64,000 nucleotides of DNA from Synergistota bacterium (lineage in GTDB: Bacteria > Synergistota > GBS-1). The translations under genes were made by a program, and so were the position numbers. How positions within the stretch are numbered: the stretch's first letter is position 1; each line of letters starts with the position of its first letter. The notes beneath the pieces are model-generated. The model had not been told where the DNA came from and did no database searches. It saw only the letters and a program-made list of their open reading frames with translations. Shown here piece after piece: positions 1-64,000 of the stretch. The DNA lies in contig JAGHDO010000033.1 in the NCBI GenBank assembly GCA_021159885.1, positions 7,370 through 71,369 on the forward strand. The letters run 5' to 3'.

Positions 1-1687
<1,687 letters not shown>

Positions 1688-1699
1688 TTATGAAAAGCC

Positions 1700-2821
1700 T
1701 TACTGCAATACCGATAGCATGACACCTGCTGCAACAGCGGTACCTATAACTCCCGCAACGTTAGGTCCCATAGCATGCATTAGCAAGAAATTGCTTGGAT
1801 TTTCCTTCTGTGCCACCCTCTGACAGACTCGAGCTGCCATGGGAACGGCAGAAACCCCGGCAGCTCCTATAATAGGATTTACCTTCCCTTTCGTTAAAAC
1901 CTTAAGGAGCTTTCCGAAAAGCACACCCCCCGCCGTACTTGCCATAAAGGCTATTAGACCAAGCAGGATTATCTCAATAGTTCTCACAGTCAAAAACGAC
2001 CGTGCTTCCATAGTTGCACCAACGGTCAAGCCTAACATTATCGTAACTATATTTATGAGCTCATTTTGAGCGGTCTTAGAAAGCCTTTCCGTAACCCCAC
2101 ACTCCCTAAGAAGATTACCAAACATCAGCAAACCGATCAATGGAACAGAAGCTGGAAGTATTAAACCAACAACTATCATAGTTAATATAGGAAAGAGTAT
2201 TCTCTCAAGCTTAGAAACGGGTCTTAGCTGTTCCATAACCATTTTTCTCTCTTCAGGGGTGGTCAGAAGATATATCACTGGAGGCTGGATTAAAGGAACA
2301 AGTGACATGTAAGAATAAGCGGCAACTGCTATCGGTCCCAATATCTGAGGCGCGAGTTTAACAGCAAGATATATGGAAGTGGGGCCATCTGCTCCCCCAA
2401 TTATGCCTATCGAAGCCGCCTCTTTTATAGTAAATCCCATAAGCATTGCACCTATAAGCGCCACGAAAACCCCGAGCTGAGCAGCGGCTCCAAGTATAAA
2501 CGTTATGGGATTAGCAAGCAATGGGCCAAAGTCTGTAAGAGCTCCTACTCCTAAGAAAATAAGACACGGGTAAATCTCGTGCTTCGTTCCGAAAAAGAGG
2601 TAATAAAATAACCCTCCTGGTTCCATTATTCCAGAAAGCGGAAGATTAGCGAGAATACAACCAGATCCTATAGGAACGAGAAGCAACGGCTCGAATCCCT
2701 TTGCTATCGCGAACCATAGAAGCAGTCCTCCTACCATTATCATAACGAGATTTCCCCATGTAAATCCCGCGAATCCCGACATTTGAAAGACCGCAGCAGC
2801 CTTTGCCAAAAGCCCCTCCAT
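1700..2821 (-). CDS. mmdB: Na+-translocating methylmalonyl-CoA/oxaloacetate decarboxylase beta subunit (membrane)
   Basis: Polytopic membrane protein matching the OadB/MmdB/GcdB family over its full length. Confidence 0.85.
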
Positions 2822-2835
2822 ATAATCTCTACCCC

Positions 2836-3306
2836 CTAACCGATTACCACGAGAAGATCTCCAGTGTTAACCGAGTCCCCAGCAGATACAGCAACCTGCT
2901 TAACGACTCCATCTGCAGGAGAAAATATCTCATTCTCCATCTTCATAGCTTCCAATACCACGAGCAAATCTCCCTTTGAAACGCTCTCTCCTTCCTTAAC
3001 GGCAACCTTCAAAATCTTACCAGGCATGGGAGCTGAAACATTTGTGCCTCCCTCGGGTGCAGGAGCCTTAGGCTTCTTTTCAACTGTAGGTGCGGGAGAA
3101 GGCGTGGGAGCAGGCGCGGTTTCGAGCTTCTTAGGTGGAGCTGGTGATATTGATGGAGATGGCGTTGAAGGCGCCGAAACCGAAGGCGCACTTGTAATCT
3201 GAGGAGCCTGCGCTCCAATCGAAGTCGCAGATATTTCCTCAACCTCAACCTCATAAACTCTACCATTTACGGTTATTCTAAAAATCCTCTTATTCATTGC
3301 CCTCAT
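2836..3306 (-). CDS. mmdC: Biotin carboxyl carrier subunit (gamma) of the decarboxylase
   Basis: C-terminal biotinyl domain with an EAMKM biotin-attachment motif. Pro/Ala-rich linker ([15 protein letters not shown]...). Short N-terminal domain. Confidence 0.8.
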
Positions 3307-3688
3307 ACCCCCCCATAATGGATTCTATTCTACTAGCCTCTTTCCATGTGGTTCTTACAGGACCAGCTATTCTCCAAATTCTTATCGTTTTTCTGCCAAG
3401 AAAGACAGCTAAAGCAGCCGCTATAGCGGCTACATCCTTTTCAAAGTCAGTAAAAGTTGGCGTAGGAGCTTCTTCCTCCTTAGAAACGGGCTTTGAAACC
3501 TCTTCAACCTTAGAAGGAGAGGAAACTCTTCCCTCCTTTACGGGAGACACCGGCACCCTCTCGATAGCCTTGGCGAGATGTTTTATAAAAACCATCATGA
3601 GGGCGAGCCCCCCTAATATCAAGAACACTATGCTCATCGCAACTATAGAAAGCCCCAAAGCCCCTCCCATAGTATTGATGGACTCCAT
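3290..3688 (-). CDS. Small membrane-anchor subunit (OadG/MmdD-like delta subunit)
   Basis: 132 aa with an N-terminal transmembrane helix ([27 protein letters not shown]) and a charged tail. Position between the carboxyltransferase and biotin-carrier genes is typical for this subunit. Confidence 0.55.
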
Positions 3689-3702
3689 TCAAACCACCAC
3701 CT

Positions 3703-5265
3703 CTAAACTGGCATGATTCCATGCTTCTTCTTGGGTCTTCCTTCTCTCTTCGTCAGAGCCATGGATAGGGACTCAACCAAAGCGAGCCTTGTTTCCTCAG
3801 GTTTTATGATCCTATCTACAAATCCACGCTTAGCAGCAACATAGGGATTAGCAAACTTCTTACGATACTCCTCTATCTTCTGTCTTCTAACCTCCTCCGG
3901 ATTAGGCGCAGATTTTATTTCCTTCCTGAAGATTATGTTAGCCGCTCCTTCAGCCCCCATAACCGCTATCTCTGCCTGAGGCCATGCTAAAACAACGTCT
4001 GCCCCTAAATCCTTACTACACATTCCAAGATAGGCTCCACCGTAGGCCTTTCTCAAAATTACTGTAATTTTAGGAACGGTAGCTTCAGAATAAGCGTATA
4101 ACATCTTGGCACCATGTCTTATTATTCCACCCCACTCCTGAGCTGTTCCTGGAAGATACCCGGGAACATCGACAAAGTTGACTATTGGAATGTTAAATGC
4201 GTCACAGAACCTTATAAACCTCGAAGCCTTATCACAGCAATCTATGTCAAGACACCCTGCCAAATGCCTCGGTTGATTCGCTATTATTCCTATAGGATAA
4301 CCATCCAAACGAGCGAAACCAACCACAATATTCGGGGCATAATACATATGGACCTCAAAGAAATCGCCATTATCAACAACGAGCTTTATAACATCTCTAA
4401 CATCATACGGTTTGTTTGGATGAACGGGAACAATATTTCTGAGTTCCATCTCCACACGCGCGGGATCATCATTAGAGGGCTGATAAGGAGGATCTTCCAT
4501 GTTATTCTGAGGAATAAAGCTTAGCAACTTCCTAACCATCTGGTAGCATTCTTCCTCCGTATCGGCAGCAAAGTGCGCAACCCCGCTTTTCTGATTATGA
4601 GCCATGGCACCACCCAACTCTTCTGAGGAGACATCCTCTCCTGTAACCGCTTTTATAACCTGGGGACCGGTAATATGCATAATCCCTATTCCCTTTACCA
4701 TGAAGGTAAAATCCATTAAAGCAGGAGAATAAACAGCTCCTCCCGCACAAGGTCCTACGATAATTGCTATCTGAGGTATAACACCAGAAGCGATCGTATT
4801 TCTGAAAAATATCTGACCATATCCGCTTAAAGAGTCCACACCCTCTTGAATTCTGGCTCCACCGGAATCGTTTATACCAATCAGGGGAGCTCCCATTCTT
4901 AGAGCCATATCCGCAACTTTGCATATTTTCTTAGCATGCATCTCCCCAAGAGATCCTCCAACTACCGTAAAATCCTGGGAATATACGAAAACTAAACGCC
5001 CATTTATCTTTCCATAACCCGTTATAACCCCATCTGCTGGAGCCTTTACCTTGTCCATCCCAAATTCCGTGCACCTATGCTCCACAAACATGTCTACTTC
5101 AACGAAGCTTCCCTCATCCAAAAGAAGGTTTATTCTCTCACGAGCGGTGAGCTTTCCTTTTGCCTTTTGAGCTTCTATCCTTTTAGGTCCCCCCATAGCC
5201 TTGATTTCCGTCTGCTTAGCTTCAAGTTCCGCAATAAGTTCCTCTATCGTCCTCTCGGTCATCAA
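3703..5265 (-). CDS. mmdA: Methylmalonyl-CoA decarboxylase alpha subunit / carboxyltransferase (propionyl-CoA carboxylase beta-chain family)
   Basis: 520 aa with two carboxyltransferase domains, PccB/MmdA-like along its whole length. Confidence 0.85.
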   Translation of the reverse strand: MMTERTIEELIAELEAKQTEIKAMGGPKRIEAQKAKGKLTARERINLLLDEGSFVEVDMFVEHRCTEFGMDKVKAPADGVITGYGKINGRLVFVYSQDFTVVGGSLGEMHAKKICKVADMALRMGAPLIGINDSGGARIQEGVDSLSGYGQIFFRNTIASGVIPQIAIIVGPCAGGAVYSPALMDFTFMVKGIGIMHITGPQVIKAVTGEDVSSEELGGAMAHNQKSGVAHFAADTEEECYQMVRKLLSFIPQNNMEDPPYQPSNDDPARVEMELRNIVPVHPNKPYDVRDVIKLVVDNGDFFEVHMYYAPNIVVGFARLDGYPIGIIANQPRHLAGCLDIDCCDKASRFIRFCDAFNIPIVNFVDVPGYLPGTAQEWGGIIRHGAKMLYAYSEATVPKITVILRKAYGGAYLGMCSKDLGADVVLAWPQAEIAVMGAEGAANIIFRKEIKSAPNPEEVRRQKIEEYRKKFANPYVAAKRGFVDRIIKPEETRLALVESLSMALTKREGRPKKKHGIMPV

Positions 5266-5268
5266 AAT

Positions 5269-5673
5269 TTACCCCCTCTCACAGATTTCAAGCAAAACTC
5301 CGCCTGTAGCCTTCGGATGAAGAAAAGCTATGCGGGCTCCTCCTGCCCCCTTCCTGGGCTTTTCATCTATCAGTCTTATCCCCTTTCCTTTAAGTTCCTC
5401 TAAAGCTTCCTCTATATTCTCTACCCTTAGAGCTATGTGGTGAAGACCCTCTCCTCGCTTTTCAATGAACTTAGCTACCGGACCATCTGGAGCCGTAGAT
5501 TCAAGAAGCTCAATCTCCGTATCCCCAACGGGGAGAAAAGCAGTCTTAACCTTCTGATCAGGAACCTCTTCAACACCTTCACACTTAATTCCGAGAGTCT
5601 CCTCGTACAGCTTCAGTGCCTCCGAAATACTTTTAACCGCTATGCCTATGTGATCCACCTTTATAACCTTCAT
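5269..5673 (-). CDS. mce: Methylmalonyl-CoA epimerase (glyoxalase/VOC fold)
   Basis: 134 aa; [10 protein letters not shown]...HIALRV are VOC-family metal-binding motifs. Sits between meaB and mmdA. Confidence 0.8.
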
Positions 5674-6623
5674 TTTATCTGACCCCCCTTCACAACCTTT
5701 CCTATAATTTCACTAACAAGAGCATATGGGTCTATCTCCTTATTAAGGATCTGTTCCACGTACAAATCCAAGGTTTCTCCCCTCAACAATTTTTCCACTC
5801 GCTCTCTTATTTTTTCTTCAAGGGCTATCCTGAGCTCCGATTCAACACGCTTCTTCCTTCTTTTTAAGAGCTCTCCACTCTCGCGGAGATAGCGTACGTG
5901 ACTATCTATCTCCTCTACAAGCTTATCCACACCGGTTCCGTCCTCAGCTATGGTCATAATAACCGGTGGAATCCATTCAGACTCCCCATAACCGAATTCA
6001 AGCCAGACCTTTAGTTCCTTGGCAAGCCTATCAGCTCCATCTTTATCCGATTTGTTGACAACAAATATATCACCTATTTCCATTATGCCAGCTTTTATAA
6101 CCTGAATTTCATCTCCCATACCAGGAACGAGTACAAGTATAACGGTATCAGCGGTCTTAACTATATCTACCTCGTTTTGACCAGCTCCCACCGTCTCTAT
6201 GATAACGTAGTCGAATCCACAGGCATCAAGAACCTTAGCTACATCAGCGGTAGCTTTCGATAGCCCCCCTAAAGCCCCTCTTGAGCCCATACTCCTTATA
6301 AAAACACCCGGATCCGTGGCATGTCGCTGCATTCTAAGCCTATCCCCAAGAAAGGCTCCTCCAGTAAAGGGACTGGAAGGGTCTATAGCTATAACACCTG
6401 CTTTTTTGTTCTTTCTTCTTAAATGATATATTAGCTTATCAACGAGCGTGCTTTTTCCCACGCCCGGAGCGCCCGTTATACCCAAATAATAAGCCCTGCC
6501 GGTAAAAGGATAGAGCTCCCGCAGGAGCTCTATCCCTTCTTCTCCTCCGCCTTCAACTATTGTTATTATTCTGCCTATGGAAATATGATCTCCGGCAAGA
6601 GCCTTTCTAATTAGCTCTCTCAC
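5670..6623 (-). CDS. meaB: Methylmalonyl-CoA mutase-associated GTPase MeaB/ArgK
   Basis: [13 protein letters not shown]-loop, NKSD and DxxG motifs; G3E family. Adjacent to the mutase genes. Confidence 0.85.
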
Positions 6624-7018
6624 TTCCTAACAGCCTGCCTTAAAAATTCTACCATTCTTGATATGGGCGTTCCGGGACCAAACACTTCCGCTACTCCTAT
6701 CTCCTTAAGAGCAGGAACATCCTCAGGGGGAATAACCCCACCCGCCACTACTAAGATGTTTTCCGCTCCTTTTTCCTTAAGAAGCTCTATCACCCTTCTA
6801 CAATAATACTCATGAGCCCCAGAAAGAATACTTAACCCTATAGCATCTACATCCTCCTGAATCGCAGTTTGAACTATTTGCTCTGGAGTTTGCCTCAACC
6901 CTGTATAAATTACCTCCATACCCGCATCTCTAAGTCCCCGAGCCACTACCTTTGCTCCCCGATCGTGCCCGTCAAGCCCCGGCTTAGCTATCAAAACTCT
7001 TATCTTTTTATCGATCAT
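6620..7018 (-). CDS. mcmB: Methylmalonyl-CoA mutase small subunit, B12-binding domain
   Basis: 132 aa; the DxHxxG cobalamin motif is present (GLDGHDRG) within a Rossmann-like B12-binding domain. Confidence 0.85.
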
Positions 7019-7041
7019 CTTTATTCTCCCTCCCCGAAAGC

Positions 7042-8727
7042 TTAAAGGACTATCTTCTCCACATAAACGCCGAAAACATCCCTTAAAACGTCACAGATTT
7101 CTCCCTCGGTAGCGTAAGCCTTCACGGCTTCTAAGAAGTAGGGCATAAGATTCACGCTTTCATCTTGAGCGGCTTTTCTCAAATCCTCAAGAACGCTCTT
7201 AACTCTGATATTGTCTCTTCTTTGCTTAAGCTCGTGCAGTCTCTTAACCTGCTTTTCCGCTATCGAGGGATCAACCTTAAGGAGCTTAAGCCCGCTTAAA
7301 TCCTCATCTATCTGGAACTTATTAACCCCAACGACTATCTTCTCACCCTTCTCAACCTCTACCTGATATCTATACGCGCTATCCTGAATCTCCTTTTGCA
7401 CAAATCCCTTTTCTATTGCCTCTACCATACCACCGAGCTCATCTATCTTCTCAATCAGCTTCATGGCTTCTTTCTCTATTTTGGTGGTCAGCCACTCTAT
7501 ATAATAAGAACCTGCCAATGGATCAACCGTATTTGTTACCCCACTTTCATAGGCTATTATCTGCTGGGTTCTTAGAGCTATGCGAACAGATTCCTCCGTG
7601 GGAAGAGCAAGAGCCTCATCATAGGAATTAGTGTGAAGAGATTGCGTACCGCCAAGCACCGCCGCAAGAGCCTGAATAGTAACCCTTATTATGTTATTTA
7701 ATGGCTGCTGAGCGGTTAAAGTAGACCCTCCCGTTTGAGTATGGAATCTAAGCATCATAGCCCGAGGATTCGTAACTCCAAAACGCTCCTTCATTATCTT
7801 AGCCCAGAGTCTCCTCGCAGCTCTAAATTTCGCTATCTCCTCAAGAAAATCATTATGAGCGTTGAAGAAGAAAGATAATCTCTGACCAAATACGTTAGGA
7901 TCCAGTCCCTTCTTCATCGCAGCCTCGACATAAGCTATACCATCTGCAAGCGTAAAGGCTACCTCCTGAACCGCAGTAGCCCCCGCTTCCCTTATGTGAT
8001 AACCGCTTATACTTATAGTATTCCATTTAGGCACGTGTTTACTACCAAACTCAAAAATATCGGTTATAAGTCTCATAGAAGGCTTGGGAGGGAATATATA
8101 AGTTCCTCTCGCTATATATTCCTTAAGGATATCATTCTGTATAGTACCCCTTAGCTTATCAAACGATACACCTTGCTTCTCAGCAACCGCCATGTACATA
8201 GCCCACAAAATTGCAGCCGGTGCGTTTATGGTCATAGAGGTACTAACCTTATCAAGAGGAATCCCATCGAAAAGTATCTCCATATCCTCAAGAGAGTCTA
8301 TTGCAACCCCCACTTTCCCAACTTCTCCTTGAGCAAGCGGATGATCAGAGTCATAACCTATCTGGGTCGGCAAATCGAAAGCAACACTTAAACCCGTCTG
8401 CCCCTGTTCTAACAGATACTTATACCTCTTGTTAGATTCTTCCGCAGTTGCAAAACCGGCGTATTGCCTCATCGTCCAGAATCTGCCTCTGTACATCGTT
8501 GGCTGAACGCCACGAGTAAATGGGTAATCGCCAGGAAATCCAAGATCCTCAACATAATCCATCTCGCTTATATCCTCAGGAGTGTAAACGCGCTCAACGG
8601 GGATATTAGACCCCGTTTTAAACTCCTCTCTCATCTCAGGCCTCTTAGCAAGGGTCTTATCAAGCACCTTCTCCTTCCATTCCGCCTTTTTCTTCTTTAT
8701 CTTCTCTATCGCTTCCTCCTTAAACAA
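7042..8727 (-). CDS. mcmA: Methylmalonyl-CoA mutase large (catalytic TIM-barrel) subunit, split-type without a B12 domain
   Basis: 561 aa; [59 protein letters not shown] is the canonical MCM N-domain. TTG start with a GGGGG RBS. Confidence 0.9.
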
Positions 8728-8779
8728 CCCCTATCCCCCCTTGTAGGTAGCTTTCTAAATAAAACAGTCAATTAAGTTT

Positions 8780-8809
8780 TCCACGCTGTTGCAAAATAAT
8801 TTATACCTC
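8780..8809 (-). promoter_or_regulatory. Candidate sigma70-type promoter of the mcm-mmd operon (-35 TTGACA, ~18-nt spacer, -10 TATAAA)
   Basis: The minus-strand reads GGGTTGACActttttccttttggaggTATAAAttat, about 55-85 nt upstream of the mcmA start. Confidence 0.45.
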
Positions 8810-8824
8810 CAAAAGGAAAAAGTG

Positions 8825-10267
8825 TCAACCCTTTATAACTCCCAAAGGCCTAAGTCTCACAACTTTCTTCGAGATACCTGCTTTATCCACTATTTCAACT
8901 ACTTTGTCTATATCCTTATAGGCCTCTGGAGCCTCTTCATACAAGGTTCCTCTATCCCTTGCTTTGACCTTCACCCCTATTTCAGCAAGCTCTCCGGTCA
9001 AATCTCTTCCCCTGAGTCCCCTAACTGCTGCGTGCCTACTCATAACTCTACCAGCCCCATGGCAGGTAGAAGCAAAAGTCTCTTTCTCAGCTCGCTTCGT
9101 TCCCAAAAGTACATATGAAGGTGTACCCATACTGCCTGGAATTATGACCGGCTGACCCATATCCCTATAAGGTTCAGGCACGTACCTTGATCCTGGACCA
9201 AAGGCTCGCGTCGCTCCCTTCCTGTGAACGCATACCTCTATTTCCTTACCATCCCATACATGCTTTTCTACATGAGCTATATTGTGAGACACATCATAAA
9301 GGAGTCTTAGGTAGATATCCTTCCCAAAGGTTTTATAAAAGACGTCCCTTACCCAGTGCGTAATGACCTCCCTATTAGCAAAAGCATAGTTAGTAGCTGC
9401 AGACATAGCCTGTATATAATCCTCTCCTTCTTTCGATTTAATTGGAACGCAAGCAAGTTGCTTATCCGGAACGTTTATGCCATAGGATCTCATGCGATTC
9501 CTCATAACCCTAACATAGTCATCACATACCTGATGTCCCAGTCCACGGGAACCACAGTGTATCATAACCGTAACGATTCCCTTTTCCAGTCCCCACTTCC
9601 GAGCGACATCTTCAAGATACACTTCCTCAACATACTGAACCTCTAAAAAGTGATTTCCTGAACCAAGCGTACCAAGCTGAGGAGCACCTCTTTCTTTCGC
9701 CCTTCTGCTCACCTTATCCGGGTTCGCTCTTTTCATTCTTCCTCCTTCCTCGATACACTTAAGATCGCTTTTCTCACCATATCCCATTTCAACTGCCCAA
9801 TGAGCCCCCATCGTTAAAACATCTTCAAGCTCTCGTGGCTTCAGCTTTATCTTACCTTTACCTCCCACACCACAGGGTATAGCAGAAAAAAGCCTATTTA
9901 TAAGGACATCTATCCTCGATTCGACTTCTTTTCTCCCCAGCTGACTTACGAGAAGCCTCACTCCACAAGATATATCGTAACCAACCCCTCCTGGTGAAAT
10001 GACCCCGTCTTCAACTCTCATGGCAGCTACTCCTCCAATGGGGAAACCATATCCCCAGTGAATATCAGGCATACCAAAGGAGTATCCAACTATGCCAGGA
10101 AGAGTAGCAACATTAGCAACCTGCTCATAAACCTTCTCTTTTTCTAAGCTTTTCAGCACTTCCCTATCTGCAAAAATCATGCCTGGAACACGCATCCCAG
10201 ATTTATAATTCTCAGGAAGCAACCATCTAACATCATCGATCTTTTTCAAAATAGATTCTATACCCAT
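8825..10267 (-). CDS. rtcB: RNA-splicing ligase RtcB
   Basis: 480 aa with characteristic His-rich metal-site segments and a full-length family match. Confidence 0.9.
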   Translation of the reverse strand: MGIESILKKIDDVRWLLPENYKSGMRVPGMIFADREVLKSLEKEKVYEQVANVATLPGIVGYSFGMPDIHWGYGFPIGGVAAMRVEDGVISPGGVGYDISCGVRLLVSQLGRKEVESRIDVLINRLFSAIPCGVGGKGKIKLKPRELEDVLTMGAHWAVEMGYGEKSDLKCIEEGGRMKRANPDKVSRRAKERGAPQLGTLGSGNHFLEVQYVEEVYLEDVARKWGLEKGIVTVMIHCGSRGLGHQVCDDYVRVMRNRMRSYGINVPDKQLACVPIKSKEGEDYIQAMSAATNYAFANREVITHWVRDVFYKTFGKDIYLRLLYDVSHNIAHVEKHVWDGKEIEVCVHRKGATRAFGPGSRYVPEPYRDMGQPVIIPGSMGTPSYVLLGTKRAEKETFASTCHGAGRVMSRHAAVRGLRGRDLTGELAEIGVKVKARDRGTLYEEAPEAYKDIDKVVEIVDKAGISKKVVRLRPLGVIKG

Positions 10268-10285
10268 TTTTTCGTACCTCCCTTC

Positions 10286-11772
10286 TTAATTCTCTATCGT
10301 TATCCTCCAAGGCGTTTCTTCTCGGTATCTCATATAAATCCCTAAGTCAAGAATCGATTCCCAAGCTTTTATTGAAAAAACTTTTTTCCCCAAGCAGCAT
10401 ATTCCTAATCCTATTTTTTCATCGCCTCGAGATATCAGAGCTTCAAGCCAAGCATTTTTAACTCCATCACTTCTTATACCAATCCCTGAAGCCTTTTTTA
10501 TTATTCTTAGTCTCTTAGAAATCTCAGAAAGAGAAAGAAAGTCTTCCCTCTCAAAGGGGGTAAAAGGCTTAGGAACAAAGGGAGTTACGGTAGCTATGAC
10601 CTCCAATCCTCGAAAACGATCTCTCAAACTTCGAATCATTAAGCCTATCTTTTCAGCATTGGCAGGGCTCTCTTCAGGCAAACCGATCATAAAATAAAGC
10701 TTGAGTCTCCTAAATCCATGCTTATATATCATGGATATTTTTTCCTCAAGCAAGTCATTTGAAAAATCTTTACCTATACTCCGTCTTAACTCCTCATCTG
10801 CCGTTTCAGGAGCAAGTGTAATGGTCCTCTGACCACTCATATTAAGCAAATCCAAGAGTTTTTCGTTTATGCCTTCCACCCTGAACGAACCGAACGAAAC
10901 CCTTCTATTTTCCTTAAGTAAAAAATCAACAAGGTGATCAAAGTAGGGATAGTCAGTGGCAACGGGGCTCACCAAACCAAGCTTCAAATCCGGCGATAAT
11001 TTATCAATAAACGCACATATATTGTTAAGCGATCTAAACCTCACTGGTTTATAGCACTGCCTCACAGGACAAAAAAACAGTTCCTTTTACACCCCCTGTT
11101 AAGCTCTATAAGTAGCGCTCCCCCAAATTCGTTTAAAGAAGTATAGAGAGGAGCTCCCGAGGAGTAGACGTCTAATTCCTCTATCCATCTTCGGCGTGTA
11201 CGTTCTTTAATACCTGGAACGAGAACTCCCTCTATGCTTGAAAGTTCTTCAAGCAGCTTTCTCTTCCCACCTTTAGGAGAGGATAAAAATATATCGGCTA
11301 TCTCCTTTAAGCTTTCCTCTGCTTCACCACAAACTATAAAATCCGCTATAGGAAAGAGAGGTAATGGATTAAGAGAAGCGAAAGCTCCACCTACCCCCAC
11401 CAGTGGATCCTCTTCTCTCCTCTCTTTCCGTAGAGGAGAAATTCCTCCCTCTTTTAACATAGCTACAAGATTGGGTAAATCCAGCTCATATGAAAGGGAA
11501 AACGCTAAAACATCAAACTCAAGAAGGGCTCTCCCCTCCTCAAAGGAGAGAGGGGGAAAGCCCTTCCACTTAAAAAACCTTGACACAAAGATACTCCCTA
11601 TTTCACTTAAAATTCTGTATACAAATAGGAAACCCAAGTTTGAAATACCAACACTATAAGCATTAGGGTAAATTAAAGCCCATTTAATCTTACCCTGTGG
11701 CTTCCAGAAGGAATCAAGCCATCTCTCTTCCCTTTTATATTTAAGAACCTCTTTCCTCCATTCCCAGAGCAT
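10286..11772 (-). CDS. B12-binding-domain/radical SAM protein, disrupted: two ORFs (11062..11772 and 10286..11065) join with a +1 frameshift at an A7/T7 homopolymer inside the CxxxCxxC motif
   Basis: The upstream ORF ends ...NRGCKRNCFFVL*. Adding one T to the T7 run (plus-strand A7 at 11071-11077) gives ...GCKRNCFFCPVRQCYKPVRF..., restoring a canonical radical-SAM CxxxCxxC and reading straight into the downstream ORF. The N-terminal ALIYPNAYSVGISNLGFLFVY segment is typical of B12-binding-like rSAM N-domains. Confidence 0.7.
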
Positions 11773-12869
11773 TATCTAAGATTTATATCAGCAGATGATC
11801 CACTTCCCTCTCTCCTTCTCCTGAGATACGGCGGGATATCTATATCTTCAGAGTCTATAATAGGTCCAAAACTCTCTATATCTATGGGCGCTCTCGTTCT
11901 CTTGGGTTTAGAGTCAAAACCTGTAGCTATAACCGTTATCATAACTTCATCGTTCATGTCCTCTTTTATCACGGCTCCAAAGATTATGTTAGCATCTTTA
12001 TCAGCTACTTTGGTTATAAGATCAGCAGCATCGTGAACTTCCTTAAGGGTTAGATCAACCCCCCCAGAGATATTGAGAAGTATCCCCTTGGCCCCTTCTA
12101 TTGAACTTTCAAGCAATGGACTTGAGATAGCAGCCTTAGCAGCTTCTAAAGCTCTACTTTCTCCCTTTCCATAGCCAACACCCATAAGGGCAGAACCGGC
12201 TTCCTTCATTATCGCTTCAACATCAGCAAAATCAACGTTTATCAAACCAGGAATAGTTATAAGATCAGATATCCCTTGAACTCCCTGTCTTAAAACATCA
12301 TCAGCCATTCTGAAAGCCTCAAGAAGAGGAGTATTTTTGTCAGCAACATCGAGAAGCTTATCATTAGGTATAACAATAAGTGCATCAACCTTTTCACGAA
12401 GAAGATTAATTCCCTCCTCTGCCTGAAGCATTCTCTTACGTCCCTCAAAAAGGAAAGGTTTAGTAACTACCCCTACCGTTAATACACCGAGCTCTTTAGC
12501 CACCTCCGCTATTATAGGAGAAGCTCCTGTTCCGGTTCCCCCTCCCATGCCGGCAGTTATAAAGACCATATCCGCTCCCTTAAGAACCTCAGCTATCTTA
12601 TCCCTATCCTCCTCCGCAGCTTTCTTGCCTATCTCTGGATTTGCTCCTGCTCCGAGCCCTCTCGTAAGCTTGTCTCCTATCTGGAGCTTCACCGGAGCCT
12701 TGGAAAGATTCAGAGCCTGAAGATCGGTATTTACAGCTATAAATTTAACACCATTAAGCCCCGCTTCTATCATTCTGTTTAAAGCGTTATTTCCTCCTCC
12801 TCCCACCCCTATAACTCGTATTTCCGCACCAATTCTCCTATTCTCCTCGTCCTTAAGTATTTCTATCAT
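11772..12869 (-). CDS. ftsZ: Cell division GTPase FtsZ
   Basis: GGGTGTG tubulin signature; full-length FtsZ. Confidence 0.95.
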
Positions 12870-12890
12870 CCTTAATCCCCTCCTAAAGGC

Positions 12891-14147
12891 TTAGAAGAAA
12901 TCAACAAATATCCTCACTATTTTTTCCCTTAATCTATCTAACCAGCTCCCCCTAAGGGTCGGATTGTTCTTAAAAGTTTTCCCACCAGAAACCCTCTGTT
13001 GAAACCCATATCTAACGAGACCCACTGCAGTTGAGAAAATCGGACTCGCAACCATGTCCGATAATCCTCCTACATCGAGCGGTCTACCTATTCGAACTGG
13101 GAGATCTAATACTCTTCTCGCTACCTCATCTATGCCTTTGAGCAAAGCCACTCCTCCAGTTATAACCGCTCCCGCAGGAAGATACGCAGAACACTGAGAT
13201 TTATTGAGCTCTTTTCTAACCAGAATAAACATCTCCTCCACTCTTGCTTCTATAACATCACATAGCTCCCGATGAGGGATATAACCACTACCCTCTCCCT
13301 TTCCCGCCGGAGTTTTCAACTCTATATCCAGGCCAGCCTCTGCCATATCCACAGAAGCACATCCATGCTTTATTTTTATATCCTCAGCAACGCTCAAAGG
13401 CACTTTAAATACAGTAGCTATATCATTTGTTATGTGATCTCCTCCCACTGGGATAACAGCAGTATGTTTTATATTCCCCTCAAGGAAAACCGCTATGTCA
13501 GTCGTACCTCCACCTATATCTATAACCAGAACCCCGAGCTCCCTCTCTGTCGGATAAAGGACAGCTTCTGCGGAGGCAAGTGGTTCTAGCAAAGTTCCCT
13601 CAACCTCGACTCCCGCTCTTGCAACACAATTTATAGTACTTTGTATAGAAGTATAAGAACCTAATATTATAAGAACCTCAGCCTCAAGCTTTATGCCAGC
13701 CATACCAAGTGGATCCTTAATTCCCCTCTGGCCATCAACTATAAACTCCATAGGAAGTACATGAATAACCCTCTTATCTTGAGGAATAGATACCGCTTGC
13801 GCTGCCTCCATAACCCTATTTAGATCCTCTCTCCCTATCTCCCGCGCTTCCCCACTTATCAATGTAACGCCCCTATTACGCATTGTAGATATATGAGAAC
13901 CAGCAACCCCTATGAACGCACTTGCTATTTGAACCCCCGTTCTTTGAGAAGCCTCTGCTACTGCCCTTTCAACGCTCTTAATGGCACTCTCAAGGTCCAC
14001 TATTACTCCTTTTCTCATGCCCTGAGCCTTAACAAGGCTGAGCCCCTTTATTTCCAAACCGCCTTCTTCAGTAGGCTCAGCCACAAGAGCACAAATTTTT
14101 GTAGTTCCTACATCAAGTCCCACAATCGCGCCCTGCTTTGACCTCAT
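12891..14147 (-). CDS. ftsA: Cell division protein FtsA
   Basis: Actin-like ATPase, 418 aa, directly upstream of ftsZ. Confidence 0.9.
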   Translation of the reverse strand: MRSKQGAIVGLDVGTTKICALVAEPTEEGGLEIKGLSLVKAQGMRKGVIVDLESAIKSVERAVAEASQRTGVQIASAFIGVAGSHISTMRNRGVTLISGEAREIGREDLNRVMEAAQAVSIPQDKRVIHVLPMEFIVDGQRGIKDPLGMAGIKLEAEVLIILGSYTSIQSTINCVARAGVEVEGTLLEPLASAEAVLYPTERELGVLVIDIGGGTTDIAVFLEGNIKHTAVIPVGGDHITNDIATVFKVPLSVAEDIKIKHGCASVDMAEAGLDIELKTPAGKGEGSGYIPHRELCDVIEARVEEMFILVRKELNKSQCSAYLPAGAVITGGVALLKGIDEVARRVLDLPVRIGRPLDVGGLSDMVASPIFSTAVGLVRYGFQQRVSGGKTFKNNPTLRGSWLDRLREKIVRIFVDFF

Positions 14148-14854
14148 TTACCCCTCTCCCTTACTATAACCATATTTCTAAACCTTAAGTCTATAACCCA
14201 TTTGCCTTTCCTTGAGGAAAATCTATCTAATACGGCCTTAAGGTTCCTCAGCTTATCTTCTAAACTCCCGCTTCTTGGAAAAATTATTTTAAAGTTTAGA
14301 AAAAACACTGTAATATCACTATCGCTTATTTTGAGCTCCTCGATTCTTCCCAAAGAGCGAAGGAGAGAAAGGGCCATTCTCAAATTCTTATCCCCCGTTT
14401 TCTTCCCTGGAAACCATGAGATCTTGCCTTCTGGATAAGCTATCTTACATAGATTAGAAAACTTATTAACGAACGGTTCCTTAAGCAAAGGCCATAATAA
14501 ACCACTTCCGCTAAGCAACCACGTCCCATTTTGGGACTTCACAAGAGCCACAGGAATCTGATCTCGTATCTTAACAACCAAGGTAGACGGTAATTTTCTC
14601 TTTATACCAACTACTTTTACGAACCAATTTCTTTCTATCTCCGAAGCGATAGCTCTTCTATTAATCCACCAGATATTCTTTCCCCATGGAATAGAGATAG
14701 TGTGTTTAATCAGCTCAACCGAAATCGATGTCCTTCCTTGAATCTCCAAATTCTTAAGAGAGAAAAAGGTCGAGTGAAAGAGGAATATGTATAAACCTAT
14801 AGCTGACCCCGCAATAAGAAGAACTCTAAATATAAAGCGCGATCTCTGGCTCAA
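14144..14854 (-). CDS. ftsQ: Cell division protein FtsQ/DivIB (POTRA)
   Basis: 236 aa, N-terminal transmembrane helix, at the expected position in the dcw cluster. Confidence 0.7.
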   Translation of the reverse strand: MSQRSRFIFRVLLIAGSAIGLYIFLFHSTFFSLKNLEIQGRTSISVELIKHTISIPWGKNIWWINRRAIASEIERNWFVKVVGIKRKLPSTLVVKIRDQIPVALVKSQNGTWLLSGSGLLWPLLKEPFVNKFSNLCKIAYPEGKISWFPGKKTGDKNLRMALSLLRSLGRIEELKISDSDITVFFLNFKIIFPRSGSLEDKLRNLKAVLDRFSSRKGKWVIDLRFRNMVIVRERGK

Positions 14855-15731
14855 GCTCTATACCAAACTTTTCGCGAACTCTATTTTTTATCAGTTCCAT
14901 AAGTTGAAGAACATCGCTTGCTTTGGCTCCACCGATATTTATTATGAAGTTTGCGTGACTCTCAGAAACCTTAGCTCCTCCTATAACGAGACCTTTGCAT
15001 CCCGCTTTTTCTATCAATCTCCCCGCGAAATCACCGGGTGGATTCTTAAATATACATCCAGCGCTTGGGTAAGCGAAGGGCTGTTTTCTCCTTCTCTCCC
15101 AAAACGCTCTAATCTTTTTCGCGATATTCGCAGGCGTGGAAGGCTGAAGCTTTAAAACCGCTTTCCATATAAACCATTTTCTTTGCTGAAAAGTAGAATA
15201 CCTATAGGAAAACTTTACATCATTCCCATTAAGCTCGCTTACTTCCCCATCTTCTTTAACGACAAATATTCTCTCAACAAGGTCTCCTATAGCATGAGAG
15301 TTTGCCCCCGCATTGGTCCATATAGCTCCTCCAAGAGATCCTGGAATACCTATAGCAAACTCAAGCCCAGACAACCCCTTTTCTTGGGACAGATTTATTA
15401 ATCTCTTTAAGGAGGTACCCACTTGCGCTTCCAGCTTACAGCCGTTAAGAAGACGCACACACTGAAAGTTCCCTACTTCCGCAAATTTAAGAACTATACC
15501 TCGAAATCCATCATCACCTATTAAGACATTACTTCCTTGGCCAAGGAAGAGAAGCTTAAGCCCCTCCTCGGCCGAGAACGAGATAACCCTTCGCACATCG
15601 TCCACATCTTCAGGAATAATCAGGTAATCCGCAGGCCCTCCTATACCTATAGAAGTATGATTACTTAAAGGTTCCTCCCTTAAAACGGTTCCCTTTATCT
15701 TACTAAGAAGACGCCTAATCTTCATGAACAA
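14826..15731 (-). CDS. murB: UDP-N-acetylenolpyruvoylglucosamine reductase
   Basis: FAD-binding domain plus the MurB C-terminal domain; 301 aa. Confidence 0.85.
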   Translation of the reverse strand: MFMKIRRLLSKIKGTVLREEPLSNHTSIGIGGPADYLIIPEDVDDVRRVISFSAEEGLKLLFLGQGSNVLIGDDGFRGIVLKFAEVGNFQCVRLLNGCKLEAQVGTSLKRLINLSQEKGLSGLEFAIGIPGSLGGAIWTNAGANSHAIGDLVERIFVVKEDGEVSELNGNDVKFSYRYSTFQQRKWFIWKAVLKLQPSTPANIAKKIRAFWERRRKQPFAYPSAGCIFKNPPGDFAGRLIEKAGCKGLVIGGAKVSESHANFIINIGGAKASDVLQLMELIKNRVREKFGIELEPEIALYI

Positions 15732-17095
15732 CCCTCCTTAAACTCGGCAAATAGGGTTTCTCCAATCTTATACACATCACCCGCTCCCATTGTAAGAAAA
15801 AGGTCTCCTCTTTTCAGCTCACTCTTTAAAGCCTCTTTAGCTTGATCAAGTGTTTTGAAGAAAAAAACAGCGTCCTTTCTCTTTTGGAACAAAACTTCGT
15901 AGATCAATCTTCCACTTACGCCTTCTATGGGCGTTTCCGCAGCGGGATATATCTCGGTTATTCCAATCCAGTCAGCGAGCTTCAAGGAATTCGCTATTTC
16001 TCCATACATGCGAGCAGTGCGTGAGTAGCGATGAGGCTGAAAAAGCACTACCAATCTTTTCTTCCCTTCCATTGAGCGAATCGTCTCCAGGACCGCCTTT
16101 ATCTCCGTAGGGTGATGAGCGTAATCATCCATAAAGACTATTCCCTGAGCTTCCCCTATAACTTCCATTCTCCTCTTAACTCCATTAAACTCCGCAAGAG
16201 ACTGTGCAACCATATCCACATTCAAACCTATAGCTTTACTTAACGCTACTATACCTAAAGCATTATAAAGATTATGCTTTCCCACAACCTTCAGTCTTAA
16301 ATCCCCATACCCTTCTATACGCAGAGATGAAAGATCAATAACTCTACCTCTAATCATGCCATAATCAAATCCATAAGACAACCCTTCCAAGTCCATATTT
16401 CCGATAACGGGATCATCCGCGTTAAATACGACGACTTCTGCGAGGCTTGCGAGCTCCTTAACCTTATTCTTAAGTTCATTAAAATCAGCGTAATGCTCCA
16501 TATGTTCTTCTTCAAGATTCGTGATTAACAAGCAATAAAGACGGGGTAATTTAAGAAAACTTCCATCGCTTTCATCTATCTCAGCAATGAAGAAATCTCC
16601 CTTTCCCCATCTATAATTGCCACCTATATAGGGATAATCTCCACCAACCACTCCCACAGGGTCTAACCCCACATCGCTTAGAGCCTTAATTGCCATAGCA
16701 GATGTGGTTGTCTTACCATGCGTTCCGGTAATGCCTATACCCTTATATGGCCTCATCAGCATTCCAAGAAGATCCGCTCTATGCATAACTTTAAGACCTC
16801 TTCTTAAAGCTTCTCTGAGCTCCGGATTTTCCCCGCTTATGGCCGAAGAATAAACAACATATGTTGCCCCATTTAGGTTAGAAGGATCGTGCCTACGAAA
16901 TACCTTAACGCCTCTTTCAAGCAAACGATTAATGAAAACCGATTCTCCTATATCAGAACCAGATACCTCAACCCCCATTTCAAGCAAGAGAAATGCCAAA
17001 GCGCTCATTCCAACCCCACCAATTCCTATGAAGTGATATTTATCATCCAATCTGAGCAAGCTCCAAAACCACCTTCCCAACGCGCTCTGAGGCAT
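15722..17095 (-). CDS. murC: UDP-N-acetylmuramate--L-alanine ligase. The track ORF starts at 17176 and overlaps murG by 134 nt; the true start is probably MPQSALGRW or later.
   Basis: KYHFIGIGGVGMSALA N-terminal motif; Mur ligase domains. Confidence 0.85.
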   Translation of the reverse strand: MPQSALGRWFWSLLRLDDKYHFIGIGGVGMSALAFLLLEMGVEVSGSDIGESVFINRLLERGVKVFRRHDPSNLNGATYVVYSSAISGENPELREALRRGLKVMHRADLLGMLMRPYKGIGITGTHGKTTTSAMAIKALSDVGLDPVGVVGGDYPYIGGNYRWGKGDFFIAEIDESDGSFLKLPRLYCLLITNLEEEHMEHYADFNELKNKVKELASLAEVVVFNADDPVIGNMDLEGLSYGFDYGMIRGRVIDLSSLRIEGYGDLRLKVVGKHNLYNALGIVALSKAIGLNVDMVAQSLAEFNGVKRRMEVIGEAQGIVFMDDYAHHPTEIKAVLETIRSMEGKKRLVVLFQPHRYSRTARMYGEIANSLKLADWIGITEIYPAAETPIEGVSGRLIYEVLFQKRKDAVFFFKTLDQAKEALKSELKRGDLFLTMGAGDVYKIGETLFAEFKEGCS

Positions 17096-18110
17096 CTTTT
17101 CCCCTCGCAGAGCCCTTTGAAAGCCCCGTTTTAAGAATTTCCAAGATCTTAGCAGAAGTAAGTTCGCTATCCTCAACGACCACTGCCTGTCCCTCTTGCT
17201 CTAAAAGCTTTGCATTATACCATTGATGATTACCTGTACTGTACGGATATGGAACTAAAATAGCAGGCAAACCAAGGGCTCTCAGCTCAGCTACCGTGCT
17301 CGCGCCAGCTCGAGACAAGACGAGATCAGCAGCTCCATAAGCTTTCTCCATGTGCTCCAGATACGGAAGAATAACGATAGATCTAAAACCCACGCTCTTT
17401 ACTTCCCTCATGACTCTGGAAAAGTCCTGCTTACCAGTTATAAGAAGGATACCCCAATCCCTAAGCGTTCGTTCCCATTCTTCTCTCTTGCTGATAAGAT
17501 CAACGATAACATCATTGATCTTTCTCGCTCCCAAGCTTCCCCCAAATACAAGTAGAATCTTTTTATCCCTATTGAATCCCCATACGCTCTTAAGGCTTCC
17601 AGGGACAACGCTTAAAACGGACCTTCTAACGGGATTTCCGGTAATATGACATTTCTTCCTCATCCATCGAGGAAGAAAATCTAAAGTTTTCTCATAGGAA
17701 AGAGTTATCTTACTCGCAAAAATCGACAAAATTCGCGTTGAGAGCCCAGGCTTCACATCCTGCTCGTGGATCAAGACGGGAATCCCGTAAAATTTCGCAG
17801 ATAAAACCGCAGGAACTTGCCCATACCCTCCCATTCCAATGATCACCCGAGGCTTAAGTCTACTTATTAAAGACATGCTTCTAAAGGTAACCACACATAT
17901 CTTAATAGATCTCCTGAAATTTTCAAGCGTGAATCTTCTATAGAATCCTCTGTATGAAAACTCCTCACATTTATATCCATGATTCCTAATAATTTCTCCC
18001 TCTCCTCTATCGGAGGTCATAAAGAAGACCTCGACGCTCCTCTCCCTCAGGAAATCTGCCAAGGCTATCGCAGGATAAATATGTCCTCCCGTCCCAGCTG
18101 CAGCAATCAA
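17043..18110 (-). CDS. murG: Undecaprenyl-PP-MurNAc-pentapeptide GlcNAc transferase
   Basis: GT28 family with the GTGGHIYPA motif. Confidence 0.85.
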   Translation of the reverse strand: MIAAAGTGGHIYPAIALADFLRERSVEVFFMTSDRGEGEIIRNHGYKCEEFSYRGFYRRFTLENFRRSIKICVVTFRSMSLISRLKPRVIIGMGGYGQVPAVLSAKFYGIPVLIHEQDVKPGLSTRILSIFASKITLSYEKTLDFLPRWMRKKCHITGNPVRRSVLSVVPGSLKSVWGFNRDKKILLVFGGSLGARKINDVIVDLISKREEWERTLRDWGILLITGKQDFSRVMREVKSVGFRSIVILPYLEHMEKAYGAADLVLSRAGASTVAELRALGLPAILVPYPYSTGNHQWYNAKLLEQEGQAVVVEDSELTSAKILEILKTGLSKGSARGKDASERVGKVVLELAQIG

Positions 18111-19180
18111 AACTCTGATCCTTCCTCTCCCCCTACTTTAGAAGCTATGTTAAGCAGTATTCCAACACATGAGAGACTTACAACCATTGAAGTTCCTCCA
18201 TAACTAACGAAGGGTAATGGTATACCCGTAGAAGGAATAAAGTTCGTCACCCCACCTAAATTAATAAGAGCCTGAAGCAGTATAAGAAAGGTTATACCCA
18301 TGCCAAGAAGCTTGCCAAAACAGGTTGGCGCCCGCTTAGATATAGAAAAAGAAGCCCATCCTAAAGCCATGTAAAGTACCAAAACTGCAATGCTTCCAAG
18401 GAAGCCAAGCTCTTCTCCTATAACCGCGAAGATGAAGTCCGTATGGGGAGCTGGAAGATAGTAAAACTTTTGCAATCCCCTTCCCAAACCAACCCCCCAG
18501 AAACCACCTACACCAAAGGCAAGCAAAGCCTGAATTATCTGATATCCAAAACCATGAGGTGCAGCCCAAGGATTTAAAAAAGCCAATATTCTTTCCCTTC
18601 GATATGGCTCGATCCATATGAATAAAGCGCCCAGAGCTATTAGAAGAAGTAGAACTTTCACTATTCTCATGGTTTTCATGCCACCAACCCACCATAGCAT
18701 TACCCCAACCCCTATTATCACTACCGCTGTCCCCATGTCGGGTTGAGCCAGAAGCAAAGCCGCAGTTCCAAAGGTTAACAGCGCAAGAGGGAGGAAACCT
18801 CTTCCAAAATCATCGAGCAAATTCCTCTTTCTACATAGGAAAGAAGCCGTATAGATTATCATTGAAAGCTTTAAGAGCTCCGCAGGTTGAAAAGCGAAGC
18901 CAGGTGCAATTCTTATCCACCTACTGGCTCCTCCTCCTCTCACTCCTATGCCCTTGAGAAAAACCATCAAAAGAAGCACCAGTGAGCCGAAAAAGATAGG
19001 CTTACTTAGCCTGAAGAATACCTCATAATCGACCTTCCTTAAAACCAACAAGACCCCAAAACCTAAAAGTATAGAAAGAATATGCTTTCTGAACAGGAAT
19101 AAACCTTCTCCTCCTTTGTATCCCGGAGGAGCGGTAGAACTAAGAACCTCAAGCGTACCAATAGCTATTAGAATCAACAC
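18107..19180 (-). CDS. ftsW: Peptidoglycan glycosyltransferase FtsW (SEDS family)
   Basis: 10-TM SEDS protein, 357 aa, at the dcw position. Confidence 0.85.
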   Translation of the reverse strand: MLILIAIGTLEVLSSTAPPGYKGGEGLFLFRKHILSILLGFGVLLVLRKVDYEVFFRLSKPIFFGSLVLLLMVFLKGIGVRGGGASRWIRIAPGFAFQPAELLKLSMIIYTASFLCRKRNLLDDFGRGFLPLALLTFGTAALLLAQPDMGTAVVIIGVGVMLWWVGGMKTMRIVKVLLLLIALGALFIWIEPYRRERILAFLNPWAAPHGFGYQIIQALLAFGVGGFWGVGLGRGLQKFYYLPAPHTDFIFAVIGEELGFLGSIAVLVLYMALGWASFSISKRAPTCFGKLLGMGITFLILLQALINLGGVTNFIPSTGIPLPFVSYGGTSMVVSLSCVGILLNIASKVGGEEGSEF

Positions 19181-19185
19181 GCTTC

Positions 19186-20553
19186 CTATAAGGAACTTTG
19201 TTGAAGCTTCAACACTTCTCGTTTAAAGACCCTCCCCCTTTCCTCAAAGTTCGAAAACATGTCAAAACTCGCACACGCGGGAGAAAGAAGCACACAATCC
19301 CCCTTTTTTGCCAAGTTCCTGGCAGTTTCAACGGCTTCTTTCATACTTGAGACACTCACTATATTCTCTTCCTTAAATCCTTCTTTCAACGCTGCCTCTC
19401 TTATAAGGGGACCATCTTCTCCGAGAACTATGAGAAATCTAACCTTTTCCACTATCCTTCTCGCGAGCTTATCATACCCAGCTCGCTTTCCTCTGCCACC
19501 CGCTATAAGTATGATGGGCTCTTTGAAAGAATCCAAAGCCATGAGCGTAGAAACAACATTAGTTCCTTTGGAATCGTTTATATACTTCACGCCATCTATT
19601 TCAGCTACAAATTCCATTCTATGTTCAAGTCCTTTAAACTCCCTTAAGACATCCGCTATCGCCTTCGGAGAAGCTCCGGCTTGAAACGCCATTCCAGAAG
19701 CACAAAGAGAGTTTTCAAGATTATGAGGACCCTTAAGCTTAATCTCATTCACTCCTATAATGTCCATACCTAAGACGATCATCCTTCCATTTTCAACACC
19801 TGCTCCTTCCAGAGGAATTCCTTCTCTATCGAAGAAATATCTGCGTGAGATAAAGCGAGCTTCACGAAGTGCCCTATCGTGAGCGTTAACCCAAATTGTG
19901 TCGTCTTCCCTCTGGTTCATAGCTATTCTAAGCTTAGCATTAACATAACTATCCATCGTTTTATGTCTATCAAGATGATCAGGAGTCAAATTCAAGATCG
20001 CTCCTATCCTTGGGCGAAACTTATATATCGTTTCGAGCTGATAGCTCGAAACCTCAAGAACAAAACAGTCTACCTCCTTATTCTCCAGTATCGCCTTAGA
20101 AAATGGATATCCTATGTTTCCCGCAAGAACAGATTTAAGTCCCGACTTAAGGAGCATTCTATGAAGCAAATTAACCGTGGTGCTTTTCCCATTCGTGCCT
20201 GTTATAGCGTATATCGGAACCTTGACAAACCAAGAAGCAACTTCTATCTCACTATATACTGGAATTCCTTGCTTTTTCGCCTCAAGGAGAATCGGAATAT
20301 CAAGCGCAACTCCAGGACTGACCACTATAAAGTCTGAGTTTAAAACGCGCTCACTATGTTCTCCAAACTCAAATGATATATCAAGCCTTTTGAGTTCCTC
20401 TACCGCCTCCTTTTTCTCATCAGCGGGGGAAATTTCACTAACGAAAACTTGCGCTCCCTTCAGCTTAAGTAAAGCAGAAACAGCAAGCCCGCTACGAGAA
20501 GCTCCTACCACCGATACCTTTCTTCCACAGAGAGAATCAAACATGATCATCAC
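19186..20553 (-). CDS. murD: UDP-N-acetylmuramoylalanine--D-glutamate ligase
   Basis: Mur ligase with GTNGKST. Confidence 0.85.
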   Translation of the reverse strand: MMIMFDSLCGRKVSVVGASRSGLAVSALLKLKGAQVFVSEISPADEKKEAVEELKRLDISFEFGEHSERVLNSDFIVVSPGVALDIPILLEAKKQGIPVYSEIEVASWFVKVPIYAITGTNGKSTTVNLLHRMLLKSGLKSVLAGNIGYPFSKAILENKEVDCFVLEVSSYQLETIYKFRPRIGAILNLTPDHLDRHKTMDSYVNAKLRIAMNQREDDTIWVNAHDRALREARFISRRYFFDREGIPLEGAGVENGRMIVLGMDIIGVNEIKLKGPHNLENSLCASGMAFQAGASPKAIADVLREFKGLEHRMEFVAEIDGVKYINDSKGTNVVSTLMALDSFKEPIILIAGGRGKRAGYDKLARRIVEKVRFLIVLGEDGPLIREAALKEGFKEENIVSVSSMKEAVETARNLAKKGDCVLLSPACASFDMFSNFEERGRVFKREVLKLQQSSL

Positions 20554-21497
20554 CCTATCTTATAAAGAATCAAGCCCAAACTGGAAAGCAATCCTTCAAT
20601 TCCCCAGAAAAATTTCACAACCTTAGGCTCATCCCAGCCCTTTAACTCAAAGTGATGATGAAGAGGGCTCATCAGAAAGACCCTCTTTCTTCTCGTTTTG
20701 TAACTAACCACCTGAATTATCACGCTAAGAGTGTCTATAAGGAATATTCCACATATGAACGGCATAAGCATTTCTACTTTCAGAATTACGCTAACTCCTG
20801 CTATAAAGCCTCCTAGAAACATAGCACCGGTATCTCCCATAAACATTCTGGCAGGATAACGATTATAGTAAAGGAAACCCATTACCGCTCCTATAATGGC
20901 TAAAGTTAAAACTGCTACATCTTTTTCATCCCGCCACAGCGCTATTAAGAAAAGAGAGAAAAGAGCTATAGCAGAGCTCCCAGAAGCCAAACCATCAAGA
21001 CCATCCGTAATGTTAACCGCGTTCATAGAAGCAACAAATAGGAAAACAACAAAAATAGCATAGAAAGTCGAGAACTCTACACTCGATATGAAGGGAAACC
21101 ATACACGCGAATCATATAGATCAAGCTTGAAAAGAAGAAGGACTATAAGGAAAGCTACACCAATTTGCAGGATGAACTTATTCCTCGCCCTCAGCCCTCT
21201 ATCACCAACCTTAAGCTTGTTTATATCATCTATAAGCCCTACTAAAGCGCAGAGACTCGAGGAGAGCATGATAAATGCTATTTCCCTTGAAATTTTCTCT
21301 GAGAGGAGAAATGCTGATATGAAGAAAGAAAATAGTATAACGATACCCCCCATTGTCGGAGTACCCCATTTCTCCATATGCCTCTTAGGTCCATCATCTC
21401 TTATCGGCTGAAAGACACGCACTTTTCTAAGTAAAATCAACACGGGATAGCCCAAAAGCAGGGCTAAACTCAGCGAGAGCAGGAAAGCTCCAAGCAC
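20550..21497 (-). CDS. mraY: Phospho-N-acetylmuramoyl-pentapeptide transferase
   Basis: GT4 membrane enzyme, 315 aa. Confidence 0.9.
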   Translation of the reverse strand: MLGAFLLSLSLALLLGYPVLILLRKVRVFQPIRDDGPKRHMEKWGTPTMGGIVILFSFFISAFLLSEKISREIAFIMLSSSLCALVGLIDDINKLKVGDRGLRARNKFILQIGVAFLIVLLLFKLDLYDSRVWFPFISSVEFSTFYAIFVVFLFVASMNAVNITDGLDGLASGSSAIALFSLFLIALWRDEKDVAVLTLAIIGAVMGFLYYNRYPARMFMGDTGAMFLGGFIAGVSVILKVEMLMPFICGIFLIDTLSVIIQVVSYKTRRKRVFLMSPLHHHFELKGWDEPKVVKFFWGIEGLLSSLGLILYKIG

Positions 21498-22855
21498 CTT
21501 TTAACCTCCTTAAATATTTCATCAAAACCACATGCTCTTGAAGCCTTAAAAAGGACGATATCTCCCTGCGAAATCTCATCTTTGAGAAAATCTGCAAGCA
21601 GCTCGCGAGAACCAAATTTTACAATCTGATCTGCTCCCATGCCAGCGCTTAAAGCTCCATTGGCATAATCATCTGCATATTTTCCAAGAGCGAGAAGAAG
21701 ATCCACCTCGGATTCAGCGACTTGTCTACCAACCTCAAAGTGCGCCTGGTGAGAATAATCTCCCAACTCGAGCATATCTCCCAAAACCGCTATTTTTCTA
21801 CCCTTGAAGCGAGATAGATAATCTATAGCCTCCTTCATCGAAAATGGATTCGCATTATAAGCATCGTTTATCAAAATCACGCCATTATTCAAATTATGCG
21901 TTTCAAGCCTCATAGGAGGAAGCCTAAATGAGCCCGCCAGCTCACGTATCTCATCAAAAGGGACTTCTAAAAGCAAAGCAACGCTTAAAGCTCCAAGAAT
22001 GTTATAAACATTATGCTTTCCAGGGATCTTTAAGTTTATCCTTCCAAGCTTCTTCCCGCGAAAGCTTATAGCAAAGGATATTTCCTCCCTAAGAATCGCC
22101 AAGTCAATTGCTCTGCAATCTCCCATCTCTATTCCAAAAAGAAGCTTTCTTTCCCATCTATCGTTCAAAAAACGGCAGTTTTTATCATCAGCGTTAAAAA
22201 CAAGATAAGCTTTTTCTCGCAATCCCCCTACGATCTCCGCTTTTGCTTCCTTCAACTCCTCAAAGGAAGCAAAATTCCCTATATGAACCGGTCTGATGTT
22301 AGTGATAACCCCAATATCGAGAGGGGCAATACTTACCAGTTTAGATATTTCACCCCGATGATTCATTCCCAATTCCAGAGCGATGATCTCTGTATCCTCT
22401 GGTGCGTTAAGTATCGTAAGAGATATGCCAACCTCAGTATTATAGCTTTTGGGGGAAGAGTGAACCAAATATCTCCCGCTTAAAAAATGCCTTATAGCAT
22501 TCTTCGTCGTGGTTTTACCACAGCTTCCCGTAACTCCTACAGTTTTGGCACTCAACCTACTTAACTTGATCTTAGCAAGGGACTTTAATGCATTAAAGGT
22601 GTCATTCACCGTTATAATGGGCAGTTCCTCTTCCCAAGCGAACCGAGAGACATTAACCACAGCAGCTATAGCTCCTCTATCAAGGGCATCTTTAACGAAA
22701 TCATGCCCATCAAGCTTACTTCCTTTAAGCGCAAAGAATATGTACCCCTCTTTTGCATCCCTTGAATCCGTGCAGAAACCCTTTACCTCATAACTGAGGT
22801 CAACATTCCCTCTGTATCCCGCCCTTAATCCTTTTATTATTTCAGAAACTTTCAA
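21470..22855 (-). CDS. murF: UDP-MurNAc-tripeptide--D-Ala-D-Ala ligase
   Basis: Mur ligase with GSCGKTTT. Confidence 0.85.
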   Translation of the reverse strand: MKVSEIIKGLRAGYRGNVDLSYEVKGFCTDSRDAKEGYIFFALKGSKLDGHDFVKDALDRGAIAAVVNVSRFAWEEELPIITVNDTFNALKSLAKIKLSRLSAKTVGVTGSCGKTTTKNAIRHFLSGRYLVHSSPKSYNTEVGISLTILNAPEDTEIIALELGMNHRGEISKLVSIAPLDIGVITNIRPVHIGNFASFEELKEAKAEIVGGLREKAYLVFNADDKNCRFLNDRWERKLLFGIEMGDCRAIDLAILREEISFAISFRGKKLGRINLKIPGKHNVYNILGALSVALLLEVPFDEIRELAGSFRLPPMRLETHNLNNGVILINDAYNANPFSMKEAIDYLSRFKGRKIAVLGDMLELGDYSHQAHFEVGRQVAESEVDLLLALGKYADDYANGALSAGMGADQIVKFGSRELLADFLKDEISQGDIVLFKASRACGFDEIFKEVKRCLELSCSR

Positions 22856-24294
22856 CCCATTATCTCCTCCACAACCTCTCTGTCAGAAAAGTGCCTTCTT
22901 TTTCCTCGGATCTCAAAGTAATCTTCATGCCCCTTACCTGTTATTAACACTACATCTTTAGAAGAAGCCTCCTCTATAGCTCTCTCTATAGCCCGCTTTC
23001 TATTCAAGACGATTTCATACCTTCCTTTTACCTCCTCACATCCCTTCGCTATTTGATGCGCTATCTCCAGTGGATTTTCCCATCGAGCGTTATCGGAAGT
23101 TATAAAAACCTTATAGGCTATAGATCCAGCTATTCTACCCATGGCTGGGCGATTCCCAGCATACCTATTTCCCCCAAGCCCAAACACGCTGAAAATACGC
23201 CTCGGCTTGAGCTTCTTAACTGTGTACAACACATTCTTGAGTGCATCAGGAGTATGAGCATAATCAACGATAACTATGGGAAATCCCTTCCTCTTAAAGA
23301 CCTCCATTCTTCCTGGTACGCCACGAATGCTCTCTATGCCTCGCTTTATGATCTCAAGATCAATCCCTTTGGCTATTCCAAAGGAAACCGCAGCCAGTAT
23401 GTTATAAACGTTAAACTGTCCTATTAGTTCGCTATTTATTTTCAGAATCCCAGATGACGTCGCTATCTTTAAGCTCATACCATCTACCCTAAGACTACTC
23501 TCAATAAGCTTAATATCTGCTTCTGATACCTTTACTCCATACGATATCACCGGAACTGAGGAAGCACTCTTAAAATAAGAGTAATTTTCATCATCAGCGT
23601 TAAGAATCGCCACATCTTTCAACCTTCTGAACAGCTTTGCCTTAGCCTCTCTATAACTTTCAAACGTGCCGTGGAAATCAAGATGCTCCGGAGTAATATT
23701 AGTAAGAACTCCTATATTAAACTCTATAGCATCAACTCTATGAAGCTCCAATGAGTGAGAGGAAATTTCCATAACCAAGCTATCACTTCCAGCAAGGACT
23801 CCCTCTCTGATAAACTCCATTATATCCGGTCCCTCAGGCGTAGTTCTTGAGGCGGGGATAGTTTTGGCTCCAAAGCTATAGAGGATGGTTCCAAAAAGCA
23901 TAGGTTTGTACCCAGCATTCTCCAAGATGGATCTGATCAGAAAGGTAGTCGTCGTTTTCCCGTTGGTTCCAGTTATACCAACATTAAACGTTTTCTCAGC
24001 GGGATTTCCATAGATCCATGATGCTACGAATGACAGGACTTTTCTAACAGATTCAACCCTAAGCTGCGTTATACTCGAGTCGCAAAACCTTTCTACTAAG
24101 GCAGCTACTGCCCCGTTCATTTTCGCATCGTTTATATAGAGATGTCCATCTGTGGAAAAACCAGGAACACATGCGAAAAGGTAGCCACTTTTTACTTTCC
24201 TCGAGTCGTATGTTATTCCAGTGATATCAGCATCAAGCCCCTCACCTTTAACTTCGACATCCCTTAGTCTATTTACAATCTCGCTTAACTTCAA
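22852..24294 (-). CDS. murE: UDP-MurNAc-L-Ala-D-Glu--2,6-diaminopimelate (or Lys) ligase
   Basis: Mur ligase with GTNGKTTT. Confidence 0.85.
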   Translation of the reverse strand: MKLSEIVNRLRDVEVKGEGLDADITGITYDSRKVKSGYLFACVPGFSTDGHLYINDAKMNGAVAALVERFCDSSITQLRVESVRKVLSFVASWIYGNPAEKTFNVGITGTNGKTTTTFLIRSILENAGYKPMLFGTILYSFGAKTIPASRTTPEGPDIMEFIREGVLAGSDSLVMEISSHSLELHRVDAIEFNIGVLTNITPEHLDFHGTFESYREAKAKLFRRLKDVAILNADDENYSYFKSASSVPVISYGVKVSEADIKLIESSLRVDGMSLKIATSSGILKINSELIGQFNVYNILAAVSFGIAKGIDLEIIKRGIESIRGVPGRMEVFKRKGFPIVIVDYAHTPDALKNVLYTVKKLKPRRIFSVFGLGGNRYAGNRPAMGRIAGSIAYKVFITSDNARWENPLEIAHQIAKGCEEVKGRYEIVLNRKRAIERAIEEASSKDVVLITGKGHEDYFEIRGKRRHFSDREVVEEIMG

Positions 24295-25949
24295 TCTCCC
24301 ACCTCCAAGCCATATAGCTTAGCTAAAACCTGCCCCACCTTTGAAAAAACGGGGGCAGCTACCTCTCCACCATAGTATTTACCAGCAGAAGGAGCCTCTA
24401 TAACCACAAGTATTACCCAACGAGGATTCTCAGCAGGCATGTATCCCAAAAATAGAGAAAGATATTTTCCCTTCTCATATCCTCCTTTTCCAGGTATCTG
24501 AGCAGTACCGGTTTTACCCGCCACCTTGATTCCAGGAATTGCTGCCTTCTTTCCCGTTCCTTTTTCTACAACTTCCACTAACATCTTTTTCATCATCTTA
24601 GCCGTATCCGAAGATATGACCTTTCTTACTATCCTAACGCGAGCTTTATAAACCACCTTATCATCGCTTCTTAACTCCTTCACCACGAAGGGTTTGAGCA
24701 AAACACCATTATTGGCTATAGCTCCCATGGCAGAAGCAAGCTGTATTGCAGTAACCGAGATACCCTGACCTATGGCTATTACAGCTCTCGTTAAACCATA
24801 CCATTTATCCGGCTCCCTCAATAATCCCTTCTCCTCACCAGGTAGATCTATTCCAGTATAATCTCCAAAACCAAAGCCCCTCAAATATTCGTATATAATC
24901 TCAGCTGGCATTTTTAATGCAAGGGTTATCATTCCAACATTACATGATTCTCTTATAACGCCGGTTAGATCCAGCAAACCGTGAGCATGAACATCTCTCA
25001 CACGCTTACCAGCGTAAACTATGTATCCCGGGCACTTAAACCTCATAGAAGGATATGCAAGCCCCTCCTCCAAAGCCGCTGAAGCGAGAAATGGTTTTAG
25101 GGTAGATCCTGGCTCAAATATCCAAGAAATAGCACGATTTCTTTCTCGTGAAGGGGGGTAAACCGCCATTGCCTTAACCTCACCAGTTTTAGCTCCAAGA
25201 ACTATTAAGCACCCTCCTTTAGCCCTATTTCTAAGCACGCTTTTTTCCAGAATATCCTCACAAAACACCTGAAGCCTTGAATCGAGCGTTAGAAACAGCT
25301 CTCTCTTCGAGGATTTTATAGGAAGCTCAAGTAGCTTTTCATCGGGTATAGTTCCTCCTCCAGCGTCCCTTCTCAGAAATATGTCTTTTCTTCCTCCCTT
25401 TAGAAAATCATCGTACACATATTCTACGCCTGCAAGACCTTGATCATCTATGCCCGTAAATCCCAAAACTGCAGAAGCAAGCTTCCCGTTAGGGTAAAAT
25501 CTTCTATCTTCTTCCACAAAACCAAAGCATCTAAGCTTAAGCCTTTTTAGCTCTGCTCTTATCCTTTGAGCTTCCTCCTTGGGCATACGCCTTTTAATCC
25601 ACACGAAGTGGTTTCCTTTCCCTATTCTCTTTTCAAGATTCTTAAGTGAAACCGAAAGAAGAGAAGCAACCTTTTTAAGCTTCTCTTCGCTGAGCTGCCC
25701 CCCAGCGGGAAAATAATAAATAGAATAACTCGGCACGCTCAAAGCAAGAAGCCTACCTCTCACATCAAGAATTTCTCCCCTTCGGGGGGAGAAAACTACA
25801 ACGGCATTATGCTCCTTCCAAGCATAAGACCTTAGCTTATCTGCCTCTACTATCTGAAGGGTAAAAAGATGTGCTCCTATTATTCCAAAAGCAAAAAATA
25901 GAAGCAGTAATAAGACAATACCCCTTTTTACTATAGATCTATCATCCAT
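24291..25949 (-). CDS. ftsI: Penicillin-binding protein / FtsI transpeptidase
   Basis: PBP dimerisation domain plus transpeptidase domain (SxxK, SxN, KTG motifs); N-terminal transmembrane helix. Confidence 0.85.
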   Translation of the reverse strand: MDDRSIVKRGIVLLLLLFFAFGIIGAHLFTLQIVEADKLRSYAWKEHNAVVVFSPRRGEILDVRGRLLALSVPSYSIYYFPAGGQLSEEKLKKVASLLSVSLKNLEKRIGKGNHFVWIKRRMPKEEAQRIRAELKRLKLRCFGFVEEDRRFYPNGKLASAVLGFTGIDDQGLAGVEYVYDDFLKGGRKDIFLRRDAGGGTIPDEKLLELPIKSSKRELFLTLDSRLQVFCEDILEKSVLRNRAKGGCLIVLGAKTGEVKAMAVYPPSRERNRAISWIFEPGSTLKPFLASAALEEGLAYPSMRFKCPGYIVYAGKRVRDVHAHGLLDLTGVIRESCNVGMITLALKMPAEIIYEYLRGFGFGDYTGIDLPGEEKGLLREPDKWYGLTRAVIAIGQGISVTAIQLASAMGAIANNGVLLKPFVVKELRSDDKVVYKARVRIVRKVISSDTAKMMKKMLVEVVEKGTGKKAAIPGIKVAGKTGTAQIPGKGGYEKGKYLSLFLGYMPAENPRWVILVVIEAPSAGKYYGGEVAAPVFSKVGQVLAKLYGLEVGD

Positions 25950-25953
25950 CGAG

Positions 25954-26256
25954 CTATCTCAAAAGTGTGAAAGCTTCCGCTTTTATAAGGTCCTTAACCT
26001 CTCTATCGATATCTATAAACATCACTTTTTTAGGAAAATCAAAGCCGTTTTTTCTAGCATAATCTCGAATCCTTTCTATAGAGGTAAGCTCGCTGAGCTT
26101 TAGAAGCAGATCTTGACGCTCATTTGCGAGCCTATCTAATCTCTTTTGTAGAAAATCAACCTCATATCCGGCCTTAAGACTCATTATTTGAAAGAAGACG
26201 ACCCCTATTCCTCCTAAGATAAAGACGAGAAAAATTACCCTGATCCACCTCATCTC
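25954..26256 (-). CDS. ftsL: FtsL/DivIC-like septum formation initiator. The track ORF extends to 26325 and overlaps rsmH; the start is likely the internal MRWIRV...
   Basis: Transmembrane helix followed by a coiled coil (LQKRLDRLANERQDLLLKLSEL); dcw position. Confidence 0.5.
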   Translation of the reverse strand, partial: EMRWIRVIFLVFILGGIGVVFFQIMSLKAGYEVDFLQKRLDRLANERQDLLLKLSELTSIERIRDYARKNGFDFPKKVMFIDIDREVKDLIKAEAFTLLR

Positions 26257-27137
26257 GCTATCCTCCTTATAGCCCTTAACCGAGCGCTTCGCGAGCGCGG
26301 GTTCCGGGCAATCTCCTCGCGACAAGGACGTAAAGCTTTCTTAAATATGGGTTCTGCCTTCCCAGCATCGCACAGCTCTCTAAAATAGTGTTTAACTATC
26401 CTATCTTCAAGAGAATGATATGAAATCACACAAATTACTCCCCCAATTTTTAAGACCTCAAAAGCTTCTTTTAAGCCCTCTGTGAGAGATCTTAATTCAT
26501 CATTAACCGCTATTCTCAACGCCTGAAATACCCTTCTTGCAGGATGCTTACCCATTTTTCTCTGCACCGGCTTTGGTAAAGCTCTTCTTATGATACCAAC
26601 GAGCTCTAATGTGCTCCTTATCTCTCCTTTTTTTCTATGATCAACTATAGCCTTCGCTATTAAACGGGCATTTCTCTCCTCCCCATAAACCTTAAATATG
26701 TATGAAAGCTCCTCTAAGCTCATTCTATTCACAAGATCCCTGGCTTTAATCTTCCCATCCTCTCCCATTCTCATATCAAGCGGTCCATCCATCATAAAAC
26801 TGAAGCCTCTTTCCTCATCCTCAAGCTGTAAAGACGAAACACCCAGATCAAAAAGCACTCCATCTACACTCTTAACCTTTAGCGACTCTAAAACGCTTTT
26901 TATATCTCTGAAGTTAGCTCTCACGAGCTTCACACCCTTTTCCCCAAGAACCTTTCTCGCGATTTCAAGCGCCTTCTTATCTCTATCCAACCCTATTACC
27001 ATACCACCCGGTAAGATTCGTTCCCATATCGCTTTAGCATGTCCTCCCAGCCCCACAGTAGCGTCCACATAGATTTCCCCAGGATTTGGTTCAAATGCCT
27101 TTAAAACCTCATTAAGCATAACAGGTGTATGAATCAA
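26250..27137 (-). CDS. rsmH: 16S rRNA m4C1402 methyltransferase RsmH (MraW)
   Basis: Full-length match, including HTPVML and the SAM-binding motifs. Confidence 0.9.
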   Translation of the reverse strand: MIHTPVMLNEVLKAFEPNPGEIYVDATVGLGGHAKAIWERILPGGMVIGLDRDKKALEIARKVLGEKGVKLVRANFRDIKSVLESLKVKSVDGVLFDLGVSSLQLEDEERGFSFMMDGPLDMRMGEDGKIKARDLVNRMSLEELSYIFKVYGEERNARLIAKAIVDHRKKGEIRSTLELVGIIRRALPKPVQRKMGKHPARRVFQALRIAVNDELRSLTEGLKEAFEVLKIGGVICVISYHSLEDRIVKHYFRELCDAGKAEPIFKKALRPCREEIARNPRSRSARLRAIRRIAR

Positions 27138-27565
27138 GCAAATATCTCCTCCGCCACTTCCTCAAACTTTGGGAGTACATCCTTTTCATACGTGATCCAT
27201 CTATCCTTAGCCCAGATCTCTATTCTATTTCCAACGCCTATTATAGCGACTTCCTTTTCCAGCTTTGCATACTCTCGGAGCATCGATGGAATTTGAATTC
27301 TCCCCTGGGAATCTAAATTTACCATCGAAGCCCCAGCCATAAGCATTCTTAAGAATGCTCTTACTTCTTTCTTAGTAAAGGAAAGAGAATTAAAACTCTC
27401 GAGAACCCCCTGCCATTCTTCCAAAGGGAAAAGAAACAGGCACTTATCGAGCCCCCGTGTCAAAACTGCCTGTTTCCCAAGGCTCTCTCTCATATTGGAA
27501 GGGATAAAGACCCTCCCCTTATTATCCACATTGAAGAAATAAGTTCCCACAAAGGTTTTCACCAC
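27134..27565 (-). CDS. mraZ: Transcriptional regulator MraZ
   Basis: 143 aa, two MraZ repeats with DxxxR-like motifs; GTG start; first gene of the dcw cluster. Confidence 0.9.
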   Translation of the reverse strand: MVKTFVGTYFFNVDNKGRVFIPSNMRESLGKQAVLTRGLDKCLFLFPLEEWQGVLESFNSLSFTKKEVRAFLRMLMAGASMVNLDSQGRIQIPSMLREYAKLEKEVAIIGVGNRIEIWAKDRWITYEKDVLPKFEEVAEEIFA

Positions 27566-27600
27566 TTCTCACCACTTTTACCCACAGAGTTATCCACATG
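27562..27600 (-). promoter_or_regulatory. Candidate MraZ operator: four direct GTGG repeats at 10-12 nt spacing. One repeat (TGTGGATAA) is the reverse complement of a perfect DnaA-box consensus TTATCCACA (plus-strand 27590-27598).
   Basis: Sense (minus-strand) sequence: TTTACCCACATGTGGATAACTCTGTGGGTAAAAGTGGTGAGAAGTGGTGAAA. GTGG begins at minus-strand coordinates 27597, 27585, 27575 and 27565. Confidence 0.4.
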
Positions 27601-27611
27601 TGGGTAAAAAA

Positions 27612-27971
27612 ATATGGGGCGGAAGCAACCCGTAAGCCGAGTTCTGTTTATAGGTAGCCATCTATCTGGGGAGCGGATTGCTCCACTCCTCAAGCGACCT
27701 ACCCGAGGGAGAGGCGAGCAACCCCTTATCCCTCCTATTTGGTCTTGCTCCGGATGGGGTTTGCCAAGCCTATCAGGTCGCCCTGATAGCTGGTGGGCTC
27801 TTACCCCACCTTTTCACCCTTACCCCGCTTCTCAGCGAGGCGGTCCGTTTTCTGTGGCACTTTCCTTGGGGTCACCCCCACTGGGTGTTACCCAGCATCC
27901 CGCTCTGTGGAGCTCGGACTTTCCTCAGGGGAGTGAGGTCTCCCCCGCGGCTACCCAGTTGCTTCCACCCC
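27612..27971 (-). ncRNA. rnpB: RNase P RNA, bacterial type A (M1 RNA)
   Basis: The minus-strand reads GGGGUGGAAGCAACUGGGUAGCC...GAGGAAAGUCCGAGCUCCACAGAGC...AGGGUGAAAAGGUGGGGUAAGAGCCCACCAG...AUCCGGAGCAAGACCAAAUAGG...ACAGAACUCGGCUUACGGGUUGCUUCCGCCCC. P4 and the other universally conserved blocks are present. The P1 helix forms between the two ends, and a U7 run follows the 3' end. Confidence 0.92.
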
Positions 27972-27994
27972 ATGCTTTCAAGGTTCCATTAAAA

Positions 27995-28023
27995 TTGTAT
28001 ATCTCCAAGGGGCCGACTTGCAA
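27995..28023 (-). promoter_or_regulatory. Candidate rnpB promoter (-35 TTGCAA, 17-nt spacer, -10 TACAAT)
   Basis: The minus-strand reads cccTTGCAAgtcggccccttggagataTACAATtttaatgg, about 20 nt upstream of the P1 5' strand. Confidence 0.4.
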
Positions 28024-28043
28024 GGGACACCTGTCCCCATCTA

Positions 28044-28829
28044 TCAGGAGCTTATTTTCCTGGATATACTGCCCAAAACGGCCTTTTGAATCCCGATGAC
28101 CTTCTTTATTCCCTTCCATGCTAATTCAAGAAGCTCATCAAGATCCCTCTTCGAAAACGGTTTGTGCTCTGCACACCCCTGTATCTCTATATACTCGCTT
28201 CTATCATTCATGACCACATTTAAGTCCACATCAGCCTTAAAATCTTCATCGAAGCAGAGATCCAAAAGCTTCACTCCATCGACTATTCCTACACTCACCG
28301 CTGCAACAAAAGAATTCACGGGAAAGTCCTCTATAATTCCTTCCTCATAAAGCTTGTATATAGCTTCAACCAGAGCTACAAAGCCTCCAGTTATAGCAGC
28401 AGTTCTCGTGCCACCATCCGCCTGAATGACATCACAGTCTATCCAAACCGTTCTTTCCCCAAGTTTAGAGAGATCCACTGCTGCTCTGAGAGATCTACCT
28501 ATCATTCGCTGGATCTCAAAGGACCTCCCTGCAGGTCTTCCCCTCACCATTGAATCTCGGGGAGTTCGAGTCTGCGTTGCTCTCGGAAGCATAGCGTACT
28601 CTGCAGTAACCCATCCCTGTCCTGTCCCCCTAAGGAAAGGCGGCACCTTGTCCTCCACACTCGCAGTGCATATCACCTGAGTCTTGCCCATTTCTATCCT
28701 TACTGAGCCCTCTGGATAAATTAAATAATCTCTCTCTATCCTTATGGGTCTAAGCTGATCCGGGCTTCTTCCATCGATCCTATCCAACTTAAGATCACTC
28801 CCTCGTCCTAAGCTTCCAGGAAGGCTCAA
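28044..28829 (-). CDS. rph: Ribonuclease PH. The ORF has a ~15-aa N-terminal extension; the true start is possibly a TTG near 28784.
   Basis: [40 protein letters not shown] matches the RNase PH core. Confidence 0.85.
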
Positions 28830-29418
28830 GAGGAAGAGAGATATCTATATGCCCCTTCAGAGTATCCATAATCCTACCTTCTATAAGAAACTGGACCATC
28901 TTTATTTCTGGGAAGCTCCCACAAATAGAATTAACTATGCTATAGATCGTCATCATCTCCGCATTGCTACCTCCAGGGTGATTCCTAACCATCTCCTTAG
29001 AAAAATCAAGAAAGAGTACTCCTCGCCCTATGAAGATATGCTTAAGCTCAGTACCTGAGGGAATAACTTGCTCTTTAGCGGACGCAAGATCCTTGAAAAC
29101 CTCCTTAACCATGTCTTCTAAGCTTCCTTCCACTATCTCTTTTTCCTTCTTAATCAATCTCGTTCTCTGAGGATCAGGAAGATAAAGATAAATAAGCCTC
29201 TTGGCAAGCTCAGGCTTTTGAGAAATCTCAGCCGGCTTCGCTTTCCCCACCGACGGATGCGATGCTCCCCCTTCCTCTCCTAAGAAAAGGGTACGTTTCA
29301 TAAGATAGCCAACGAGATGATATCCTCCCCAACCTGCTAAAGAAACTATTATTATGGCTAATATAACCCTTCCCCACAATATTCGTTTTCTATACTTTCT
29401 CCTTTCAGATCTTTTCAT
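28795..29418 (-). CDS. GerM/GerMN-domain membrane-anchored protein
   Basis: N-terminal transmembrane anchor ([20 protein letters not shown]) followed by a ~150-aa domain resembling GerMN (LYLPDPQ...[21 protein letters not shown]). Confidence 0.55.
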
Positions 29419-29433
29419 ACCGAGATCCTCCCA

Positions 29434-31065
29434 TCATCTCACAGAGGAAAGGTAGTTCTCCACACCCTTAGCAAGCAAAATAGCCACCTTCCTCTGCCAA
29501 GAGGCTCTTCTCAACAGGGTCTCCTCCCGAGGATTGGTGATAAAAGCAAGCTCAACCAAGACGGCAGGCATAACAGCTCCCCTCAGAACGAAAAACGGTG
29601 CTTGCGCTATTCTTCTAACGGGGATTCTTAAACCTCTCTTAAGCGATCTATAAAGACTCTCAGCAAATTTCGCACTCTCGTCTATTTTCGCGTTCTTCAT
29701 CATATCAGCAAGTATTCGAACAAGCATATCTGTCTTGCGCTTTACTTCCTCTCCCGTCAATCCGATCTCCATATTCTCCCTAAGAGCAACACTCATAGCG
29801 CTCGAGTCGCTCGGGAGAGCCATATAATAAACTTCGCTTCCTCTCGCTGATGGAGAGAAGCTTGCATTGCAATGTATGCTTATAAAAACATCAGCCCGAG
29901 ATCTATTAGCAATGTATGTTCTTTCCTTTAAGGATAGATAAACATCCTTATTACGAGTCAATATCACCCTGTAGCCCCTCTTAATGAGCTCATTCTTCAG
30001 ATACAGTGCCACCCTTAAGGCTATATCTTTTTCCTTCGTCCCTCGAGGACCTACGGCTCCAGGGTCCTTGCCACCGTGTCCCGGGTCTACAACAATTAAA
30101 AACTTCCCTTTACCCTGAGGACGTATCTTAATGGTCTCCTTTTCTCCCCGCGGAGAGAGCTTCTGAGGCCGAGACGGTGTTTCAGGAACCACCGGAGTAG
30201 GAGGTTTTTGAGGAGCCTTTCTTAAAACATCTATCACAAGTCTCGGTGGCTGTTTGAGAGTAAAATCCCTGTAAGGAGGAAAACCTTTTACTTTTATCCT
30301 TATCTGCGAGTTCCTCTCCCCCGGAATGACCTCAACGTCCCCAACCAAGCCATCCCTTATCTTGTAGGTTTCTCTCCTTGGTGCTTTCGTAGAACTCAAA
30401 TCAACTATTATAAGGTCCCTGTTTCCCTTTATCTTATAATTCGGTACCTTTGAAAGATCGAGAACTATGCGCGTATATGTTTTGGAAGAGTAATACCTGA
30501 CCCGGGATAGAAAAACAAGGGGCTCTTTTTTCGCCGGAGGAACGACAACAAGTGGTTTCGCCGGCTTTACTTCTATAGCTGGAGTTGAGACAGGAGTGGA
30601 AGGTGGCTTGCCTGGCAGAGAAGGAACTTGACGTACGGCAGGCTTCGCTCCCACATATAAAACGTTCTGCTTGGGATCAAACCTTAAAGATGTATTCGAT
30701 AGAATAAAGTTAAGAGGAATGCAGATCTTGTTTCCGACCGCTTTGGGAAAATAGTCAAGTAGCCTTATCTTTCCATTAACCAGAGCAGTAGGATTATTCA
30801 GCTGAAGCTGATAAAGCTTACCGCCAAGTACAAAGCTAAAAGCCCCAGTTTCAGGCTTATACTTAAACTTTCCTCCCAAAGTCTGAACGAGATCCTTAAT
30901 AGCGACGTATCTTATCCCCTTAACGGTAAAGGTAGGAACTGCTCCTTTCCTTTTCCCGTTAATGAAAATTGGTGTGTTTGCTGCAATCCCCACCGAGGAA
31001 AGAAGCAAAACCAAGAAGAGAGACAAAAAGACAATGACACACCGCTTTTTTCTCACTATCTTCAC
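29434..31065 (-). CDS. N-acetylmuramoyl-L-alanine amidase (Amidase_3) with an N-terminal Cu-amine-oxidase-N1-like domain, a Pro-rich linker and an AMIN domain
   Basis: C-terminal catalytic block IVVDPGHGGKDPGAVG...ISIHCNA. Central AMIN-like block (YYSSKTYTRIVLDLSKV...). Signal peptide present. Confidence 0.8.
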   Translation of the reverse strand: MKIVRKKRCVIVFLSLFLVLLLSSVGIAANTPIFINGKRKGAVPTFTVKGIRYVAIKDLVQTLGGKFKYKPETGAFSFVLGGKLYQLQLNNPTALVNGKIRLLDYFPKAVGNKICIPLNFILSNTSLRFDPKQNVLYVGAKPAVRQVPSLPGKPPSTPVSTPAIEVKPAKPLVVVPPAKKEPLVFLSRVRYYSSKTYTRIVLDLSKVPNYKIKGNRDLIIVDLSSTKAPRRETYKIRDGLVGDVEVIPGERNSQIRIKVKGFPPYRDFTLKQPPRLVIDVLRKAPQKPPTPVVPETPSRPQKLSPRGEKETIKIRPQGKGKFLIVVDPGHGGKDPGAVGPRGTKEKDIALRVALYLKNELIKRGYRVILTRNKDVYLSLKERTYIANRSRADVFISIHCNASFSPSARGSEVYYMALPSDSSAMSVALRENMEIGLTGEEVKRKTDMLVRILADMMKNAKIDESAKFAESLYRSLKRGLRIPVRRIAQAPFFVLRGAVMPAVLVELAFITNPREETLLRRASWQRKVAILLAKGVENYLSSVR

Positions 31066-32408
31066 TCTCCTCCAATCGTCAAATCACCTACCTTCAGAGT
31101 AGCTCCTCCAACGCTTCTGAAAAACTGAAGATCATTGCCCACCTCTTCAACGCTATTAAAAAATTCAAGAAGATTCCCCGCAATGGTCATCCCTCTCACA
31201 GGAAAAACCTTTTCTCCATTATCTATCCATAAACCAGAAACGCCCAGAGAGAAATCCCCGGAAATCAGATTCACCGTGTGAAGCCCCATTACGCTAAGAA
31301 CATACAATCCCTCCTTAACGTCTCCAAGGATATCCGCTGAATTCCTCTCACCAGGCATAATAAAGAGATTTGTGGATCCAACTGCGGGAACAGAAGAATA
31401 TCCCCTAACCGCATTCCCCGTTGTTTCAACGCCGTCTTTAGCAGCAGTATAAGTATTGTGAAGATAAGTCATCAGAACTCCCCTATCTATGACCATTTTC
31501 CTTCTTGTAGGGAAGCCTTCTCCGTCAAAGGGGGCACTCCCGATACCACCATCAAGTGTGCCATCATCAACGATGGAAACACATTCTGAGGCAACTCTCT
31601 TACCAAGTTTTCCAATAAGAAGGGATTTCCCCTTCTGAACGTTTTCAGCAGAAATAAGAGATGAAAGAAGAGAGATAAAATCAGCTGTAGCTTCAGGCGA
31701 GAAAACAAGAGAGGCCTTTCGCGTTTTCAAACGTTTACCACCTATCAGGCTGACTGCTCTATCCACCGCTTTGTGAATTACGGTTTCAACATCAAGCTCT
31801 CTAAGAAACCTTCTTTCCTGAGAGTAATACCCCATTTCCCTGTCCTTACCCTTTGAAGCCAAAACAGCGAGATCACAGGAAAAATAGGTCCCCTTCTTAA
31901 GAAGCCTCGTTCCAAAGCTATTAAGAAGCGCGGTCTCATACCATCCATCGCTATACTCTGCTCTTCGTACCTTTTGGACAAGAGGATGAGCCTCTTTCGC
32001 TTTTTCATGTATTTCCTTAACAAACGAGAGTCTTTCTCCCTCAGATATGGAGAATATGCCATCATCAAAAACCTGGGGATCCGGATAATCTCCCTTCGGT
32101 GGGAGAACCTTTCGAAATCTATCTGAAGAGGAAAGAGGCATCTTGCTTAAAGCCTCCTCCCCTGCCTTCTTAAGCTCCGTTAAATCCAAATTATTAGCAT
32201 GTGCGAATCCCATTCTTCCTTCCTCATCGAGAATTCTTATCCCCACTCCCCCACCTTCAGATCTCTCAAGATATTCAAGCTCACCTTCACTCATTGATAC
32301 GGAAAAATCCTCACCCCAAGCGGCATATAACTCAACTATGGGAGCTCCCTTCCTCTTAAGATAGTTTAACAGCTCATCTAAGAGATCAAGATCTATCTTT
32401 CCTGCCAT
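31062..32408 (-). CDS. pmbA: TldD/PmbA-family metalloprotease (PmbA/TldE type; no HExxxH seen)
   Basis: 448 aa, family match along the whole length. Confidence 0.75.
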
Positions 32409-33466
32409 GTGGATTCAATCACCTCTTTTATCAACCGCGCAGCGGTAATGACATCCTCTCTCGAAACATCCTTATGAGTAACAAGTCTTATCCTTCTTTT
32501 AGAAACTATGCTAACCTTAACGCCCTTCTCTGCAAGCCTTCTACCAAGCTCATATGCATCCAGGGAACCAGGCAACAACATAAAGTATACCATATTGGTA
32601 CGCACGGGCACTGGTTCCACAATTATGCCTTTTACATCAGATAATTCTCTCGCAAGAAGCTCTGCGTTCTCATGATCCTCCCTCAATCTATCGATCATCT
32701 TAGTAAGAGCCACTATTCCACACGCAGCTATGACTCCAGCCTGTCTCATACCGCCTCCCACGCGCTTTCTCATCTTCCTCGCTCGCTCTATAAAGTTCTT
32801 TCTACCTACTATAACGGAACCTATGGGAGCGGATAACCCCTTGGATAGACAAAACATAAGAGCATCTACCCTCTCTACCATCTTGGAGGGTTTCACCCCA
32901 AGAGCAATACAAGCGTTGAATATTCTGGCACCATCCAAATAAACGGGTATTCCATACTTATCAGCTATATCCGCTACCTCATCTATGTACTCTTTCGATA
33001 AGGCCGTTCCTCCCGCTCTGTTATGGGTGTTCTCCAAGGTTATAAGCGCTGTTCTCGGGAAATGGATATTCTCACCTCTTATGGCATCTTCAAGCTCCTC
33101 CAAGTTAAAAGTTCCATTCTCATCATCTATGGGCATAGCCTGAACTCCCGAAAGAGCAGCCATGGCTCCAACTTCATAATTATAGACATGAGAGTGTCTT
33201 CCAACTATAACCTCATCTCCAGGTTGAGTATAAGTCATAATTGCAACTTGATTAGCCATGGTTCCAGAAACGACAAACAAAGCCGCTTCCTTCGCAAATA
33301 TAGAAGCAGCAAGCTCCTCCAGCTCCCTTACAGTTGGATCCTCTCTATAAACATCATCCCCAACCTCAGCCCTCATCATGGCTTCCCTCATCTCCTCCGT
33401 AGGAACCGTAACCGTATCACTCCTTAAGTCTATGACCTTCACTTTTTCACACCACCCTTCTCCCAC
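32393..33466 (-). CDS. ltaE: Low-specificity L-threonine aldolase (PLP, beta-eliminating lyase family)
   Basis: [34 protein letters not shown] is the canonical N-terminus. Confidence 0.8.
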
Positions 33467-34629
33467 TCAGATGGGTAATAATACTTTTTTCCCTCTATCA
33501 TATATTCCTGATCCACCCAGCCTTCGGGATAATCATGCGGATATTTGTAATCCTCAGAACCCGGGTGAAGATGCTTAGGAACATCCTGTATTTCACCGCT
33601 TTTTATATCCTCAAGTGCTTTCTTTATTCCCATATAAGCTGAGTTACTCTTGGGAGCAAGAGCCACATAGAGCGCCGCTTGAGCTAAGGGAATTTTAGCC
33701 TCCGGCATTCCTATTCTTTCGACCGCTTCCATTGCAGCGGTAGCCACAAGCAAAGCCATCGGATCTGCATTACCCACATCTTCCGAAGCACATATGGCTA
33801 TTCTCCTTGCAATGAAACGTGGATCTTCACCAGATGATATAAGTCTCGCCAGCCAATACAGTGTAGCATCGGGATCGCTACCACGCATGCTTTTTATAAA
33901 GGCAGATATAATCCTATAATGCATATCCGCATCTTTATCATAGACTATATTAACGTCTGACGCAAGCTCAACATGATCCCTCTCTATTAAGCGCTTTTTC
34001 TGCGCTTTTGCTATGTAAAAAGATGCTTCTAATCTCTGCAATAAAGCACGCACGTCACCTCCAGAGAACCTGATAAGAAGATCGATAGCCTCTTCAGAGA
34101 TACCTATGCCTCGCCCACCAAGACCTCGGGGGTCCGTCATCGCTTTGGATATCACCTTCTTAAGATCGCTTGGCGCCAAACGCTCAAAATTTAGCACGAG
34201 AACTCGGGATATTATGGGAGCGTTTATTTCAAAGAAAGGATTATAAACCGTCGTGGCTATCAGAGTTATATCTCCTCTCTCAAGATAAGGCATAAGGATA
34301 TCCTGCTGTAGCTTGTTAAAGTGATATATCTCATCTATAAACAAGATTGCTTTAAGCCCCATTTTACGAGTCGATATAGCCTTACCTATAGCCTCCCGAA
34401 GCTCTTTTATTCCAACAACTGCAGCGTTAAGCTCGAAAAGCTGAGCCTTGATCTCACGAGCAAGCGCCCTCGCAACAGCGGTTTTTCCAACCCCTGGCGG
34501 TCCATAGAAAATCATGGAAGGCAAAAAGCCCTCCGCTATGAAGCTACGGAGGGCTTTAATAACACGCTCCTGCCCCACAATTTCATCTAAGTTTCTTGGT
34601 GCAAGCCTACAGGAAAGAGACCTTTCCAT
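33439..34629 (-). CDS. rarA: Replication-associated recombination protein A (AAA+ ATPase)
   Basis: GPPGVGKT Walker A; MgsA/RarA C-terminal domains. Confidence 0.9.
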
Positions 34630-34654
34630 AAGATATCAACCCCATAAGCCTAAA

Positions 34655-34830
34655 CTAAAAACCCCGCGGTGCCGCATGCCCGAGGTTTTGAACCCAGCCC
34701 CATCATGGTGGGTGCCCCCTCCATCGCTTCCGCGCCGGAACGCTTCCACGATGGAAGCAGAGCTCCCTTTGGTTCTGGTGTTGGCTCAAAACCCTCAAGC
34801 TTTACACACGCACACCGCAGGGATAATCTT
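34655..34830 (-). ncRNA. Unassigned GC-rich structured RNA candidate (~175 nt) in the bioY-rarA intergenic region. Possibly a 6S-like or other sRNA, or a long structured leader/terminator. The strand call is tentative.
   Basis: Sharp GC-rich island between AT-rich flanks. The two ends are complementary over ~35 nt (CCCGCGGUG...GAGGUUUUGAACC with GGCUCAAAACCCUC...CACCGCAGGG). Internal hairpins include UUCCG-CGC-CGGAA and GCUUCC-ACGAU-GGAAGC. The minus-strand version ends in GGCACCGCGGGGUUUUUAGUUU. Confidence 0.4.
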
Positions 34831-34872
34831 CACTTAGAATTTTATCACAAAAACTAAAATATAGCAAGTAAA

Positions 34873-35403
34873 TTAAATCCTATTGCTTTTTACACGTAGC
34901 AGAACGAGAACCTTTTCAGCCACTCCCACAGCTATAATAGCCTTTAGAATGTCTATCCCCACAAAGGGCAAAACCCCTATCTTAAGGGCGCTAAAGAAAT
35001 CACCGTTCAAGAAGAAGCCAAGTCTAAGCCAGCCTAAGAAATATATGATTCCTACACCACTCATGGCTGAAATCAGTTTGCGTCCATACCCCTCGCTTCT
35101 CGCAAAAAGATAGCTTACGAAAAGTGCAGAAAGCGGAAAGCCCCAAAGATACCCCGCCGTAGGACCATAAAGATGAGCTATTCCTCCTTTAAACCCGGCG
35201 AAAACAGGAAAACCAATAGCACCGAGCAGAAGATAAAAGAATTGACTCAAAAAAGCCAACTTAGGAGATAACATCATACCAGATAGAAGAACAAATAGAA
35301 CCTGAAGCGTTATAGGAACCTCACCTATAGGTATAGATATCTGAGCTCCCAAAGCTGTAAGGGCGGTAAAGAGAGCCACATAGGTGATATCTCGCGACCT
35401 CAT
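34873..35403 (-). CDS. bioY: Biotin transporter BioY (ECF S component)
   Basis: 176 aa, 5-6 TM helices, BioY-like throughout. Confidence 0.85.
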   Translation of the reverse strand: MRSRDITYVALFTALTALGAQISIPIGEVPITLQVLFVLLSGMMLSPKLAFLSQFFYLLLGAIGFPVFAGFKGGIAHLYGPTAGYLWGFPLSALFVSYLFARSEGYGRKLISAMSGVGIIYFLGWLRLGFFLNGDFFSALKIGVLPFVGIDILKAIIAVGVAEKVLVLLRVKSNRI

Positions 35404-35406
35404 CTC

Positions 35407-36630
35407 TCAGACCTTGCCCCCCTTCACTCTTAAAAACCTTCTTTTTCCAACTTGAATAAATCTCTCCTTGCCTAAGTCTATTACTTGACCGATATCTTCC
35501 ACTCTCAAACCGTCTACCTTAACCCCTCCCTGAGATATCAGCCTCTTTGCCTCGCTTCTGCTTGAAACCAGCCCTCCTTCAACGAGAAGATCTACTATCC
35601 TTTTCTCATCCTCGGGAAAAACCTTTAGTGGAACATCGCTTGGGTGCTCCTTCTTGGAAAATACTCTTTCAAATTCCTCCTTTGCCTTGATAGCATCTTC
35701 CTCAGAGTGGTATGTTTTGACAATATTGAAAGCAAGCTTAGCCTTAAGATCTTTCGGATGCACTCTACCAGCTTCAAGATTCTTTTTGAAGGTTTCTATT
35801 TCCTCCATCGTAAAATCCGTAAGGAGTTCGAAGTACTTCATCATAAGGGAATCCGGAATGGACATAAGTTTCCCAAACATCTCAAAAGGTGGTTCATCTA
35901 TCCCTACATAGTTCCCAAGACTTTTACTCATCTTCTGAACCCCATCAAGCCCTTCAAGGATAGGCATTAATATAGCAACCTGTGGCTCCTGACCAAAATA
36001 CCTTTGAAGCTCTCTACCAACGAGAAGATTAAATTTCTGGTCCGTTCCGCCAAGCTCAACATCAGCTTTTAGAGCAACGGAGTCATAAGCTTGGGCAATC
36101 GGATATAAAAGCTCATGGATGCCTATAGGTCTACCCTCTGAGAAGCGCTTAGCAAAGTCCTCTCTCTCCAAAAATTGAGCGACAGTGAACCTTCCCGCGA
36201 GCTTTATTATATCCGCAAATGAAAGCTTACCAAGCCATTCGCTGTTGTAAGCAACTATCGTTTTTTCGGGATCAAGAACCTTGAAGAACTGCTTCTTGTA
36301 AGTCGCAGCGTTCTCCTCTATCTGCTCCGGAGTTAAAGGTTTTCTCATCTCAGATCTCCCTGAGGGGTCACCTATGCGCGCCGTAAAATCGCCTATGAGG
36401 AAAATGACCTTATGTCCTAATTCCTGAAAGTGCATCATCTTCCTAAGTAGAACTGTATGTCCCAGATGAAGATCCGGAGCGGTAGGATCGAAGCCGGTTT
36501 TAACCACGAGAGGCTCTCCCCTCTCAAGCTTCTTTATAAGCTCTTCCTCGTTTATTATTTCTACTGTCCCTCTTCTTATAAGCTTTAACTGTTCCTCAAT
36601 GCCAAGCACGGCAATTCCCACTCCCTTCAA
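35407..36630 (-). CDS. tyrS: Tyrosyl-tRNA synthetase with a C-terminal S4 domain
   Basis: HLGH and KMSKS class-I motifs. Confidence 0.9.
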
Positions 36631-36668
36631 GAAATTTTTAAGTTTATTATAGCACCAACCTCAGGATT

Positions 36669-37349
36669 TTACCTATCCAGTGTACTCAAAGCCTCCTTCG
36701 CAGCGTTTTTCTCTGCCTCCTTCTTATTCCTACCCGTTCCCATGCCGAGAACCTTTCCCTTAAAAACGATTCTTACTTTGAAGATAGGCTCATGCTCAGG
36801 ACCATTCACCGAGACGATCTCATACTTGGGAAGCGCTTTATGCCTCTTCTGAAGAATTTCTTGTAGCTCTGTCTTTGGATCCTTTCTCCTAAACACACAC
36901 TTTTCCATCTCGCTTAAAATCGACTCAAACTGGTTAAGAAGAAAGCCCTTAGCTTCCTCAAATCCCCCATCTAAGTATATAGCACCTATCAACGCTTCAA
37001 AAGCGTTCGCTAATGTGGATTCCCTCTCCCTGAGCCCATGTTTTTCATCTCCGCTCCCCAAGAAAATAAAAGGACCCAAGCCTATCTTCCTCGCAAGATA
37101 GGCAAGGGTCCCTTTGCTGACCAAATGTCCCTTTATTCTCGCAAGCTCCCCTTCACGCTTATCAGGATATTTTCGCAAAAGATAATCAGTAATGACCAGT
37201 CCAATTACAGCATCTCCCAGAAACTCCAGTCTCTCGCTATGTCTCACGCTACCTTTCTCATGAGCATAGGAAGGATGTGTAAGAGCCTCCCTTAAAAGCT
37301 CCTTCTTAGAAAAGCTGTAAGATATCTTCTGCTCGAGATCTTCAATCAT
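36669..37349 (-). CDS. rnc: Ribonuclease III
   Basis: [10 protein letters not shown] signature plus a dsRBD. Confidence 0.9.
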
Positions 37350-38587
37350 GCCCTCTTGAGAACCAGAACCGCGTTATGCCCTCCAAAGCCAAAGGAGTTC
37401 TTTATTGCAACTTTAACGTCCATCTCGCGTGCCTCGTTGGGCACATAGTCCAAGTCGCATTCTGGATCGGGAACCTCATAGTTTATGGTCGGATGGACAA
37501 CACCCTCATAGAGAGCAAGAAGAGTAGCTATGACCTCAACAGATGCCGCTGCTCCCAACAGATGCCCTATCATTGACTTCGTGGAGCTTATGGGAATCTC
37601 ATAAGCCCTTTCTCCGAAAACCTTCTTTATCGCCATTGTCTCCGTCTTATCATTCAGCGGCGTTGATGTACCATGAGCATTTATATAGTCAACCTCGTCA
37701 GGAGAAACGCCTGCTTTCTCAAGAGCCCTCAGCATAGCACGCGCCGCTCCTTCTCCACCCGGAGGGGGAGCGGTTATATGATAAGCATCGCAGTTCGCAG
37801 CGTATCCTACCAGCTCAGCGTATATTTTAGCACCTCGCGCCTTTGCCCTCTCCATTTCCTCAAGGACGATTACACCAGCTCCCTCCCCCATAACGAAACC
37901 ATCCCTCAACTTATCAAAGGGTCTGGAGGCCTTGGATGGCTCGTCATTCCTAACAGAGAGAGCCTTCATAGCACAAAAACCAGCAAGGCCTATCGGCGTG
38001 ACAGCAGCTTCAGTTCCCCCGGCAAGTATAACATCCGCATCTCCTCTACGAATTATCTCGAAAGCTTCTCCTATCGAATGCGCTGCAGATGCACATGCGC
38101 TTACTATCGCATAGTTTGGCCCCTTAGCATTATATTTTATAGCCACATATGCACCAGACATATTAACTATCATCATTGGTATGAAAAAGGGACTAATTCT
38201 ACTCGGTCCTCTGTCAAGAAGAACTCTAATCTGATTAAAGGAAGTGATTATCCCACCCTGTCCACTTCCTATACATACGCCGAATCTCTCTGGCTCAAGG
38301 TTGTCTGGCTCCAAACCTGCATCCTTCATCGCGAGTTCAGAAGCAACATATGCAAACTGTATTACCCTATCCAAGCGCTTTATTTCCTTTCTTTCAAGAT
38401 AAGGAGAGGGATCGAAATCTCTAACTTCTCCAGCCATCTGAGAGTCATAGTTGGAAGGATCAAAGGAGCTTATTCTATCTATACCGTTTTTCCCCTCTTT
38501 TAATCCTCGCCAGAACTCCTCTACTCCTATACCTATTGGGGAAACAACACCCGCGCCAGTTATAGCGACTCTTCGCAAGAGCTTCAC
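37346..38587 (-). CDS. fabF: 3-oxoacyl-ACP synthase II
   Basis: 413 aa; KAS-II active-site Cys, His, His context. Confidence 0.9.
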
Positions 38588-38594
38588 CCCTCTT

Positions 38595-38849
38595 TTACTC
38601 TTCTATACCCAACTTATTCTTGATATACTCTATAGCCGCTCCAATGGTAGTTAGCTTCTCCGCGTCTTCATCGGGAATCTCAATGTCAAATTCCTCCTCT
38701 ATAGCCATGATGAGCTCCACTATGTCAAGGGAATCTGCTCCAAGGTCATCCACAAAGGAAGCTTCAGGCTTAATCTCAGCCTCATCCACTCCAAGCTTTT
38801 CAACAACTATGTTCTTCAGCCTTTCAAGGATATCCTCCACCATGTTCAC
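38595..38849 (-). CDS. acpP: Acyl carrier protein
   Basis: DLGADSLD phosphopantetheine-attachment motif. Confidence 0.9.
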
Positions 38850-38857
38850 CCCCCTTC

Positions 38858-39601
38858 TTACATTGCCAGTCCTCCATCGATATTTATTACTTGCCCCGTT
38901 ATATAACTCGCTTCTTCCGAAGCGAGAAATGCCACCAGCTTCGCTACATCTTCCGGCTTACCCGCTCTTCTTAAAGCGGTTCCTTCAAGAAAGCGCTCCT
39001 TTATCTCCGCAGGCAAATTAGCGGTCATGTCCGTCTCTATAAAACCGGGAGCAACAGCGTTAACCGTGATTCCTCGTGCACCGACCTCTTTGGCGAGAGC
39101 TTTGGTAAAACCTATCACCCCCGCTTTAGCAGCAGCATAATTAGCCTGTCCAACGTTTCCTATCTCACCAATAATCGAAGATATATTTATTATCCTGCCC
39201 CATCTCTTCCTAAGCATCCCTCTTACAGCTTCTCTCGAGCACAGGAATACGCCATTTAAGTCCACATCGATGACCTCAATCCAATCAGAGAGCTTCATCC
39301 TTAAAAGAAGCGTATCCCTAACTATCCCGGCATTGTTAACGAGAATTTCGACATCTCCCAATTTAGAAGAAATTTCCTTAAACATGGCTTTAACCTCAGA
39401 TTCTGAAGCTACGTTAGCCTTCACCACGATCGCCGTCCCACCAAATTCAGCAATTTCCTTAGCGACATTCTCCGCGAGCTCGCGATTTCTCGCATAGTTA
39501 ATAGCTACCCTGGCTCCCCTTCGAGCAAGCTCTATGGCTATAGCTCTTCCTATACCGCGAGATCCACCCGTAACGAGAGCTACCTTCTGAAGCAAGCTCA
39601 T
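38858..39601 (-). CDS. fabG: 3-oxoacyl-ACP reductase
   Basis: SDR family with TGGSRGIG and YxxxK. Confidence 0.9.
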
Positions 39602-39602
39602 T

Positions 39603-40547
39603 TTAAATAACCCCCTCTAAAAAATCAAGGGTTTCTTTAAGCGTTTTTTCATCTTCGATTCTCAATATCTTTACCTTCCTGTCTATCGACCTTATAAGCC
39701 CACTTAGAACCTTTCCAGGTCCGACCTCTATAAACGCTTCCACGCCCTCAAATATCATTTTCTGAACCGACTCTACCCATCTTACTGGAGAGAAGGTCTG
39801 CTCCTTAAGCTTCCTCTTTATGTCTTCTGCCCTAACCGTGGGTTCAGCATCCACGTTAGCTATAATAGGTATTTCAGCGTCCTTAAATTCAACCTTTTGA
39901 AACTCCTCAAACAGCTTATCTCCCACGCTTCTCATAAGCTCACAGTGAAAGGGAGCGCTCACCTTAAGCTCCACGACCTTTTTAGCTCCGCGTTCCTTAG
40001 CCATCTTAAGAGCCCTCTCGACAGCAGATCTATGGCCGGAAACGACTATCTGCTTGGGGGAGTTTATATTGGCACAAGTTAAAACCTCTCCCTCTGAAGC
40101 CTCGGAGCATATATTCTCCACAACCTCAAGAGGAAGACCTATAATAGCCCCCATTGCTCCAACGCCTATCGGCACCGCTTCCTGCATCCACTCTCCCCTT
40201 TTCCGAACAAGTCTGAGCGCATCAGCAAAATTTAAAGAAGAAGATGCCACTAAAGCTGTGTATTCCCCCAGGCTATGTCCCGCAAAGAATGAAGGCTTTA
40301 TCCCCAGCCTGAGCTCTTCCAGCAGTCTCCAAAACGCGATTGAAACCGCCATTATAGCAGGTTGAGTATTATAAGTCTTTTTAAGCTCATCCTCAGGCCC
40401 TTCAAAACAAAGCTTTTTTATGGGTATTCCAAGAGCCTCATCCGCCTCGCTTAAAGTCTTATCCACTATCTCAAACTTCTCAGCAAGTTCCTTTCCCATA
40501 CCCACATATTGAGAAGCCTGTCCCGGAAATACCACGGCATACTTCAT
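39603..40547 (-). CDS. fabD: Malonyl-CoA:ACP transacylase
   Basis: GHSLGE active-site motif. Confidence 0.9.
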   Translation of the reverse strand: MKYAVVFPGQASQYVGMGKELAEKFEIVDKTLSEADEALGIPIKKLCFEGPEDELKKTYNTQPAIMAVSIAFWRLLEELRLGIKPSFFAGHSLGEYTALVASSSLNFADALRLVRKRGEWMQEAVPIGVGAMGAIIGLPLEVVENICSEASEGEVLTCANINSPKQIVVSGHRSAVERALKMAKERGAKKVVELKVSAPFHCELMRSVGDKLFEEFQKVEFKDAEIPIIANVDAEPTVRAEDIKRKLKEQTFSPVRWVESVQKMIFEGVEAFIEVGPGKVLSGLIRSIDRKVKILRIEDEKTLKETLDFLEGVI

Positions 40548-40553
40548 CCAATC

Positions 40554-41513
40554 TCACCCCTCAAGATATTTAACGGAAAGTTTCCTCAATATCTCATACG
40601 CTTCTTCGATTATTTCCTCAATTATTTCCTTAGCGGGCTTTATATCTTTGACAAGCCCGGCTATCTGCCCCGCCATCACTGATCCCCACTCCACATCACC
40701 GTCTACCACCGCAGCCTTAAGTCTCCCAGTTCCAAGCTTTTCAAATTCCTCAATAGGCGCCCTTTCAGCCTCAAGTTTGTCAAACTCACGGGATAGTTTA
40801 TTCTTAAGACACCTTACAGGATGCCCTGTAATCCTCGCTGTAACAACCGTATCCCTGTCCCCAGCTTTTACTATTCTTTCTTTGTACTTTACATGAGCAG
40901 GACTTTCCTCTGCACAGACAAATCTCGTCCCCATCTGAACCCCTTCCGCACCGAGAGCCAAAGCCGCAGCGAAACCTCTTCCATCAGCTATTCCCCCAGC
41001 AGCCACAACTGGAATGTTCACCGCATCAACTATCTGAGGAATTAGCACCATAGTAGTAAGCTCTCCTATATGCCCTCCAGATTCTGTTCCCTCCGCCACA
41101 ACTGCATCCGCACCTTGCTTCTCAACCCTCTTAGCGTGAGCCACACAAGCTATAACAGGAATAACCTTTGTCCCAAGAGGTTTCAAGGCATCTATTACCT
41201 TTTGAGGGCTACCCGCTCCAGTAGTAACCACAGGGACCCTCTCCTTCTTAAGGAGCTCTATGATATCATCAACGAACGGCGAAAGAAGCATTATGTTAAC
41301 GCCAAAAGGCTTATCCGTAAGCTCCTTCAGCCTCTTTATCTCCTTTTCAAGCCATTCTGGAGGAGCGTTTCCAGCGCCTATTATTCCCAATCCTCCAGCG
41401 TTAGAAACTGCAGCAGCGAGATCAGCATTCGCCACCCAAGCCATTCCACCCTGAAAAATAGGATGCTCTATCTCCAGCATTTCAGTGATGCGCGTCTTAA
41501 ACCTCCTTACCAT
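40554..41513 (-). CDS. fabK: Enoyl-ACP reductase II (FMN-dependent, nitronate monooxygenase fold)
   Basis: 319 aa, NMO/FabK-like, embedded in the fab operon. Confidence 0.75.
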   Translation of the reverse strand: MVRRFKTRITEMLEIEHPIFQGGMAWVANADLAAAVSNAGGLGIIGAGNAPPEWLEKEIKRLKELTDKPFGVNIMLLSPFVDDIIELLKKERVPVVTTGAGSPQKVIDALKPLGTKVIPVIACVAHAKRVEKQGADAVVAEGTESGGHIGELTTMVLIPQIVDAVNIPVVAAGGIADGRGFAAALALGAEGVQMGTRFVCAEESPAHVKYKERIVKAGDRDTVVTARITGHPVRCLKNKLSREFDKLEAERAPIEEFEKLGTGRLKAAVVDGDVEWGSVMAGQIAGLVKDIKPAKEIIEEIIEEAYEILRKLSVKYLEG

Positions 41514-42496
41514 TCCAAAATCACCGCCCCATAGGTCATTCCTGATCCGAAACTAACGAGCATGAGCTTATCTCCCTTCTTAATTCTTCCATCCTTGACC
41601 GCCTCATCAAGAGCGATAAAAATAGTAGCCGCTGAGGTATTCCCATACTTATCTATGTTGATTATCGCCCGCTCCCTTCCTATACCAAATCTTTGCAAAA
41701 CGGCATCCATTATCCTTATATTCGCTTGATGGAATATATACCAATCTATGTCCTCAGGCGACATAGAGTTCCTCTCAAGCAAAGCTTTCATAAACGGAGG
41801 GATAACCCTGACCACAAATTTAAAGACATCATTTCCCTTCATATGAACGGAGTGGAGTTTTTTCCTCACTGTCTCCTCAGAAGCAGGCATGGCTGCCAAT
41901 CCAGCAGGGAGCTCGATATAATCCGCCTTGGTTCCATCTGCTCTTAGATCAAAATCTATAATTCCCCCGGTTTCAACTTTCCTCATAACGATCGCACCCG
42001 CTCCGTCCCCGAAAATAACGCAAGTGTTGCGATCTTCCCAGTTTACCACGCGAGATAGCGTTTCTACCCCTATCACGAGAACATTCTTCCAGTGATCACT
42101 CATTATTCCCGGCTCAACGAGCGCCATGGCGTAAATCGGACTCGTGCAACCTGCCTGAAGATCGAAAGCACAAGCACGAGAAGCCCCAAGCATCGCCTGA
42201 ACCCTACAGGCAGTGGCAGGAAACAGAGTGTCAGGCGAGTTTGTAGCAACCGCTATCATGTCTATTTCCTCAGCTGAGATCCCAGCATCATCCAAAGCTC
42301 TCTTAGCAGCCTCATATGCAAGATGAGAAGAAGAGACTCCCGGAGGGGCTATCCTCCTTTCTCTTATGCCTGTTCTCGTTACTATCCATTCATCTGACGT
42401 ATCCACCATTTTCTCAAGATCCTCGTTTGTAAGGATCTTCTCTGGTAAATATGCTCCAACCCCGACAACGCCAACCCGAGTCAAGCTAATCACCAC
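41507..42496 (-). CDS. fabH: 3-oxoacyl-ACP synthase III
   Basis: KAS-III family, 329 aa. Confidence 0.9.
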   Translation of the reverse strand: MVISLTRVGVVGVGAYLPEKILTNEDLEKMVDTSDEWIVTRTGIRERRIAPPGVSSSHLAYEAAKRALDDAGISAEEIDMIAVATNSPDTLFPATACRVQAMLGASRACAFDLQAGCTSPIYAMALVEPGIMSDHWKNVLVIGVETLSRVVNWEDRNTCVIFGDGAGAIVMRKVETGGIIDFDLRADGTKADYIELPAGLAAMPASEETVRKKLHSVHMKGNDVFKFVVRVIPPFMKALLERNSMSPEDIDWYIFHQANIRIMDAVLQRFGIGRERAIINIDKYGNTSAATIFIALDEAVKDGRIKKGDKLMLVSFGSGMTYGAVILEW

Positions 42497-43484
42497 CTTT
42501 AAGCTTTTTCTTTATCCTGTCAAGTCCTTCCTGCAAGACAAATTCCCTTGCAACTTTCACCGCATTAAATATGGCTCTTGCCCTAGACCTTCCGTGAGCA
42601 ACTATAATAACCCCATCTATACCCAGAAGGGGTGTTCCTCCATAAGCTTCATAATCAAACTTCTGCCACAGTTCCTTAAGCATGGGAAGCATAAACAAAA
42701 TCCCAACTCGCGGAAGGAGCCTCTTACTTATCTCCTCATGAAGAAGCTTAAAAACCGCTTCAGCCACGCCTTCTATAAATTTGAGCATCACGTTTCCAAC
42801 AAAACCATCGCATACCACTACATCAGCTACCCCAAAAGGGATATCTTTTCCTTCCACGTTTCCGATAAAATTGACCTGAGGTGAAGAAGCAAGAATTTCA
42901 TAGGCTTCCTTTATTATCTCGTCTCCCTTTCCCCTTTCTTCCCCAACCGTTAGAAGCCCAACCCTCGGATTCTCTATATTGAGGATCACAGACATATACA
43001 CGCTTCCCATTAAAGCAAATTGATAAAGATTCTTAGGCTTACAGCCTATCGTAGCTCCTACATCTATAAGGAGAGTTCTTCCCTCAAGCGTGGGGATAGC
43101 CACTCCTAACGCGGGACGATCTATTCCCTTAAGCCTTCCAACGCCAAGCAGGGAAGCCGCTACGATAGCGCCAGTATTACCTGCGGAAACGAAAGCATCG
43201 ATCTCCCTACCTTTAAGAAGCCTCATCGCCTCCCATATTGACGATCGCTTTTTCTTCCGTATGGCATCTACCGGAGATTCTCCCATTCCCACGCTCTCCG
43301 GAGCATGGTATATCTCAATTCCTTCCTCTAAAGATAAATCCATCCTTTTCATCGCTTCTCTTATAGAGGACTCATTTCCAATGAGAATTATGTTTTCGTT
43401 TAACTCCCTTAATGCCATAAAAGCCCCCTTTATGATCTCCTCAGGAGCATAATCTCCACCCATAGCATCAAGAGCTATTCTCAT
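42486..43484 (-). CDS. plsX: Phosphate:acyl-ACP acyltransferase
   Basis: 332 aa PlsX family. Confidence 0.9.
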   Translation of the reverse strand: MRIALDAMGGDYAPEEIIKGAFMALRELNENIILIGNESSIREAMKRMDLSLEEGIEIYHAPESVGMGESPVDAIRKKKRSSIWEAMRLLKGREIDAFVSAGNTGAIVAASLLGVGRLKGIDRPALGVAIPTLEGRTLLIDVGATIGCKPKNLYQFALMGSVYMSVILNIENPRVGLLTVGEERGKGDEIIKEAYEILASSPQVNFIGNVEGKDIPFGVADVVVCDGFVGNVMLKFIEGVAEAVFKLLHEEISKRLLPRVGILFMLPMLKELWQKFDYEAYGGTPLLGIDGVIIVAHGRSRARAIFNAVKVAREFVLQEGLDRIKKKLKGGD

Positions 43485-44077
43485 TATTTAACTCCCCCCC
43501 TTTTAAGGGAAACAACTATAAAGTGTCCCACAAATACCTCTCTATCATCCACAAATGAATGAACTGATATCAAAAATTTATTTCCCTTTCTCTTAGCCAC
43601 TCTACCCCGTGCTACTATCCTATCTCCGACTCTTACAGGAGATTTAAAGCTCACTCGCGCTCTGCCTATAAGTACTTCCTCAGAACCTATTAAAGCGATA
43701 GCAAGAGAGCTTGCCTGAGCGAAAGTATAGCTTTCCCTTATAATATCGCTATTCTTAAAAGCCATCCCTTTTGTCGTCTCAAGGACAGAGATTCCTCTCT
43801 CATTTATCTCAAGCTCGACAAGCTCTCCCATCATCTCATCAGGAGTTATAGACCTAAGTCTATAACGCGCTTCCTCAGCCATTTTTCTCATACGCTCTCT
43901 AACCTCGGGAATGCCCAACCTCGCTCTATCCAGCCTTATCGTGGAAACACTGACATTAAGCCTCTCTGCAAGTTCCTCATCAGTAAGAAGAGGATTCTCC
44001 GATATCAACCTTTTCAGGCTTTTTTCCCTCTCAATTTTTCTCGTTCTTCTTAAAAGACCTGCAGATGTTTTCTTCAA
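43484..44077 (-). CDS. fapR: Fatty-acid/phospholipid synthesis regulator FapR (N-terminal HTH plus hot-dog thioesterase-like effector domain)
   Basis: LTDEELAERLNVSVSTIRLDR helix-turn-helix, C-terminal hot-dog fold; first gene of the fab/pls operon. Confidence 0.75.
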   Translation of the reverse strand: MKKTSAGLLRRTRKIEREKSLKRLISENPLLTDEELAERLNVSVSTIRLDRARLGIPEVRERMRKMAEEARYRLRSITPDEMMGELVELEINERGISVLETTKGMAFKNSDIIRESYTFAQASSLAIALIGSEEVLIGRARVSFKSPVRVGDRIVARGRVAKRKGNKFLISVHSFVDDREVFVGHFIVVSLKRGGVK

Positions 44078-44096
44078 CCTAAAAGCACCTCATAAT

Positions 44097-44151
44097 AGCA
44101 GGTGTTATTAACTGCTCCCAAATTATAACAGACCACCCCCCTTTTTTCAAG
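44097..44151 (-). promoter_or_regulatory. fapR promoter (-35 TTGAAA, 16-17-nt spacer, -10 TATAAT), followed downstream by a 20-bp imperfect palindrome AGCAGGTGTTATTAACTGCT (44097-44116) that is a candidate autoregulatory operator
   Basis: The minus-strand reads cTTGAAAaaaggggggtggtctgTTATAATttgggAGCAGttaataacacCTGCTattatgaggtg. Confidence 0.45.
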
Positions 44152-44179
44152 CTGCTCGTGCATTTGGGACTTAACTTAA

Positions 44180-44223
44180 GAAACCTTTTCTGATATAATC
44201 AGGTTATAAAGGTATACTAAGTA
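44180..44223 (+). promoter_or_regulatory. Promoter region of the TRAP/ABC/aminotransferase operon: extended -10 TGATATAAT, then a perfect 7-1-7 palindrome GTATACTAAGTATAC (part of the tandem GTATACTAA GTATACTAA) as a candidate operator
   Basis: Reads ttctgaTATAATcaggttataaagGTATACTAAGTATACTAAAtct, about 30 nt upstream of the AGGAGGTG RBS of the TAXI gene. Confidence 0.4.
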
Positions 44224-44253
44224 TACTAAATCTAACCAGGAGGTGGTCGCGGT

Positions 44254-45255
44254 ATGCGGAAGTGGGGGTGGCTTATAGTTACTGTAGCTCTGATCATTGG
44301 TATATGTAGCGTAGCGGGAGCCGTAACGTTCATAAGGATTACCACCGCTACGACAGGTGGAACTTACTATCCTGTAGGAGTCGGAATGGCTACGCTCTGG
44401 ACTGAAAAGCTTGCAAGCCAGGGCATCAAAGCAAGGGCGATGTCTTCCGCCGGATGGGTCGAAAATGTCGATATAATGAGGAAGCACGAGGCAGAGCTTG
44501 GAATCATGCAGGGATTGGCGCAAGTTCTCGCGTGGGAAGGGAAAGGCATGTTCAAGGGACATCCCTACAAGGAGCTAAGATCCATAACTGCCCTATGGCC
44601 CAATGTTGAGCACTTCATTCTCGTAAAGAGCAAGGTTAAGACCGGAACCGTAATTGACATAAAGGGAACACACTTCTGTCCAGGAGCAACGGGAAGCGGA
44701 ACCCTCATGTCTACCACATACATAATGAAAGCCCTTGGCTTAACCTTAAAAGACATTAAACCCGAGTTCGTGAGATACAACGAAGCAGCAAGAGCTATAC
44801 TGGATGGAAGGCTTGATGGCGCTTCCATAGTTGGTGGGCCACCCGTATCTGCCGTAACCCAGCTTTTCGCAGCTCCCGGCGGCGTTAAAATCAAAGTTCT
44901 TGAATTCTCAGATGAACAGTTAAAGAAGATTCAGAAGCTTCTTCCGTTCTATTTCCGCTATATCATAGAGCCAGGAACCTATCCAAATCAGAAAGAGCCG
45001 ATAAGAACAGCCGCTCAGCCGAACTGGCTCGCCGCCAGAAAGGACGTTCCCGCAGATGTCGTTTATAAGCTTACCAAGACCCTGTGGGAAAACCTTGATT
45101 ATATGCTCAAGGTACATAAAGCTTGTAAGTTCCTCAAGCTTGAGAATGCTCTTAGCGGTTTAACGGTTCCCCTTCACCCCGGGGCTTACAAGTACTACAA
45201 AGAGAAGGGCTTGAAGATACCTGATTATCTCGTTCCACCAGAGCTGAAGAAATAG
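44254..45255 (+). CDS. TRAP transporter, TAXI-family periplasmic solute-binding protein
   Basis: Signal peptide followed by GGTYYPVGVGMATLW, typical of the TAXI family. Confidence 0.85.
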   Translation: MRKWGWLIVTVALIIGICSVAGAVTFIRITTATTGGTYYPVGVGMATLWTEKLASQGIKARAMSSAGWVENVDIMRKHEAELGIMQGLAQVLAWEGKGMFKGHPYKELRSITALWPNVEHFILVKSKVKTGTVIDIKGTHFCPGATGSGTLMSTTYIMKALGLTLKDIKPEFVRYNEAARAILDGRLDGASIVGGPPVSAVTQLFAAPGGVKIKVLEFSDEQLKKIQKLLPFYFRYIIEPGTYPNQKEPIRTAAQPNWLAARKDVPADVVYKLTKTLWENLDYMLKVHKACKFLKLENALSGLTVPLHPGAYKYYKEKGLKIPDYLVPPELKK

Positions 45256-45287
45256 CCCCTAAAATCTTAAAAGCACCTTCGCTTTTT

Positions 45288-45326
45288 AAAAGAGGACGGG
45301 TTATAATATACCCGTCCTCTTTTAAA
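45288..45326 (+). terminator. Intercistronic hairpin between the TAXI binding-protein gene and the permease gene (14-bp perfect stem, 8-nt loop, U-rich 3' end). Likely a partial terminator/attenuator.
   Basis: AAAAGAGGACGGGT-tataatat-ACCCGTCCTCTTTT, followed by AAATTCC. Confidence 0.5.
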
Positions 45327-45355
45327 TTCCCTTTAAGGATTGGAGGAGATAAACC

Positions 45356-47203
45356 ATGAGAAGAGAGCTCGAGGGCAAATACAAAACCATCGTAGCCTTA
45401 ATAGCAATATCTTTTTCAGTATTTGAGCTGTGGGTAAACAGCTTTGGAATAATGCTTGATATAAAGAGAAACGCTATTCATTTAGCTTTTCTTTTTATGC
45501 TGGTATTCCTACTCCACCCTGCGACGAAAAGGTCAGATACTCAAAAGCCCAGCAAGCTGGACATAATATTAGCCGCCCTTGGCTTATCAACGGGACTTTA
45601 TATCCTCTTCTTTTACGACGATCTCTTTAACAGAATGGGAATAGCTATAACAAGAGACTATATATTCGCTGTAATATGCATCGTTCTACTGATTGAAGCA
45701 GCAAGAAGAAGCGTAGGATGGGTTTTCACGGGATTGGTTCTCTTCTTTCTGTTTTATGTGAGATACGGTTATATTTTTCCAGGGCTTTTCCAGCAACCAG
45801 GCGTTCACTGGACGAGAGTGCTTTACAGAATGTATCTAACATCTGAGGGAATTTTTGGGATAACACTGTCAGTATCATCTACCTTTATATATTTGTTCAT
45901 TCTCTTTAGCGCTTTTCTCGAAGCCGGAGGCGCAGCAGACTTCTTTAACGATCTAGCCTTAGCCATAGCGGGATCAAAGCGTGGAGGTCCCGCCTTCGTC
46001 GCAGTGATAGCAAGCGCTCTTATGGGAACCCTAAGCGGAAGTGCGGTGGCAAACGTAGCAACGACAGGAAGTTTTACAATTCCTCTAATGAAGAGAGTCG
46101 GCTATAGACCATATTTTGCAGGCGCAGTTGAAGCCGCCTCCTCAACGGGAGGGCAAATCATGCCTCCTATAATGGGAGCTGCTGCGTTTGTCATGGCTTC
46201 ATTTCTTCAGATATCCTATGTTCAAATAATGATAGCGGGTCTTATTCCCGCATTCTTATACTACCTGGCGATAGCAGCTAACATATACCTCGAAGCGAAA
46301 AAGCTTGGGCTCAAAGGCTTACCGAAAGAGGAACTCCCATCACTTAGAGAGGTTCTTTTAAAGAGAGGCCAGATGATAGCTCCGCTTATAGTTATAATAT
46401 ATTATCTACTCACAGGAAGAACTCCTCTAATGGCAGGTTTCGCAGGAATTATAACCACTGTACTTGTGAGTTTCCTGAGAAAGGAAACAATGTTTACCCC
46501 CAGAAAACTCTTAAGAGCCCTTGAGCGAGGCGCATATTCAGCTATACAGGTGGGAATCGCTTGTGCAGCTTGTGGAATAATCGTAGGAGTCGCAGCAGTT
46601 ACAGGTATAGGCTCCGTAATAGCGTATCACCTTATAGAGCTTTCCGGTGGCATACCTCTCATTTCCCTTTTCATGGTTATGGCAACGGCAATAATCTTGA
46701 GCATGGGGTTACCCTCAACAGCACTTTATATAGTGGTAGCTACAGTTGCAGCACCAGCTTTAATAAAGCTGAAGTTCCTGCCGTTAGCAGCTCACTTCTT
46801 CGTTTTCTATTTCGGGGCCTTGTCCAATGTAACTCCCCCAGTAGCCCTTGCTTCATATACGGCAGCGGGAATAGCAGGCTCTGAACCCGCAAAAACTGCT
46901 TTAGCCGCCCTGAGATTAACTCTTGCGGGATTCATTATTCCGTTTATATACACGTTCAATCCCATGCTATTGGCTCAAAATATTTCTCTTCTCCCCTTCC
47001 TTAAATCGATAGGAGAGTGTATTATAGGAGTATGGGCTCTTGCTATAGGAGCTTCTGGCTATCTCTGGAAAGAAATTCCTTTATGGGAAAGAACTTTATT
47101 TATAATCGCTGCTGTTTTGCTTCTTTTACCGATAAAGATGTCCTCTATATACGGAATAATTTTACTTATCACCTTAATGTTTAAGGAAAGATGGAAGCGC
47201 TGA
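45356..47203 (+). CDS. TRAP transporter fused permease (DctQ-DctM fusion; TAXI-associated 4TM/12TM type)
   Basis: 615-aa polytopic membrane protein. Confidence 0.85.
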
Positions 47204-47958
47204 GGGCAATAGGAATATATAAAGGCTTTGGAAAGCTACAGGTTCTCAGAGGAATAAGTCTCTCTGTGAGAAAGGGCGAGGTTCTCTCAATTATAGGACC
47301 AAGCGGGTCGGGGAAAAGCACCTTGCTAAGATGCCTTTGCGGATTGGAAAAAATAGACGCGGGAGAAATATATATAAATGGGGAGAAGCTCACGCTAGGT
47401 AAGTTCAGCCATAGGCATCTCGCAACTAAGATAGGCATGATTTTTCAAAGCTTTAATCTATTTCCACACATGACGGCACTGGAGAACGTCATCTTAGCTC
47501 CTATGAAGGTTAAGGGTATGAAAAGAAGTGAGGCTGAAAGACTTGCTAAGGATCTCCTTGAACGAGTGGGACTCGGTGATAAGATAGATCACCGCCCTTC
47601 ACAGCTATCTGGAGGTCAACAACAGAGAGTGGCTATTGCAAGAGCCTTGGCAATGCAACCCGATATAATGCTATTTGATGAGCCAACATCTGCTCTTGAT
47701 CCAGAGCTCGTTGGAGAGGTTCTTGATGTTATAGCCAAGCTCGCTAAAGAAGGGATGACCATGATAATAGTAACTCATGAAATGCTCTTTGCCAAGGAAA
47801 TTTCTAATCGCGTGATCTTTATGGCAGATGGCGTTATAGTAGAAGAAGGATCACCAGAACACATATTCATCCACCCATCGAATCCCAGAACCAGAGCCTT
47901 CCTAAGCAGGCTCTTACCCCATTTCGGAAAATCCTTGATCAAGGAGGATGTGGAGTGA
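47191..47958 (+). CDS. Polar amino-acid ABC transporter ATP-binding protein
   Basis: Walker [25 protein letters not shown] signature, Walker [12 protein letters not shown]. Confidence 0.9.
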
Positions 47959-48608
47959 AGTTAGATTTTTCCATAGTTATTCCCTATCTGCCGATGTTTC
48001 TCAAGGGTACAAAGGTAACCATAGAGGCAAGCGTAATGGCAATCCTCATTGGACTTGCGATAGGAACGATCGTAGGCATAGGACGAGTTATACCCCTTAA
48101 GCCCATAAACTTCATAGCATGGCTATATGTATACGTAATAAGGGGAACACCTCTTTTAGTTCAGCTCTTTTTGATCTACTTTGGACTTCCATCCCTCGGT
48201 ATTGAGCTTGAGGCATTCCCAGCAGGCGTTATAGGCTTGGGAATCAATAGCGGAGGATATGTAGCTGAAATCGTTCGTGGAGGAATAGAAGCGGTTCCTA
48301 AAGGACAGCTTGAAGCAGCAAAGGTCTTGGGATTAAGCTACTTCCAAACTATGTGGTATATAGTTCTACCTCAAGCCATAAGAAATATGCTTCCTGCACT
48401 CGGAAATGAGTTTGTAACGCTCGTAAAGCAATCCGCTCTTCTGTCAACCCTTGCCATAACGGAACTCACCATGGTTGGACAGCAAGTTAGAAGCGTAACT
48501 TTTGCCTCTTTTGAAGTTTTCATAACGGTAGCTTTAATATATCTCGCCTTAACCACCGTGGTTAGCACGCTTGTAAGGCACGTAGAAAGGAGGTGGCAGG
48601 TAAGATAA
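47955..48608 (+). CDS. Polar amino-acid ABC transporter permease (His/Glu/Gln/Arg/opine family)
   Basis: 217 aa, 5 TM helices. Confidence 0.85.
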
Positions 48609-49735
48609 AAGAATTGCTTTCTAAAAGAATAAATGAGCTTGAAACGCATTCCATTTTAGAAGTTGCTATGGAAGCAACCCCCGAGACTACTGATCTAACC
48701 GTGGGAGATCCAGATCTCCCACCAGATCCCTGTGTTAAGGAAGGAATTTCAGGAGCTCTCGAGAGGGATCTAACAAAGTATACCCCTGACGAGGGAATCC
48801 TCGAGCTGAGAGAAGCTATAGCAGAGGACCTAAAGCATCGCTATGGCGTAAGCTATACACCGGACGAGATAATAATCACCCCTGGAGGAGCAGGAGCCAT
48901 ATTTGCAAGCCTCATAGCATTATTAAACGAGGGAGACAAAGCCATACTCCAATCACCCTGGTATCCTGGACATCTGAGAGCCTTAAACCTTTTGAGAGCT
49001 AAAACTTTCCCTTTTAAGACATACGATAAAGGATTTCCAATAGAGCCGAACTTAAACAACCTTCCCAGGGATGCTAAGGTTATACTTCTATGCTCTCCAA
49101 ATAACCCGACAGGAGCAGTTTTAAAACACGAAGATTTTGAAAAAATTCTTCATTTTTCTGAGAAAAACGATCTTATAATTTTAGTGGATATAGCGTATGA
49201 AGCTTTGACTGATGAGGGGAAGATACCCCTACCTGTAGAACTCAAGGGAGGAAAGAAAAGAACCGTTCTTATAGGTTCCTTTTCAAAATGCTATTGCATA
49301 ACAGGTTTACGAATCGGTTTCATCGCAGCACCTAAGGAAATCGCGCATGGAGCAAAGAAGGCGGTATCCACTTTTAGCTTCTGTGCCAATTCTATAACCC
49401 AGTACGGAGTTTTAAACGCCTTTAAGAAAGGAAACCCGTATCTTCCCAGGCTCAGAGAAGAGTTCAAAAGGAGACGAAATACAGCTTACCAAACTCTTAA
49501 GAAAGGCGGCCTGAACTTTGCTAAACCGGAGGGGGGCTTTTTCCTTTTCCCATTCTTTGGAAATGAAATAACAGACAAGGAAAGAGCTACAAAGTTTATA
49601 AGAAAAGCAGGAGTTTTAACCGTTCCAGGATTCCCGTTCTTTGGACCAGATGGAAAGGGGCATCTTAGAATAGCCCTAACTCGATCAGAAGAGGAGCTTA
49701 GGAAAGCTTTAGAAAGAATGGTTAAAGCGCTATAA
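48593..49735 (+). CDS. Class I/II PLP-dependent aminotransferase (aspartate/aromatic aminotransferase-like)
   Basis: NPTGAV and SFSKCYCITGLRIGF (PLP-binding Lys in the SxSKxxxxxGxRxG motif). Confidence 0.8.
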   Translation: MAGKIKELLSKRINELETHSILEVAMEATPETTDLTVGDPDLPPDPCVKEGISGALERDLTKYTPDEGILELREAIAEDLKHRYGVSYTPDEIIITPGGAGAIFASLIALLNEGDKAILQSPWYPGHLRALNLLRAKTFPFKTYDKGFPIEPNLNNLPRDAKVILLCSPNNPTGAVLKHEDFEKILHFSEKNDLIILVDIAYEALTDEGKIPLPVELKGGKKRTVLIGSFSKCYCITGLRIGFIAAPKEIAHGAKKAVSTFSFCANSITQYGVLNAFKKGNPYLPRLREEFKRRRNTAYQTLKKGGLNFAKPEGGFFLFPFFGNEITDKERATKFIRKAGVLTVPGFPFFGPDGKGHLRIALTRSEEELRKALERMVKAL

Positions 49736-49772
49736 AAATAAAAAAAGGGGGAGGCTCCTCCCCCTTTAAAAC
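49734..49772. terminator. Bidirectional intrinsic terminator between the convergent aminotransferase (+) and binding-protein (-) genes
   Basis: GGGGGAGG-ct-CCTCCCCC stem at 49747-49764. The A-run at 49734-49746 gives a long U-tract on the minus strand; TTT follows on the plus strand. Confidence 0.7.
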
Positions 49773-50540
49773 TCACTGTTTAAACCACTTATCAAGCAAA
49801 TCTTGAAGTTCCCCGCTTTTCTTCATATCCTCTATAGCCTTATTGATAGCTTTGAGAAGCTCTTTATCCTCCTTTCTTACAGCAAGAGCCTTACCTGCCT
49901 CTGTAATGACCTGATCGAAGGCTATCTTCACCTTTCCCTTAAAATCCTTGCTCTTACAGTATTTGAGAGCTACAACTTTATCCATAAGAGTTGCATCGGC
50001 TCTACCGAGAACTACCTCTCTAACACAATCATCGAATTTCTGAAACCTCTTCATCTTAACGCCGGGTATGGATGAACAGAAGGTATCCTGAACCGTTCCG
50101 AGCTGAACAGCTATGGTTTTTCCCTCAAGATCTTTAAGGCTCTTTATAGAATTATCGTCTGCCCTTACCAAAAACGAGCTAAGGCTTATATAGTAAGGAA
50201 TAGAAAAAGCAACTCTCTTTGCCCTCTCCTTGGTAGCAGACATACCAGCTGCTATCACGTCTATCTTACCTGCGAGAAGCGCGGGGATGAGAGAATCAAA
50301 CGGCATGTCGACCCATTTGATCTTCTTGCCTATCCTTTTAGCGATGGCTTCCATAAGATCGATATCGAATCCTACAAGCTTATTGTTCTTATCCCTAAAC
50401 TCAAATGGGGGATAGGTGCTTTCAGTACCAACCCTTAGCACATCCTTTTTCATAGCGTTAGCCCATACTACTCCTCCAAACGCGAGAAAGATCAAGCTGA
50501 CTAAGACCACCAGACTGACTACCTTGCTTAACTTTCTCAT
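49773..50540 (-). CDS. Amino-acid ABC transporter periplasmic substrate-binding protein (family 3)
   Basis: Signal peptide plus the bacterial extracellular solute-binding protein family 3 fold. Confidence 0.85.
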   Translation of the reverse strand: MRKLSKVVSLVVLVSLIFLAFGGVVWANAMKKDVLRVGTESTYPPFEFRDKNNKLVGFDIDLMEAIAKRIGKKIKWVDMPFDSLIPALLAGKIDVIAAGMSATKERAKRVAFSIPYYISLSSFLVRADDNSIKSLKDLEGKTIAVQLGTVQDTFCSSIPGVKMKRFQKFDDCVREVVLGRADATLMDKVVALKYCKSKDFKGKVKIAFDQVITEAGKALAVRKEDKELLKAINKAIEDMKKSGELQDLLDKWFKQ

Positions 50541-50622
50541 ATCTACTTACCTCCTCCCTTCCGATATTTGTTTCCTCATATTATACCATCTTTGAGCCGT
50601 TTTGATATAATTAGGCAGGGAG

Positions 50623-51048
50623 GTGAATGTAATGATTTTAGAAGTTGATTGGCTTGGCAAAATGGCTTTTAAGGGGAGGGGACCTTCCGGGCACGAAGTG
50701 CTTATGGATGCCTCTATCGAGCATGGGGGAGATGAGAAGGGAATAAGGCCTATTGAGCTTCTTCCCATAGCAGCGGGAGGTTGCTCTGGCATGGACGTGG
50801 TAAACATCCTCAGCAAGATGAGAATCGATCTTAAGGGACTAAAGATCAAGATAGAAGCTGGAAGAAGGGAAGACTATCCCAAAGCCTATACTCGAATGAA
50901 GCTGATATATATATTCAAGGGAATGGATCTCCCTCTCGAAAAGCTAAAGCGAGCTGTTGAGCTATCCATGGAAAAGTATTGCTCGGTTCTCGCAACGCTC
51001 AAGGGAACCGTAGATATAGAATACGAGATAGAAAGAGAGGAGGAGTGA
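50623..51048 (+). CDS. OsmC/Ohr-family peroxiredoxin-like protein
   Basis: 141 aa. Shows the family's two-Cys pattern and the MEKYCSVL motif near the C-terminus (first Cys in GGCSGMD). Upstream extended -10 TGATATAAT and RBS GGGAGGTG. Confidence 0.8.
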   Translation: MNVMILEVDWLGKMAFKGRGPSGHEVLMDASIEHGGDEKGIRPIELLPIAAGGCSGMDVVNILSKMRIDLKGLKIKIEAGRREDYPKAYTRMKLIYIFKGMDLPLEKLKRAVELSMEKYCSVLATLKGTVDIEYEIEREEE

Positions 51049-51051
51049 GAA

Positions 51052-51669
51052 TTGAAAAAGAAGTGGATCATAGCGGTAATTTTAGCAGTATGGTTATTTA
51101 TCCCCATAAGCATGGCGCTTGCCCAGAGCGCAGAGAAGAAAGACAATCCGCTTGCTCTGGCAGACAAGGTAAAACAGCTCATAGCAAAGAAGGACTACAA
51201 AAACGCGTTGATTAAAGCAAGGGAACTCTATCTTTCACTATGGAATAAATCCCCCTTGCTTTTGAAAAAGTCCCTACTGGTTGAAGATGAACCTCAAGGA
51301 GTAGGAATATACACTGAAAGGAAGAATAACAAGTTTGCAGAAGGAGATCCTATATATATCTATGTTGAACCCATGGGATACACCGTAATTAAGAAGGGAG
51401 ACATCTATAACTTCGGCTTAATAGCAGACTTTGCCATTCTTGACCAGGATGGAAATCATCTATATGAGAAGAAAAACTTCGGAAGATGGAGCATGAAATC
51501 GAGAGATTTTAACACAGAATTTTTCCTGTTTCTGAGATACTCCTTCACTGGAATAAAACCAGGCAAATATAAGATAATAACCACCCTTAAGGACATGAAC
51601 AATCCAGCGAAAAAGGTTGCGGTTATAACTCCAATAGAAATAGTTAAATCCGGTGGATCTACTCAGTAA
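51052..51669 (+). CDS. Hypothetical secreted protein (signal peptide; no recognisable domain)
   Basis: MKKKWIIAVILAVWLFIPISMALAQSA signal peptide; 205 aa. Confidence 0.5.
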   Translation: MKKKWIIAVILAVWLFIPISMALAQSAEKKDNPLALADKVKQLIAKKDYKNALIKARELYLSLWNKSPLLLKKSLLVEDEPQGVGIYTERKNNKFAEGDPIYIYVEPMGYTVIKKGDIYNFGLIADFAILDQDGNHLYEKKNFGRWSMKSRDFNTEFFLFLRYSFTGIKPGKYKIITTLKDMNNPAKKVAVITPIEIVKSGGSTQ

Positions 51670-52411
51670 TTTTCCTTAAAAACCTTACAGCTTCCTCCTT
51701 AGTCGCTATATAGCCTCTAAGCTGAGCCTCATACACAAGACTCTTGAGTTTTCCAACTCTTTTGCCAGGAGGAATACGAAGAATCCTCATTATATCATCA
51801 CCACTTAAGAGAGGAGGAGGTTTTTCCTCCTCCTCTCTTAGTTTCTTTTTAATCAAAAGTAGCTTCTTCCTATTATCGAGAAAGGTCTCGGAATAACCAC
51901 AGCTTCCTTTTAAATCCACCTCGGTTAATGAAATTAAATCATCGAGGTAAGGATAAGTTCTTACAAGCTTACGTAGGGTCCTCTCGCTTAGGGGATGATG
52001 GAACTTCATGTGATTTATAACGAGAGAAATCACCTTCCTAACCACGAGACGAATCAGTGGAAACCTGAAGAAAAACCTTCGAGCTATTTTAGCGCTCTCC
52101 CGTTCATGAAAATGATATGTAAGATCTTCTCTTAAAACCGCTTTGCCGACATCATGCAGGAAAGAAGCAAGAATGATCGAAAAGCTATATCCTCCTCTTT
52201 CAGCAACATCAACACAGCGAAGCGTGTGAATCCAAGCATTGCCCTCTGGATGGTAAAATGGATCCTGCTGAGTTTTCTCAAGCTCATCTAATTCAGCACC
52301 GTAAAGTGAAAGCAATCCCTTTATCTTACAGTCTTTCAAAAAGAGAGCTAACCTTCTCTTCCTCAATGCTTTTATAAAAAGCCTTCTCCTAAGAGACCTT
52401 ATTCTCCTCAA
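51659..52411 (-). CDS. HD-domain phosphohydrolase resembling the C-terminal (HD plus tail) half of bacterial CCA-adding enzyme, lacking the nucleotidyltransferase head
   Basis: HTLRCVD...LHDVGK HD motif. C-terminal LSGDDIMRILRIPPGKRVGKLKSLVYEAQLRGYIATKEEAVRFL is typical of CCA-enzyme tails. Confidence 0.65.
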   Translation of the reverse strand: MRRIRSLRRRLFIKALRKRRLALFLKDCKIKGLLSLYGAELDELEKTQQDPFYHPEGNAWIHTLRCVDVAERGGYSFSIILASFLHDVGKAVLREDLTYHFHERESAKIARRFFFRFPLIRLVVRKVISLVINHMKFHHPLSERTLRKLVRTYPYLDDLISLTEVDLKGSCGYSETFLDNRKKLLLIKKKLREEEEKPPPLLSGDDIMRILRIPPGKRVGKLKSLVYEAQLRGYIATKEEAVRFLRKITE

Positions 52412-53234
52412 TTATCTTCTCCAGAAAGCTTGCAACGCCCTCATTCTCATTAGAGGGAATAACAAGATCAGCGCTTTCTTTGACTACATCAGGTGCGTTT
52501 TCCATCGCTACTCCAAGTCCGGCTGAAATTATAGCATCAAGATCGTTAAGATTATCCCCAACGAATATAATCTGATCAAGAGATATCCTATAAAATCGCG
52601 AGAAAAACTCAAGTGATTCTCTTTTGGAGCATCCAGGACCATAAACCTCAAGGAACGCCTCTCCTTTATAAACGGAGTTCATGATAAAGCTCAAACCATC
52701 GCTCCCAAAGGTCTTAATAAACTTTCTAACTTTCTCAAGCTCTCCAACCACTACAAGCTCATTAAAGGAGTGCCATTTCTCAAGAGCGTGAAATATATCT
52801 TTGAGTAAAACGGCGTTCTTTACAGCCTTTTCAAAATAAAAACTGAAAACCGATTCGCGTGGATAATTCCCCTCCATAAAGATGTAAGGGACGCTAAAGG
52901 AAGGGACAAACAAGATCGGAAATAGATCAAGATTCTTAGCAGTTTCCAGCATCGCCCTAAGCTTCTTTAGCGGGAAAATCACAAGCCTGTGAATTTCCCT
53001 CGGGTTAATGGATAATATCAAAGCTCCATTTTGAGTAGAGGCAGGTCCCTCAATTTCAAGGAGCTCTAAATAAGGCTTCGCCGAGGGAAAGGATCTCCCC
53101 GTTGATATCGTGATCTTTAACCCTGCCTTTCGAACATCATCTATGGACCTAAGCACCCGTGGTGTGAGTATCTTATCTGATGTTAAAAGAGTCCCATCGA
53201 GATCGAAAACTATAAGCTTATACTTTCCCTTCAT
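52389..53234 (-). CDS. HAD-superfamily hydrolase, Cof subfamily (IIB)
   Basis: LIVFDLDGTLL motif I, SGR motif II, GDNLNDLD motif IV. Confidence 0.8.
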   Translation of the reverse strand: MKGKYKLIVFDLDGTLLTSDKILTPRVLRSIDDVRKAGLKITISTGRSFPSAKPYLELLEIEGPASTQNGALILSINPREIHRLVIFPLKKLRAMLETAKNLDLFPILFVPSFSVPYIFMEGNYPRESVFSFYFEKAVKNAVLLKDIFHALEKWHSFNELVVVGELEKVRKFIKTFGSDGLSFIMNSVYKGEAFLEVYGPGCSKRESLEFFSRFYRISLDQIIFVGDNLNDLDAIISAGLGVAMENAPDVVKESADLVIPSNENEGVASFLEKIIEENKVS

Positions 53235-53530
53235 TCAAGCCTCCCAGCTTCCCAAAAGAAAACCTCAAGCCCCTCTTTTCTCACCTCTTCTCTCTCCCTC
53301 ATTTTTCTCAAAGCCTCTAAAAGCCGCTCCGCTTTCTCATCCTCCGCGATAACGAAAAATGCCTCGTTTAAGGAAGGCCATATTGGAGTCCCCAGATGAG
53401 GACCACTTCCACCAACACCTTTCACTCCGCTCCACTGAGTATAGCCATCTGTATCGGCACCCTCCAAAACTGCCTTTATATCCTCCTCAAGCACTGAATT
53501 CCCCACTATAAGAATAGCTTTCACACTCAT
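53231..53530 (-). CDS. Small PII-like (GlnB/CutA-fold) protein of unknown function
   Basis: 99 aa. A beta-alpha-beta pattern aligns by eye to GlnB: VKAILIV..EEDIKAVLEGADTDGYTQWSGVKGVG..EAFFVIAEDE..LEVFFWEAGR. Confidence 0.4.
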   Translation of the reverse strand: MSVKAILIVGNSVLEEDIKAVLEGADTDGYTQWSGVKGVGGSGPHLGTPIWPSLNEAFFVIAEDEKAERLLEALRKMREREEVRKEGLEVFFWEAGRLE

Positions 53531-53581
53531 CCCCTCCCATACTTCGGTGCTATAATAGATTCTATAAAGGGGGCAACCATC

Positions 53582-55054
53582 TTGAAAAAAGCGTTGATAG
53601 TAACCTTAATAATTATAGCATTTTTTTCACCCACAGCTTGTTTATACGCAAAGCCAATAACATGGGATCGCTTTACCACGGATTTACTTGTTATATCCAA
53701 GCTTCACCTCGATCTCCCTTTAACGAAATCAGCGTTGAAGGGAGCCAGAAATTATCCTATATCGAGAGCAGAAGCTATTTATCTGCTTGTAGGATCATTA
53801 GGGTTAAATTTCGAGGCAAATCTTCTTAAGAACATTTTTTCCATCCCTCAGATTAAAAAATGCCCGTATTTCCTTAGAGGAGCGATTAATCTTGCAATGT
53901 TTTCCAAACCCCCAATAATTAATAAGAAGCTGGTGAATCTCAAATGGCTCAAAGGAAGCTTAAGCGAAAGCGAGGCTAAAACGCTCATTAGGAGAGCCCT
54001 TTTTCTTAGGAAAAACGGCTTAAAGATAGAATGGACAGAAAAAATAAGCAAAGATCTCGTGCTTCACTGGGAAAGAAAGCTGGATCCTCCCTTGTACATT
54101 TGCTATCTCAAGCTAAATCTGAGATCTAAAAATCTTAAGCTGATTCCCGAACTCGCTGGAACACACATTCAGGATAAAGAAAAGCTAAGCGAAATGTGCA
54201 AAAGAAAGAAAGCTATCGCTGGAATTAACGGCGGATTTTTCGCTCCGGATGGAGATCCAATAGGAGCTCTCATGATAGACGGAGTACTTATAAGTGAACC
54301 TTTCCCGCACCGTGGATGCTTTGGCTGGAACGATCACGGAGAGTTCGTATTCGGAATGGTAGATTGGGAAGGAGAGTTAAGAAGCAACTCGGGTATCGTT
54401 GTACCTATAGATGGATTAAACAGAAAACCAATAGGAAACGAGGTTATACTCTATACCCCATTTTACGGTGAAAAGGTCGATCTCAAGAAAGGTGGCGTTG
54501 AAGTTGTGGTGAGAAATTGGGAGGTCAGCCTGGTAAGAGAAAGCGGGGAACATTACATCCCGAGGGATGGTTTTATAATAGCTGGATATGGAGAAAAGGG
54601 AGGGCTTTTATCCCGTCTAAGAAAGGGAGAAAGGATAGAAATACATGCTTATCTAATGCCAACCGAGAAAAAAACCATCTGGAGAAGAATAACTTATCTT
54701 ATTCAAGGCGGTCCCACTTTGATAAAAAACTACAAAATCGTTAACTACGATGAAAACTTCAAAGAAAGTTTCCTTGAGAAAAAGCACCCCCGCACGATAA
54801 TAGGTGAAACTCGCAATGGCGATCTCATTCTTATGATAGTTGATGGCAGAAATGCTTATCATAGTGAAGGTTTAACCATCCACGAGCTCAAGGAACTTTT
54901 AGCAAGCATGAAGATTAAAAATGCCCTTAATCTCGATGGGGGAGGTTCAACATGTATATGTTTTAACAACCAGCTATACAATCTTCCTTCCGACTCGGGA
55001 AAGGAAAGAAAGATAAGCTACGGTTTACTCATCCTCCCGAAGAATGAGCGCTAA
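53582..55054 (+). CDS. Secreted phosphodiester glycosidase family protein (DUF2233/NAGPA-like) with an N-terminal domain of unknown function
   Basis: Signal peptide. GINGGFFAPDGDPIGALMIDGVLISEPF and NALNLDGGGS are characteristic of the family. Upstream -10 TATAAT. Confidence 0.65.
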   Translation: MKKALIVTLIIIAFFSPTACLYAKPITWDRFTTDLLVISKLHLDLPLTKSALKGARNYPISRAEAIYLLVGSLGLNFEANLLKNIFSIPQIKKCPYFLRGAINLAMFSKPPIINKKLVNLKWLKGSLSESEAKTLIRRALFLRKNGLKIEWTEKISKDLVLHWERKLDPPLYICYLKLNLRSKNLKLIPELAGTHIQDKEKLSEMCKRKKAIAGINGGFFAPDGDPIGALMIDGVLISEPFPHRGCFGWNDHGEFVFGMVDWEGELRSNSGIVVPIDGLNRKPIGNEVILYTPFYGEKVDLKKGGVEVVVRNWEVSLVRESGEHYIPRDGFIIAGYGEKGGLLSRLRKGERIEIHAYLMPTEKKTIWRRITYLIQGGPTLIKNYKIVNYDENFKESFLEKKHPRTIIGETRNGDLILMIVDGRNAYHSEGLTIHELKELLASMKIKNALNLDGGGSTCICFNNQLYNLPSDSGKERKISYGLLILPKNER

Positions 55055-56015
55055 CATCTTGAAGATACTCCTCCAATAGTTTTTTAGTTAGCTTTTTGCA
55101 CTCTGCTACCTCCATTATTATCTCTTGAGAAGTGATCTCAACATTAACAAGCTCATCTTCAAGAACTCTCTGGGCCCTCTTCTTTATAAACTCAAGCTTC
55201 TTATCGAGAGTAAAGATGACCTTTAATATCTCGCCCTTAAGCTCCTTTAATCTCTTCTCCCCGTTTTTCTCGCTCCTCTCGATCCTTAGCACCTTTAAAG
55301 CTACATCCTCTATCTGTTTCATGGTAAACGGCTTTATTATGTAATCGCCTGCTCCCTTTTTCTTCGCCTTCTTAGCCACGACTTCATCATCTACTACGGT
55401 GACCATTATGACATGAGTTTCTTCACGCTCCGTTTTTATTTTTTCTAAAACCTCAAGCCCATTTATCCCGGGTAAAAGATAATCAAGAAAAACGAGATCA
55501 TATCCTTTTTCCTTGAAAAGCTCCATTCCTCGCTCGCCATCCTCCGCTGTCTCAACCTGTCTAAAGCCTATTTTCCTAAGCGTATCTTCAAGAACCTGCC
55601 TCTGAAGTGGATCATCCTCGATAACTAAAATCTTAGTATCAAGCTTTATTATGAGGGAGCTTAAAGAATCCTTAAGCGTGCGAGCTAAGATATCCGCTCG
55701 GGTCTTAACTACATAATCGTCCAACCCCTCCTCAAGAAGCTTCATTACCTCATCCTCATCCTTTTCAGTAGAAGTAAGCATTATTACACCTATACGCTTG
55801 TCCCTTTCCCTGATTCTCTTAAGCTCCTGAACGCCATCTATATCCTCAAGGACATAGTTCAGAATCACGATATCATACTTACCCTCCTCGAGTTTCTCCT
55901 CAAGCTCCTTTCTCGAGGAGACAATATCGATGTCCTCAAATCCCTCCTTTTTTAGAATATCTCTACATATCTCTTGAACGAGATGGCTTTTCTCAACGAG
56001 AAGAACCTTTTTCAT
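55029..56015 (-). CDS. Dual-receiver response regulator with no output domain: REC1 is degenerate (phospho-Asp replaced by Asn; acidic pocket E-K) and REC2 is canonical; followed by a C-terminal coiled-coil tail
   Basis: REC1 has ...YDIVILNYVLEDIDG... REC2 has ...ILVIEDD...YDLVFLDYLLPGINGLEVL...GDYIIKPF. ATG overlaps the galT stop (ATGA). Confidence 0.8.
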   Translation of the reverse strand: MKKVLLVEKSHLVQEICRDILKKEGFEDIDIVSSRKELEEKLEEGKYDIVILNYVLEDIDGVQELKRIRERDKRIGVIMLTSTEKDEDEVMKLLEEGLDDYVVKTRADILARTLKDSLSSLIIKLDTKILVIEDDPLQRQVLEDTLRKIGFRQVETAEDGERGMELFKEKGYDLVFLDYLLPGINGLEVLEKIKTEREETHVIMVTVVDDEVVAKKAKKKGAGDYIIKPFTMKQIEDVALKVLRIERSEKNGEKRLKELKGEILKVIFTLDKKLEFIKKRAQRVLEDELVNVEITSQEIIMEVAECKKLTKKLLEEYLQDVSAHSSGG

Positions 56016-57073
56016 CGCAACATCCCCTCCACAGCGTTATCTACCTCCCTGAGGTATTTAGCGGCTTCCTCGGGAGAAGTGGGATTTATGTAAAACCCAG
56101 TTCCCCACTCAAAGCCAGCCATTATAGTTAAACGGGGGACAAGCTCTATATGCCAGTGAAAATCCTCTCTTATAGTTCCCCAATAGTCGGGCTTACCCAG
56201 ACGGGGATGAAGCGAGGGAGCGGTGTGAATAACGAGATTATAAGGCGGATCATTCAAAGCCAGTTTAATCCTTAATAGCATGTCTTTAACAGCAAGAGCA
56301 AGATCTGGAAGTTCCTCATCGGGAATTTCAGCAAAGTCATAGCTATGTTTGATGGGGTAAAGCCTACACTCAAATGGAAAGCATGAAGCAAAAGGCGTAA
56401 ATAGAACGTAATTCTTACGAACCTTTACTATCCTTTCTCCAAATCTCATCTCATCTCGAAGGATATCACAGAAAATACAGCGTTCCTTTCTGGAAAAGTG
56501 CGCACGCGCAACGCTCAACTCCTCCTTCACTACCTTAGGAGTAATAGGCGTAGCTATTATCTGGCTATGCGGATGAGAAAGTGAAGCACCCGCTATGCTC
56601 CTATAGTTCCTGAAAATTAAAACATATCGAAATCTCTCATCGGCTCTTAGCGCTCTTAACCTAAGTTTATACACGCTTAAAACCTTTACTATCTGTTCCA
56701 ACGGGAGATCTCCCAAGCCCTTACCATGCTCCGGAGACTCTATAATGACCTCATGTGCTCCCACACCGCTCATACGATCATATAACCCAATGCCCTCTCT
56801 CTCTATCTTACCCTCAAGCTTAAGAGCAGGATATTTATTGGGTATAACCCTAACGCTCCACCCGGGTTTATTGGGCTCCGTACCTTCCTCGCGAATGGCA
56901 AAGATCTCCGGGGGAGTTTTATCCTCATTCCCAGGGCAGAAGGGACATTCCCCTTCTTCCTTCTTTTCCTCAGAGAGAACCGAAAAATCATGCGGTCGCT
57001 TTGCCCTCTCAGTGGATATAATAACCCACGTGCCCTTTAACGGATCATGCCTGAGCTCCGGCAAATTAACCAC
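56012..57073 (-). CDS. galT: Galactose-1-phosphate uridylyltransferase-family (HIT-like) nucleotidyltransferase
   Basis: CPFCPGNE zinc motif and SHPHSQI (HxHxQ) active site. Confidence 0.75.
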   Translation of the reverse strand: MVNLPELRHDPLKGTWVIISTERAKRPHDFSVLSEEKKEEGECPFCPGNEDKTPPEIFAIREEGTEPNKPGWSVRVIPNKYPALKLEGKIEREGIGLYDRMSGVGAHEVIIESPEHGKGLGDLPLEQIVKVLSVYKLRLRALRADERFRYVLIFRNYRSIAGASLSHPHSQIIATPITPKVVKEELSVARAHFSRKERCIFCDILRDEMRFGERIVKVRKNYVLFTPFASCFPFECRLYPIKHSYDFAEIPDEELPDLALAVKDMLLRIKLALNDPPYNLVIHTAPSLHPRLGKPDYWGTIREDFHWHIELVPRLTIMAGFEWGTGFYINPTSPEEAAKYLREVDNAVEGMLR

Positions 57074-57152
57074 CCCTTTTAAAATATTAACATATATGCT
57101 ATCATCAGAAAAGCCTTATCACCAAAAAGAAAATACAAAGGGGAGAAAAAAA

Positions 57153-58871
57153 ATGAAAGGTGCAAGAGTACTTTTAGAGATGCTAAAAAGATATGATGTA
57201 AAACACATTTTTGGTCTACCGGGTGAGACAACGATACCTCTGTATGTTGAATGGAGTAAATTCCCTGAGATAAAGCATGTTCTCACGAGAGATGAAAGAA
57301 GCGCATCCTTTATGGCAGATGCTTATGCCAAAGTAAGCCTTAAGCCAGGAATATGCGAATCTCCAAGCGTTGGAGCTACACATGTAGTTCCAGGAATAGC
57401 TGAAGCTTATAAATCATCCGTGCCGCTAATAGTATTCACGACCGATGTACCCCTGCATCTCGAGAAGAAAAACATGCTAACGGGCTTTGAGCAAACTCCT
57501 CTTTTCACCTCCATAACCAAGGAAAGCTTAACTATATTAAAAGCATCAGAAATTCCATTTATTCTAAGACGAGCATTCAGAATGGCAACGACTGGCAGGC
57601 CGGGACCCGTGCATATAAGGGTTCCACAGAACGTGCTGGAAGAAGAGATAACATCAGCAGATCTGAGAGTTCAAAAGGAGTTTTCAAAGTATCCTGGGCA
57701 TCGCCCAATAGCGGATAAAGGGGAAATTAAGAAGGCCGTTAAGCTATTGCTTAAAAGCGAAAAACCATTAATTATATGCGGTCAGGGAGTCTTATACTCC
57801 CAAGCTTGGGAGGAAATAAAGGAGCTCGCGGAGCTCCTTGCAATACCTGTGGGAACTACCATTTCAGGAAAGGGAAGCTTCCCTGAAAGACATCCCCTAT
57901 CAATAGGTGTGATAGGAATCAGAGGAGGCACTATCGTATCAAATAAAGTGGTAGAAGAATCGGATCTCATCTTCTATGTCGGATGCAATACCGATTACGT
58001 CACAACAGATGGATGGAAACTACCATCAGCAGATTCTGATAAGGCGATAATTCACCTGGATATAAGCGAAGCAGAGGTCTCCAATAACTATATCACAACA
58101 TCCGTTCTTATCGGAGATGCCAAAGCAACACTGAAAGAAATGATAAAAGTAATTAAGGATGAAATATCTCAACAAATAGATTTCCTAAATTCACCAAGGA
58201 TAAAGGCTTTAAATAAGAGCCTCAATGAATATAGAGAAGCACTGAGAGAAGGAAAAAGTCATTCCAAGATGTGTCCATTAGAAGTTATAGAAACGCTAAA
58301 TGAACTTCTCTCAGAAAGGGAATACATATTAGCAATAGATCCTGGTATAAGCGCCATCTACACATCCGCATTTTTTAAAGCGGATAAACCTGGTAGAAGA
58401 TTTCTCTTCAATTTCTCCCTTGGAGCCTTAGGATATGCCATACCAGCATCTATAGGAGCACATTATGCAAACCCAGAAATTCCAATAATAGCACTAACCG
58501 GGGATGGAAGCTTTGGTTTTACAGCCGGAGAGCTTGAAACCATAGCGAGAACCGAGGGAAATATAAAAATAATCCTGTTTAACAACGATAGTTTCGGCTG
58601 GATAAGGGCAACGATAAAGCTCCTCCAAAATGCCTCTCCCTTTGCCACCGACTTTAAAAAGGTAGATCACGCAAAAGTAGCTGAGGGTTTTGGTTTAAGA
58701 TCGTATAAAATCGAGAAAATCAACGATTTAAGAATACTACTTAAAGAAGAACTCACAAGAAATAGCCCAAGTTTCATAGAGCTTAATGTTGATCCTGAAG
58801 ACGAGCTTATTCCACCGGTTCCCTCATGGTTAAAAATAGCCAAAGAGAAGAAACTGGCACACATAGGATAA
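57153..58871 (+). CDS. Thiamine-pyrophosphate-dependent enzyme, acetolactate-synthase large-subunit family. The track ORF from 56745 is an artefactual 5' extension.
   Basis: Starts MKGARVLLEMLKRYDVKHIFGLPGETTIPL after an AAAGGGGAG RBS. TPP-binding GDG...NN motif present (LTGDGSFGF...LFNNDSFGW). Confidence 0.8.
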   Translation: MKGARVLLEMLKRYDVKHIFGLPGETTIPLYVEWSKFPEIKHVLTRDERSASFMADAYAKVSLKPGICESPSVGATHVVPGIAEAYKSSVPLIVFTTDVPLHLEKKNMLTGFEQTPLFTSITKESLTILKASEIPFILRRAFRMATTGRPGPVHIRVPQNVLEEEITSADLRVQKEFSKYPGHRPIADKGEIKKAVKLLLKSEKPLIICGQGVLYSQAWEEIKELAELLAIPVGTTISGKGSFPERHPLSIGVIGIRGGTIVSNKVVEESDLIFYVGCNTDYVTTDGWKLPSADSDKAIIHLDISEAEVSNNYITTSVLIGDAKATLKEMIKVIKDEISQQIDFLNSPRIKALNKSLNEYREALREGKSHSKMCPLEVIETLNELLSEREYILAIDPGISAIYTSAFFKADKPGRRFLFNFSLGALGYAIPASIGAHYANPEIPIIALTGDGSFGFTAGELETIARTEGNIKIILFNNDSFGWIRATIKLLQNASPFATDFKKVDHAKVAEGFGLRSYKIEKINDLRILLKEELTRNSPSFIELNVDPEDELIPPVPSWLKIAKEKKLAHIG

Positions 58872-58895
58872 GAAATATGGTGTATAATATTTCAC

Positions 58896-60026
58896 ATGAG
58901 GAACATAATCACTCTAACCATCACCATAATACTCTTAGTTTGCACAGTATTTTCTTGGTACTTTCTTCTTCCTCTTTACCTTAAAAGCTTAGGCGCTTCA
59001 GATAAGGCCATAAGCGTACTTTATTTTCTCTTTAACCTCGCCTTCTACATAGGTCAAATTCCTGGGGGCTTCCTCACAGACAGGATAGGAAGAAAGCCCA
59101 TAGTCGTGGGAACCACCTTGTTATACGCATTAGCCGGATACGGGATGGCTTTCTCCTCAAGCTGGATCGGCGTTTCGATCTTTTACATAATAAATGCGCT
59201 CTCAAGTTCCATTCAAATGCCAGCCATCTTAGCCCTCGTCTTCGAATCGCAGGAAAAGAAGGGAACATCCTTTGGCATGACAAGCTTCTCTTTTAACCTT
59301 GGAATAGCAATAGGACCATTTATAGGAGCAATGCTACTCGAAAGAATAGGAATAAAGGGATTATTAACTATCTACTCTATTGCAGCTTTATCGATGGGAG
59401 TAGCACGTTGGATCTTTTTAGAGGAAACCTTAAGAGCGACAGGGCATGAACATGGCTCTCTTAAGGATTTACGGATGAATAGAACGAGGCTACTAACCAT
59501 AATAGGAGGCACTCTCTTCTTTATGAGCTTATCCCTTACCTTAAACGGACCATACATATCCCTTTTTCAGAAGGAAGGTCTCGGTCTATCCGAACCTGAG
59601 ATAAACATCATTTTCTCAAAGGCGGGTATAATATCTGCAATCGGCGTGCTCATATTTGGCAAAATAGCTGATAGAATAGATCCAGCAAAATCGTGGGCAA
59701 TTTCTTCTCTCTTACACCCCTTGCTTCTGCTTGGATGGGCTCTGCTTAAGGGCTGTCTTCCCCTGCTTTTCATCTCTATACTCTTAGCAGAAATATGTTA
59801 TGTGGTTTATCCAATATTCGTCTCAACGATATTCTCAGAAAGCTCAAGAGGAAGGGGACTGGGGATCTTTGGATTTATAACAGGAAGTATAGGTTCCCTC
59901 TCTCCTCTATTGGTAAACGCCTTAAGTGGAATCACGGAATTTTTCACGCCATTTCTCTTAGCCTTAGGTTTTGGGGCGGGGGCTTTTGGGATTATAATAA
60001 AGGTAGGAGGTGAAAGAAGAGCATGA
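58896..60026 (+). CDS. MFS transporter
   Basis: 12-TM profile; DRIGRK motif in loop 2-3. Confidence 0.75.
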   Translation: MRNIITLTITIILLVCTVFSWYFLLPLYLKSLGASDKAISVLYFLFNLAFYIGQIPGGFLTDRIGRKPIVVGTTLLYALAGYGMAFSSSWIGVSIFYIINALSSSIQMPAILALVFESQEKKGTSFGMTSFSFNLGIAIGPFIGAMLLERIGIKGLLTIYSIAALSMGVARWIFLEETLRATGHEHGSLKDLRMNRTRLLTIIGGTLFFMSLSLTLNGPYISLFQKEGLGLSEPEINIIFSKAGIISAIGVLIFGKIADRIDPAKSWAISSLLHPLLLLGWALLKGCLPLLFISILLAEICYVVYPIFVSTIFSESSRGRGLGIFGFITGSIGSLSPLLVNALSGITEFFTPFLLALGFGAGAFGIIIKVGGERRA

Positions 60027-60505
60027 GTAAAAGCAGAAAAATTGCACTCTTTTCAATTTATAGCGCGCTTGTGTGCGTTGCAACATTCATACACGTTCCA
60101 GTTCCAGGATTTAGGATCTACTTTAACCTCGGTGAGGGAGCGATATATACCATAGCCATCCTTTTTGGCGCCTTTGCAGGGGGAATAGCTGGTGGGCTGG
60201 GATCGGCATTAGCAGATCTTCTTTTAGGTTATCCTCTTTGGGCACCGTTTACCCTTATAATCAAGGGGACCGAGGGATTCATCGTTGGAAAGCTGGCACG
60301 CCATAATAAACCTCTTGCCTTAACCATTGGTGCGGCTATAATGATAAGCGGATACGCTATCTCCGCAGGTCTCCTTTACGGATGGGGAGCTGCTCCCGTG
60401 GAAGCGATTACCGATATAACCCAATGCTCGGTTGGGGTTCTCATAGCTGTCCCGCTGGTCAGAGTGCTCCAAAAGAGCGTTATTGAAAAGGTCGAGAAAA
60501 GTTAA
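60023..60505 (+). CDS. Small polytopic membrane protein, ECF-transporter S-component-like (ThiW/QueT-like)
   Basis: 160 aa, ~5 TM helices, Gly-rich helix GGIAGGLGSALADLLLG; translationally coupled to the MFS gene. Confidence 0.4.
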   Translation: MSKSRKIALFSIYSALVCVATFIHVPVPGFRIYFNLGEGAIYTIAILFGAFAGGIAGGLGSALADLLLGYPLWAPFTLIIKGTEGFIVGKLARHNKPLALTIGAAIMISGYAISAGLLYGWGAAPVEAITDITQCSVGVLIAVPLVRVLQKSVIEKVEKS

Positions 60506-62213
60506 GATTCATCTATTAAAACCCCAACAACCTTATGCCCATCAAGATAAGCGGAGAATATTCCCTCATATATCCGGAGAGAGGGATGTTCTCCGCGCTT
60601 ATATTCATGCGAATCAAACCAGGTTCTGTTAAAGATGTTTCCCTCCATACCCACAAATATAGGTAAATATAGTATTCCATCGAGCTCAAGATCAGCAAAA
60701 AAGTGCGTACCATATGAAAGCTCAGGCGTAAAACCCTTTTCCATCACCCCTATCTCAACTATCATGCCACAGTTTGATACCTCGCTGTATTCGACAGGGA
60801 CTCCTTGCCGGGGGTTGGAAGTCCCCCACCTCCCTGGACCTATGAGAATAAACTTCTCACCCTCAAGAGCTTTATTTATCCTCCCTATTTCACGCGCTAC
60901 CTTATGTGGATCGAATTTTTCCACGTACATCCAGGGATCGACGTAAACCAAGTAGCGAACTTTTTCTACCACACCATTAGTCAGCATTCTATTTCCCCGA
61001 AGTATAAGCCTCTCCTCAGGTATATTTTTAGGCACCGTGACCGGCCTATGGGATTCATAGCTCGAAAGAGGACGAAGCTGAACCAGCGCAAAAAAGCTTT
61101 CTACGGGCTCAGATGCAAACTCAACATCAACGGGGATACCCATTTCTTTCTCAAAGAGCTTGAAGAGAAAGCCCATAAGCTCGAAAAACTCCGGATGAGT
61201 GCTTGGGAAACCGTCAAAAGTGAAAATTATCTTGCCCTCCTTATGGGACGAATAGGGTGTTATCATATCCTCCGAATAAATGCTTGCAAGCCTGCTAAAA
61301 TTTCTATGATACTTTATCAAATCCTTCCTCGAGTTTATATTATAGGATTTAAATCCTCCACCCTCGAGATCAAGTAAATCAAAGGTCTCCTGAGAATATC
61401 TCATTATTTCAGTTGGATCATTTCCCTCAGGCCTCAAGCTTAGGTTAGTCAGAGAAAATATACGAGCGTAATTTCTACCCGTACATCTCGTACCTAACCC
61501 AAAGACGACCCTAACCATCCCATCTTCAACCCTAATCCTTTCTGTCCACCTGCGATAATTTCTCGAAAATCCCACTCCAGCTATCTCTGGATAGAACTCA
61601 CCTCCCCGTCTCTTTCCAATCAGCTGTTGAACTATTATCCCCATGCTCTCCCCTTCTAAGGAGTGCTTCTTCCTATATTCGAGAGCTACAGGACCATATG
61701 TGCTTGCGTAAACTTTCTTTATAGCACAGAGAAGCTCCCTTACTCTCTCTTCAAGGTCTCCCCTATTAGACACGAAGAGCGTCAGATATTTTCCCGCAAA
61801 GGAGTACTTTATACTATCCTCAAGAAGCGAGGAAGATCTAACCGCGAGAGGATAATCCATCTCGCAAAGCCATCTTCTCAAATCTTCTATCACTGCTTCA
61901 GGAAAAGAAGCATTTAAAAAGCCTTCTTTATATCCTCCCAGTTACCCGTGAAAATAACATCAGCAAGATCGTTTCCTTCCATAAATTCGTCGAAGATCTC
62001 CGTCGTTATAAACCGGCTCGGAGGTATATAAATGGGCCATGGAGGGATCCCCTCCATCCCCTCAAGAACTCTCTTAGCGAAAATAAGTCCCTTAGCCTTA
62101 CCTCCAACGCTTCCCTCGCCTATCAGATGACTCTTATCCTTAACGAGCTCCTTTGCATTTAAGGATAGATACCTTCGTAGCTTGATATTGCTTAGCAAAC
62201 TATCCCCCCTCAA
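60502..62213 (-). CDS. PEP-utilising-enzyme nucleotide-binding (PPDK_N) domain protein lacking the phospho-His and PEP-binding domains; split into 61914..62213 and 60502..61893 by a frameshift near an A5 run (61916-61920)
   Basis: The upstream piece carries GGKAKGL (GGKGANL-like). The downstream piece carries [26 protein letters not shown] (the VAVRSSATAEDLP..SFAGQ motif). One extra base in the T/A run reads ...[17 protein letters not shown]... continuously. Confidence 0.7.
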
Positions 62214-63580
62214 TTATTAAAGCTGAATATAGGTGGGGGAATTCGCCCTCCTCTTTTTATGAACCTATCTACCTTTCCGATCTTAACTGGAACTATGGGA
62301 GCTTCTCCAAGCAGGCCTCCCCAGCATGCTCTTTCACCAACCCCTTTACCGGGAACAGGTATAAGCCTTACCGCAGTCGTTTTAGAATTTATAACACCTA
62401 TAGCCATCTCATCAGCTATTATACAGGCTATGACTTCCTCAGGCGTATCACCTGGAATAGCTATCATATCAAGTCCTACCGAACACACGCAGGTCATCGC
62501 CTCCAATTTCTCAAGACCTATCGTTCCATCCAAGGCACATTTTGCCATTTCCGAATCCTCACTCACCGGGATAAAGGCCCCGCTTAATCCCCCAACAGAG
62601 GACGAAGCCATAACCCCGCCTTTTTTAACGGCATCGTTTAGAAGGGCCAGAGCAGCTGTAGTTCCCGGAAGACCACATCGCTCAATCCCCATAGCCTCTA
62701 TGATTTGTGCTACGCTATCACCCGGATTTGGCGTAGGAGCCAAGGAGAGATCAACTATACCGAACGATATCCCAAGCCTCCTCGCAACCTCTCTTCCAAG
62801 AAGCTCTCCAGCAGCGGTAATCTTAAAAGCAACCCTCTTAATCTCGTTAGCGAGCGTTCTAAAGTCCACATCTTTTAAGCTCTCAACCACCGCTCTAACC
62901 ACACCAGGACCACTAACTCCAACATTTATGCAGACATCTCCTTCCTGAGCACCGTGAAAGGCTCCCGCCATGAACGGATTATCTGAAGGAGCGTTTGCAA
63001 AAACTACGAACTTAGCCGCTCCTATACCATCCTTAGAAGAGGTAAGAAGCGCGGATCTCTTCATAACGCCAGCAGAAAGAAGAACCGCATCTATGTTTAT
63101 GCCCGCTTTTGTAGAAGCAACGTTCAGGAAGGAACACACCCTTTCGGTCGATGAGAGCACATCTGGTATCACCGATATTAGCTTTCTCTCCCAATCGGTG
63201 ATACCCTTCTCGACCAAGGCTCCATATCCCCCTATAAAATCAACTTCTACTTCCACAGCAGCCCGTTCAAGCGCTTTTCCAAGCTCAAGAAAATCCTCTT
63301 CTTTAAATCCGGCACTTATAAGAGAAACAGGACTAACGGAAATCCTTGAGTTCACTATGGGAATCCCAAATTCATCCTCAACCTCTCTTACCGTTGGAAC
63401 GAGCCTTCTTGAAACCCTGACTATCTTCTCATATACTTTGTCTATAACCTCCTCAGGATCGCCTCCCCTACAGTCCAATAAGGATATTCCAAGCGTGATA
63501 GTCCTTATATCAAGATTTTCTCTTCTCACCATCTGAATGGTTTCCATTATCTCGTTTAAAGATACGAATCCTCTCTTCAT
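62210..63580 (-). CDS. UPF0210/DUF711-family protein
   Basis: 456 aa with family-like Gly-rich blocks ([28 protein letters not shown]); paired with an upstream ACT protein. Confidence 0.65.
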
Positions 63581-63589
63581 GGTATCACC

Positions 63590-63862
63590 TCATACTCTGT
63601 GCATAGCTTTGAATATTTCCTCACGCTGAAGCCATATCTCGACTCCAAGCTCCTTCCCTCGCTTGAGGAGCGCATCTTTAAACTCCGAGAAACCGCTCTT
63701 AAGCTGAGAAATATTAACGATCATAGCCATAACAAATATTCCCTGCATGGTAGTCTGGCTTATATCCTCGATATTAACGTTATACTCCGCGAGTAATCCA
63801 GAAATACCCGCAACAATACCAACCTTATCCACACCTATAACCGTTATAACCGCCCTTGACAA
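63590..63862 (-). CDS. ACT-domain protein, UPF0237 family
   Basis: 90 aa; AVITVIGVDKVGIVAGISGLLAEYNVNIEDISQT is an ACT beta-alpha-beta-beta-alpha-beta core. Confidence 0.7.
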   Translation of the reverse strand: MSRAVITVIGVDKVGIVAGISGLLAEYNVNIEDISQTTMQGIFVMAMIVNISQLKSGFSEFKDALLKRGKELGVEIWLQREEIFKAMHRV

Positions 63863-63886
63863 GATAAAAGACCTCCCCTTTAAAGA

Positions 63887-64000
63887 AGATGCAGTCCCTT
63901 TATAATCTGAGAAGCTCTCTCAAAACTCTCCTCTAAGTCCACCTCGAGGAGAGCTATCTTGGCACCCCTATGTCCATATCTCGCTGAAAACAGCGATATA
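63887..64000 (-). CDS. 3' end of an unidentified gene continuing beyond the window (...YGHRGAKIALLEVDLEESFERASQIIKGLHLL*)
   Basis: Open minus-strand frame to the window edge with a stop at ~63887; not in the track because it is edge-truncated. Confidence 0.35.

What the first reader, a model, noticed from the sequence alone, without database searches (positions are those of the whole stretch)
11060..11080. Radical-SAM gene broken exactly inside its CxxxCxxC cluster at an A7 homopolymer
The N-terminal ORF ends ...GCKRNCFFVL*. One extra base in the homopolymer yields GCKRNCFFCPVRQCYKPVRF, which is a textbook CxxxCxxC motif, and runs in frame into the downstream ORF. Total length would be ~495 aa, with a B12-binding-like N-domain (ALIYPNAYSVGISNLGFLFVY).

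This is one of two homopolymer-linked frameshifts in this window (see 61916-61920).
- If both are sequencing errors, they suggest a homopolymer-error-prone assembly such as a long-read or metagenome-assembled genome.
- If both are real, they could be decay or phase-variable slippage sites.

The gene's position immediately downstream of ftsZ, at the end of the dcw cluster, is also unusual.
Basis: seen in the sequence. Interest (0 to 1): 0.5.

Follow-up and report, generated by a model that had tools for sequence, protein, structure and literature searches.

The report
Conserved programmed frameshift in radical-SAM gene
A radical-SAM enzyme gene next to ftsZ is interrupted by a one-base shortfall in a run of seven Ts; three related species keep exactly the same break and both halves stay under strong selection, so it is most likely read by a deliberate one-base ribosome slip, not an error or a dead gene.

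Summary
On the minus strand a 236-aa ORF (11062-11772) ends ...GCKRNCFFVL* just after a T7 run (A7 on +, 11071-11077). A -1 shift gives a 495-aa Radical_SAM_N2 + Radical_SAM protein with CKRNCFFC.

It is not a sequencing error. The same T7, the same stop two codons later and the same open -1 frame occur in three species-level lineages (75-86% aa identity). I read them in 11 further contigs from NCBI, ENA, JGI and Logan assemblies. More distant intact orthologues have T8 or CT6.

It is not decaying: dN/dS is 0.05-0.12 in both halves, with synonymous sites near saturation. It is not phase-variable: every copy is T7.

The run is a perfect U_UUU_UUU heptamer in the 0 frame. Twelve nucleotides upstream, all three T7 lineages, but no intact orthologue, carry AGGGGGUG. 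Its predicted anti-Shine-Dalgarno pairing falls in the top 0.04% of coding positions in the window. The lowest synonymous variation in the gene lies at this site.

Best reading: a conserved, dnaX-like, SD-stimulated -1 ribosomal frameshift that creates the invariant third cluster cysteine.

Rivals: transcriptional slippage, or a split two-subunit enzyme. There are no expression data.

The window's second frameshift (61916-61920) is also real.

The parts
11062..11772 (-). 0-frame ORF: 236 aa plus a UGA stop. It encodes the N-terminal Radical_SAM_N2 (B12-binding-like) domain, the linker, the first core strand and the first two cluster cysteines (C228, C232). It ends ...CFFVL*.
   Evidence: NCBI annotates part of it as hypothetical protein MCD6362976.1 (J7M13_03110).
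11071..11077 (-). U7 run, which is the slippery heptamer U_UUU_UUU in the 0 frame (UG[U UUU UUU] GUC). After a -1 slip of the two tRNA-Phe, the next codon is UGU, the invariant Cys235.
   Evidence: T7 sits at the identical offset (695) in L010 and L014-L024. Intact orthologues have T8 (L006, L009, L011) or CT6 (L001, L012).
11090..11097 (-). Shine-Dalgarno-like AGGGGGUG (codons R226-G227-C228), 12 nt 5' of the heptamer. Proposed 5' stimulator of the -1 shift.
   Evidence: Predicted duplex with CACCUCCU is -12.9 kcal/mol in the window and -12.6 and -12.8 in lineages B and C, which is the top 0.04% of 7252 coding positions in the window. Intact orthologues give -6.2 to -7.0 (6th-12th percentile). 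None of 61 in-frame X_XXY_YYZ heptamers in intact window genes combines a U-run with such an element.
11062..11064 (-). 0-frame UGA stop, two codons after the heptamer. It overlaps GUG (V237 of the -1 frame, 11063-11065), giving GUGA.
   Evidence: It is at the same position in all T7 lineages.
10286..11071 (-). -1 frame continuation: Cys235 to Asn495 plus the stop. It encodes the rest of the radical-SAM core and the C-terminal domain.
   Evidence: dN/dS is 0.09-0.12 between lineages. AlphaFold models the joined 495-aa chain at mean pLDDT 95.4 and pTM 0.93. NCBI annotates part of it as MCD6362975.1 (J7M13_03105).
11770..11774 (-). TAATG: the ftsZ stop codon and the rSAM start codon overlap by one base (translational coupling to ftsZ).
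   Evidence: The same 1-nt overlap appears in the gene calls of orthologous loci.

Best explanation
The gene is a functional radical-SAM enzyme gene whose full-length product (495 aa) is made by a conserved programmed -1 ribosomal frameshift.

Proposed mechanism (inferred):
- Ribosomes translating the 0 frame reach UG-U_UUU_UUU-G with tRNA-Phe in both the P and A sites.
- Both tRNAs re-pair one base back on the U-run.
- The next codon read is UGU, the invariant third cysteine of CxxxCxxC. Translation then continues to the normal C-terminus.
- The slip is promoted by a strong Shine-Dalgarno-like element (AGGGGGUG) 12 nt upstream pairing with the 16S rRNA tail, as in E. coli dnaX.
- Ribosomes that do not slip stop two codons later and release a 236-aa N-domain protein.

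Proposed origin (inferred): loss of one T from an ancestral T8 (TGT TTT TTT TGT, still present in intact relatives) in the common ancestor of three species-level lineages. T7 has been kept since. A one-base re-insertion in a homopolymer is an easy mutation, so this persistence implies that the T7 state is selected. One possible reason is to set a low, fixed level of enzyme from a gene translationally coupled to ftsZ.

Shown here: the break is real and conserved, both halves are under selection, a slippery heptamer is present, the SD-like element is specific to the T7 lineages, and synonymous variation is locally suppressed.

Inferred, not shown: that the shift happens, that it happens on the ribosome, and how efficient it is.
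For: 1. The break is real and old. T7 at the same offset, UGA two codons later and an open -1 frame are found in the window and in 11 further contigs. Lineage B is L021-L024 (84% nt, 86% aa). Lineage C is L010 and L014-L020 (72% nt, 75% aa). Sources are NCBI MAGs, ENA (MEGAHIT-style k141 contig), JGI 3300026512 and Logan runs. Within-lineage SNPs of 0.2-0.3% show distinct populations. A second lineage-A strain has a C-ORF differing by one residue (P0247).

2. The gene is functional. dN/dS is 0.05-0.07 (N half) and 0.09-0.12 (C half) in all three pairs, with pS of 0.48-0.73.

3. The -1 product restores C235. C228, C232, F234 and C235 are invariant in 67 family members. The joined chain folds as one two-domain rSAM enzyme (pLDDT 95.4). 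Foldseek matches MgmA, AprD4, MiaB and TsrM.

4. The run is U_UUU_UUU in X_XXY_YYZ register.

5. The SD-like element lies 12 nt upstream. It gives -12.6 to -12.9 kcal/mol in all three T7 lineages (top 0.04% of the background) against -6.2 to -7.0 in intact orthologues. No comparable combination exists among 61 in-frame heptamers in intact genes.

6. The lowest synonymous variation in the gene lies at the site.
- Window vs L010: 2 of 21 identical-residue codons differ, against 50% gene-wide (P = 1e-4, rank 2 of 340).
- Control pairs of intact orthologues at similar divergence show no dip: 7/20 and 14/18.
- The three-way minimum is also at codons 223-248 (P = 0.008).

7. The only substitution between the run and the stop (CCT/CCC) is synonymous in the -1 frame (Pro236) but Leu/Pro in the 0 frame.

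8. This genome avoids TTTTTT for Phe-Phe: 2 of 32 against about 13.5 expected, P = 7e-6. The run is nevertheless frozen here.

9. The case meets the comparative criterion of Baranov et al. [quoted passage not shown]
Against: - There is no expression evidence of any kind: no reads, transcripts or peptides.
- No convincing 3' stimulatory hairpin or pseudoknot was found. Folding z-scores are +0.7 to +0.9. Only a weak 6-bp hairpin lies 19 nt downstream, and covariation is negligible.
- In E. coli, U_UUU_UUU is reported to be much less shift-prone than A_AAA_AAG (review PMC5009743).
- The anti-SD sequence of this lineage was assumed canonical and not checked. No 16S rRNA gene was detected in the window.
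- With lineage B added, the synonymous-site signal weakens (7/21, P = 0.008).
- Some of the 11 contigs may derive from the same sequencing project (SRR329380xx and the GCA_0539xxxxx MAGs), so they are fewer than 11 fully independent observations.
- GUGA (stop overlapping a GUG) would also suit termination-reinitiation.
Confidence: 0.6

Rival explanations
1. Programmed transcriptional slippage. RNA polymerase occasionally adds one U while copying the A7 template run. A fraction of mRNAs then carries U8 and encodes the full-length enzyme by standard translation.
For: A homopolymeric T run is the classic slippage substrate. Both mechanisms yield the same protein. The organisms are related to lineages recovered from hot-spring enrichments (GBS 77 C sample name), where weak rU:dA hybrids could slip more readily (inference). 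TTTTTT is strongly avoided in this genome, and that is also expected if RNAP slips on T runs. UUUUUUU under-representation in enterobacteria has been attributed partly to transcriptional slippage (PMC4066793).
Against: Known utilised cases use longer runs: A with n > 7 and T with n > 8 (PMC3711429), and 9-mers were the search unit in PMC1088944. Slippage does not explain a lineage-specific SD-like element at the dnaX-type distance. No terminator-like hairpin lies directly 5' of the run. The window's second real frameshift sits on only T5, too short for RNAP slippage but compatible with tRNA-Phe P-site slippage.
Confidence: 0.15
2. A genuinely split enzyme. The two ORFs are translated as separate polypeptides, with the downstream one started by termination-reinitiation at the GUGA overlap. 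They assemble into a heterodimeric radical-SAM enzyme. This is how NCBI annotates them (two hypothetical proteins).
For: The 0-frame stop UGA overlaps a GUG in all three lineages. GTG is a minority Val codon (20%). Both halves are under purifying selection, which this model also predicts. Gene callers consistently + 259/260 aa. C240 is conserved in the clade and could in principle replace the third ligand.
Against: Neither polypeptide would contain C235, which is invariant with C228, C232 and F234 in 67 family members. The break is inside the cluster loop of a single compact fold, not at the domain boundary. There is no reason to freeze a T7 run that the genome otherwise avoids, nor to keep the UGU-CCN codons that are read only in the -1 frame. 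There is no SD in front of the GUG: the upstream sequence is the U-run. GTGAGG is ancestral, since it is also present in the intact GBS-1 orthologue. The strong SD-like element is 31 nt from the GUG, too far for initiation.
Confidence: 0.12
3. Recent or parallel pseudogenisation. T8 is a mutational hot spot and lost a base, and the gene is dying.
For: Homopolymers are indel hot spots. Intact relatives carry T8. The gene is of unknown function and could be dispensable.
Against: All three lineages share T7, so a single old event is most parsimonious. Since then synonymous sites have reached pS of 0.5-0.7, while dN/dS stayed at 0.05-0.12 in both halves and no stop or further indel appeared in about 260 downstream codons. 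Three independent recent losses that each reached fixation in every sampled population is very unlikely.
Confidence: 0.04
4. Phase-variable contingency locus. The tract switches between T7 (OFF) and T8 (ON) by replication slippage, and the assemblies happen to show OFF.
For: T7/T8 is at the lower edge of tract lengths used for phase variation. Related species show T8. Consensus assemblies hide minority alleles.
Against: Every copy read (the window plus 11 further contigs, three species, several samples and haplotypes) is T7 and none is T8. The flanking synonymous constraint and the SD-like element are not explained. It is a cytoplasmic enzyme in the division-gene cluster, not a surface or restriction-modification function (PMC3711429, for the usual gene classes).
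Confidence: 0.03
5. Sequencing or assembly error. The true sequence is T8 and the gene is ordinary.
For: Homopolymer undercalling is a common artefact. The window has a second homopolymer-linked frameshift. One related assembly (L002, Ga0065718) is visibly error-prone.
Against: The same T7 is found in 11 other contigs from different centres and assemblers. Logan assemblies give T8 for L011 and T7 for lineages B and C, so the pipeline can call T8. In the window, the A8 run and all the other 7-mers that fall within ORFs leave those ORFs unbroken, and only 2 of about 65 genes are frameshifted. An error cannot create the lineage-specific SD-like element or the synonymous-site dip.
Confidence: 0.01

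Closest known systems
E. coli dnaX programmed -1 ribosomal frameshift (A_AAA_AAG with a 5' SD-like stimulator and a 3' hairpin)
   Same: It is a chromosomal, non-mobile bacterial gene. It has a homopolymeric X_XXY_YYZ heptamer and an SD-like element about 10-14 nt upstream (12 nt here). The 0-frame and shifted products share an N-terminal domain. A stop follows closely in one of the two frames.
   Different: The heptamer is U_UUU_UUU (tRNA-Phe), not A_AAA_AAG (tRNA-Lys). No 3' hairpin was found. Here the shifted product is the long, full-length enzyme and the unshifted one is truncated, which is the reverse of dnaX. The shift is needed to create a catalytic residue (C235). dnaX details are from my own knowledge and the review PMC5009743.
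Corrective or compensatory frameshifting of conserved indels (for example mitochondrial nad3 in birds and turtles; poly(A) slippage rescuing endosymbiont genes)
   Same: A one-base indel relative to intact homologues is retained over long evolutionary time while the downstream frame stays under selection. The non-shifted product may be useless (PMC5009743).
   Different: Those cases are in mitochondria or reduced endosymbionts with weak selection. They use +1 shifts or runs of 9 or more A. This one is in bacterial lineages known only from metagenome assemblies, assumed free-living, uses -1 on U7, and carries an apparently evolved 5' stimulator.
Programmed transcriptional realignment (Thermus thermophilus dnaX A9; Shigella mxiE T9; IS elements)
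   Same: A homopolymeric A/T run at the frame junction. The comparative criterion of conserved ORF organisation is met (PMC1088944).
   Different: The run is only 7 nt. Utilised cases have A with n > 7 and T with n > 8 (PMC3711429). The SD-like element has no role in transcription.
TIGR03960 family / Radical_SAM_N2 (PF19864) B12-binding-domain radical SAM proteins of unknown function
   Same: Same domain order (N-terminal Rossmann-like domain, then the rSAM core). TIGR03960 is the best NCBIfam hit (E 3e-60). PF19864 and PF04055 are above their cut-offs. The fold resembles class B and MTTase-type rSAM enzymes.
   Different: It scores 204 bits against the 462-bit TIGR03960 cut-off and is shorter (495 aa against a 605-position model). 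It forms its own clade of seven lineages read here, all encoded directly after ftsZ. No solved structure is detectable by sequence, and no literature was found on the family.

Membership tests
Radical SAM superfamily (PF04055) | CxxxCxxC motif ligating the [4Fe-4S] cluster | tested here: met
   CKRNCFFC is present only in the -1-shifted product. The 0-frame ORF has only C228 and C232. C228, C232 and C235 are invariant in 67 homologues.
Radical SAM superfamily (PF04055) | Profile match above the Pfam gathering score, and the partial TIM-barrel fold | tested here: met
   52.5 bits against a cut-off of 29.5. The AlphaFold model has pLDDT 95.4. Foldseek gives probability 1.0 to MgmA, AprD4, MiaB and TsrM at TM about 0.5-0.57.
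TIGR03960 family B12-binding radical SAM protein | Whole-protein score at or above the NCBIfam cut-off (462.3 bits) | tested here: not met
   204.4 bits, in two stretches, covering model positions 222-537 of 605. It is related to the family but is not a member by the curated threshold.
Cobalamin-dependent (class B) radical SAM enzymes | N-terminal cobalamin-binding Rossmann domain | tested here: inconclusive
   PF02310 scores 20.6 bits, below its 32.1 cut-off. PF19864 (Radical_SAM_N2) is clearly present. Structural neighbours include both B12-dependent enzymes (TsrM, TokK, CysS, MgmA) and B12-independent ones (MiaB, RimO, AprD4). Cobalamin-binding residues were not examined.
Programmed -1 ribosomal frameshift site (dnaX type) | Slippery heptamer X_XXY_YYZ in the 0 frame at the ORF junction | tested here: met
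   UG-U_UUU_UUU-G. The slip gives Phe-Phe-Cys.
Programmed -1 ribosomal frameshift site (dnaX type) | Frame organisation and shift site conserved in non-identical homologues, with purifying selection on the trans-frame part | tested here: met
   Three lineages at 72-84% nt identity all have T7, UGA two codons later and an open -1 frame. dN/dS of the C half is 0.09-0.12.
Programmed -1 ribosomal frameshift site (dnaX type) | 5' Shine-Dalgarno-like stimulator about 10-14 nt upstream | tested here: met
   AGGGGGUG with a 12-nt spacer gives -12.6 to -12.9 kcal/mol against CACCUCCU, the top 0.04% of the background. It is present in all T7 lineages and absent in intact orthologues. This is computational only, and the anti-SD sequence was assumed.
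Programmed -1 ribosomal frameshift site (dnaX type) | 3' stimulatory hairpin or pseudoknot 5-9 nt downstream | tested here: not met
   Folding is no better than shuffles (z +0.7 to +0.9). There is only a 6-bp AU-rich hairpin 19 nt downstream, and the covariation term is -0.4 to -2.5 kcal/mol. There is no Rfam match. This feature is not obligatory for all bacterial sites.
Programmed -1 ribosomal frameshift site (dnaX type) | Demonstrated trans-frame protein product | not testable with these tools
   Needs proteomics or a reporter assay.
Programmed transcriptional realignment | A or T run long enough for RNAP slippage (utilised cases: A with n > 7, T with n > 8) | tested here: not met
   The run is T7 in every copy. 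Thresholds are from PMC3711429.
Phase-variable contingency locus (slipped-strand mispairing) | Tract-length polymorphism among strains or populations | tested here: not met
   The window and the 11 further contigs all have T7. Minority alleles within samples cannot be seen in assemblies.
Pseudogene | Relaxed selection, with further stops or indels downstream of the lesion | tested here: not met
   dN/dS is 0.05-0.12, with no further disruption in three lineages.

The most novel reading that the evidence does not exclude
The frameshift is a selected expression device, not a tolerated scar, and it is one instance of a lineage-wide habit.

This bacterial group would use SD-stimulated -1 slippage of tRNA-Phe on U-runs in several chromosomal genes. 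Two real sites lie in this 64-kb window. Both require a -1 shift, both are on U-runs, and both have an SD-like element exactly 12 nt upstream.

In the rSAM gene the third Fe-S cysteine codon exists only after the slip. The cell therefore makes a fixed, low ratio of active enzyme to a stand-alone N-domain from a gene translationally coupled to the highly expressed ftsZ.
Probability: 0.3. Interest if true: 0.75.

Novelty: new member of a known kind. Interest (0 to 1): 0.6.

Why it matters
Conserved programmed frameshifts in non-mobile bacterial genes are few; dnaX, prfB, cdd, copA and chlD are examples. Each one found has been informative about ribosome mechanics and gene regulation.

This candidate comes with natural controls. 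Sister lineages with T8 or CT6 lack the SD-like element. It also has a shift that builds a catalytic cysteine, and a compact cassette of about 70 nt that can be put straight into a reporter.

There are practical consequences.
- NCBI currently annotates the gene as two hypothetical proteins (MCD6362976.1 and MCD6362975.1).
- Protein databases hold only the halves, so family-level analyses miss these lineages.
- MAG quality checks could wrongly read such sites as homopolymer errors.

It also flags an uncharacterised radical-SAM enzyme that is always encoded directly behind ftsZ in this clade.

Tried and rejected
- Exact-protein look-ups gave little. The window's N-ORF, C-ORF, RtcB and DUF711 were not on record. 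FtsZ was found only on a 1.7-kb ENA contig that stops before the site. The repaired protein was not accepted as a query.
- The full-length repaired query returned only intact orthologues and missed all the half-proteins. A 202-aa query centred on the break found them. The first negative result was therefore a search artefact, not evidence of absence.
- The genome-contig scan found only two intact orthologues.
- The search for a 3' stimulatory RNA structure was negative: single-sequence folds, and RNAalifold on two and three lineages. One apparent compensatory pair (CUG/CAG to CCG/CGG) is only a 3-bp stem and was dropped.
- An upstream terminator-like hairpin for stem-loop-assisted transcriptional slippage was looked for by eye. 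Only 3-4 weak pairs were found, so it was rejected.
- Rfam gave nothing at the site.
- Sample and accession names were not found in the literature, and there are no papers on TIGR03960 or PF19864.
- A local recombination patch was considered as the cause of the high local identity. It was rejected because the patch still carries 2 synonymous and 2 non-synonymous differences.
Full report
**1. The observation**

The feature lies on the minus strand. A 236-aa ORF (11062..11772) ends ...NRGCKRNCFFVL*. It ends immediately after a T7 run on the coding strand, which is A7 on the + strand at 11071..11077. The -1 frame is open from there to 10286.

Inserting one T, or slipping one base back, gives a 495-aa protein with CKRNCFFC. 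Its Pfam hits are Radical_SAM_N2 (E 1.3e-29) and Radical_SAM (E 8.2e-14). B12-binding is below threshold. TIGR03960 is the best NCBIfam model but is far below its cut-off (204 vs 462 bits).

Six intact orthologues (494-495 aa, 58-63% identity) align end to end. They are labelled Synergistetes/Synergistota MAGs or 'bacterium GBS-1'.

**2. Context**

The gene start overlaps the ftsZ stop (TAATG). The order murB-ftsQ-ftsA-ftsZ-rSAM-rtcB-methylmalonyl-CoA mutase is the same in the orthologous loci that extend that far. Every locus read keeps ftsZ-rSAM or rSAM-rtcB adjacency. The position after ftsZ is therefore the norm for this clade.

**3. Is the break real?**

A metagenome scan returned a JGI contig (L010). 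It is 78% nt identical and colinear over 4.5 kb, and it has the same T7 at the same offset, the same stop two codons later and an open -1 frame.

A full-length protein query had missed all half-proteins. A 202-aa query centred on the break returned only halves, in three pairs:
- the window's own MAG (MCD6362976.1 and MCD6362975.1, J7M13_03110 and J7M13_03105, annotated as two hypothetical proteins);
- lineage B (86% aa identity);
- lineage C, which is L010 (75% aa identity).

Their contigs come from NCBI GCA_053989855.1, GCA_053991435.1 and GCA_053993675.1, from ENA ERZ27262656, from JGI 3300026512 and from Logan SRR32938003/4/5/9/11. All eleven read here have T7. Within-lineage differences of 0.2-0.3% show distinct populations. 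A second lineage-A strain is indicated by P0247, whose C-ORF differs by one residue.

Intact, more distant orthologues carry TGT TTT TTT TGT (T8: L006, L009, L011) or TGT CTT TTT TGT (L001, L012). The Logan pipeline yields T8 for L011 and T7 for lineages B and C.

In the window, only 2 of about 65 genes are frameshifted. The A8 run and all the other 7-mers that fall within ORFs leave those ORFs unbroken. Sequencing error is therefore excluded for practical purposes.

**4. Is the gene alive?**

Nei-Gojobori dN/dS is 0.05-0.07 for the part before the run and 0.09-0.12 for the part after it. This holds in all three pairwise comparisons, with pS of 0.48-0.73. No further stop or indel has arisen in about 260 downstream codons in any lineage. 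That rules out an old pseudogene.

Three parallel, recent, fixed losses is not credible. Every copy is T7, so phase variation has no support.

**5. What restores the frame?**

In the 0 frame the run reads UG-U_UUU_UUU-G, a perfect X_XXY_YYZ heptamer. Tandem -1 re-pairing of two tRNA-Phe leaves UGU as the next codon. That codon is Cys235, and C228, C232, F234 and C235 are invariant in 67 family members. The joined chain is modelled as one compact two-domain rSAM enzyme (pLDDT 95.4, pTM 0.93). It resembles MgmA, AprD4, MiaB and TsrM.

Three independent signals point to a nucleotide-level element at the site.

(a) An SD-like element. Twelve nucleotides upstream, all three T7 lineages have AGGGGGUG. 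Its predicted duplex with CACCUCCU is -12.6 to -12.9 kcal/mol, the top 0.04% of 7252 coding positions in the window. The five intact orthologues give -6.2 to -7.0, which is unremarkable. Among 61 in-frame slippery heptamers in intact window genes, none reaches this value, and the six U-rich ones have -4.0 to +0.6.

(b) Suppressed synonymous variation. The lowest synonymous variation in the gene lies at codons 226-248. Between the window and L010, 2 of 21 identical-residue codons differ, against 50% gene-wide (P = 1e-4). Control pairs of intact orthologues at similar divergence show no dip (7/20 and 14/18). With three lineages the minimum stays there (7/21 vs 61.5%, P = 0.008).

(c) Avoidance of the run elsewhere. 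The genome avoids TTTTTT for Phe-Phe (2 of 32, P = 7e-6). Yet the run is frozen here.

In addition, the single substitution between the run and the stop is synonymous in the -1 frame and Leu/Pro in the 0 frame.

No 3' stimulatory structure was found, and no Rfam family matches.

**6. Interpretation**

The best-supported reading is a conserved, dnaX-like, SD-stimulated -1 ribosomal frameshift. It yields the full enzyme plus a 236-aa N-domain by-product or co-product.

A one-base re-insertion into a 7-nt homopolymer is an easy mutation. T7 has persisted across near-saturated synonymous divergence, which argues that the T7 state itself is selected. A plausible but untested purpose is to set a low, fixed output from a gene translationally coupled to ftsZ.

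Two rivals remain.
- Transcriptional slippage gives the same protein. But the run is shorter than in utilised cases (PMC3711429; PMC1088944), and slippage does not explain the SD-like element.
- A split two-subunit enzyme restarted at the GUGA overlap is possible. But it would lack the invariant C235, and it gives no reason to keep the U-run.

The literature notes that U_UUU_UUU is a weaker shifter than A_AAA_AAG in E. coli (PMC5009743). It also notes that UUUUUUU is under-represented in all frames (PMC4066793). Efficiency here is unknown.

**7. The second frameshift**

At 61916..61920 (T5) a PPDK_N-domain gene is broken: GCU UUU UAA. The repaired protein shows one continuous PPDK_N match across the break. 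Orthologues are intact, at 567-585 aa.

The truncated N-ORF recurs in Logan and ENA contigs, including a one-residue variant (P0248, P0337). So this frameshift is also real.

It too needs a -1 shift of tRNA-Phe on a U-run, here with a stop codon in the A site. It too has an SD-like GGGAGGA exactly 12 nt upstream (-9.9 kcal/mol, 1.2th percentile). However, that element encodes W-E-D and is also present in an intact orthologue. I could not test whether this break is conserved in lineages B and C.

**8. Novelty and score**

Programmed -1 frameshifting with a 5' SD-like stimulator is a known mechanism. This would be a new member of that kind, in a new gene family and an uncultured bacterial clade. 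It has the unusual feature that the shift creates a catalytic cysteine.

The evidence is comparative only. Interest is 0.6.

Noticed in passing
window 61916..61920 (minus strand; ORFs 61914..62213 and 60502..61941): A second real -1 frameshift, in a PPDK_N (PEP/pyruvate-binding) gene at GCU UUU UAA (T5). The repaired protein has one continuous PPDK_N match. Orthologues are intact (567-585 aa). The truncated 94-aa N-ORF recurs in Logan and ENA contigs, including a one-residue variant. An SD-like GGGAGGA (61933..61939) lies exactly 12 nt upstream, the same spacing as at the rSAM site. Conservation in sister lineages was not tested.
   Followed up: partly
window, all long ORFs: The Phe-Phe codon pair TTTTTT is strongly avoided: 2 of 32 against about 13.5 expected from 65% TTT usage (P = 7e-6). 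This suggests that U-runs are genuinely slippery in this organism.
   Followed up: partly
L006, L009, L011 (T8); L001, L012 (CT6), at the codons for C232-F-F/L-F-C235: Even the intact orthologues keep TGT YTT TTT TGT, that is, a T8 or T6 run inside the cluster motif. No lineage uses TTC or TGC at these positions. The run may matter in the whole clade, or it may be a chance codon choice.
   Followed up: no
window 11770..11774; also L001, L012, L014, L021: The rSAM start codon overlaps the ftsZ stop by one base (TAATG). The gene always sits between ftsZ and rtcB in this clade. This implies translational coupling of an uncharacterised radical-SAM enzyme to ftsZ.
   Followed up: partly
window 11020..11068 (minus strand), and the same region in L014 and L022: A direct repeat CCNGUGAGG ... 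CCRGUGAGG (encoding P-V-R twice) lies just 3' of the shift site. It is conserved at synonymous positions in all three T7 lineages. No function is assigned, and it does not form a convincing hairpin.
   Followed up: partly
window 12783 (ftsZ, minus strand): An in-frame U_UUA_AAC heptamer in ftsZ is preceded by GGGAGGAGGAGG (the GGGG-motif codons). Its anti-SD pairing is -10.1 kcal/mol at the same spacing. It is the only other strong heptamer-plus-SD combination in the window and is probably incidental.
   Followed up: no
window 27617..27966 (-) and 34657..34826 (-): RNase P RNA class A (338 bits) and 6S RNA (78 bits). The stop-to-stop ORF 27608..28099 (+) on my gene map overlaps the RNase P RNA, so it is probably not a gene.
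   Followed up: no
L002 / L008 (JGI Ga0065718_1000359): This assembly of the GBS-1 orthologous locus has ftsA, rtcB and the mutase each split in two, whereas the identical locus in L001 and L003 is intact. It is an example of a truly error-prone assembly. Its rSAM gene (CT6) is unbroken.
   Followed up: no
The search for homologous proteins, vs 47: Method note. The full-length repaired query returned only full-length relatives and none of the six half-proteins. A short query across the break returned only the halves. Negative results for split genes from a full-length query should not be trusted.
   Followed up: yes

What the first reader, a model, noticed from the sequence alone, without database searches (positions are those of the whole stretch)
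34655..34830. Unassigned ~175-nt GC-rich structured RNA candidate between bioY and rarA
This is the only sizeable non-coding gap in 44 kb of tightly packed genes, apart from rnpB. Like rnpB, it stands out as a GC-rich island against AT-rich flanks, which is a hallmark of RNA genes in low-GC thermophiles.
- The 5' and 3' ends are complementary over ~35 nt, with bulges, forming a long closing stem.
- A less-paired middle region and short apical hairpins (UUCCG-CGC-CGGAA and GCUUCC-ACGAU-GGAAGC) sit between the ends.
- On the minus strand, which is co-directional with bioY and rarA, the molecule ends with a GC stem plus UUUUU.
- The closing stem, central bubble and terminal stem resemble 6S RNA.
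- A GGAAGCAG string recalls SRP RNA helix 8, but no GNRA tetraloop is present.
- No reading frame is credible, and the six-frame ORFs here are GC-driven artefacts.

It could be an sRNA gene or a structured leader or attenuator controlling rarA.
Basis: seen in the sequence. Interest (0 to 1): 0.65.

Follow-up and report, generated by a model that had tools for sequence, protein, structure and literature searches.

The report
Ordinary 6S RNA gene (ssrS)

Summary
Rfam's curated 6S/SsrS model (RF00013) matches window 34657-34826 on the minus strand. The match is end to end (model 1-187/187), scores 78 bits against a gathering score of 46.4, and has E about 1e-13. No other family matches the region, even at E<=1. 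The minus strand folds into the canonical rod: closing stem, internal helix, central bubble and terminal stem (-86.7 kcal/mol, z=-5.0). The two nearest genomes, both unclassified MAGs, carry the same RNA at the same place. They also share a conserved upstream promoter (TTGCWA, 17 nt, TGnTAAAAT). Three compensatory pair changes fall in the terminal stem. Across 19 homologues from several phyla, 91% of cells pair (33-51% in slid controls) and 41 of 51 pairs show compensatory changes. SRP RNA, tmRNA, a protein-coding frame and a dedicated rarA leader are all rejected. One side observation is mildly interesting. A 6S RNA lies upstream of rarA on the same strand in 23 of 80 rarA loci, from at least six other named lineages. 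Here the spacer is only 27 nt, too short for a separate rarA promoter, so rarA may be transcribed by read-through, as ygfA is behind ssrS in E. coli. Interest is low.

The parts
34657..34826 (-). 6S RNA (ssrS) gene body as matched by Rfam RF00013. The likely primary transcript runs from about 34833-34830 to about 34657, roughly 175 nt.
   Evidence: 78 bits against a gathering score of 46.4, E 1e-13 to 9e-16, model 1-187/187; an own model built from this lineage finds only this one copy in the window.
34839..34867 (-). Predicted sigma-70-type promoter of the 6S RNA. The -35 box is TTGCTA (34867-34862), followed by a 17-nt spacer, an extended-10 TG (34847-34846) and the -10 box TAAAAT (34844-34839). 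It starts 5 nt after the bioY stop codon.
   Evidence: One search finds it as the only promoter-like site in 34400-35100 (expected 0.4). One search shows TTTACTTGC...TGTGnTAAAAT conserved in both related MAG loci, while the sequence between the boxes and around them varies.
34804..34822 (-). 5' strand of the closing stem. It pairs with 34662-34679 (18 pairs and one bulged G).
   Evidence: 100% of cells paired in 3 sequences; compensatory changes across phyla, for example at 34816/34668 and 34815/34669.
34662..34679 (-). 3' strand of the closing stem.
34783..34794 (-). 5' strand of the inner helix next to the central bubble (GGGUUUUGAGCC). It pairs with 34683-34694. By analogy with other 6S RNAs it is the predicted template for pRNA extension.
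   Evidence: the bubble-flanking C-G pairs 34784/34693 and 34783/34694 are invariant in 19 of 19 sequences. The template role is inferred.
34683..34694 (-). 3' strand of the inner helix (GGUUCAAAACCU).
34768..34782 (-). 5' strand of the central bubble (AACACCAGAACCAAA). The predicted pRNA start templates at C34780, giving 5'-GUUGGCUCAAAACC.
   Evidence: The Rfam alignment places this stretch in the unpaired bubble columns. It is invariant except for one base in the 3 lineage sequences. The start site is inferred from B. subtilis and E. coli 6S RNAs and from the 'GG at pRNA positions 4/5' rule in PMC8414754.
34695..34709 (-). 3' strand of the central bubble (ACCAUGAUGGGGCUG).
   Evidence: The weak CAG/CUG and CCA/UGG pairings predicted across the bubble never vary, so they are untested.
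34710..34767 (-). Terminal (apical) stem-loop, with its loop at 34739-34736.
   Evidence: three compensatory changes (34752/34723, 34750/34725, 34749/34726) support a single extended stem; shorter than the Rfam consensus at the apex.
34657..34661 (-). U5 tract directly after the closing stem. It is the likely 3' end, or a leaky termination point, 27 nt before the rarA start codon.
   Evidence: In one search, 15 of the 19 rarA-linked 6S RNAs show a run of four or more T at the end of the match. The termination role is inferred.
33439..34629 (-). rarA/mgsA (AAA+ ATPase), the co-directional downstream neighbour. It is context, and possibly co-transcribed.
   Evidence: MgsA_C 5.5e-57, plus AAA and AAA_assoc_2; no promoter-like site between the 6S promoter and rarA.

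Best explanation
This is the organism's 6S RNA gene (ssrS). It is transcribed from its own sigma-70-type promoter on the minus strand, giving a stable RNA of about 175 nt.

The RNA folds into a rod with three parts: a long closing stem, a largely open central bubble flanked by conserved G-C pairs, and a terminal stem-loop. Established work on E. coli, B. subtilis and Aquifex aeolicus 6S RNAs shows that this shape mimics an open promoter. The RNA occupies the active-site cleft of RNA polymerase carrying the housekeeping sigma factor and holds the enzyme back when growth slows. When nucleotides return, the polymerase copies the 5' strand of the bubble into a short product RNA (pRNA). I predict 5'-GUUGGCUCAAAACC here. 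That pRNA unzips the inner helix, changes the RNA's shape and releases the enzyme.

Shown here:
- family membership
- the fold
- covariation
- promoter conservation
- the single copy in the window

Inferred from the family:
- polymerase binding
- the pRNA start site
- the release step

Also inferred: the closing stem plus U5 ends most transcripts, while some read through the 27-nt spacer into rarA.
For: - Rfam RF00013 gives a full-length match at 78 bits against a gathering score of 46.4, the only family matching at E<=1.
- The strongly conserved residues of the family consensus are present: CCCUGCGGUGU..CG, UGAGCC, GGGAGC, GCACCCACC, GGUUCAA and CGGCACCGCGGGG.
- The minus-strand fold is -86.7 kcal/mol with z=-5.0.
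- The same RNA sits at the same position in the two closest genomes, with 57 consensus pairs, 170 of 171 cells paired and 3 compensatory changes.
- On a 19-sequence cross-phylum alignment, 91.4% of cells pair against 33-51% in slid controls. 41 of 51 pairs have compensatory changes against 12-15 in the controls.
- The promoter is conserved.
- Proximity of 6S RNA to rarA is a published hallmark of 6S loci in lactic acid bacteria and of B. subtilis 6S-1 (PMC8414754).
- The mechanism is summarised in PMC4227106.
Against: - There are no expression or binding data for this organism.
- Covariation within the lineage rests on only 3 sequences and is weak on its own (19 of 500 shuffles reach the observed value).
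- The cross-phylum alignment was fitted to the structure, which inflates the paired fraction.
- The apex of the terminal stem is shorter than the Rfam consensus, and several consensus pairs there are absent.
- Modelling of the pRNA-induced rearrangement gave no hairpin conserved across the three sequences.
Confidence: 0.96

Rival explanations
1. It is a cis-acting leader or attenuator of rarA. The structure and U-tract would control how much transcription reaches rarA, with no role as a free RNA.
For: Only 27 nt separate the U-tract from the rarA start codon, and no other promoter-like site precedes rarA. The same 6S-then-rarA order occurs in 23 of 80 loci.
Against: The element is a full-length match to a trans-acting RNA family. 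In five loci other genes (ThiF/TcdA-like, HAD hydrolase, RseC) lie between the 6S RNA and rarA, so the RNA is not bound to the rarA 5' end. In lactic acid bacteria the 6S RNA lies downstream of rarA (PMC8414754). No alternative terminator/antiterminator pairing is evident. Read-through into rarA can coexist with 6S function, so it is an addition rather than a rival.
Confidence: 0.02
2. It is just a long terminator structure for the upstream tyrS-bioY transcript.
For: No compact terminator lies between the bioY stop codon (34873-34875) and the RNA. bioY transcripts therefore probably end at or beyond the closing stem and U5.
Against: A terminator would not need 170 nt. It would not carry its own conserved promoter, match the 6S model end to end, or keep a conserved unpaired bubble sequence.
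Confidence: 0.01
3. It is a different RNA (SRP RNA or tmRNA) or a small protein-coding gene on the plus strand (ORFs 34514-34837 and 34669-34857).
Against: No SRP, tmRNA or other family matches at E<=1. The ORFs have no Pfam match at E<=1. The 107-codon ORF overlaps the rarA coding region on the opposite strand. Substitutions between homologues are paired across helices rather than falling on codon third positions.
Confidence: 0.01

Closest known systems
6S / SsrS RNA, Rfam RF00013 (E. coli SsrS, B. subtilis 6S-1/BsrA, Aquifex aeolicus 6S RNA)
   Same: - Full-length match to the family model above the curated threshold
- Similar size
- Rod-like layout with closing stem, central bubble and terminal stem
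- The family's strongly conserved sequence blocks around the bubble
- A UUUUGAGCCAAC template region close to B. subtilis 6S-1 (UUUUGACCGAAC, from my own knowledge of its pRNA 5'-GUUCGGUCAAAACU)
- GC-rich against an AT-rich genome, as reported for A. aeolicus non-coding RNAs (PMC4227106)
   Different: - The apical part of the terminal stem is shorter than the consensus.
- The closing stem runs straight into a U5 tract with no separate terminator hairpin.
- The gene sits 27 nt upstream of rarA, not upstream of ygfA as in E. coli.
- It comes from a sparsely sampled lineage: the best rarA relatives are 74-76% identical and come from two unclassified MAGs.
The 6S-rarA neighbourhood of lactic acid bacteria and B. 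subtilis 6S-1 (Cataldo et al. 2021, PMC8414754)
   Same: The 6S RNA gene is immediately adjacent to rarA.
   Different: In lactic acid bacteria rarA lies upstream of the 6S RNA, and both are described as monocistronic. In B. subtilis rarA is in the opposite direction. Here, and in 22 other loci from Nitrospirota, Omnitrophota, Planctomycetota, Synergistota, Armatimonadota and Acholeplasmataceae, the 6S RNA lies upstream of rarA on the same strand.
The E. coli ssrS-ygfA dicistronic unit (established knowledge, not tested here)
   Same: A 6S RNA gene is followed closely by a co-directional protein gene that has no evident promoter of its own. This suggests co-transcription and release of the 6S RNA by termination or processing.
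   Different: The downstream gene is rarA rather than 5-formyltetrahydrofolate cyclo-ligase. Co-transcription here is inferred only from the spacing and the lack of a promoter-like site.

Membership tests
6S / SsrS RNA (RF00013) | Covariance-model score at or above the curated gathering score, covering the whole model | tested here: met
   78.0 bits against 46.4, model positions 1-187 of 187, E 1.1e-13 over the 64-kb window
6S / SsrS RNA (RF00013) | Rod-shaped secondary structure: long closing stem, large central bubble, terminal stem-loop; about 150-200 nt | tested here: met
   170-nt match. The minimum-energy fold and the consensus fold both give this layout, with z=-5.0 against shuffles.
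6S / SsrS RNA (RF00013) | Helices supported by compensatory base changes among homologues | tested here: met
   Cross-phylum: 41 of 51 pairs with compensatory change and 91.4% paired, against 12-15 pairs and 33-51% in slid controls (the alignment was fitted to the model). Within the lineage there are only 3 compensatory pairs, which is weak on its own.
6S / SsrS RNA (RF00013) | Conserved G-C pairs and sequence blocks flanking the central bubble | tested here: met
   UGAGCC/GGUUCAA and GGGAGC/GCACCCACC match the strongly conserved consensus residues. C-G pairs 34784/34693 and 34783/34694 are invariant in 19 of 19 sequences.
6S / SsrS RNA (RF00013) | Independent transcription as a discrete, abundant small RNA | not testable with these tools
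   Only a predicted promoter, conserved in 3 genomes, and a U-tract at the 3' end. No expression data.
6S / SsrS RNA (RF00013) | Binds RNA polymerase holoenzyme with the primary sigma factor and templates pRNA synthesis | not testable with these tools
   Inferred from family membership. The pRNA 5'-GUUGGCUCAAAACC is a prediction by analogy.
6S / SsrS RNA (RF00013) | pRNA-induced refolding (central bubble collapse helix or 3' hairpin) that releases the polymerase | tested here: inconclusive
   Constrained folding with the 14-nt pRNA site blocked gave different rearrangements in the three sequences at 37 and 70 C.
Bacterial SRP RNA (RF00169 / RF01854) and tmRNA | Match to the family covariance model | tested here: not met
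   No match at E<=1 in 34500-35000 on either strand, and none at gathering score anywhere in the window.
Cis-regulatory leader or attenuator of rarA | Always part of the 5' untranslated region of the regulated gene, with no existence apart from it | tested here: not met
   Homologous RNAs are separated from rarA by other genes in 5 of 19 loci. In lactic acid bacteria they lie downstream of rarA.

The most novel reading that the evidence does not exclude
The 6S RNA and rarA form an ancient, widely conserved co-directional unit, seen in 23 of 80 rarA loci from at least six other named lineages besides this one. In this organism rarA would have no promoter of its own. It would be expressed only by read-through of the 6S closing stem and U5 tract. 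The amount of the replication-fork rescue ATPase RarA would then be tied to 6S promoter activity and to how efficiently the 6S RNA is terminated or processed. This would be a functional link between global transcription control and replication restart, going beyond the proximity already noted in Firmicutes.
Probability: 0.3. Interest if true: 0.35.

Novelty: already known. Interest (0 to 1): 0.1.

Why it matters
It matters little beyond correct annotation. The region should be labelled ssrS (6S RNA) and the overlapping ORFs discarded.

It does show that a GC-rich island in an AT-rich, probably thermophilic genome is a reliable cue for structured RNA genes. That cue picked out both 6S RNA and RNase P RNA in this window.

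The one point of wider interest is the synteny. The 6S-rarA neighbourhood described for lactic acid bacteria extends, in a co-directional 6S-then-rarA form, to many distant phyla. It can help find divergent 6S RNAs, and it hints at co-expression of RarA with 6S RNA.

Tried and rejected
- **Other RNA families.** A permissive Rfam scan (E<=1) of 34500-35000 on both strands returned only 6S RNA.
- **Plus-strand RNA.** It folds less well (z=-3.1 against -5.0) and has no family match.
- **Protein-coding reading.** The plus-strand ORFs have no Pfam match at E<=1.
- **Finding the source genome.** No gene with exactly this RarA product is on record. The best genome matches are two unclassified MAGs at 74-76% identity. 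'bacterium GBS-1' has no taxonomic placement, and no paper cites its accession. The organism stays unidentified.
- **More homologues for covariation.** A metagenome scan with a 20-mer gave 20 loci. Only 3 carry the RNA, and all three are identical to L001 or L002.
- **MAFFT alignment of distant 6S RNAs (A3).** It was out of register in the helices, so I did not use it for pair counts. I used a model-guided alignment instead.
- **pRNA-induced refolding.** Modelling gave no conserved collapse hairpin.
- **Barrick et al. 2005 (PMC1370762).** It is not held in the library, so I could not check its statements on synteny.
- **Apparent gaps at 17177-18106.** They turned out to be a 355-codon ORF with no RNA family match.

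Full report
**1. Observation**

The region between 34630 and 34872 has no credible coding frame. It lies between two minus-strand genes. Downstream is rarA/mgsA (33439-34629; MgsA_C 5.5e-57, AAA, AAA_assoc_2). Upstream is bioY (34873-35403; BioY 7.2e-38). Tyrosyl-tRNA synthetase lies further upstream.

The segment 34657-34826 is 59% GC in a window that averages 44%. Among the intergenic gaps of my crude ORF map, plus the RNase P RNA region, only this one and RNase P reach 65% GC or more in any 100-nt stretch.

The claim that this is the only sizeable gap is roughly right. Most other gaps in my crude ORF map hold ORFs. The apparent gap at 17177-18106, for example, is a 355-codon ORF. One AT-rich 176-nt gap remains at 44078-44253.

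The minus strand folds at -86.7 kcal/mol with z=-5.0, and none of 200 dinucleotide-preserving shuffles does as well. The plus strand is weaker, with z=-3.1. The structure is therefore real, strand-specific and beyond chance.

**2. What it is**

A scan of the whole window against Rfam 15 at curated thresholds gives two hits. One is RNase P RNA at 27617-27966 (minus). The other is 6S/SsrS RNA (RF00013) at 34657-34826 (minus). The 6S hit scores 78 bits against a gathering score of 46.4, has E 1.1e-13, and covers model positions 1-187 of 187.

A permissive scan of 34500-35000 at E<=1 returns only this family. That removes SRP RNA and tmRNA.

The alignment to the consensus shows the family's strongly conserved blocks:
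- CCCUGCGGUGU..CG at the 5' end
- UGAGCC before the bubble
- GGGAGC and GCACCCACC around the terminal stem
- GGUUCAA after the bubble
- CGGCACCGCGGGG at the 3' end

The apex of the terminal stem is shorter than the consensus.

**3. Anatomy on the minus strand**

| Part | Coordinates |
|---|---|
| Closing stem (18 pairs, one bulge) | 34822-34804 with 34679-34662 |
| Internal loop | 34803-34795 and 34682-34680 |
| Inner helix (12 pairs) | 34794-34783 with 34694-34683 |
| Central bubble, 5' strand (AACACCAGAACCAAA) | 34782-34768 |
| Central bubble, 3' strand (ACCAUGAUGGGGCUG) | 34709-34695 |
| Terminal stem-loop | 34767-34710 |
| U5 tract | 34661-34657 |

The compensatory changes pair across them, so a single extended stem is the supported reading.

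**4. Relatives**

The window's own genome is not in the searchable collections. The closest RarA proteins are only 74-76% identical. They come from two unclassified MAGs: L001 (DJKA70_ANT-KO_bin.39) and L002 (bacterium GBS-1). The next best are about 50% identical and come from Nitrospirota and other phyla.

Both MAGs have the same gene order (tyrS, bioY, 6S, rarA) and a full-length Rfam 6S hit directly upstream of rarA, at 73.6 and 92.4 bits. A metagenome scan added only identical copies of those two.

In the three-way alignment the RNA body is 93% identical. The consensus structure has 57 pairs, and 170 of 171 cells pair. Three pairs in the terminal stem changed on both sides. With three sequences this is weak statistically. 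19 of 500 shuffles reach the observed value, although slid controls fall to 38-53% paired.

To widen the test I built a covariance model from this lineage's fold, leaving the bubble unpaired. I searched all 80 rarA loci with it. It recovered 6S RNAs in 18 loci plus the window.

On the resulting alignment of 19 forward-strand sequences:
- 91.4% of cells pair, against 33-51% when partners are slid by 1-3 columns.
- 41 of 51 pairs show a change on both sides, against 12-15 in the slid controls.
- The C-G pairs next to the bubble are invariant.

The alignment was fitted to the structure, which inflates the paired fraction. The gap between it and the slid controls is still large.

**5. Transcription signals**

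The only promoter-like site in 34400-35100 lies on the minus strand just upstream of the RNA. It reads TTGCTA (34867-34862), then 17 nt, then TG and TAAAAT (34844-34839). The motif TTTACTTGC...TGTGnTAAAAT is conserved in L001 and L002 while neighbouring bases vary. This places the start near 34833-34830.

The promoter begins 5 nt after the bioY stop codon. No compact terminator precedes it, so tyrS-bioY transcripts probably also run into the RNA (inference).

The RNA ends in a U-tract directly after the closing stem. Only 27 nt, containing a GGGG Shine-Dalgarno-like run, separate it from the rarA ATG. No promoter-like site lies inside the RNA.

I infer that the closing stem plus U5 ends most transcripts and that rarA is reached by read-through. 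This resembles ygfA behind ssrS in E. coli, which is established knowledge and was not tested here.

**6. Mechanism**

This part rests on the family rather than on anything shown here. 6S RNA mimics an open promoter and binds RNA polymerase holoenzyme carrying the primary sigma factor. It blocks transcription in stationary phase. On nutrient resupply the polymerase synthesises short pRNAs on the 6S RNA, which refold it and release the enzyme (summarised in PMC4227106, and PMC8414754).

The template region here is UUUUGAGCCAAC. It resembles that of B. subtilis 6S-1. I predict initiation opposite C34780, giving 5'-GUUGGCUCAAAACC. Its GG at positions 4/5 fits the rule noted in PMC8414754.

Constrained folding with this site blocked did not give a refolded hairpin shared by the three sequences. 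The release step remains untested.

**7. Rivals**

- **Dedicated rarA leader.** This is contradicted by the family match. It is also contradicted by loci where other genes lie between the 6S RNA and rarA: ThiF/TcdA-like, HAD hydrolase and RseC.
- **Plain bioY terminator.** This does not explain the conserved promoter or the conserved bubble sequence.
- **Plus-strand ORFs.** They have no Pfam match, and one overlaps rarA on the opposite strand.

**8. Side observation**

A 6S RNA lies upstream of rarA on the same strand in 19 of the 60 loci scanned with Rfam. Adding hits from my own model brings the count to 23 of 80. I saw none downstream of rarA. The only minus-strand matches were weak antisense echoes of the L001 and L002 6S genes from my own model.

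The loci come from Nitrospirota/Thermodesulfovibrionia, Omnitrophota, Planctomycetota, Synergistota, Armatimonadota and Acholeplasmataceae. In 14 of the 19 Rfam-positive loci no gene intervenes, with gaps of 23-365 nt. In one search, 15 of the 19 RNAs show a run of four or more T at the end of the match.

Proximity of 6S RNA to rarA is already published for lactic acid bacteria and B. subtilis, but with rarA upstream or divergent (PMC8414754). The co-directional form across distant phyla is an extension of that, not a new kind of thing.

**9. Verdict**

This is a textbook 6S RNA gene that any Rfam-based annotation would label. Novelty: already known. Interest: low.

Noticed in passing
window 27617-27966 (minus): Bacterial RNase P RNA class A (RF00010), 338.5 bits, full length. 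It is the only other Rfam hit in the window and, like the 6S RNA, is a GC-rich island (60% GC).
   Followed up: partly
L001-L080 (rarA loci); window 33439-34826: A 6S RNA lies upstream of rarA on the same strand in 23 of 80 rarA loci, from Nitrospirota, Omnitrophota, Planctomycetota, Synergistota, Armatimonadota, Acholeplasmataceae and this lineage. The literature I found describes 6S-rarA proximity only for Firmicutes, and in a different orientation (PMC8414754).
   Followed up: partly
L014 2226-2903; L008 1895-2923; L060 2294-2692: Where a gene sits between the 6S RNA and rarA it differs by lineage: a ThiF/TcdA-like protein in an Acholeplasmataceae MAG, a HAD-family hydrolase in Acetomicrobium, and RseC/MucC in an unclassified MAG. 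As I recall, the ThiF/TcdA case echoes the B. subtilis yrvM-bsrA neighbourhood.
   Followed up: partly
window 34657-34661 and the 3' ends of the 6S RNAs in L002, L017, L008, L026, L047, L053, L054, L057, L033, L031: Many rarA-linked 6S RNAs end with the closing stem running straight into a run of 4-9 U, with no separate terminator hairpin. The long-range closing helix may itself act as the terminator stem.
   Followed up: no
window 44078-44253: An AT-rich (39% GC) 176-nt stretch with no ORF of 30 codons or more and no Rfam hit at gathering score. It is probably a promoter or divergent regulatory region. I did not examine it.
   Followed up: no
window 34516-34534 (minus), inside rarA: A terminator-like hairpin plus T-run inside the rarA coding sequence. 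The number found (2) is close to the shuffle expectation (1.0), so it is probably chance.
   Followed up: no
whole window: The source genome appears to be absent from the searchable collections. There is no exact RarA on record, and the best genome hits are two unclassified MAGs at 74-76% identity, one named after 'GBS'. The lineage is sparsely sampled and I could not name the organism.
   Followed up: partly

What the first reader, a model, noticed from the sequence alone, without database searches (positions are those of the whole stretch)
55029..57073. GalT-family nucleotidyltransferase co-transcribed with an output-less dual-receiver response regulator whose first REC is a pseudo-receiver
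galT (CPFCPGNE and HPHSQ motifs) overlaps the start of the 328-aa regulator by 4 nt (ATGA).
- The regulator has two receiver domains. REC1 has Asn in place of the phospho-acceptor Asp and an E-K pair instead of the acidic pocket, making it a pseudo-receiver. REC2 is fully canonical.
- A ~70-aa coiled-coil-like tail follows, and there is no DNA-binding or enzymatic output domain.

Coupling a sugar-nucleotide transferase (possibly a nucleotide-sugar phosphorylase rather than a Leloir GalT) to a phospho-relay or connector protein is unusual. No cognate kinase is in the window.
Basis: partly seen in the sequence, partly recalled or inferred. Interest (0 to 1): 0.5.

Follow-up and report, generated by a model that had tools for sequence, protein, structure and literature searches.

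The report
GalT-like enzyme with output-less dual-receiver regulator
A two-gene operon pairs a sugar-nucleotide enzyme, most similar to plant ADP-glucose phosphorylase, with a signalling protein that has one dead receiver domain, one live one and a unique helical tail; related enzymes elsewhere sit in glycogen gene clusters that often carry their own receiver proteins, so the pairing fits a wider undescribed pattern.

Summary
galT (56012..57073, minus strand) and a 328-aa response regulator (55029..56015, minus strand) overlap by ATGA. REC1 has E8-K9/N53 where CheY has D12-D13/D57; REC2 is canonical (D178). No output domain is detectable.

New findings:
- The enzyme matches Arabidopsis ADP-glucose phosphorylase (228 bits) far better than E. 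coli GalT (88 bits). In 61 of 80 orthologue loci it lies within 6 kb of glycogen genes.
- Receiver genes recur near this clade in three unrelated forms. The widespread one belongs to a kinase–receiver–GlgC/NTP-transferase module.
- The dual-receiver protein occurs only in this lineage: the window plus two sister genomes, with the same synteny and dN/dS of 0.10. Its 83-aa tail has no homologue among 1.84 billion representative proteins.
- The window holds no kinase, Hpt, galK, galE or glycogen gene.

Most likely (inferred, about 0.4), an orphan kinase phosphorylates REC2, and the regulator then acts by protein contact on the co-translated enzyme at the ADP-glucose node.

I rate it a new variant of known kinds, of moderate interest.

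The parts
56012..57073 (-). galT-like HIT-family nucleotidyltransferase/phosphorylase gene. 353 aa from GTG at 57073; more likely 350 aa from TTG at 57064.
   Evidence: ORF. Pfam GalP_UDP_transf and NCBIfam TIGR00209 above cut-off. Best PDB hit 1Z84 At5g18200 ADP-glucose phosphorylase, E 1.6e-66. CPFCPGNE at residues 43-50, HPHSQ at 167-171. dN/dS 0.06 against sister genome L086.
57073..57078 (-). AAGGGG Shine-Dalgarno sequence, 6 nt upstream of the TTG at 57064. It overlaps the GTG at 57073.
   Evidence: Read from the sequence. The upstream region is identical in L086.
56012..56015 (-). ATGA stop/start overlap between galT and the regulator (translational coupling).
   Evidence: Sequence. The same 4-nt overlap occurs in L081, L086 and L087.
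55029..56015 (-). 328-aa response regulator: REC1 (pseudo-receiver), REC2 (canonical), helical hairpin tail.
   Evidence: Pfam Response_reg x2, 1.6e-49. AlphaFold2 model, pLDDT 87. dN/dS 0.10.
55641..56015 (-). REC1, residues 1-125. Pseudo-receiver with E8-K9, N53, T81, K104.
   Evidence: Alignment to CheY and other receivers. All 19 nearest dual-receiver homologues have Asp at this site. Only 2 amino-acid changes against the sister genome, dN/dS 0.04.
55281..55640 (-). REC2, residues 126-245. Canonical receiver with D134-D135 (preceded by E133), D178, T206, K228.
   Evidence: dN/dS 0.10.
55029..55280 (-). Tail, residues 246-328 plus the stop codon. It continues REC2 helix alpha5 (helix 232-286), turns, and forms helix 292-325. 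No His in either helix.
   Evidence: AlphaFold2 secondary structure, pLDDT 54-81 across tail residues 241-328. No homologue in 1.84e9 representatives apart from itself. No Pfam hit. dN/dS 0.13. The only tail His is H324.
55007..55038 (-). Terminator-like hairpin at the end of the operon. It lies inside the 26-nt convergent overlap with the NAGPA gene (53582..55054, plus strand).
   Evidence: Consensus scan, which is weak evidence: 4 sites found against 2.7 expected.

Best explanation
This is a two-gene, translationally coupled operon.

Gene 1 encodes a class-I GalT/HIT enzyme from the clade nearest to Arabidopsis At5g18200 ADP-glucose phosphorylase. In most other bacteria this clade sits in glycogen (alpha-glucan) clusters with GlgA, GH57 enzymes, and GlgC or an NTP-transferase/PGM fusion. 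Its likely job is to interconvert an NDP-glucose, probably ADP-glucose, and glucose-1-phosphate through a covalent nucleotidyl-His169 intermediate.

Gene 2 encodes an output-less regulator. An unlinked (orphan) histidine kinase would phosphorylate D178 of REC2. REC1 cannot be phosphorylated and serves as a fixed adaptor or interaction domain, as in a PleD-like REC-REC pair with the order reversed. The extended alpha5 helix and hairpin act as a dimerisation stalk whose packing changes on phosphorylation.

The output would be protein-protein contact, most probably with the co-translated GalT-like dimer. That would place the ADP-glucose/glucose-1-P node under two-component control.

Shown: the gene structures, the residues, the fold prediction, purifying selection, the context of orthologues, and the recurrence of receivers. 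Inferred: the substrate, the phosphorylation, the dimerisation and the regulator's target.
For: - Coupling and conservation: the ATGA overlap and synteny are kept in two sister genomes. All three parts of the regulator are under purifying selection, with omega 0.04, 0.10 and 0.13.
- Enzyme clade: At5g18200 scores 228 bits, P. aerophilum GalT 144 and E. coli GalT 88. (bioRxiv 10.64898/2026.09.13.751320) identifies At5g18200 as ADP-glucose phosphorylase.
- Glycogen context: 61 of 80 orthologue loci carry glycogen genes within 6 kb, including GlgA in 37 and GH57 in 33. The closest non-sister relative sits in a GH57-GH57-GalT-GH57 branching enzyme-GlgA operon.
- No galK or galE in the window.
- Receivers recur beside this node in three unrelated sequence types.
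  - Nitrospirota: receiver to galT with a TGATG overlap and no kinase nearby.
  - Type A: kinase-receiver-GlgC/NTP-PGM clusters that often include galT.
  - The window's dual receiver.
- No DNA-binding or enzymatic domain in the regulator.
- Structure: the REC-REC pair superposes on 3LUF/3MF4 and PleD, and REC2 plus the long alpha5 helix resembles the DgcR, WspR and DctD stalks.
Against: - No experiment or complex prediction links the regulator to the enzyme.
- No GalT-receiver fusion protein appeared among the top 120 hits of a chimeric GalT+REC2 query.
- Immediate receiver-galT adjacency occurs in only about 7 of 80 loci, and 5 of those are one Nitrospirota group. Adjacency alone is therefore not clearly above chance.
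- The widespread type-A receiver is tied more tightly to GlgC/NTP-PGM than to galT. galT is absent from roughly half of the long-flank loci.
- The window locus has no glycogen genes nearby, so the enzyme may have been recruited to another role.
- The protein passes the NCBIfam galT equivalog cut-off, so true GalT activity is not excluded.
- Tail pLDDT is only 54-81.
Confidence: 0.4

Rival explanations
1. The adjacency is incidental. The regulator is a stand-alone phosphorelay component, phosphate sink or connector for a pathway unrelated to the enzyme. It shares an operon with galT only because of a lineage-specific rearrangement.
For: The architecture is found only in this lineage. The best sequence homologue, P0002 (34% identity), sits in a pure signalling cluster. 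The next-closest GalT (69%) has no regulator. No fusion proteins were found. The window holds no glycogen genes and no kinase.
Against: The 4-nt overlap and synteny are conserved while dS reaches 0.3-0.8. Receivers were recruited independently beside the same enzyme clade or pathway in several phyla.
Confidence: 0.3
2. The enzyme is a genuine Leloir-pathway galactose-1-phosphate uridylyltransferase, and the regulator tunes galactose use.
For: TIGR00209 galT_1 scores above its cut-off (110.9 against 102.1), and the protein also matches PRK11720, though far below that model's cut-off (141.8 against 448 bits). The HPHxQ motif and CxxC zinc motif are present. Public records name the orthologues galactose-1-phosphate uridylyltransferase.
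Against: The window has no galK, galE or galM. None of the recurrent neighbour gene clusters annotated in the 80 orthologue loci is a galK or galE; the annotated ones are glycogen genes. Similarity to ADP-glucose phosphorylase is much higher than to characterised GalTs.
Confidence: 0.12
3. The regulator is a transcription factor, or otherwise nucleic-acid binding, and its orphan helical tail is an unrecognised DNA-binding or sigma/anti-sigma-contacting module that controls the operon or a regulon.
For: The tail is conserved under purifying selection (omega 0.13) and is rich in Lys, Arg and Glu. Many regulators autoregulate.
Against: No HTH or other DNA-binding family is detected at E<=0.01. 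The prediction is a simple two-helix hairpin continuous with REC alpha5, like the dimerisation stalks of DgcR, WspR and DctD. There are no homologues to support a domain family.
Confidence: 0.08

Closest known systems
Arabidopsis At5g18200 ADP-glucose phosphorylase (PDB 1Z84/2H39), a class-I GalT-type HIT enzyme
   Same: Best solved sequence relative: E 1.6e-66, aligned over residues 4-345. It shares the CxxC zinc motif, the HxHxQ nucleophile motif and a similar length. Orthologues of the window enzyme sit next to enzymes that use or make ADP-glucose.
   Different: The window protein has HPHSQ, as E. coli has HPHGQ (recalled from memory), whereas the plant enzyme has HSHSQ. Activity is untested. 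The plant enzyme is not known to have a receiver-domain partner.
E. coli, human and P. aerophilum GalT (Leloir UDP-glucose:hexose-1-P uridylyltransferase; 1HXP, 6GQD, 6K5Z)
   Same: Same superfamily and fold family, the same catalytic motif, and above the TIGR00209 cut-off.
   Different: Much weaker similarity (88, 74 and 144 bits against 228). No gal operon context; orthologues have glycogen context instead.
PleD-type tandem-receiver regulators (PleD 1W25/2V0N; REC-REC of 3LUF/3MF4)
   Different: The order is reversed: the pseudo-receiver comes first and the active receiver second. There is no GGDEF or other output domain, only an orphan helical hairpin.
Receiver-plus-coiled-coil stalk regulators (DgcR 6ZXC, WspR 3BRE, DctD 1L5Y, NtrC4 3DZD; FrzS pseudo-receiver + coiled coil)
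   Same: REC2 alpha5 runs on into a long helix, as in these proteins, where phosphorylation changes the packing of the coiled-coil dimer (the mechanism is from general knowledge of these families).
   Different: In those proteins the stalk leads to a catalytic or AAA+ domain. Here the protein ends after the hairpin.
Stand-alone receiver proteins in glycogen clusters of Geobacter, Aquificota, Poribacteria and others (type A), and the Nitrospirota receiver-galT pairs (type B), found here
   Same: Output-less receivers encoded beside the same enzyme clade or pathway. The Nitrospirota pair is also a translationally coupled two-gene module with no kinase nearby.
   Different: These are single-domain receivers with only 18-35% identity to either window receiver. 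Type A comes with a PAS-GAF kinase and sits directly upstream of GlgC or NTP-PGM. None has a pseudo-receiver or the tail.

Membership tests
Class-I GalT / HIT superfamily (Pfam PF01087+PF02744; NCBIfam TIGR00209) | Profile match above the curated cut-offs. | tested here: met
   PF01087 scores 63.1 against 22.1. TIGR00209 scores 110.9 against 102.1. PF02744 scores 29.0 against 29.2, marginally below.
Class-I GalT / HIT superfamily | HxHxQ motif with nucleophilic His, and a CxxC + His zinc site. | tested here: met
   HPHSQ at 167-171, CPFC at 43-46, H107 in GAHEVIIESPEH, aligned to the same motifs in 1Z84.
Leloir GalT (EC 2.7.7.12) | UDP-Glc + Gal-1-P exchange activity, and a gal operon context (galK/galE). 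| tested here: not met
   The context half was tested. The window has no galK or galE, and none of the annotated recurrent neighbour clusters in the 80 orthologue loci is one. Activity cannot be tested with these tools.
ADP-glucose phosphorylase (At5g18200-like) | Closest characterised relative is At5g18200 rather than a GalT. | tested here: met
   228 bits against 144 (P. aerophilum GalT), 88 (E. coli) and 74 (human).
ADP-glucose phosphorylase (At5g18200-like) | Phosphorolysis of ADP-glucose to Glc-1-P + ADP, with no GalT activity. | not testable with these tools
   Only indirect support: orthologues are clustered with GlgA, GlgC and GH57 genes.
Response regulator receiver (PF00072) | Receiver fold with acidic pocket, phospho-acceptor Asp, Thr/Ser and Lys. 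| tested here: met
   REC2 has D134-D135 (preceded by E133), D178, T206 and K228. AlphaFold2 pLDDT exceeds 90 over most of REC2.
Pseudo-receiver | Receiver fold that lacks the phospho-acceptor Asp and/or the acidic pocket. | tested here: met
   REC1 has E8, K9 and N53 in two independent alignments. N53 is conserved in the sister genomes. The fold is confident.
PleD-like diguanylate-cyclase regulators | REC-REC followed by a GGDEF domain. | tested here: not met
   REC-REC structural match but no GGDEF or any other Pfam domain after residue 245.
Hpt / DHp phosphotransfer helical bundle | A conserved phosphorylatable His on a helix of the bundle, and a HisKA or Hpt profile match. | tested here: not met
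   No His in helices 232-286 or 292-323; the only tail His is H324, near the C-terminus, and it is not conserved in the sister genomes. No HisKA or Hpt hit.
DNA-binding response regulators (OmpR, NarL, LytTR, NtrC) | A C-terminal DNA-binding domain. | tested here: not met
   NCBIfam hits cover only the receiver parts and all fall far below cut-off. There is no DNA-binding Pfam family.

The most novel reading that the evidence does not exclude
Output-less receiver proteins are direct protein regulators of the ADP-/NDP-glucose node of bacterial glycogen metabolism, meaning GlgC, the NTP-transferase/PGM fusions and the GalT-like ADP-glucose phosphorylase. On this reading the window's pseudo-receiver + receiver + hairpin protein is a lineage-specific version that binds the GalT-like enzyme, and storage-carbon flux in many uncultured phyla and in Geobacter is under an undescribed post-translational two-component control.
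Probability: 0.25. Interest if true: 0.6.

Novelty: new variant of a known kind. Interest (0 to 1): 0.4.

Why it matters
Control of bacterial glycogen synthesis is usually described as allosteric regulation of GlgC by metabolites plus transcriptional control. A recurrent genomic link between stand-alone receiver proteins, often with a cytoplasmic PAS-GAF kinase, and the enzymes that make or break ADP-glucose would add a signalling layer acting at the protein level. I did not find such a link described in six of my seven full-text literature searches that bore on it, or in a 2024 review of alpha-glucan enzymes.

The finding would also give a physiological role to the widespread bacterial 'GalT' proteins that are probably ADP-glucose phosphorylases and are currently annotated as Leloir enzymes.

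The window's protein is a compact case for asking what a pseudo-receiver fused to a live receiver does when there is no output domain.

If the pairing is incidental, this is simply one more orphan multi-receiver regulator.

Tried and rejected
- Search for orthologues of the regulator. Apart from its own cluster, the best hit among 5.8e9 proteins is 34% identical and lies in an unrelated signalling cluster. So there are no distant orthologues to compare.
- Full HMMER scan of 1.84e9 representatives with the 83-aa tail. It found only itself, so the tail cannot be assigned to a family.
- Rosetta-stone test with a chimeric GalT+REC2 query. No fused protein appeared among the top 120 hits; all were 341-362 aa with no PF00072.
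- Kinase, Hpt, galK, galE or glycogen genes in the window. None was found by phmmer with 6 kinases and the cluster representatives, by a HisKA+HATPase HMM whose positive control found 8 further kinases outside its seed cluster in the loci, or by Pfam on the window ORFs.
- Hpt/DHp reading of the tail. Rejected because no helix carries a His.
- Treating the galT-linked receivers as one orthologous family. Rejected because there are three sequence types.
- Treating the type-A receiver as GalT-specific. Rejected because a metagenome scan shows its constant neighbour is GlgC or NTP-PGM, with galT present in only about half of the long-flank loci.
- Literature searches for a described link between receivers, kinases and glycogen or GalT. 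Nothing relevant was found.
- The afdb50 fold library was unavailable.
- The promoter scan found no convincing minus-strand promoter upstream of galT in the 76-nt divergent intergenic region.
Full report
**The observation**

The minus strand carries two ORFs at the stated coordinates: 56012..57073 (353 aa) and 55029..56015 (328 aa). They overlap by ATGA, and a GGAGGGG ribosome-binding site lies inside the end of the first gene.

The first protein matches Pfam GalP_UDP_transf (5.9e-17). It falls just under the cut-off for the C-terminal GalT domain (29.0 against 29.2 bits). It passes NCBIfam TIGR00209 (110.9 against 102.1). CPFCPGNE is at residues 43-50 and HPHSQ at 167-171.

The likely start is the TTG at 57064 rather than the GTG at 57073. 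The AAGGGG Shine-Dalgarno sequence overlaps the GTG, and gene callers used the TTG in three independent assemblies.

The second protein has two Response_reg domains (1.6e-49) and nothing else. All of its NCBIfam hits are receiver-only and far below cut-off.

**The receiver domains**

In an alignment with CheY and eight other receivers, REC1 has E8, K9, N53, T81 and K104 where CheY has D12, D13, D57, T87 and K109. REC2 has D134-D135 (preceded by E133), D178, T206 and K228.

In a second alignment with the 19 nearest dual-receiver proteins, every one keeps Asp at the REC1 phospho-site. So the loss is derived and specific to this protein, and the pseudo-receiver call stands.

**Structure**

An AlphaFold2 model (mean pLDDT 87) shows two confident receiver folds. 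REC2 helix alpha5 continues as one long helix (232-286). After a short turn, a second helix (292-325) follows. Confidence over the tail is only 54-81.
- REC2 plus the long helix aligns with stalk-bearing regulators such as DgcR, WspR, DctD and NtrC4.
- The tail helices contain no His, which rules out an Hpt or DHp reading.

**How widespread the regulator is**

The exact protein is in NCBI as a response regulator of a Synergistota MAG. The next best hit among 5.8 billion proteins is 34% identical and sits in a signalling cluster with no galT.

The 83-aa tail has no homologue in a full HMMER scan of 1.84 billion representatives.

Two sister genomes, GCA_053994735.1 and GCA_053989855.1, carry the same arrangement: TPP enzyme <-> galT-regulator <- NAGPA. 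Their GalT is 91% identical and their regulator 94% identical. The same 4-nt overlap, E8-K9 and N53 are all kept.

Nei-Gojobori dN/dS values:
- Whole regulator: 0.10.
- REC1: 0.04.
- REC2: 0.10.
- Tail: 0.13.
- galT: 0.06.

All parts, including the pseudo-receiver and the orphan tail, are therefore maintained by selection.

**What the enzyme is**

Against solved structures:

| Protein | Score |
|---|---|
| Arabidopsis At5g18200 | 228 bits (E 1.6e-66) |
| P. aerophilum GalT | 144 bits |
| E. coli GalT | 88 bits |
| Human GALT | 74 bits |

At5g18200 is the characterised ADP-glucose phosphorylase (bioRxiv 10.64898/2026.09.13.751320, read).

A scan of GTDB species genomes returned 80 orthologue loci at 50-62% identity from many phyla. 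I called and clustered their genes and annotated representatives with Pfam. The recurrent neighbours are:
- GlgA (37 loci).
- GH57 enzymes (33 loci, plus 14 with a 4-alpha-glucanotransferase type and 10 with a branching-enzyme type).
- An NTP-transferase/phosphoglucomutase fusion (20 loci).
- GlgC (9 loci).
- GlgB (4 loci).

In all, 61 of 80 loci have at least one of these within 6 kb.

The closest non-sister relative (69% identity) lies in a GH57-GH57-GalT-GH57 branching enzyme-GlgA operon. None of the annotated recurrent neighbour clusters is a galK or galE, and the window has neither.

Activity remains untested.

**Is the link to two-component signalling unusual?**

It is not unusual for this clade. 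29 of 80 loci have a receiver gene and 17 have a kinase within 6 kb. The receivers fall into three unrelated sequence types.
- **Type B (Nitrospirota).** A 125-aa stand-alone receiver sits directly upstream of galT with a TGATG stop/start overlap. No kinase and no glycogen gene is nearby, so this two-gene module parallels the window's.
- **Type A.** This type carries the motif SAYxxYKDDFxxWxADAYVxKSSD and is 35-58% identical across Aquificota, Desulfuromonadota, Poribacteria and candidate phyla. It follows a PAS-GAF-HisKA-HATPase kinase inside glycogen clusters.
- **The window's dual receiver.**

I tested whether type A tracks galT itself by scanning metagenome contigs with a type-A alignment. 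Its constant partner is the gene immediately downstream, GlgC or the NTP-transferase/PGM fusion. galT is present in about half of the loci with long flanks.

So the general association is between output-less receivers and the NDP-glucose node of glycogen clusters. galT is a frequent member of that node but not an obligatory one. Direct receiver-galT adjacency (about 7 of 80 loci, 5 from one Nitrospirota group) is not in itself clearly above chance. No GalT-receiver fusion protein was found.

**Window context**

Pfam on the window's ORFs shows methylmalonyl-CoA genes, the dcw cluster, the fab cluster and transporters. It shows no HisKA, HATPase_c, Hpt, galK, galE or glycogen genes. Two HMM-based checks agree.

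The operon is bounded by a divergent acetolactate-synthase-like TPP enzyme, 76 nt away, and by a convergent NAGPA-family gene that overlaps the regulator's end by 26 nt.

**Most likely mechanism**

Confidence is about 0.4, and the steps below are inferred.
1. The enzyme interconverts ADP-glucose (or another NDP-glucose) and glucose-1-phosphate through a nucleotidyl-His169 intermediate.
2. An orphan kinase phosphorylates D178.
3. REC1 acts as a fixed adaptor, and the alpha5 stalk and hairpin mediate dimerisation.
4. The output is contact with a protein partner, most plausibly the co-translated enzyme.

The main rival (0.3) is that the pairing is incidental and the regulator serves another pathway. 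A true Leloir role (0.12) and a cryptic DNA-binding tail (0.08) are less likely.

**Novelty and interest**

Each part belongs to a known kind: a class-I GalT/ADP-glucose-phosphorylase enzyme, a tandem receiver with one pseudo-receiver, and a helical stalk. The combination is new and lineage-restricted: reversed REC order, no output domain, an orphan tail, and coupling to this enzyme.

I did not find the broader receiver-glycogen association described in the literature searches or in a 2024 review of alpha-glucan enzymes. The library is incomplete, so this is not proof of absence.

I rate the finding a new variant of a known kind, with interest 0.4.

Noticed in passing
L090-L151 (metagenome loci); also L001, L009, L012, L020, L023, L026, L030, L031, L055: A conserved module of a PAS-GAF-HisKA-HATPase kinase, a stand-alone 'type A' receiver (motif SAYxxYKDDFxxWxADAYVxKSSD), and GlgC or an NTP-transferase/phosphoglucomutase fusion. 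It occurs inside glycogen clusters of several phyla. I did not find it described in the literature searches.
   Followed up: partly
L038, L048, L056, L061, L068 around 5600-7030 (Nitrospirota): A stand-alone receiver gene overlaps the start of galT (TGATG). No kinase or glycogen gene lies within 6 kb. This is a second, independent two-gene receiver + GalT module.
   Followed up: partly
window 60502-62213 (minus strand): A PPDK_N-type (PEP-utilising/dikinase-like) gene is split into two reading frames (99 aa + 463 aa). The whole segment is absent from the sister contigs L086 and L087, where the ECF-S gene abuts the DUF711 gene. It is therefore an indel between close relatives and possibly a pseudogene.
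   Followed up: partly
window 56745-58871 (plus strand): The 708-aa ORF is an artefactual 5' extension of the TPP/acetolactate-synthase-like gene (real start about 57150), running antisense through galT. Similar long antisense ORFs lie opposite galT in several orthologue loci (my cluster c10).
   Followed up: partly
L037, L039, L042, L059, L074 around 6000-8000: Planctomycetota and Omnitrophota loci carry two tandem GalT-like paralogues (about 343 and 332 aa) in a conserved cluster that has no glycogen genes.
   Followed up: no
window 55029-57073 compared with L086 8001-10036: Synonymous divergence is uneven within the operon: dS is 0.82 in galT, 0.31 in the regulator and only 0.17 in REC1. 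Possible causes are recombination or extra constraint on the REC1 coding sequence.
   Followed up: no
window 530-1624 (minus strand): A single ORF fuses a ribose-5-phosphate isomerase B domain (LacAB_rpiB) to uracil phosphoribosyltransferase.
   Followed up: no
window 53231-53530 (minus strand) and 52389-53234 (minus strand): A PG0541-family P-II-like protein (NCBIfam NF045581) overlaps by 4 nt a Cof-type HAD-IIB sugar phosphatase gene. They lie just beyond the convergent NAGPA gene.
   Followed up: no
L024 3842-5914: In one Geobacter MAG, galT is preceded by a stand-alone receiver and a REC-REC-HisKA-HATPase hybrid kinase. This is another dual-receiver protein next to this enzyme clade.
   Followed up: no

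Follow-up and report, generated by a model that had tools for sequence, protein, structure and literature searches.

The window, i.e., the whole stretch of 64 kb that was analyzed, comes from a Synergistota metagenome-assembled genome, and the genes described here lie close to the end of the window, on the minus strand. The smaller gene, glyXS (63590-63862, minus strand), starts with a TTG codon, with the Shine-Dalgarno sequence AGGGGAGG 9 nt upstream, and encodes a 90-aa protein with a single ACT domain (UPF0237 / NF001220) that would partner GlyXL or serve as its small subunit. A spacer of 9 nt (63581-63589, minus strand), in which the glyXL ribosome-binding site GAGGTG can be read, separates it from glyXL (62210-63580, minus strand), which starts with ATG and encodes a 456-aa DUF711/UPF0210 protein, the putative catalytic partner, with a ten-stranded RNR/PFL-like barrel. 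The initial annotation had placed a 90-aa ACT gene immediately upstream of a 456-aa gene on the same strand, and this is the arrangement that we find. On the downstream side, a PPDK_N-domain gene (60502-62213, minus strand) overlaps the stop codon of glyXL by 4 nt; it is broken by a one-base deletion and is not a conserved part of the arrangement. On the upstream side, a calcineurin-like phosphoesterase (Metallophos) gene is cut by the window edge, and the reading frame of its 3' end (63880-64000, minus strand) stops 17 nt ahead of the glyXS start.

Both proteins belong to the families to which they had initially been assigned, ACT/UPF0237 and DUF711/UPF0210, and HMM searches placed both reading frames there by full-length profile matches above the curated cut-offs. 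For GlyXS, NF001220/PRK00194, which has a cut-off of 74 bits, matched end to end (positions 1-90 of 90) with 116.3 bits, and in Pfam the protein matched ACT_6 (PF13740, E 2.9e-14) as well as ACT (PF01842). For GlyXL, DUF711 (PF05167; cut-off 25 bits) reached 599 bits (E 5e-180) over profile positions 1-412 of 413, and NF003700/PRK05313 (cut-off 440 bits) reached 692 bits and covered positions 3-452 of 452. Two S. pneumoniae structure entries were also recovered, the ACT protein 1ZPV by GlyXS (E 3e-16) and 2HA9, 'UPF0210 protein SP0239', by GlyXL (E 5.9e-149). As sequence comparisons, the profile and structure-entry scores of both proteins are far past chance expectation. By the orthologue criterion of Price et al. 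(bioRxiv 10.1101/2024.10.14.618325), a score no lower than 30% of the maximum, GlyXL is an orthologue of SP0239 (2HA9), against which it scored 499.9 bits out of a self-score of 980 (51%); the corresponding figure for GlyXS against 1ZPV is 62.6 bits out of 180.8 (35%). Identity of GlyXS to the ACT reading frames upstream of DUF711 genes at 74 other loci was 34-96%, with a median of 46%. Pairwise identity in the GlyXL family sample analyzed here was at least 56%, and in a library clustered at 50% identity the window GlyXL was 56% identical to its closest representative, a full-length protein, which puts it in or near the family core. GlyXL belongs with the SP0239-like ten-stranded barrels, a fold that it has in common with ribonucleotide reductases (RNR) and glycyl-radical enzymes.

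The pairing itself is widely conserved. An ACT gene lies directly upstream of the DUF711 gene in 71 of 79 testable species-level genomes, a sample drawn from Bacillota, Melainabacteria, Spirochaetes, Bacteroidota, Victivallaceae and methanogenic archaea, and Price et al. reported the pairing for 815 of 885 genera. The wide recurrence claimed initially is thus borne out in bacteria and in methanogenic archaea, and the gene-neighborhood check proposed with it shows conservation of the upstream ACT gene and of no other neighbor. Neighbor clustering and a Pfam census, in which a transaminase, an activase and PPDK_N were sought, revealed no third conserved neighbor, and no glycine, serine or glyoxylate genes were found as conserved neighbors by the same two approaches. 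The biggest cluster of neighbors outside the pair is an MBL-fold hydrolase, which reflects lineage synteny beside polA and coaE. In two relatives of the window locus, L001 and L004, the spacing of 9 nt between the two genes is also present. Few two-gene units in anaerobes and archaea are as widespread or as well conserved as GlyXS/GlyXL.

The function of the pair had been described as still undefined, and this is out of date: the two proteins have been named GlyXS and GlyXL and tied genetically to glycine biosynthesis (Price et al., bioRxiv 10.1101/2024.10.14.618325). In RB-TnSeq experiments with B. breve and M. maripaludis both genes were needed only when glycine was absent, the B. breve glyXS-glyXL genes rescued E. 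coli glyA::kan aerobically, and the glycine auxotrophy of S. pneumoniae D39 was explained by a truncated glyXL; an older S. pneumoniae precedent for the glycine link is cited in the same work (Price et al.). Apart from that study, literature searches under the family names turned up only passing mentions in proteomics papers and a review of RNR evolution. The reference pairs are B. breve BBR_RS12915/12920, M. maripaludis MMP_RS03450/07345 and S. pneumoniae SP_0238/SP_0239, the last corresponding to PDB 1ZPV/2HA9 (Price et al.). Like the published proteins, those of the window belong to the same Pfam and NCBIfam families, are encoded with the ACT gene first and a short spacer, have the same sizes (90 aa and about 455 aa) and carry identical residues at the proposed pocket positions. 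The window genes are an ordinary copy of this widespread and already known pair. We consider it likely that they are orthologues of glyXS/glyXL and provide a glyA-independent route to glycine by way of a putative carboxylate pocket, with glyoxylate as the proposed product and with GlyXS required. What the window copy adds is a new host phylum, Synergistota, together with the negative result that PPDK_N is not part of the system.

The published work proposes a ligand pocket in GlyXL, composed in B. breve numbering of R22, R75, R403 and E339 (Price et al.). In the window protein these residues are R26, R79, R405 and E341, i.e., offset by +4 in the N-terminal part and by +2 in the C-terminal part, with the B. 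breve numbering mapped through the 2HA9 alignment. R26, R79, E341 and R405 do not vary among the bacterial and archaeal GlyXL sequences compared (83 of 83), and in representatives of divergent subfamilies, at 31-56% identity, the four residues are kept in 15-16 of 16. A small carboxylate is the most likely ligand of the conserved positive pocket of GlyXL, which is formed by R26, R79 and R405 with E341/D342. According to the literature proposal, which we would extend to the window pair, GlyXL produces glyoxylate and a separate aminotransferase converts it to glycine (Price et al.). This proposal rests on one transaminase fitness phenotype and on a co-folding prediction, in which glyoxylate, with an estimate of 17 µM, was favored over glycine at 822 µM (Price et al.). 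As the literature has it, the two proteins would constitute a glycine route that does without serine hydroxymethyltransferase (SHMT), and this route appears to be independent of folate as well. A six-frame translation of the 64-kb window, the part of the genome that was scanned, contained no SHMT (GlyA) signature.

For the glyoxylate step there is another reading, namely that GlyXL-GlyXS makes glycine directly from some other precursor, the B. breve transaminase phenotype being indirect. The genetics link the pair only to glycine supply, with glyoxylate inferred (Price et al.), and an aminotransferase is not a conserved neighbor in 78 loci, where Aminotran_1_2 was found among the downstream neighbors in 2 of 78. 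Against this stand the co-folding preference for glyoxylate and the glyoxylate transaminase activity of E. coli (Price et al.), as well as the composition of the pocket, in which three invariant arginines are set against one invariant glutamate/aspartate pair, so that an anionic oxo-acid would fit better than a zwitterion. We regard direct formation of glycine as unlikely, and keep to glyoxylate as the proposed product.

For the role of GlyXS, the nearest parallel is acetohydroxyacid synthase (IlvB/IlvN, IlvI/IlvH, IlvG/IlvM), in which a biosynthetic catalytic subunit also stands beside a small ACT protein, and this ACT small subunit is required for the enzyme to be fully active and mediates its feedback by amino acids. 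The analogy is one of function only: the catalytic fold of acetohydroxyacid synthase is that of a ThDP enzyme, unrelated to the ten-stranded barrel of GlyXL. By this analogy, GlyXS would most likely activate or stabilize GlyXL and make it subject to feedback by an amino acid, with glycine as a plausible effector. The initial annotation had taken the ACT partner to imply regulation by an amino acid, which is plausible but incomplete, in that the ACT gene is itself required in the published fitness data and GlyXS therefore behaves as an obligatory small subunit, and not only as an inhibitor. Outside its own family, the best NCBIfam match of GlyXS was to GcvR (NF008612), and this match was weak (23.7 bits against a cut-off of 267, E 2.7e-5). 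GcvR represses the glycine cleavage operon in response to glycine and has two ACT_6 domains; GlyXS has an ACT_6-type domain in common with it, but is a single-domain protein without a link to GcvA. The weak match is no more than a hint that the ACT subtype of GlyXS can sense glycine.

We further analyzed the local context of the pair, for which the region beyond the window edge was taken from L001 and L004, whose GlyXL proteins are 94% and 80% identical, respectively, to that of the window. Both relatives have a full Metallophos gene of 284 aa at the equivalent place, and in both it lies near the end of a compact operon: DUF4416, purB, two HGD-D/DUF2229 genes, a BcrAD_BadFG activase and Metallophos precede the pair, which forms the last part of the run, with gaps of at most 21 nt or overlaps between the genes. 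The operon partners, i.e., purB, the 2-hydroxyacyl-CoA-dehydratase-like genes, their ATP-dependent activase and the phosphoesterase, carry no hint of glycine. Another 45 nt upstream, in the same orientation, is a gene for a sigma-54-type regulator, and a search prompted by it for the sigma-54 promoter consensus in L001 gave 0 matches. In the window, a sigma-70 scan of 60000-64000 detected no promoter-like site just upstream of glyXS, a scan of the same region detected no terminator-like sites on the minus strand, and the spacer between glyXS and glyXL has neither kind of site on that strand; overall, promoter and terminator counts in 60000-64000 differed from the shuffled means by no more than about 1.2 sd. 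Metallophos is probably co-transcribed with glyXS-glyXL. The window pair has no leader of its own and apparently forms the end of a longer transcript, that of an operon ending with the Metallophos gene ahead of it.

Among the published systems, the glyXS-glyXL operon of B. methanolicus is preceded by a glycine riboswitch (Price et al.; confirmed in the primary paper). In contrast, the glycine riboswitch model RF00504 had no match at E <= 10 in 63500-64000, nor anywhere in the 64-kb window, and a crude motif scan of all loci revealed none beside the pair. Rfam searches of the 12 related loci whose upstream gaps are longest detected neither a glycine riboswitch nor another glycine-linked element; at the gathering threshold only unrelated T-box, purine and lysine elements were found, and these lay either far away from the pair or on the other strand. 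Relative to the published pairs, then, the window copy has no leader or riboswitch, apparently stands at the end of a longer operon, is followed by a decaying PPDK_N gene, and is known here from sequence in a Synergistota host. Nothing indicates that these differences point to a different function.

The operon nevertheless allows a further reading, in which the pair has a catabolic or salvage role in amino-acid-fermenting Synergistota together with its partners (the HGD-like dehydratase, activase, purB, Metallophos and PPDK_N). The tight gene order kept between L001 and L004 speaks for it, as does the matching Metallophos 3' end in the window at the same close distance from glyXS. However, this context is limited to the lineage, and in 80 other genomes the partners are not clustered with the pair. 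The window GlyXL sits in the tight core of its family, shares 56-64% identity with clostridial and archaeal members and has every conserved residue intact, and a functional change is therefore not indicated. As for PPDK_N, the gene, which encodes an ATP-grasp protein, consists in the window of two reading frames of 99 aa and 463 aa, both of which match PPDK_N. With the intact 567-aa L004 orthologue as query, tblastn located the switch of frame at about 61917-61929, and in the DNA alignment the A5 run at 61916-61920, which reads T5 on the coding strand, is one base short. L001-L003 lack the gene, and only L004 has it intact; it is the downstream neighbor in 1 of 78 loci and has no homologue within 6 kb of the pair in the 80 other genomes. 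Since it is frameshifted in the window and absent in L001, the PPDK_N gene is dispensable, and the 'metabolic module' that had been suggested for it and the pair is not supported, given the frameshift, the absence from the 94%-identical L001 and the adjacency in a single locus. A role in another pathway is quite improbable, and it is very improbable that the Synergistota operon, if it is a functional unit and more than local synteny, encodes the route that supplies the GlyXL precursor or shows that GlyXL runs in another, possibly catabolic, direction in amino-acid fermenters.

In the preferred reading, GlyXL would be a non-radical enzyme, oxygen-tolerant according to the literature, built on a ten-stranded barrel of the RNR/glycyl-radical type. 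That it is instead a glycyl-radical enzyme, restricted to anaerobic conditions and dependent on a radical-SAM activase, a reading invited by the NCBI product name 'PFL family protein', is almost certainly wrong: its identity to glycyl-radical enzymes and class III RNR is only 5-12%, DUF711 alone was matched, with no Gly_radical or PFL-like Pfam match at E <= 0.01, the fingerprint R[IVT][CSA]G[YWF] / RVxG[FWY] is absent (0 of 52 aligned homologues and 0 of 86 DUF711 reading frames), neither the window nor L001 or L004 has a radical-SAM gene beside the pair, none appears among the 25 commonest families of immediate neighbors in 78 loci, and, strongly against it, the B. breve pair works in air in E. 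coli (Price et al.). Glycyl-radical identity was rejected on the motif, Pfam and neighborhood evidence. The RNR catalytic residues are likewise not conserved in GlyXL (Price et al.). Compared with NrdD and glycyl-radical enzymes such as PFL, CutC and HypD, GlyXL is about half the size, has neither the glycyl-radical motif nor an activase, and is active in air; with the low identity, these features make it a relative in fold and not a member of that family. The label 'PFL family protein' is thus misleading, in that it wrongly implies a glycyl-radical enzyme, and for annotation the names glyXS and glyXL are preferable to 'ACT domain-containing protein' and 'PFL family protein'.

The ACT protein GlyXS (90 aa) is encoded at 63590..63862 on the reverse strand, with a TTG start codon and a ribosome-binding site (AGGGGAGG) 9 nt upstream, and the DUF711 protein GlyXL (456 aa) runs from 63580 to 62210 on the same strand, starting 9 nt past the ACT stop codon. 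This is exactly the adjacency claimed by the initial annotation, and the profile search that it proposed showed both of its family calls to be right. The 90-aa protein matched ACT_6 of Pfam (E 2.9e-14) and, at all 90 positions, the NCBIfam equivalog NF001220/PRK00194 (116 bits vs a cut-off of 74); the 456-aa protein matched DUF711 (PF05167; E 5e-180) and NF003700 (692 bits vs a cut-off of 440). Both have solved homologues, 1ZPV (E 3e-16) and 2HA9 (E 5.9e-149), from the adjoining S. pneumoniae genes SP_0238/SP_0239. Relative to self-score, GlyXL reached 51% against SP0239 and GlyXS 35% against 1ZPV, both above the 30% criterion taken from the preprint of Price et al. (bioRxiv 10.1101/2024.10.14.618325). 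A MAG-derived database protein, named 'PFL family protein' by NCBI, is 100% identical to the DUF711 protein of the window. The pair is a standard GlyXS/GlyXL member in a new host phylum, Synergistota, of a kind of system already known. The basis of this assignment is orthology, not local context, because the locus has no riboswitch and no glycine-linked conserved neighbour.

The description of the function as undefined is outdated, since the pair, named GlyXS (ACT) and GlyXL (DUF711) in 'GapMind 2026' (Price et al., bioRxiv 10.1101/2024.10.14.618325), has been tied to glycine supply. Under the names DUF711, UPF0210 and 'PFL family protein', the literature yielded incidental mentions only, besides a review that groups DUF711 with ribonucleotide reductases and glycyl-radical enzymes in a superfamily of ten-stranded barrels. 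The role in glycine supply, the need for both genes and the oxygen tolerance of the system come from the preprint: in B. breve and M. maripaludis, both of which are without glyA, each of the two genes matters for fitness specifically when the medium lacks glycine, and glyXS-glyXL of B. breve complements E. coli glyA::kan under aerobic conditions. The glycine auxotrophy of S. pneumoniae D39 is attributed there to a truncated glyXL (Kazmierczak 2009, as cited in the preprint). Price et al. propose glyoxylate as the product, to be converted to glycine by a transaminase, and single out a pocket of R22, R75, R403 and E339. In such a scheme GlyXL would bind a small anionic substrate or product in its arginine-lined pocket and would release glyoxylate. 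By analogy with IlvN/IlvH, the ACT small subunit of acetohydroxyacid synthase, GlyXS would be an obligatory small subunit that activates GlyXL and may convey feedback, plausibly by glycine. The best NCBIfam match of the ACT protein outside its own family is the glycine-responsive repressor GcvR (23.7 bits, far below the cut-off), a weak hint that GlyXS might sense glycine. The interesting question is the reaction of GlyXL, and the window locus makes this question no more tractable.

Conservation of GlyXL is unusually high, and extreme across bacteria and archaea. Among 83 sequences from both domains, 110 of 456 positions were invariant and pairwise identity ranged from 56 to 99% (median 66.5%). 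A library clustered at 50% identity held one full-length representative above 420 bits, at 56% identity, together with a limited number of divergent subfamilies, also full-length, at 31–49% identity. Mapped through the 2HA9 alignment, with consistent offsets, the pocket residues of the preprint correspond to R26, R79, R405 and E341 of the window protein, all invariant (83/83). Among 16 representatives of the divergent subfamilies, R26, R79 and E341 were each kept in 15, and R405, D277, S289, D342, D371 and D390 in all 16; judged by this pattern, the retained residues probably form the catalytic core of GlyXL. The charged/polar core of R26, R79, D277, S289, E341, D342, D371, D390 and R405 persists at 31–45% identity. 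Invariance of two cysteines, C37 and C366, is limited to the core GlyXL family and does not extend to the divergent subfamilies.

A reading of GlyXL as a glycyl-radical enzyme was rejected. The glycyl-radical fingerprint was absent from every sequence examined, Pfam placed no Gly_radical or PFL-like domain in GlyXL, and no radical-SAM activase adjoined the pair in the window, in L001 or in L004, or was among the 25 commonest families listed for the immediate neighbours at 78 loci. GlyXL is thus a relative of the glycyl-radical enzymes in fold and not a member of the group: the fold is common to both, whereas the radical machinery is theirs and is absent from GlyXL. The NCBI name 'PFL family protein' is misleading.

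The wide recurrence of the pairing, as initially asserted, was evident from gene neighbourhoods. With each species represented by one genome, a scan gave at least 595 confirmed DUF711 loci, and the best 80 of these were used, drawn from Bacillota, Gastranaerophilales (Melainabacteria), Spirochaetes, Prevotellaceae, Victivallaceae, Coriobacteriia, Methanosarcinales and Methanomassiliicoccales. Of the 79 testable loci among these best 80, 71 had an ACT homologue immediately upstream, on the strand of DUF711. On a broader scale, Price et al. count 885 genera with both glyXS and glyXL, and the two genes are adjacent in 815 of them. Loci without an upstream ACT gene were mainly from Gastranaerophilales, where GlyXS may be encoded elsewhere, by analogy with M. 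maripaludis. No ACT gene lay within 6 kb of DUF711 in L006, L014, L017, L022, L048, L064 (Gastranaerophilales-type) and L079, all loci of the scan; in L014, L017, L022, L048 and L064 an OmpA-like ORF of ~230 aa overlaps the DUF711 start, and a small ORF (median 144 aa) sits just downstream in five loci, L022 among them.

No third conserved partner emerged when all neighbours within 5 kb were clustered against one another, or from a Pfam census of the genes directly upstream and downstream (78 loci), and no glycine-, serine- or glyoxylate-related gene was found as a conserved neighbour. Each downstream family occurred in at most 5 of the 78 loci. The largest cluster besides the pair was an MBL-fold hydrolase, upstream in 26/78 loci; it goes with a polA, coaE synteny that is characteristic of one clostridial group. 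The position of the hydrolase gene probably reflects synteny. In Lachnospiraceae-type genomes this gene, such as the one for a 265-aa MBL-fold metallo-hydrolase in locus L055 (4804-5601), follows polA and coaE and directly precedes glyXS on its strand. Metal-dependent or HAD hydrolases are often encoded at the upstream position across lineages (MBL 26, Metallophos 2, HAD 2).

The PPDK_N gene downstream of glyXL (60502-62213, reverse strand) had been taken as a hint of a metabolic module. In the window it is split into two ORFs matching PPDK_N, of 99 and 463 aa, and its orthologue in the related locus L004 is a single intact protein of 567 aa. Comparison of that protein with the window by tblastn placed a frame change at about 61917-61929, and DNA alignment traced it to one base missing from the A5 run at 61916-61920 (forward strand; the coding strand reads T5, and the frame would be regained with T6). 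This frameshift is either an assembly error or a mark of a gene in decay, and the gene may indeed be decaying. It is missing from the closest relatives, L001-L003, where 88 nt separate DUF711 from a convergent ECF S-component gene; PPDK_N is directly downstream of DUF711 in 1/78 loci, and 80 other genomes had no homologue of it within 6 kb of DUF711. Given this rarity and the absence from the closest relatives, the metabolic module is not supported, and PPDK_N is a variable passenger gene in this lineage. Its product carries an N-terminal ATP-grasp (PPDK_N) region and a C-terminal half without a family match.

Upstream of the pair, the window edge falls inside a Metallophos gene on the same strand. 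With 17 nt between the stop codon of this 3' part and the ACT start, the pair lacks a separate leader at this locus. In the window, we found no promoter-like site just upstream of the pair, no terminator-like site on its strand and no Rfam element upstream of it. Neither the window nor the 12 loci with the longest leaders showed a glycine riboswitch next to the pair; the B. methanolicus operon is preceded by one (Price et al.; Irla et al. 2015 agrees). No SHMT signature occurs in the window, which is part of a genome and says nothing on the rest. In the relatives, whose DUF711 proteins are 94% (L001-L003) and 80% (L004) identical to that of the window, the Metallophos gene is complete (a 284-aa phosphoesterase). 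The same-strand order there is a sigma-54-type regulator, DUF4416, purB (TIGR00928, 482 bits), two HGD-D/DUF2229 genes, a BcrAD_BadFG activase (TIGR00241), Metallophos, ACT and DUF711. From DUF4416 onward gaps are at most 21 nt or the genes overlap, and the regulator ends 45 nt before DUF4416; the sigma-54 promoter consensus had no match in L001. A functional meaning of this lineage-specific operon context is very unlikely. The HGD-D/DUF2229 genes are 2-hydroxyacyl-CoA-dehydratase-like, and the conserved, packed operon spans 1898-9702 in L001 and 1891-9703 in L004; the part of it that the window covers is confined to 63880-64000.

Elsewhere in the window, a 572-aa ThDP enzyme of the acetolactate-synthase type is encoded at 57153-58871 on the forward strand (56745-58871 in an over-long ORF listing). 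Its NCBIfam scores all fall short of the cut-offs (best 396 bits vs 866; glyoxylate carboligase 258 vs 791), and its gene, syntenic in L001 and L004, adjoins an MFS transporter and an ECF S-component gene. Two ordinary housekeeping RNAs, which show the window to be bacterial, lie on the reverse strand, a bacterial class A RNase P RNA at 27617-27966 (338 bits) and a 6S RNA at 34657-34826 (78 bits).
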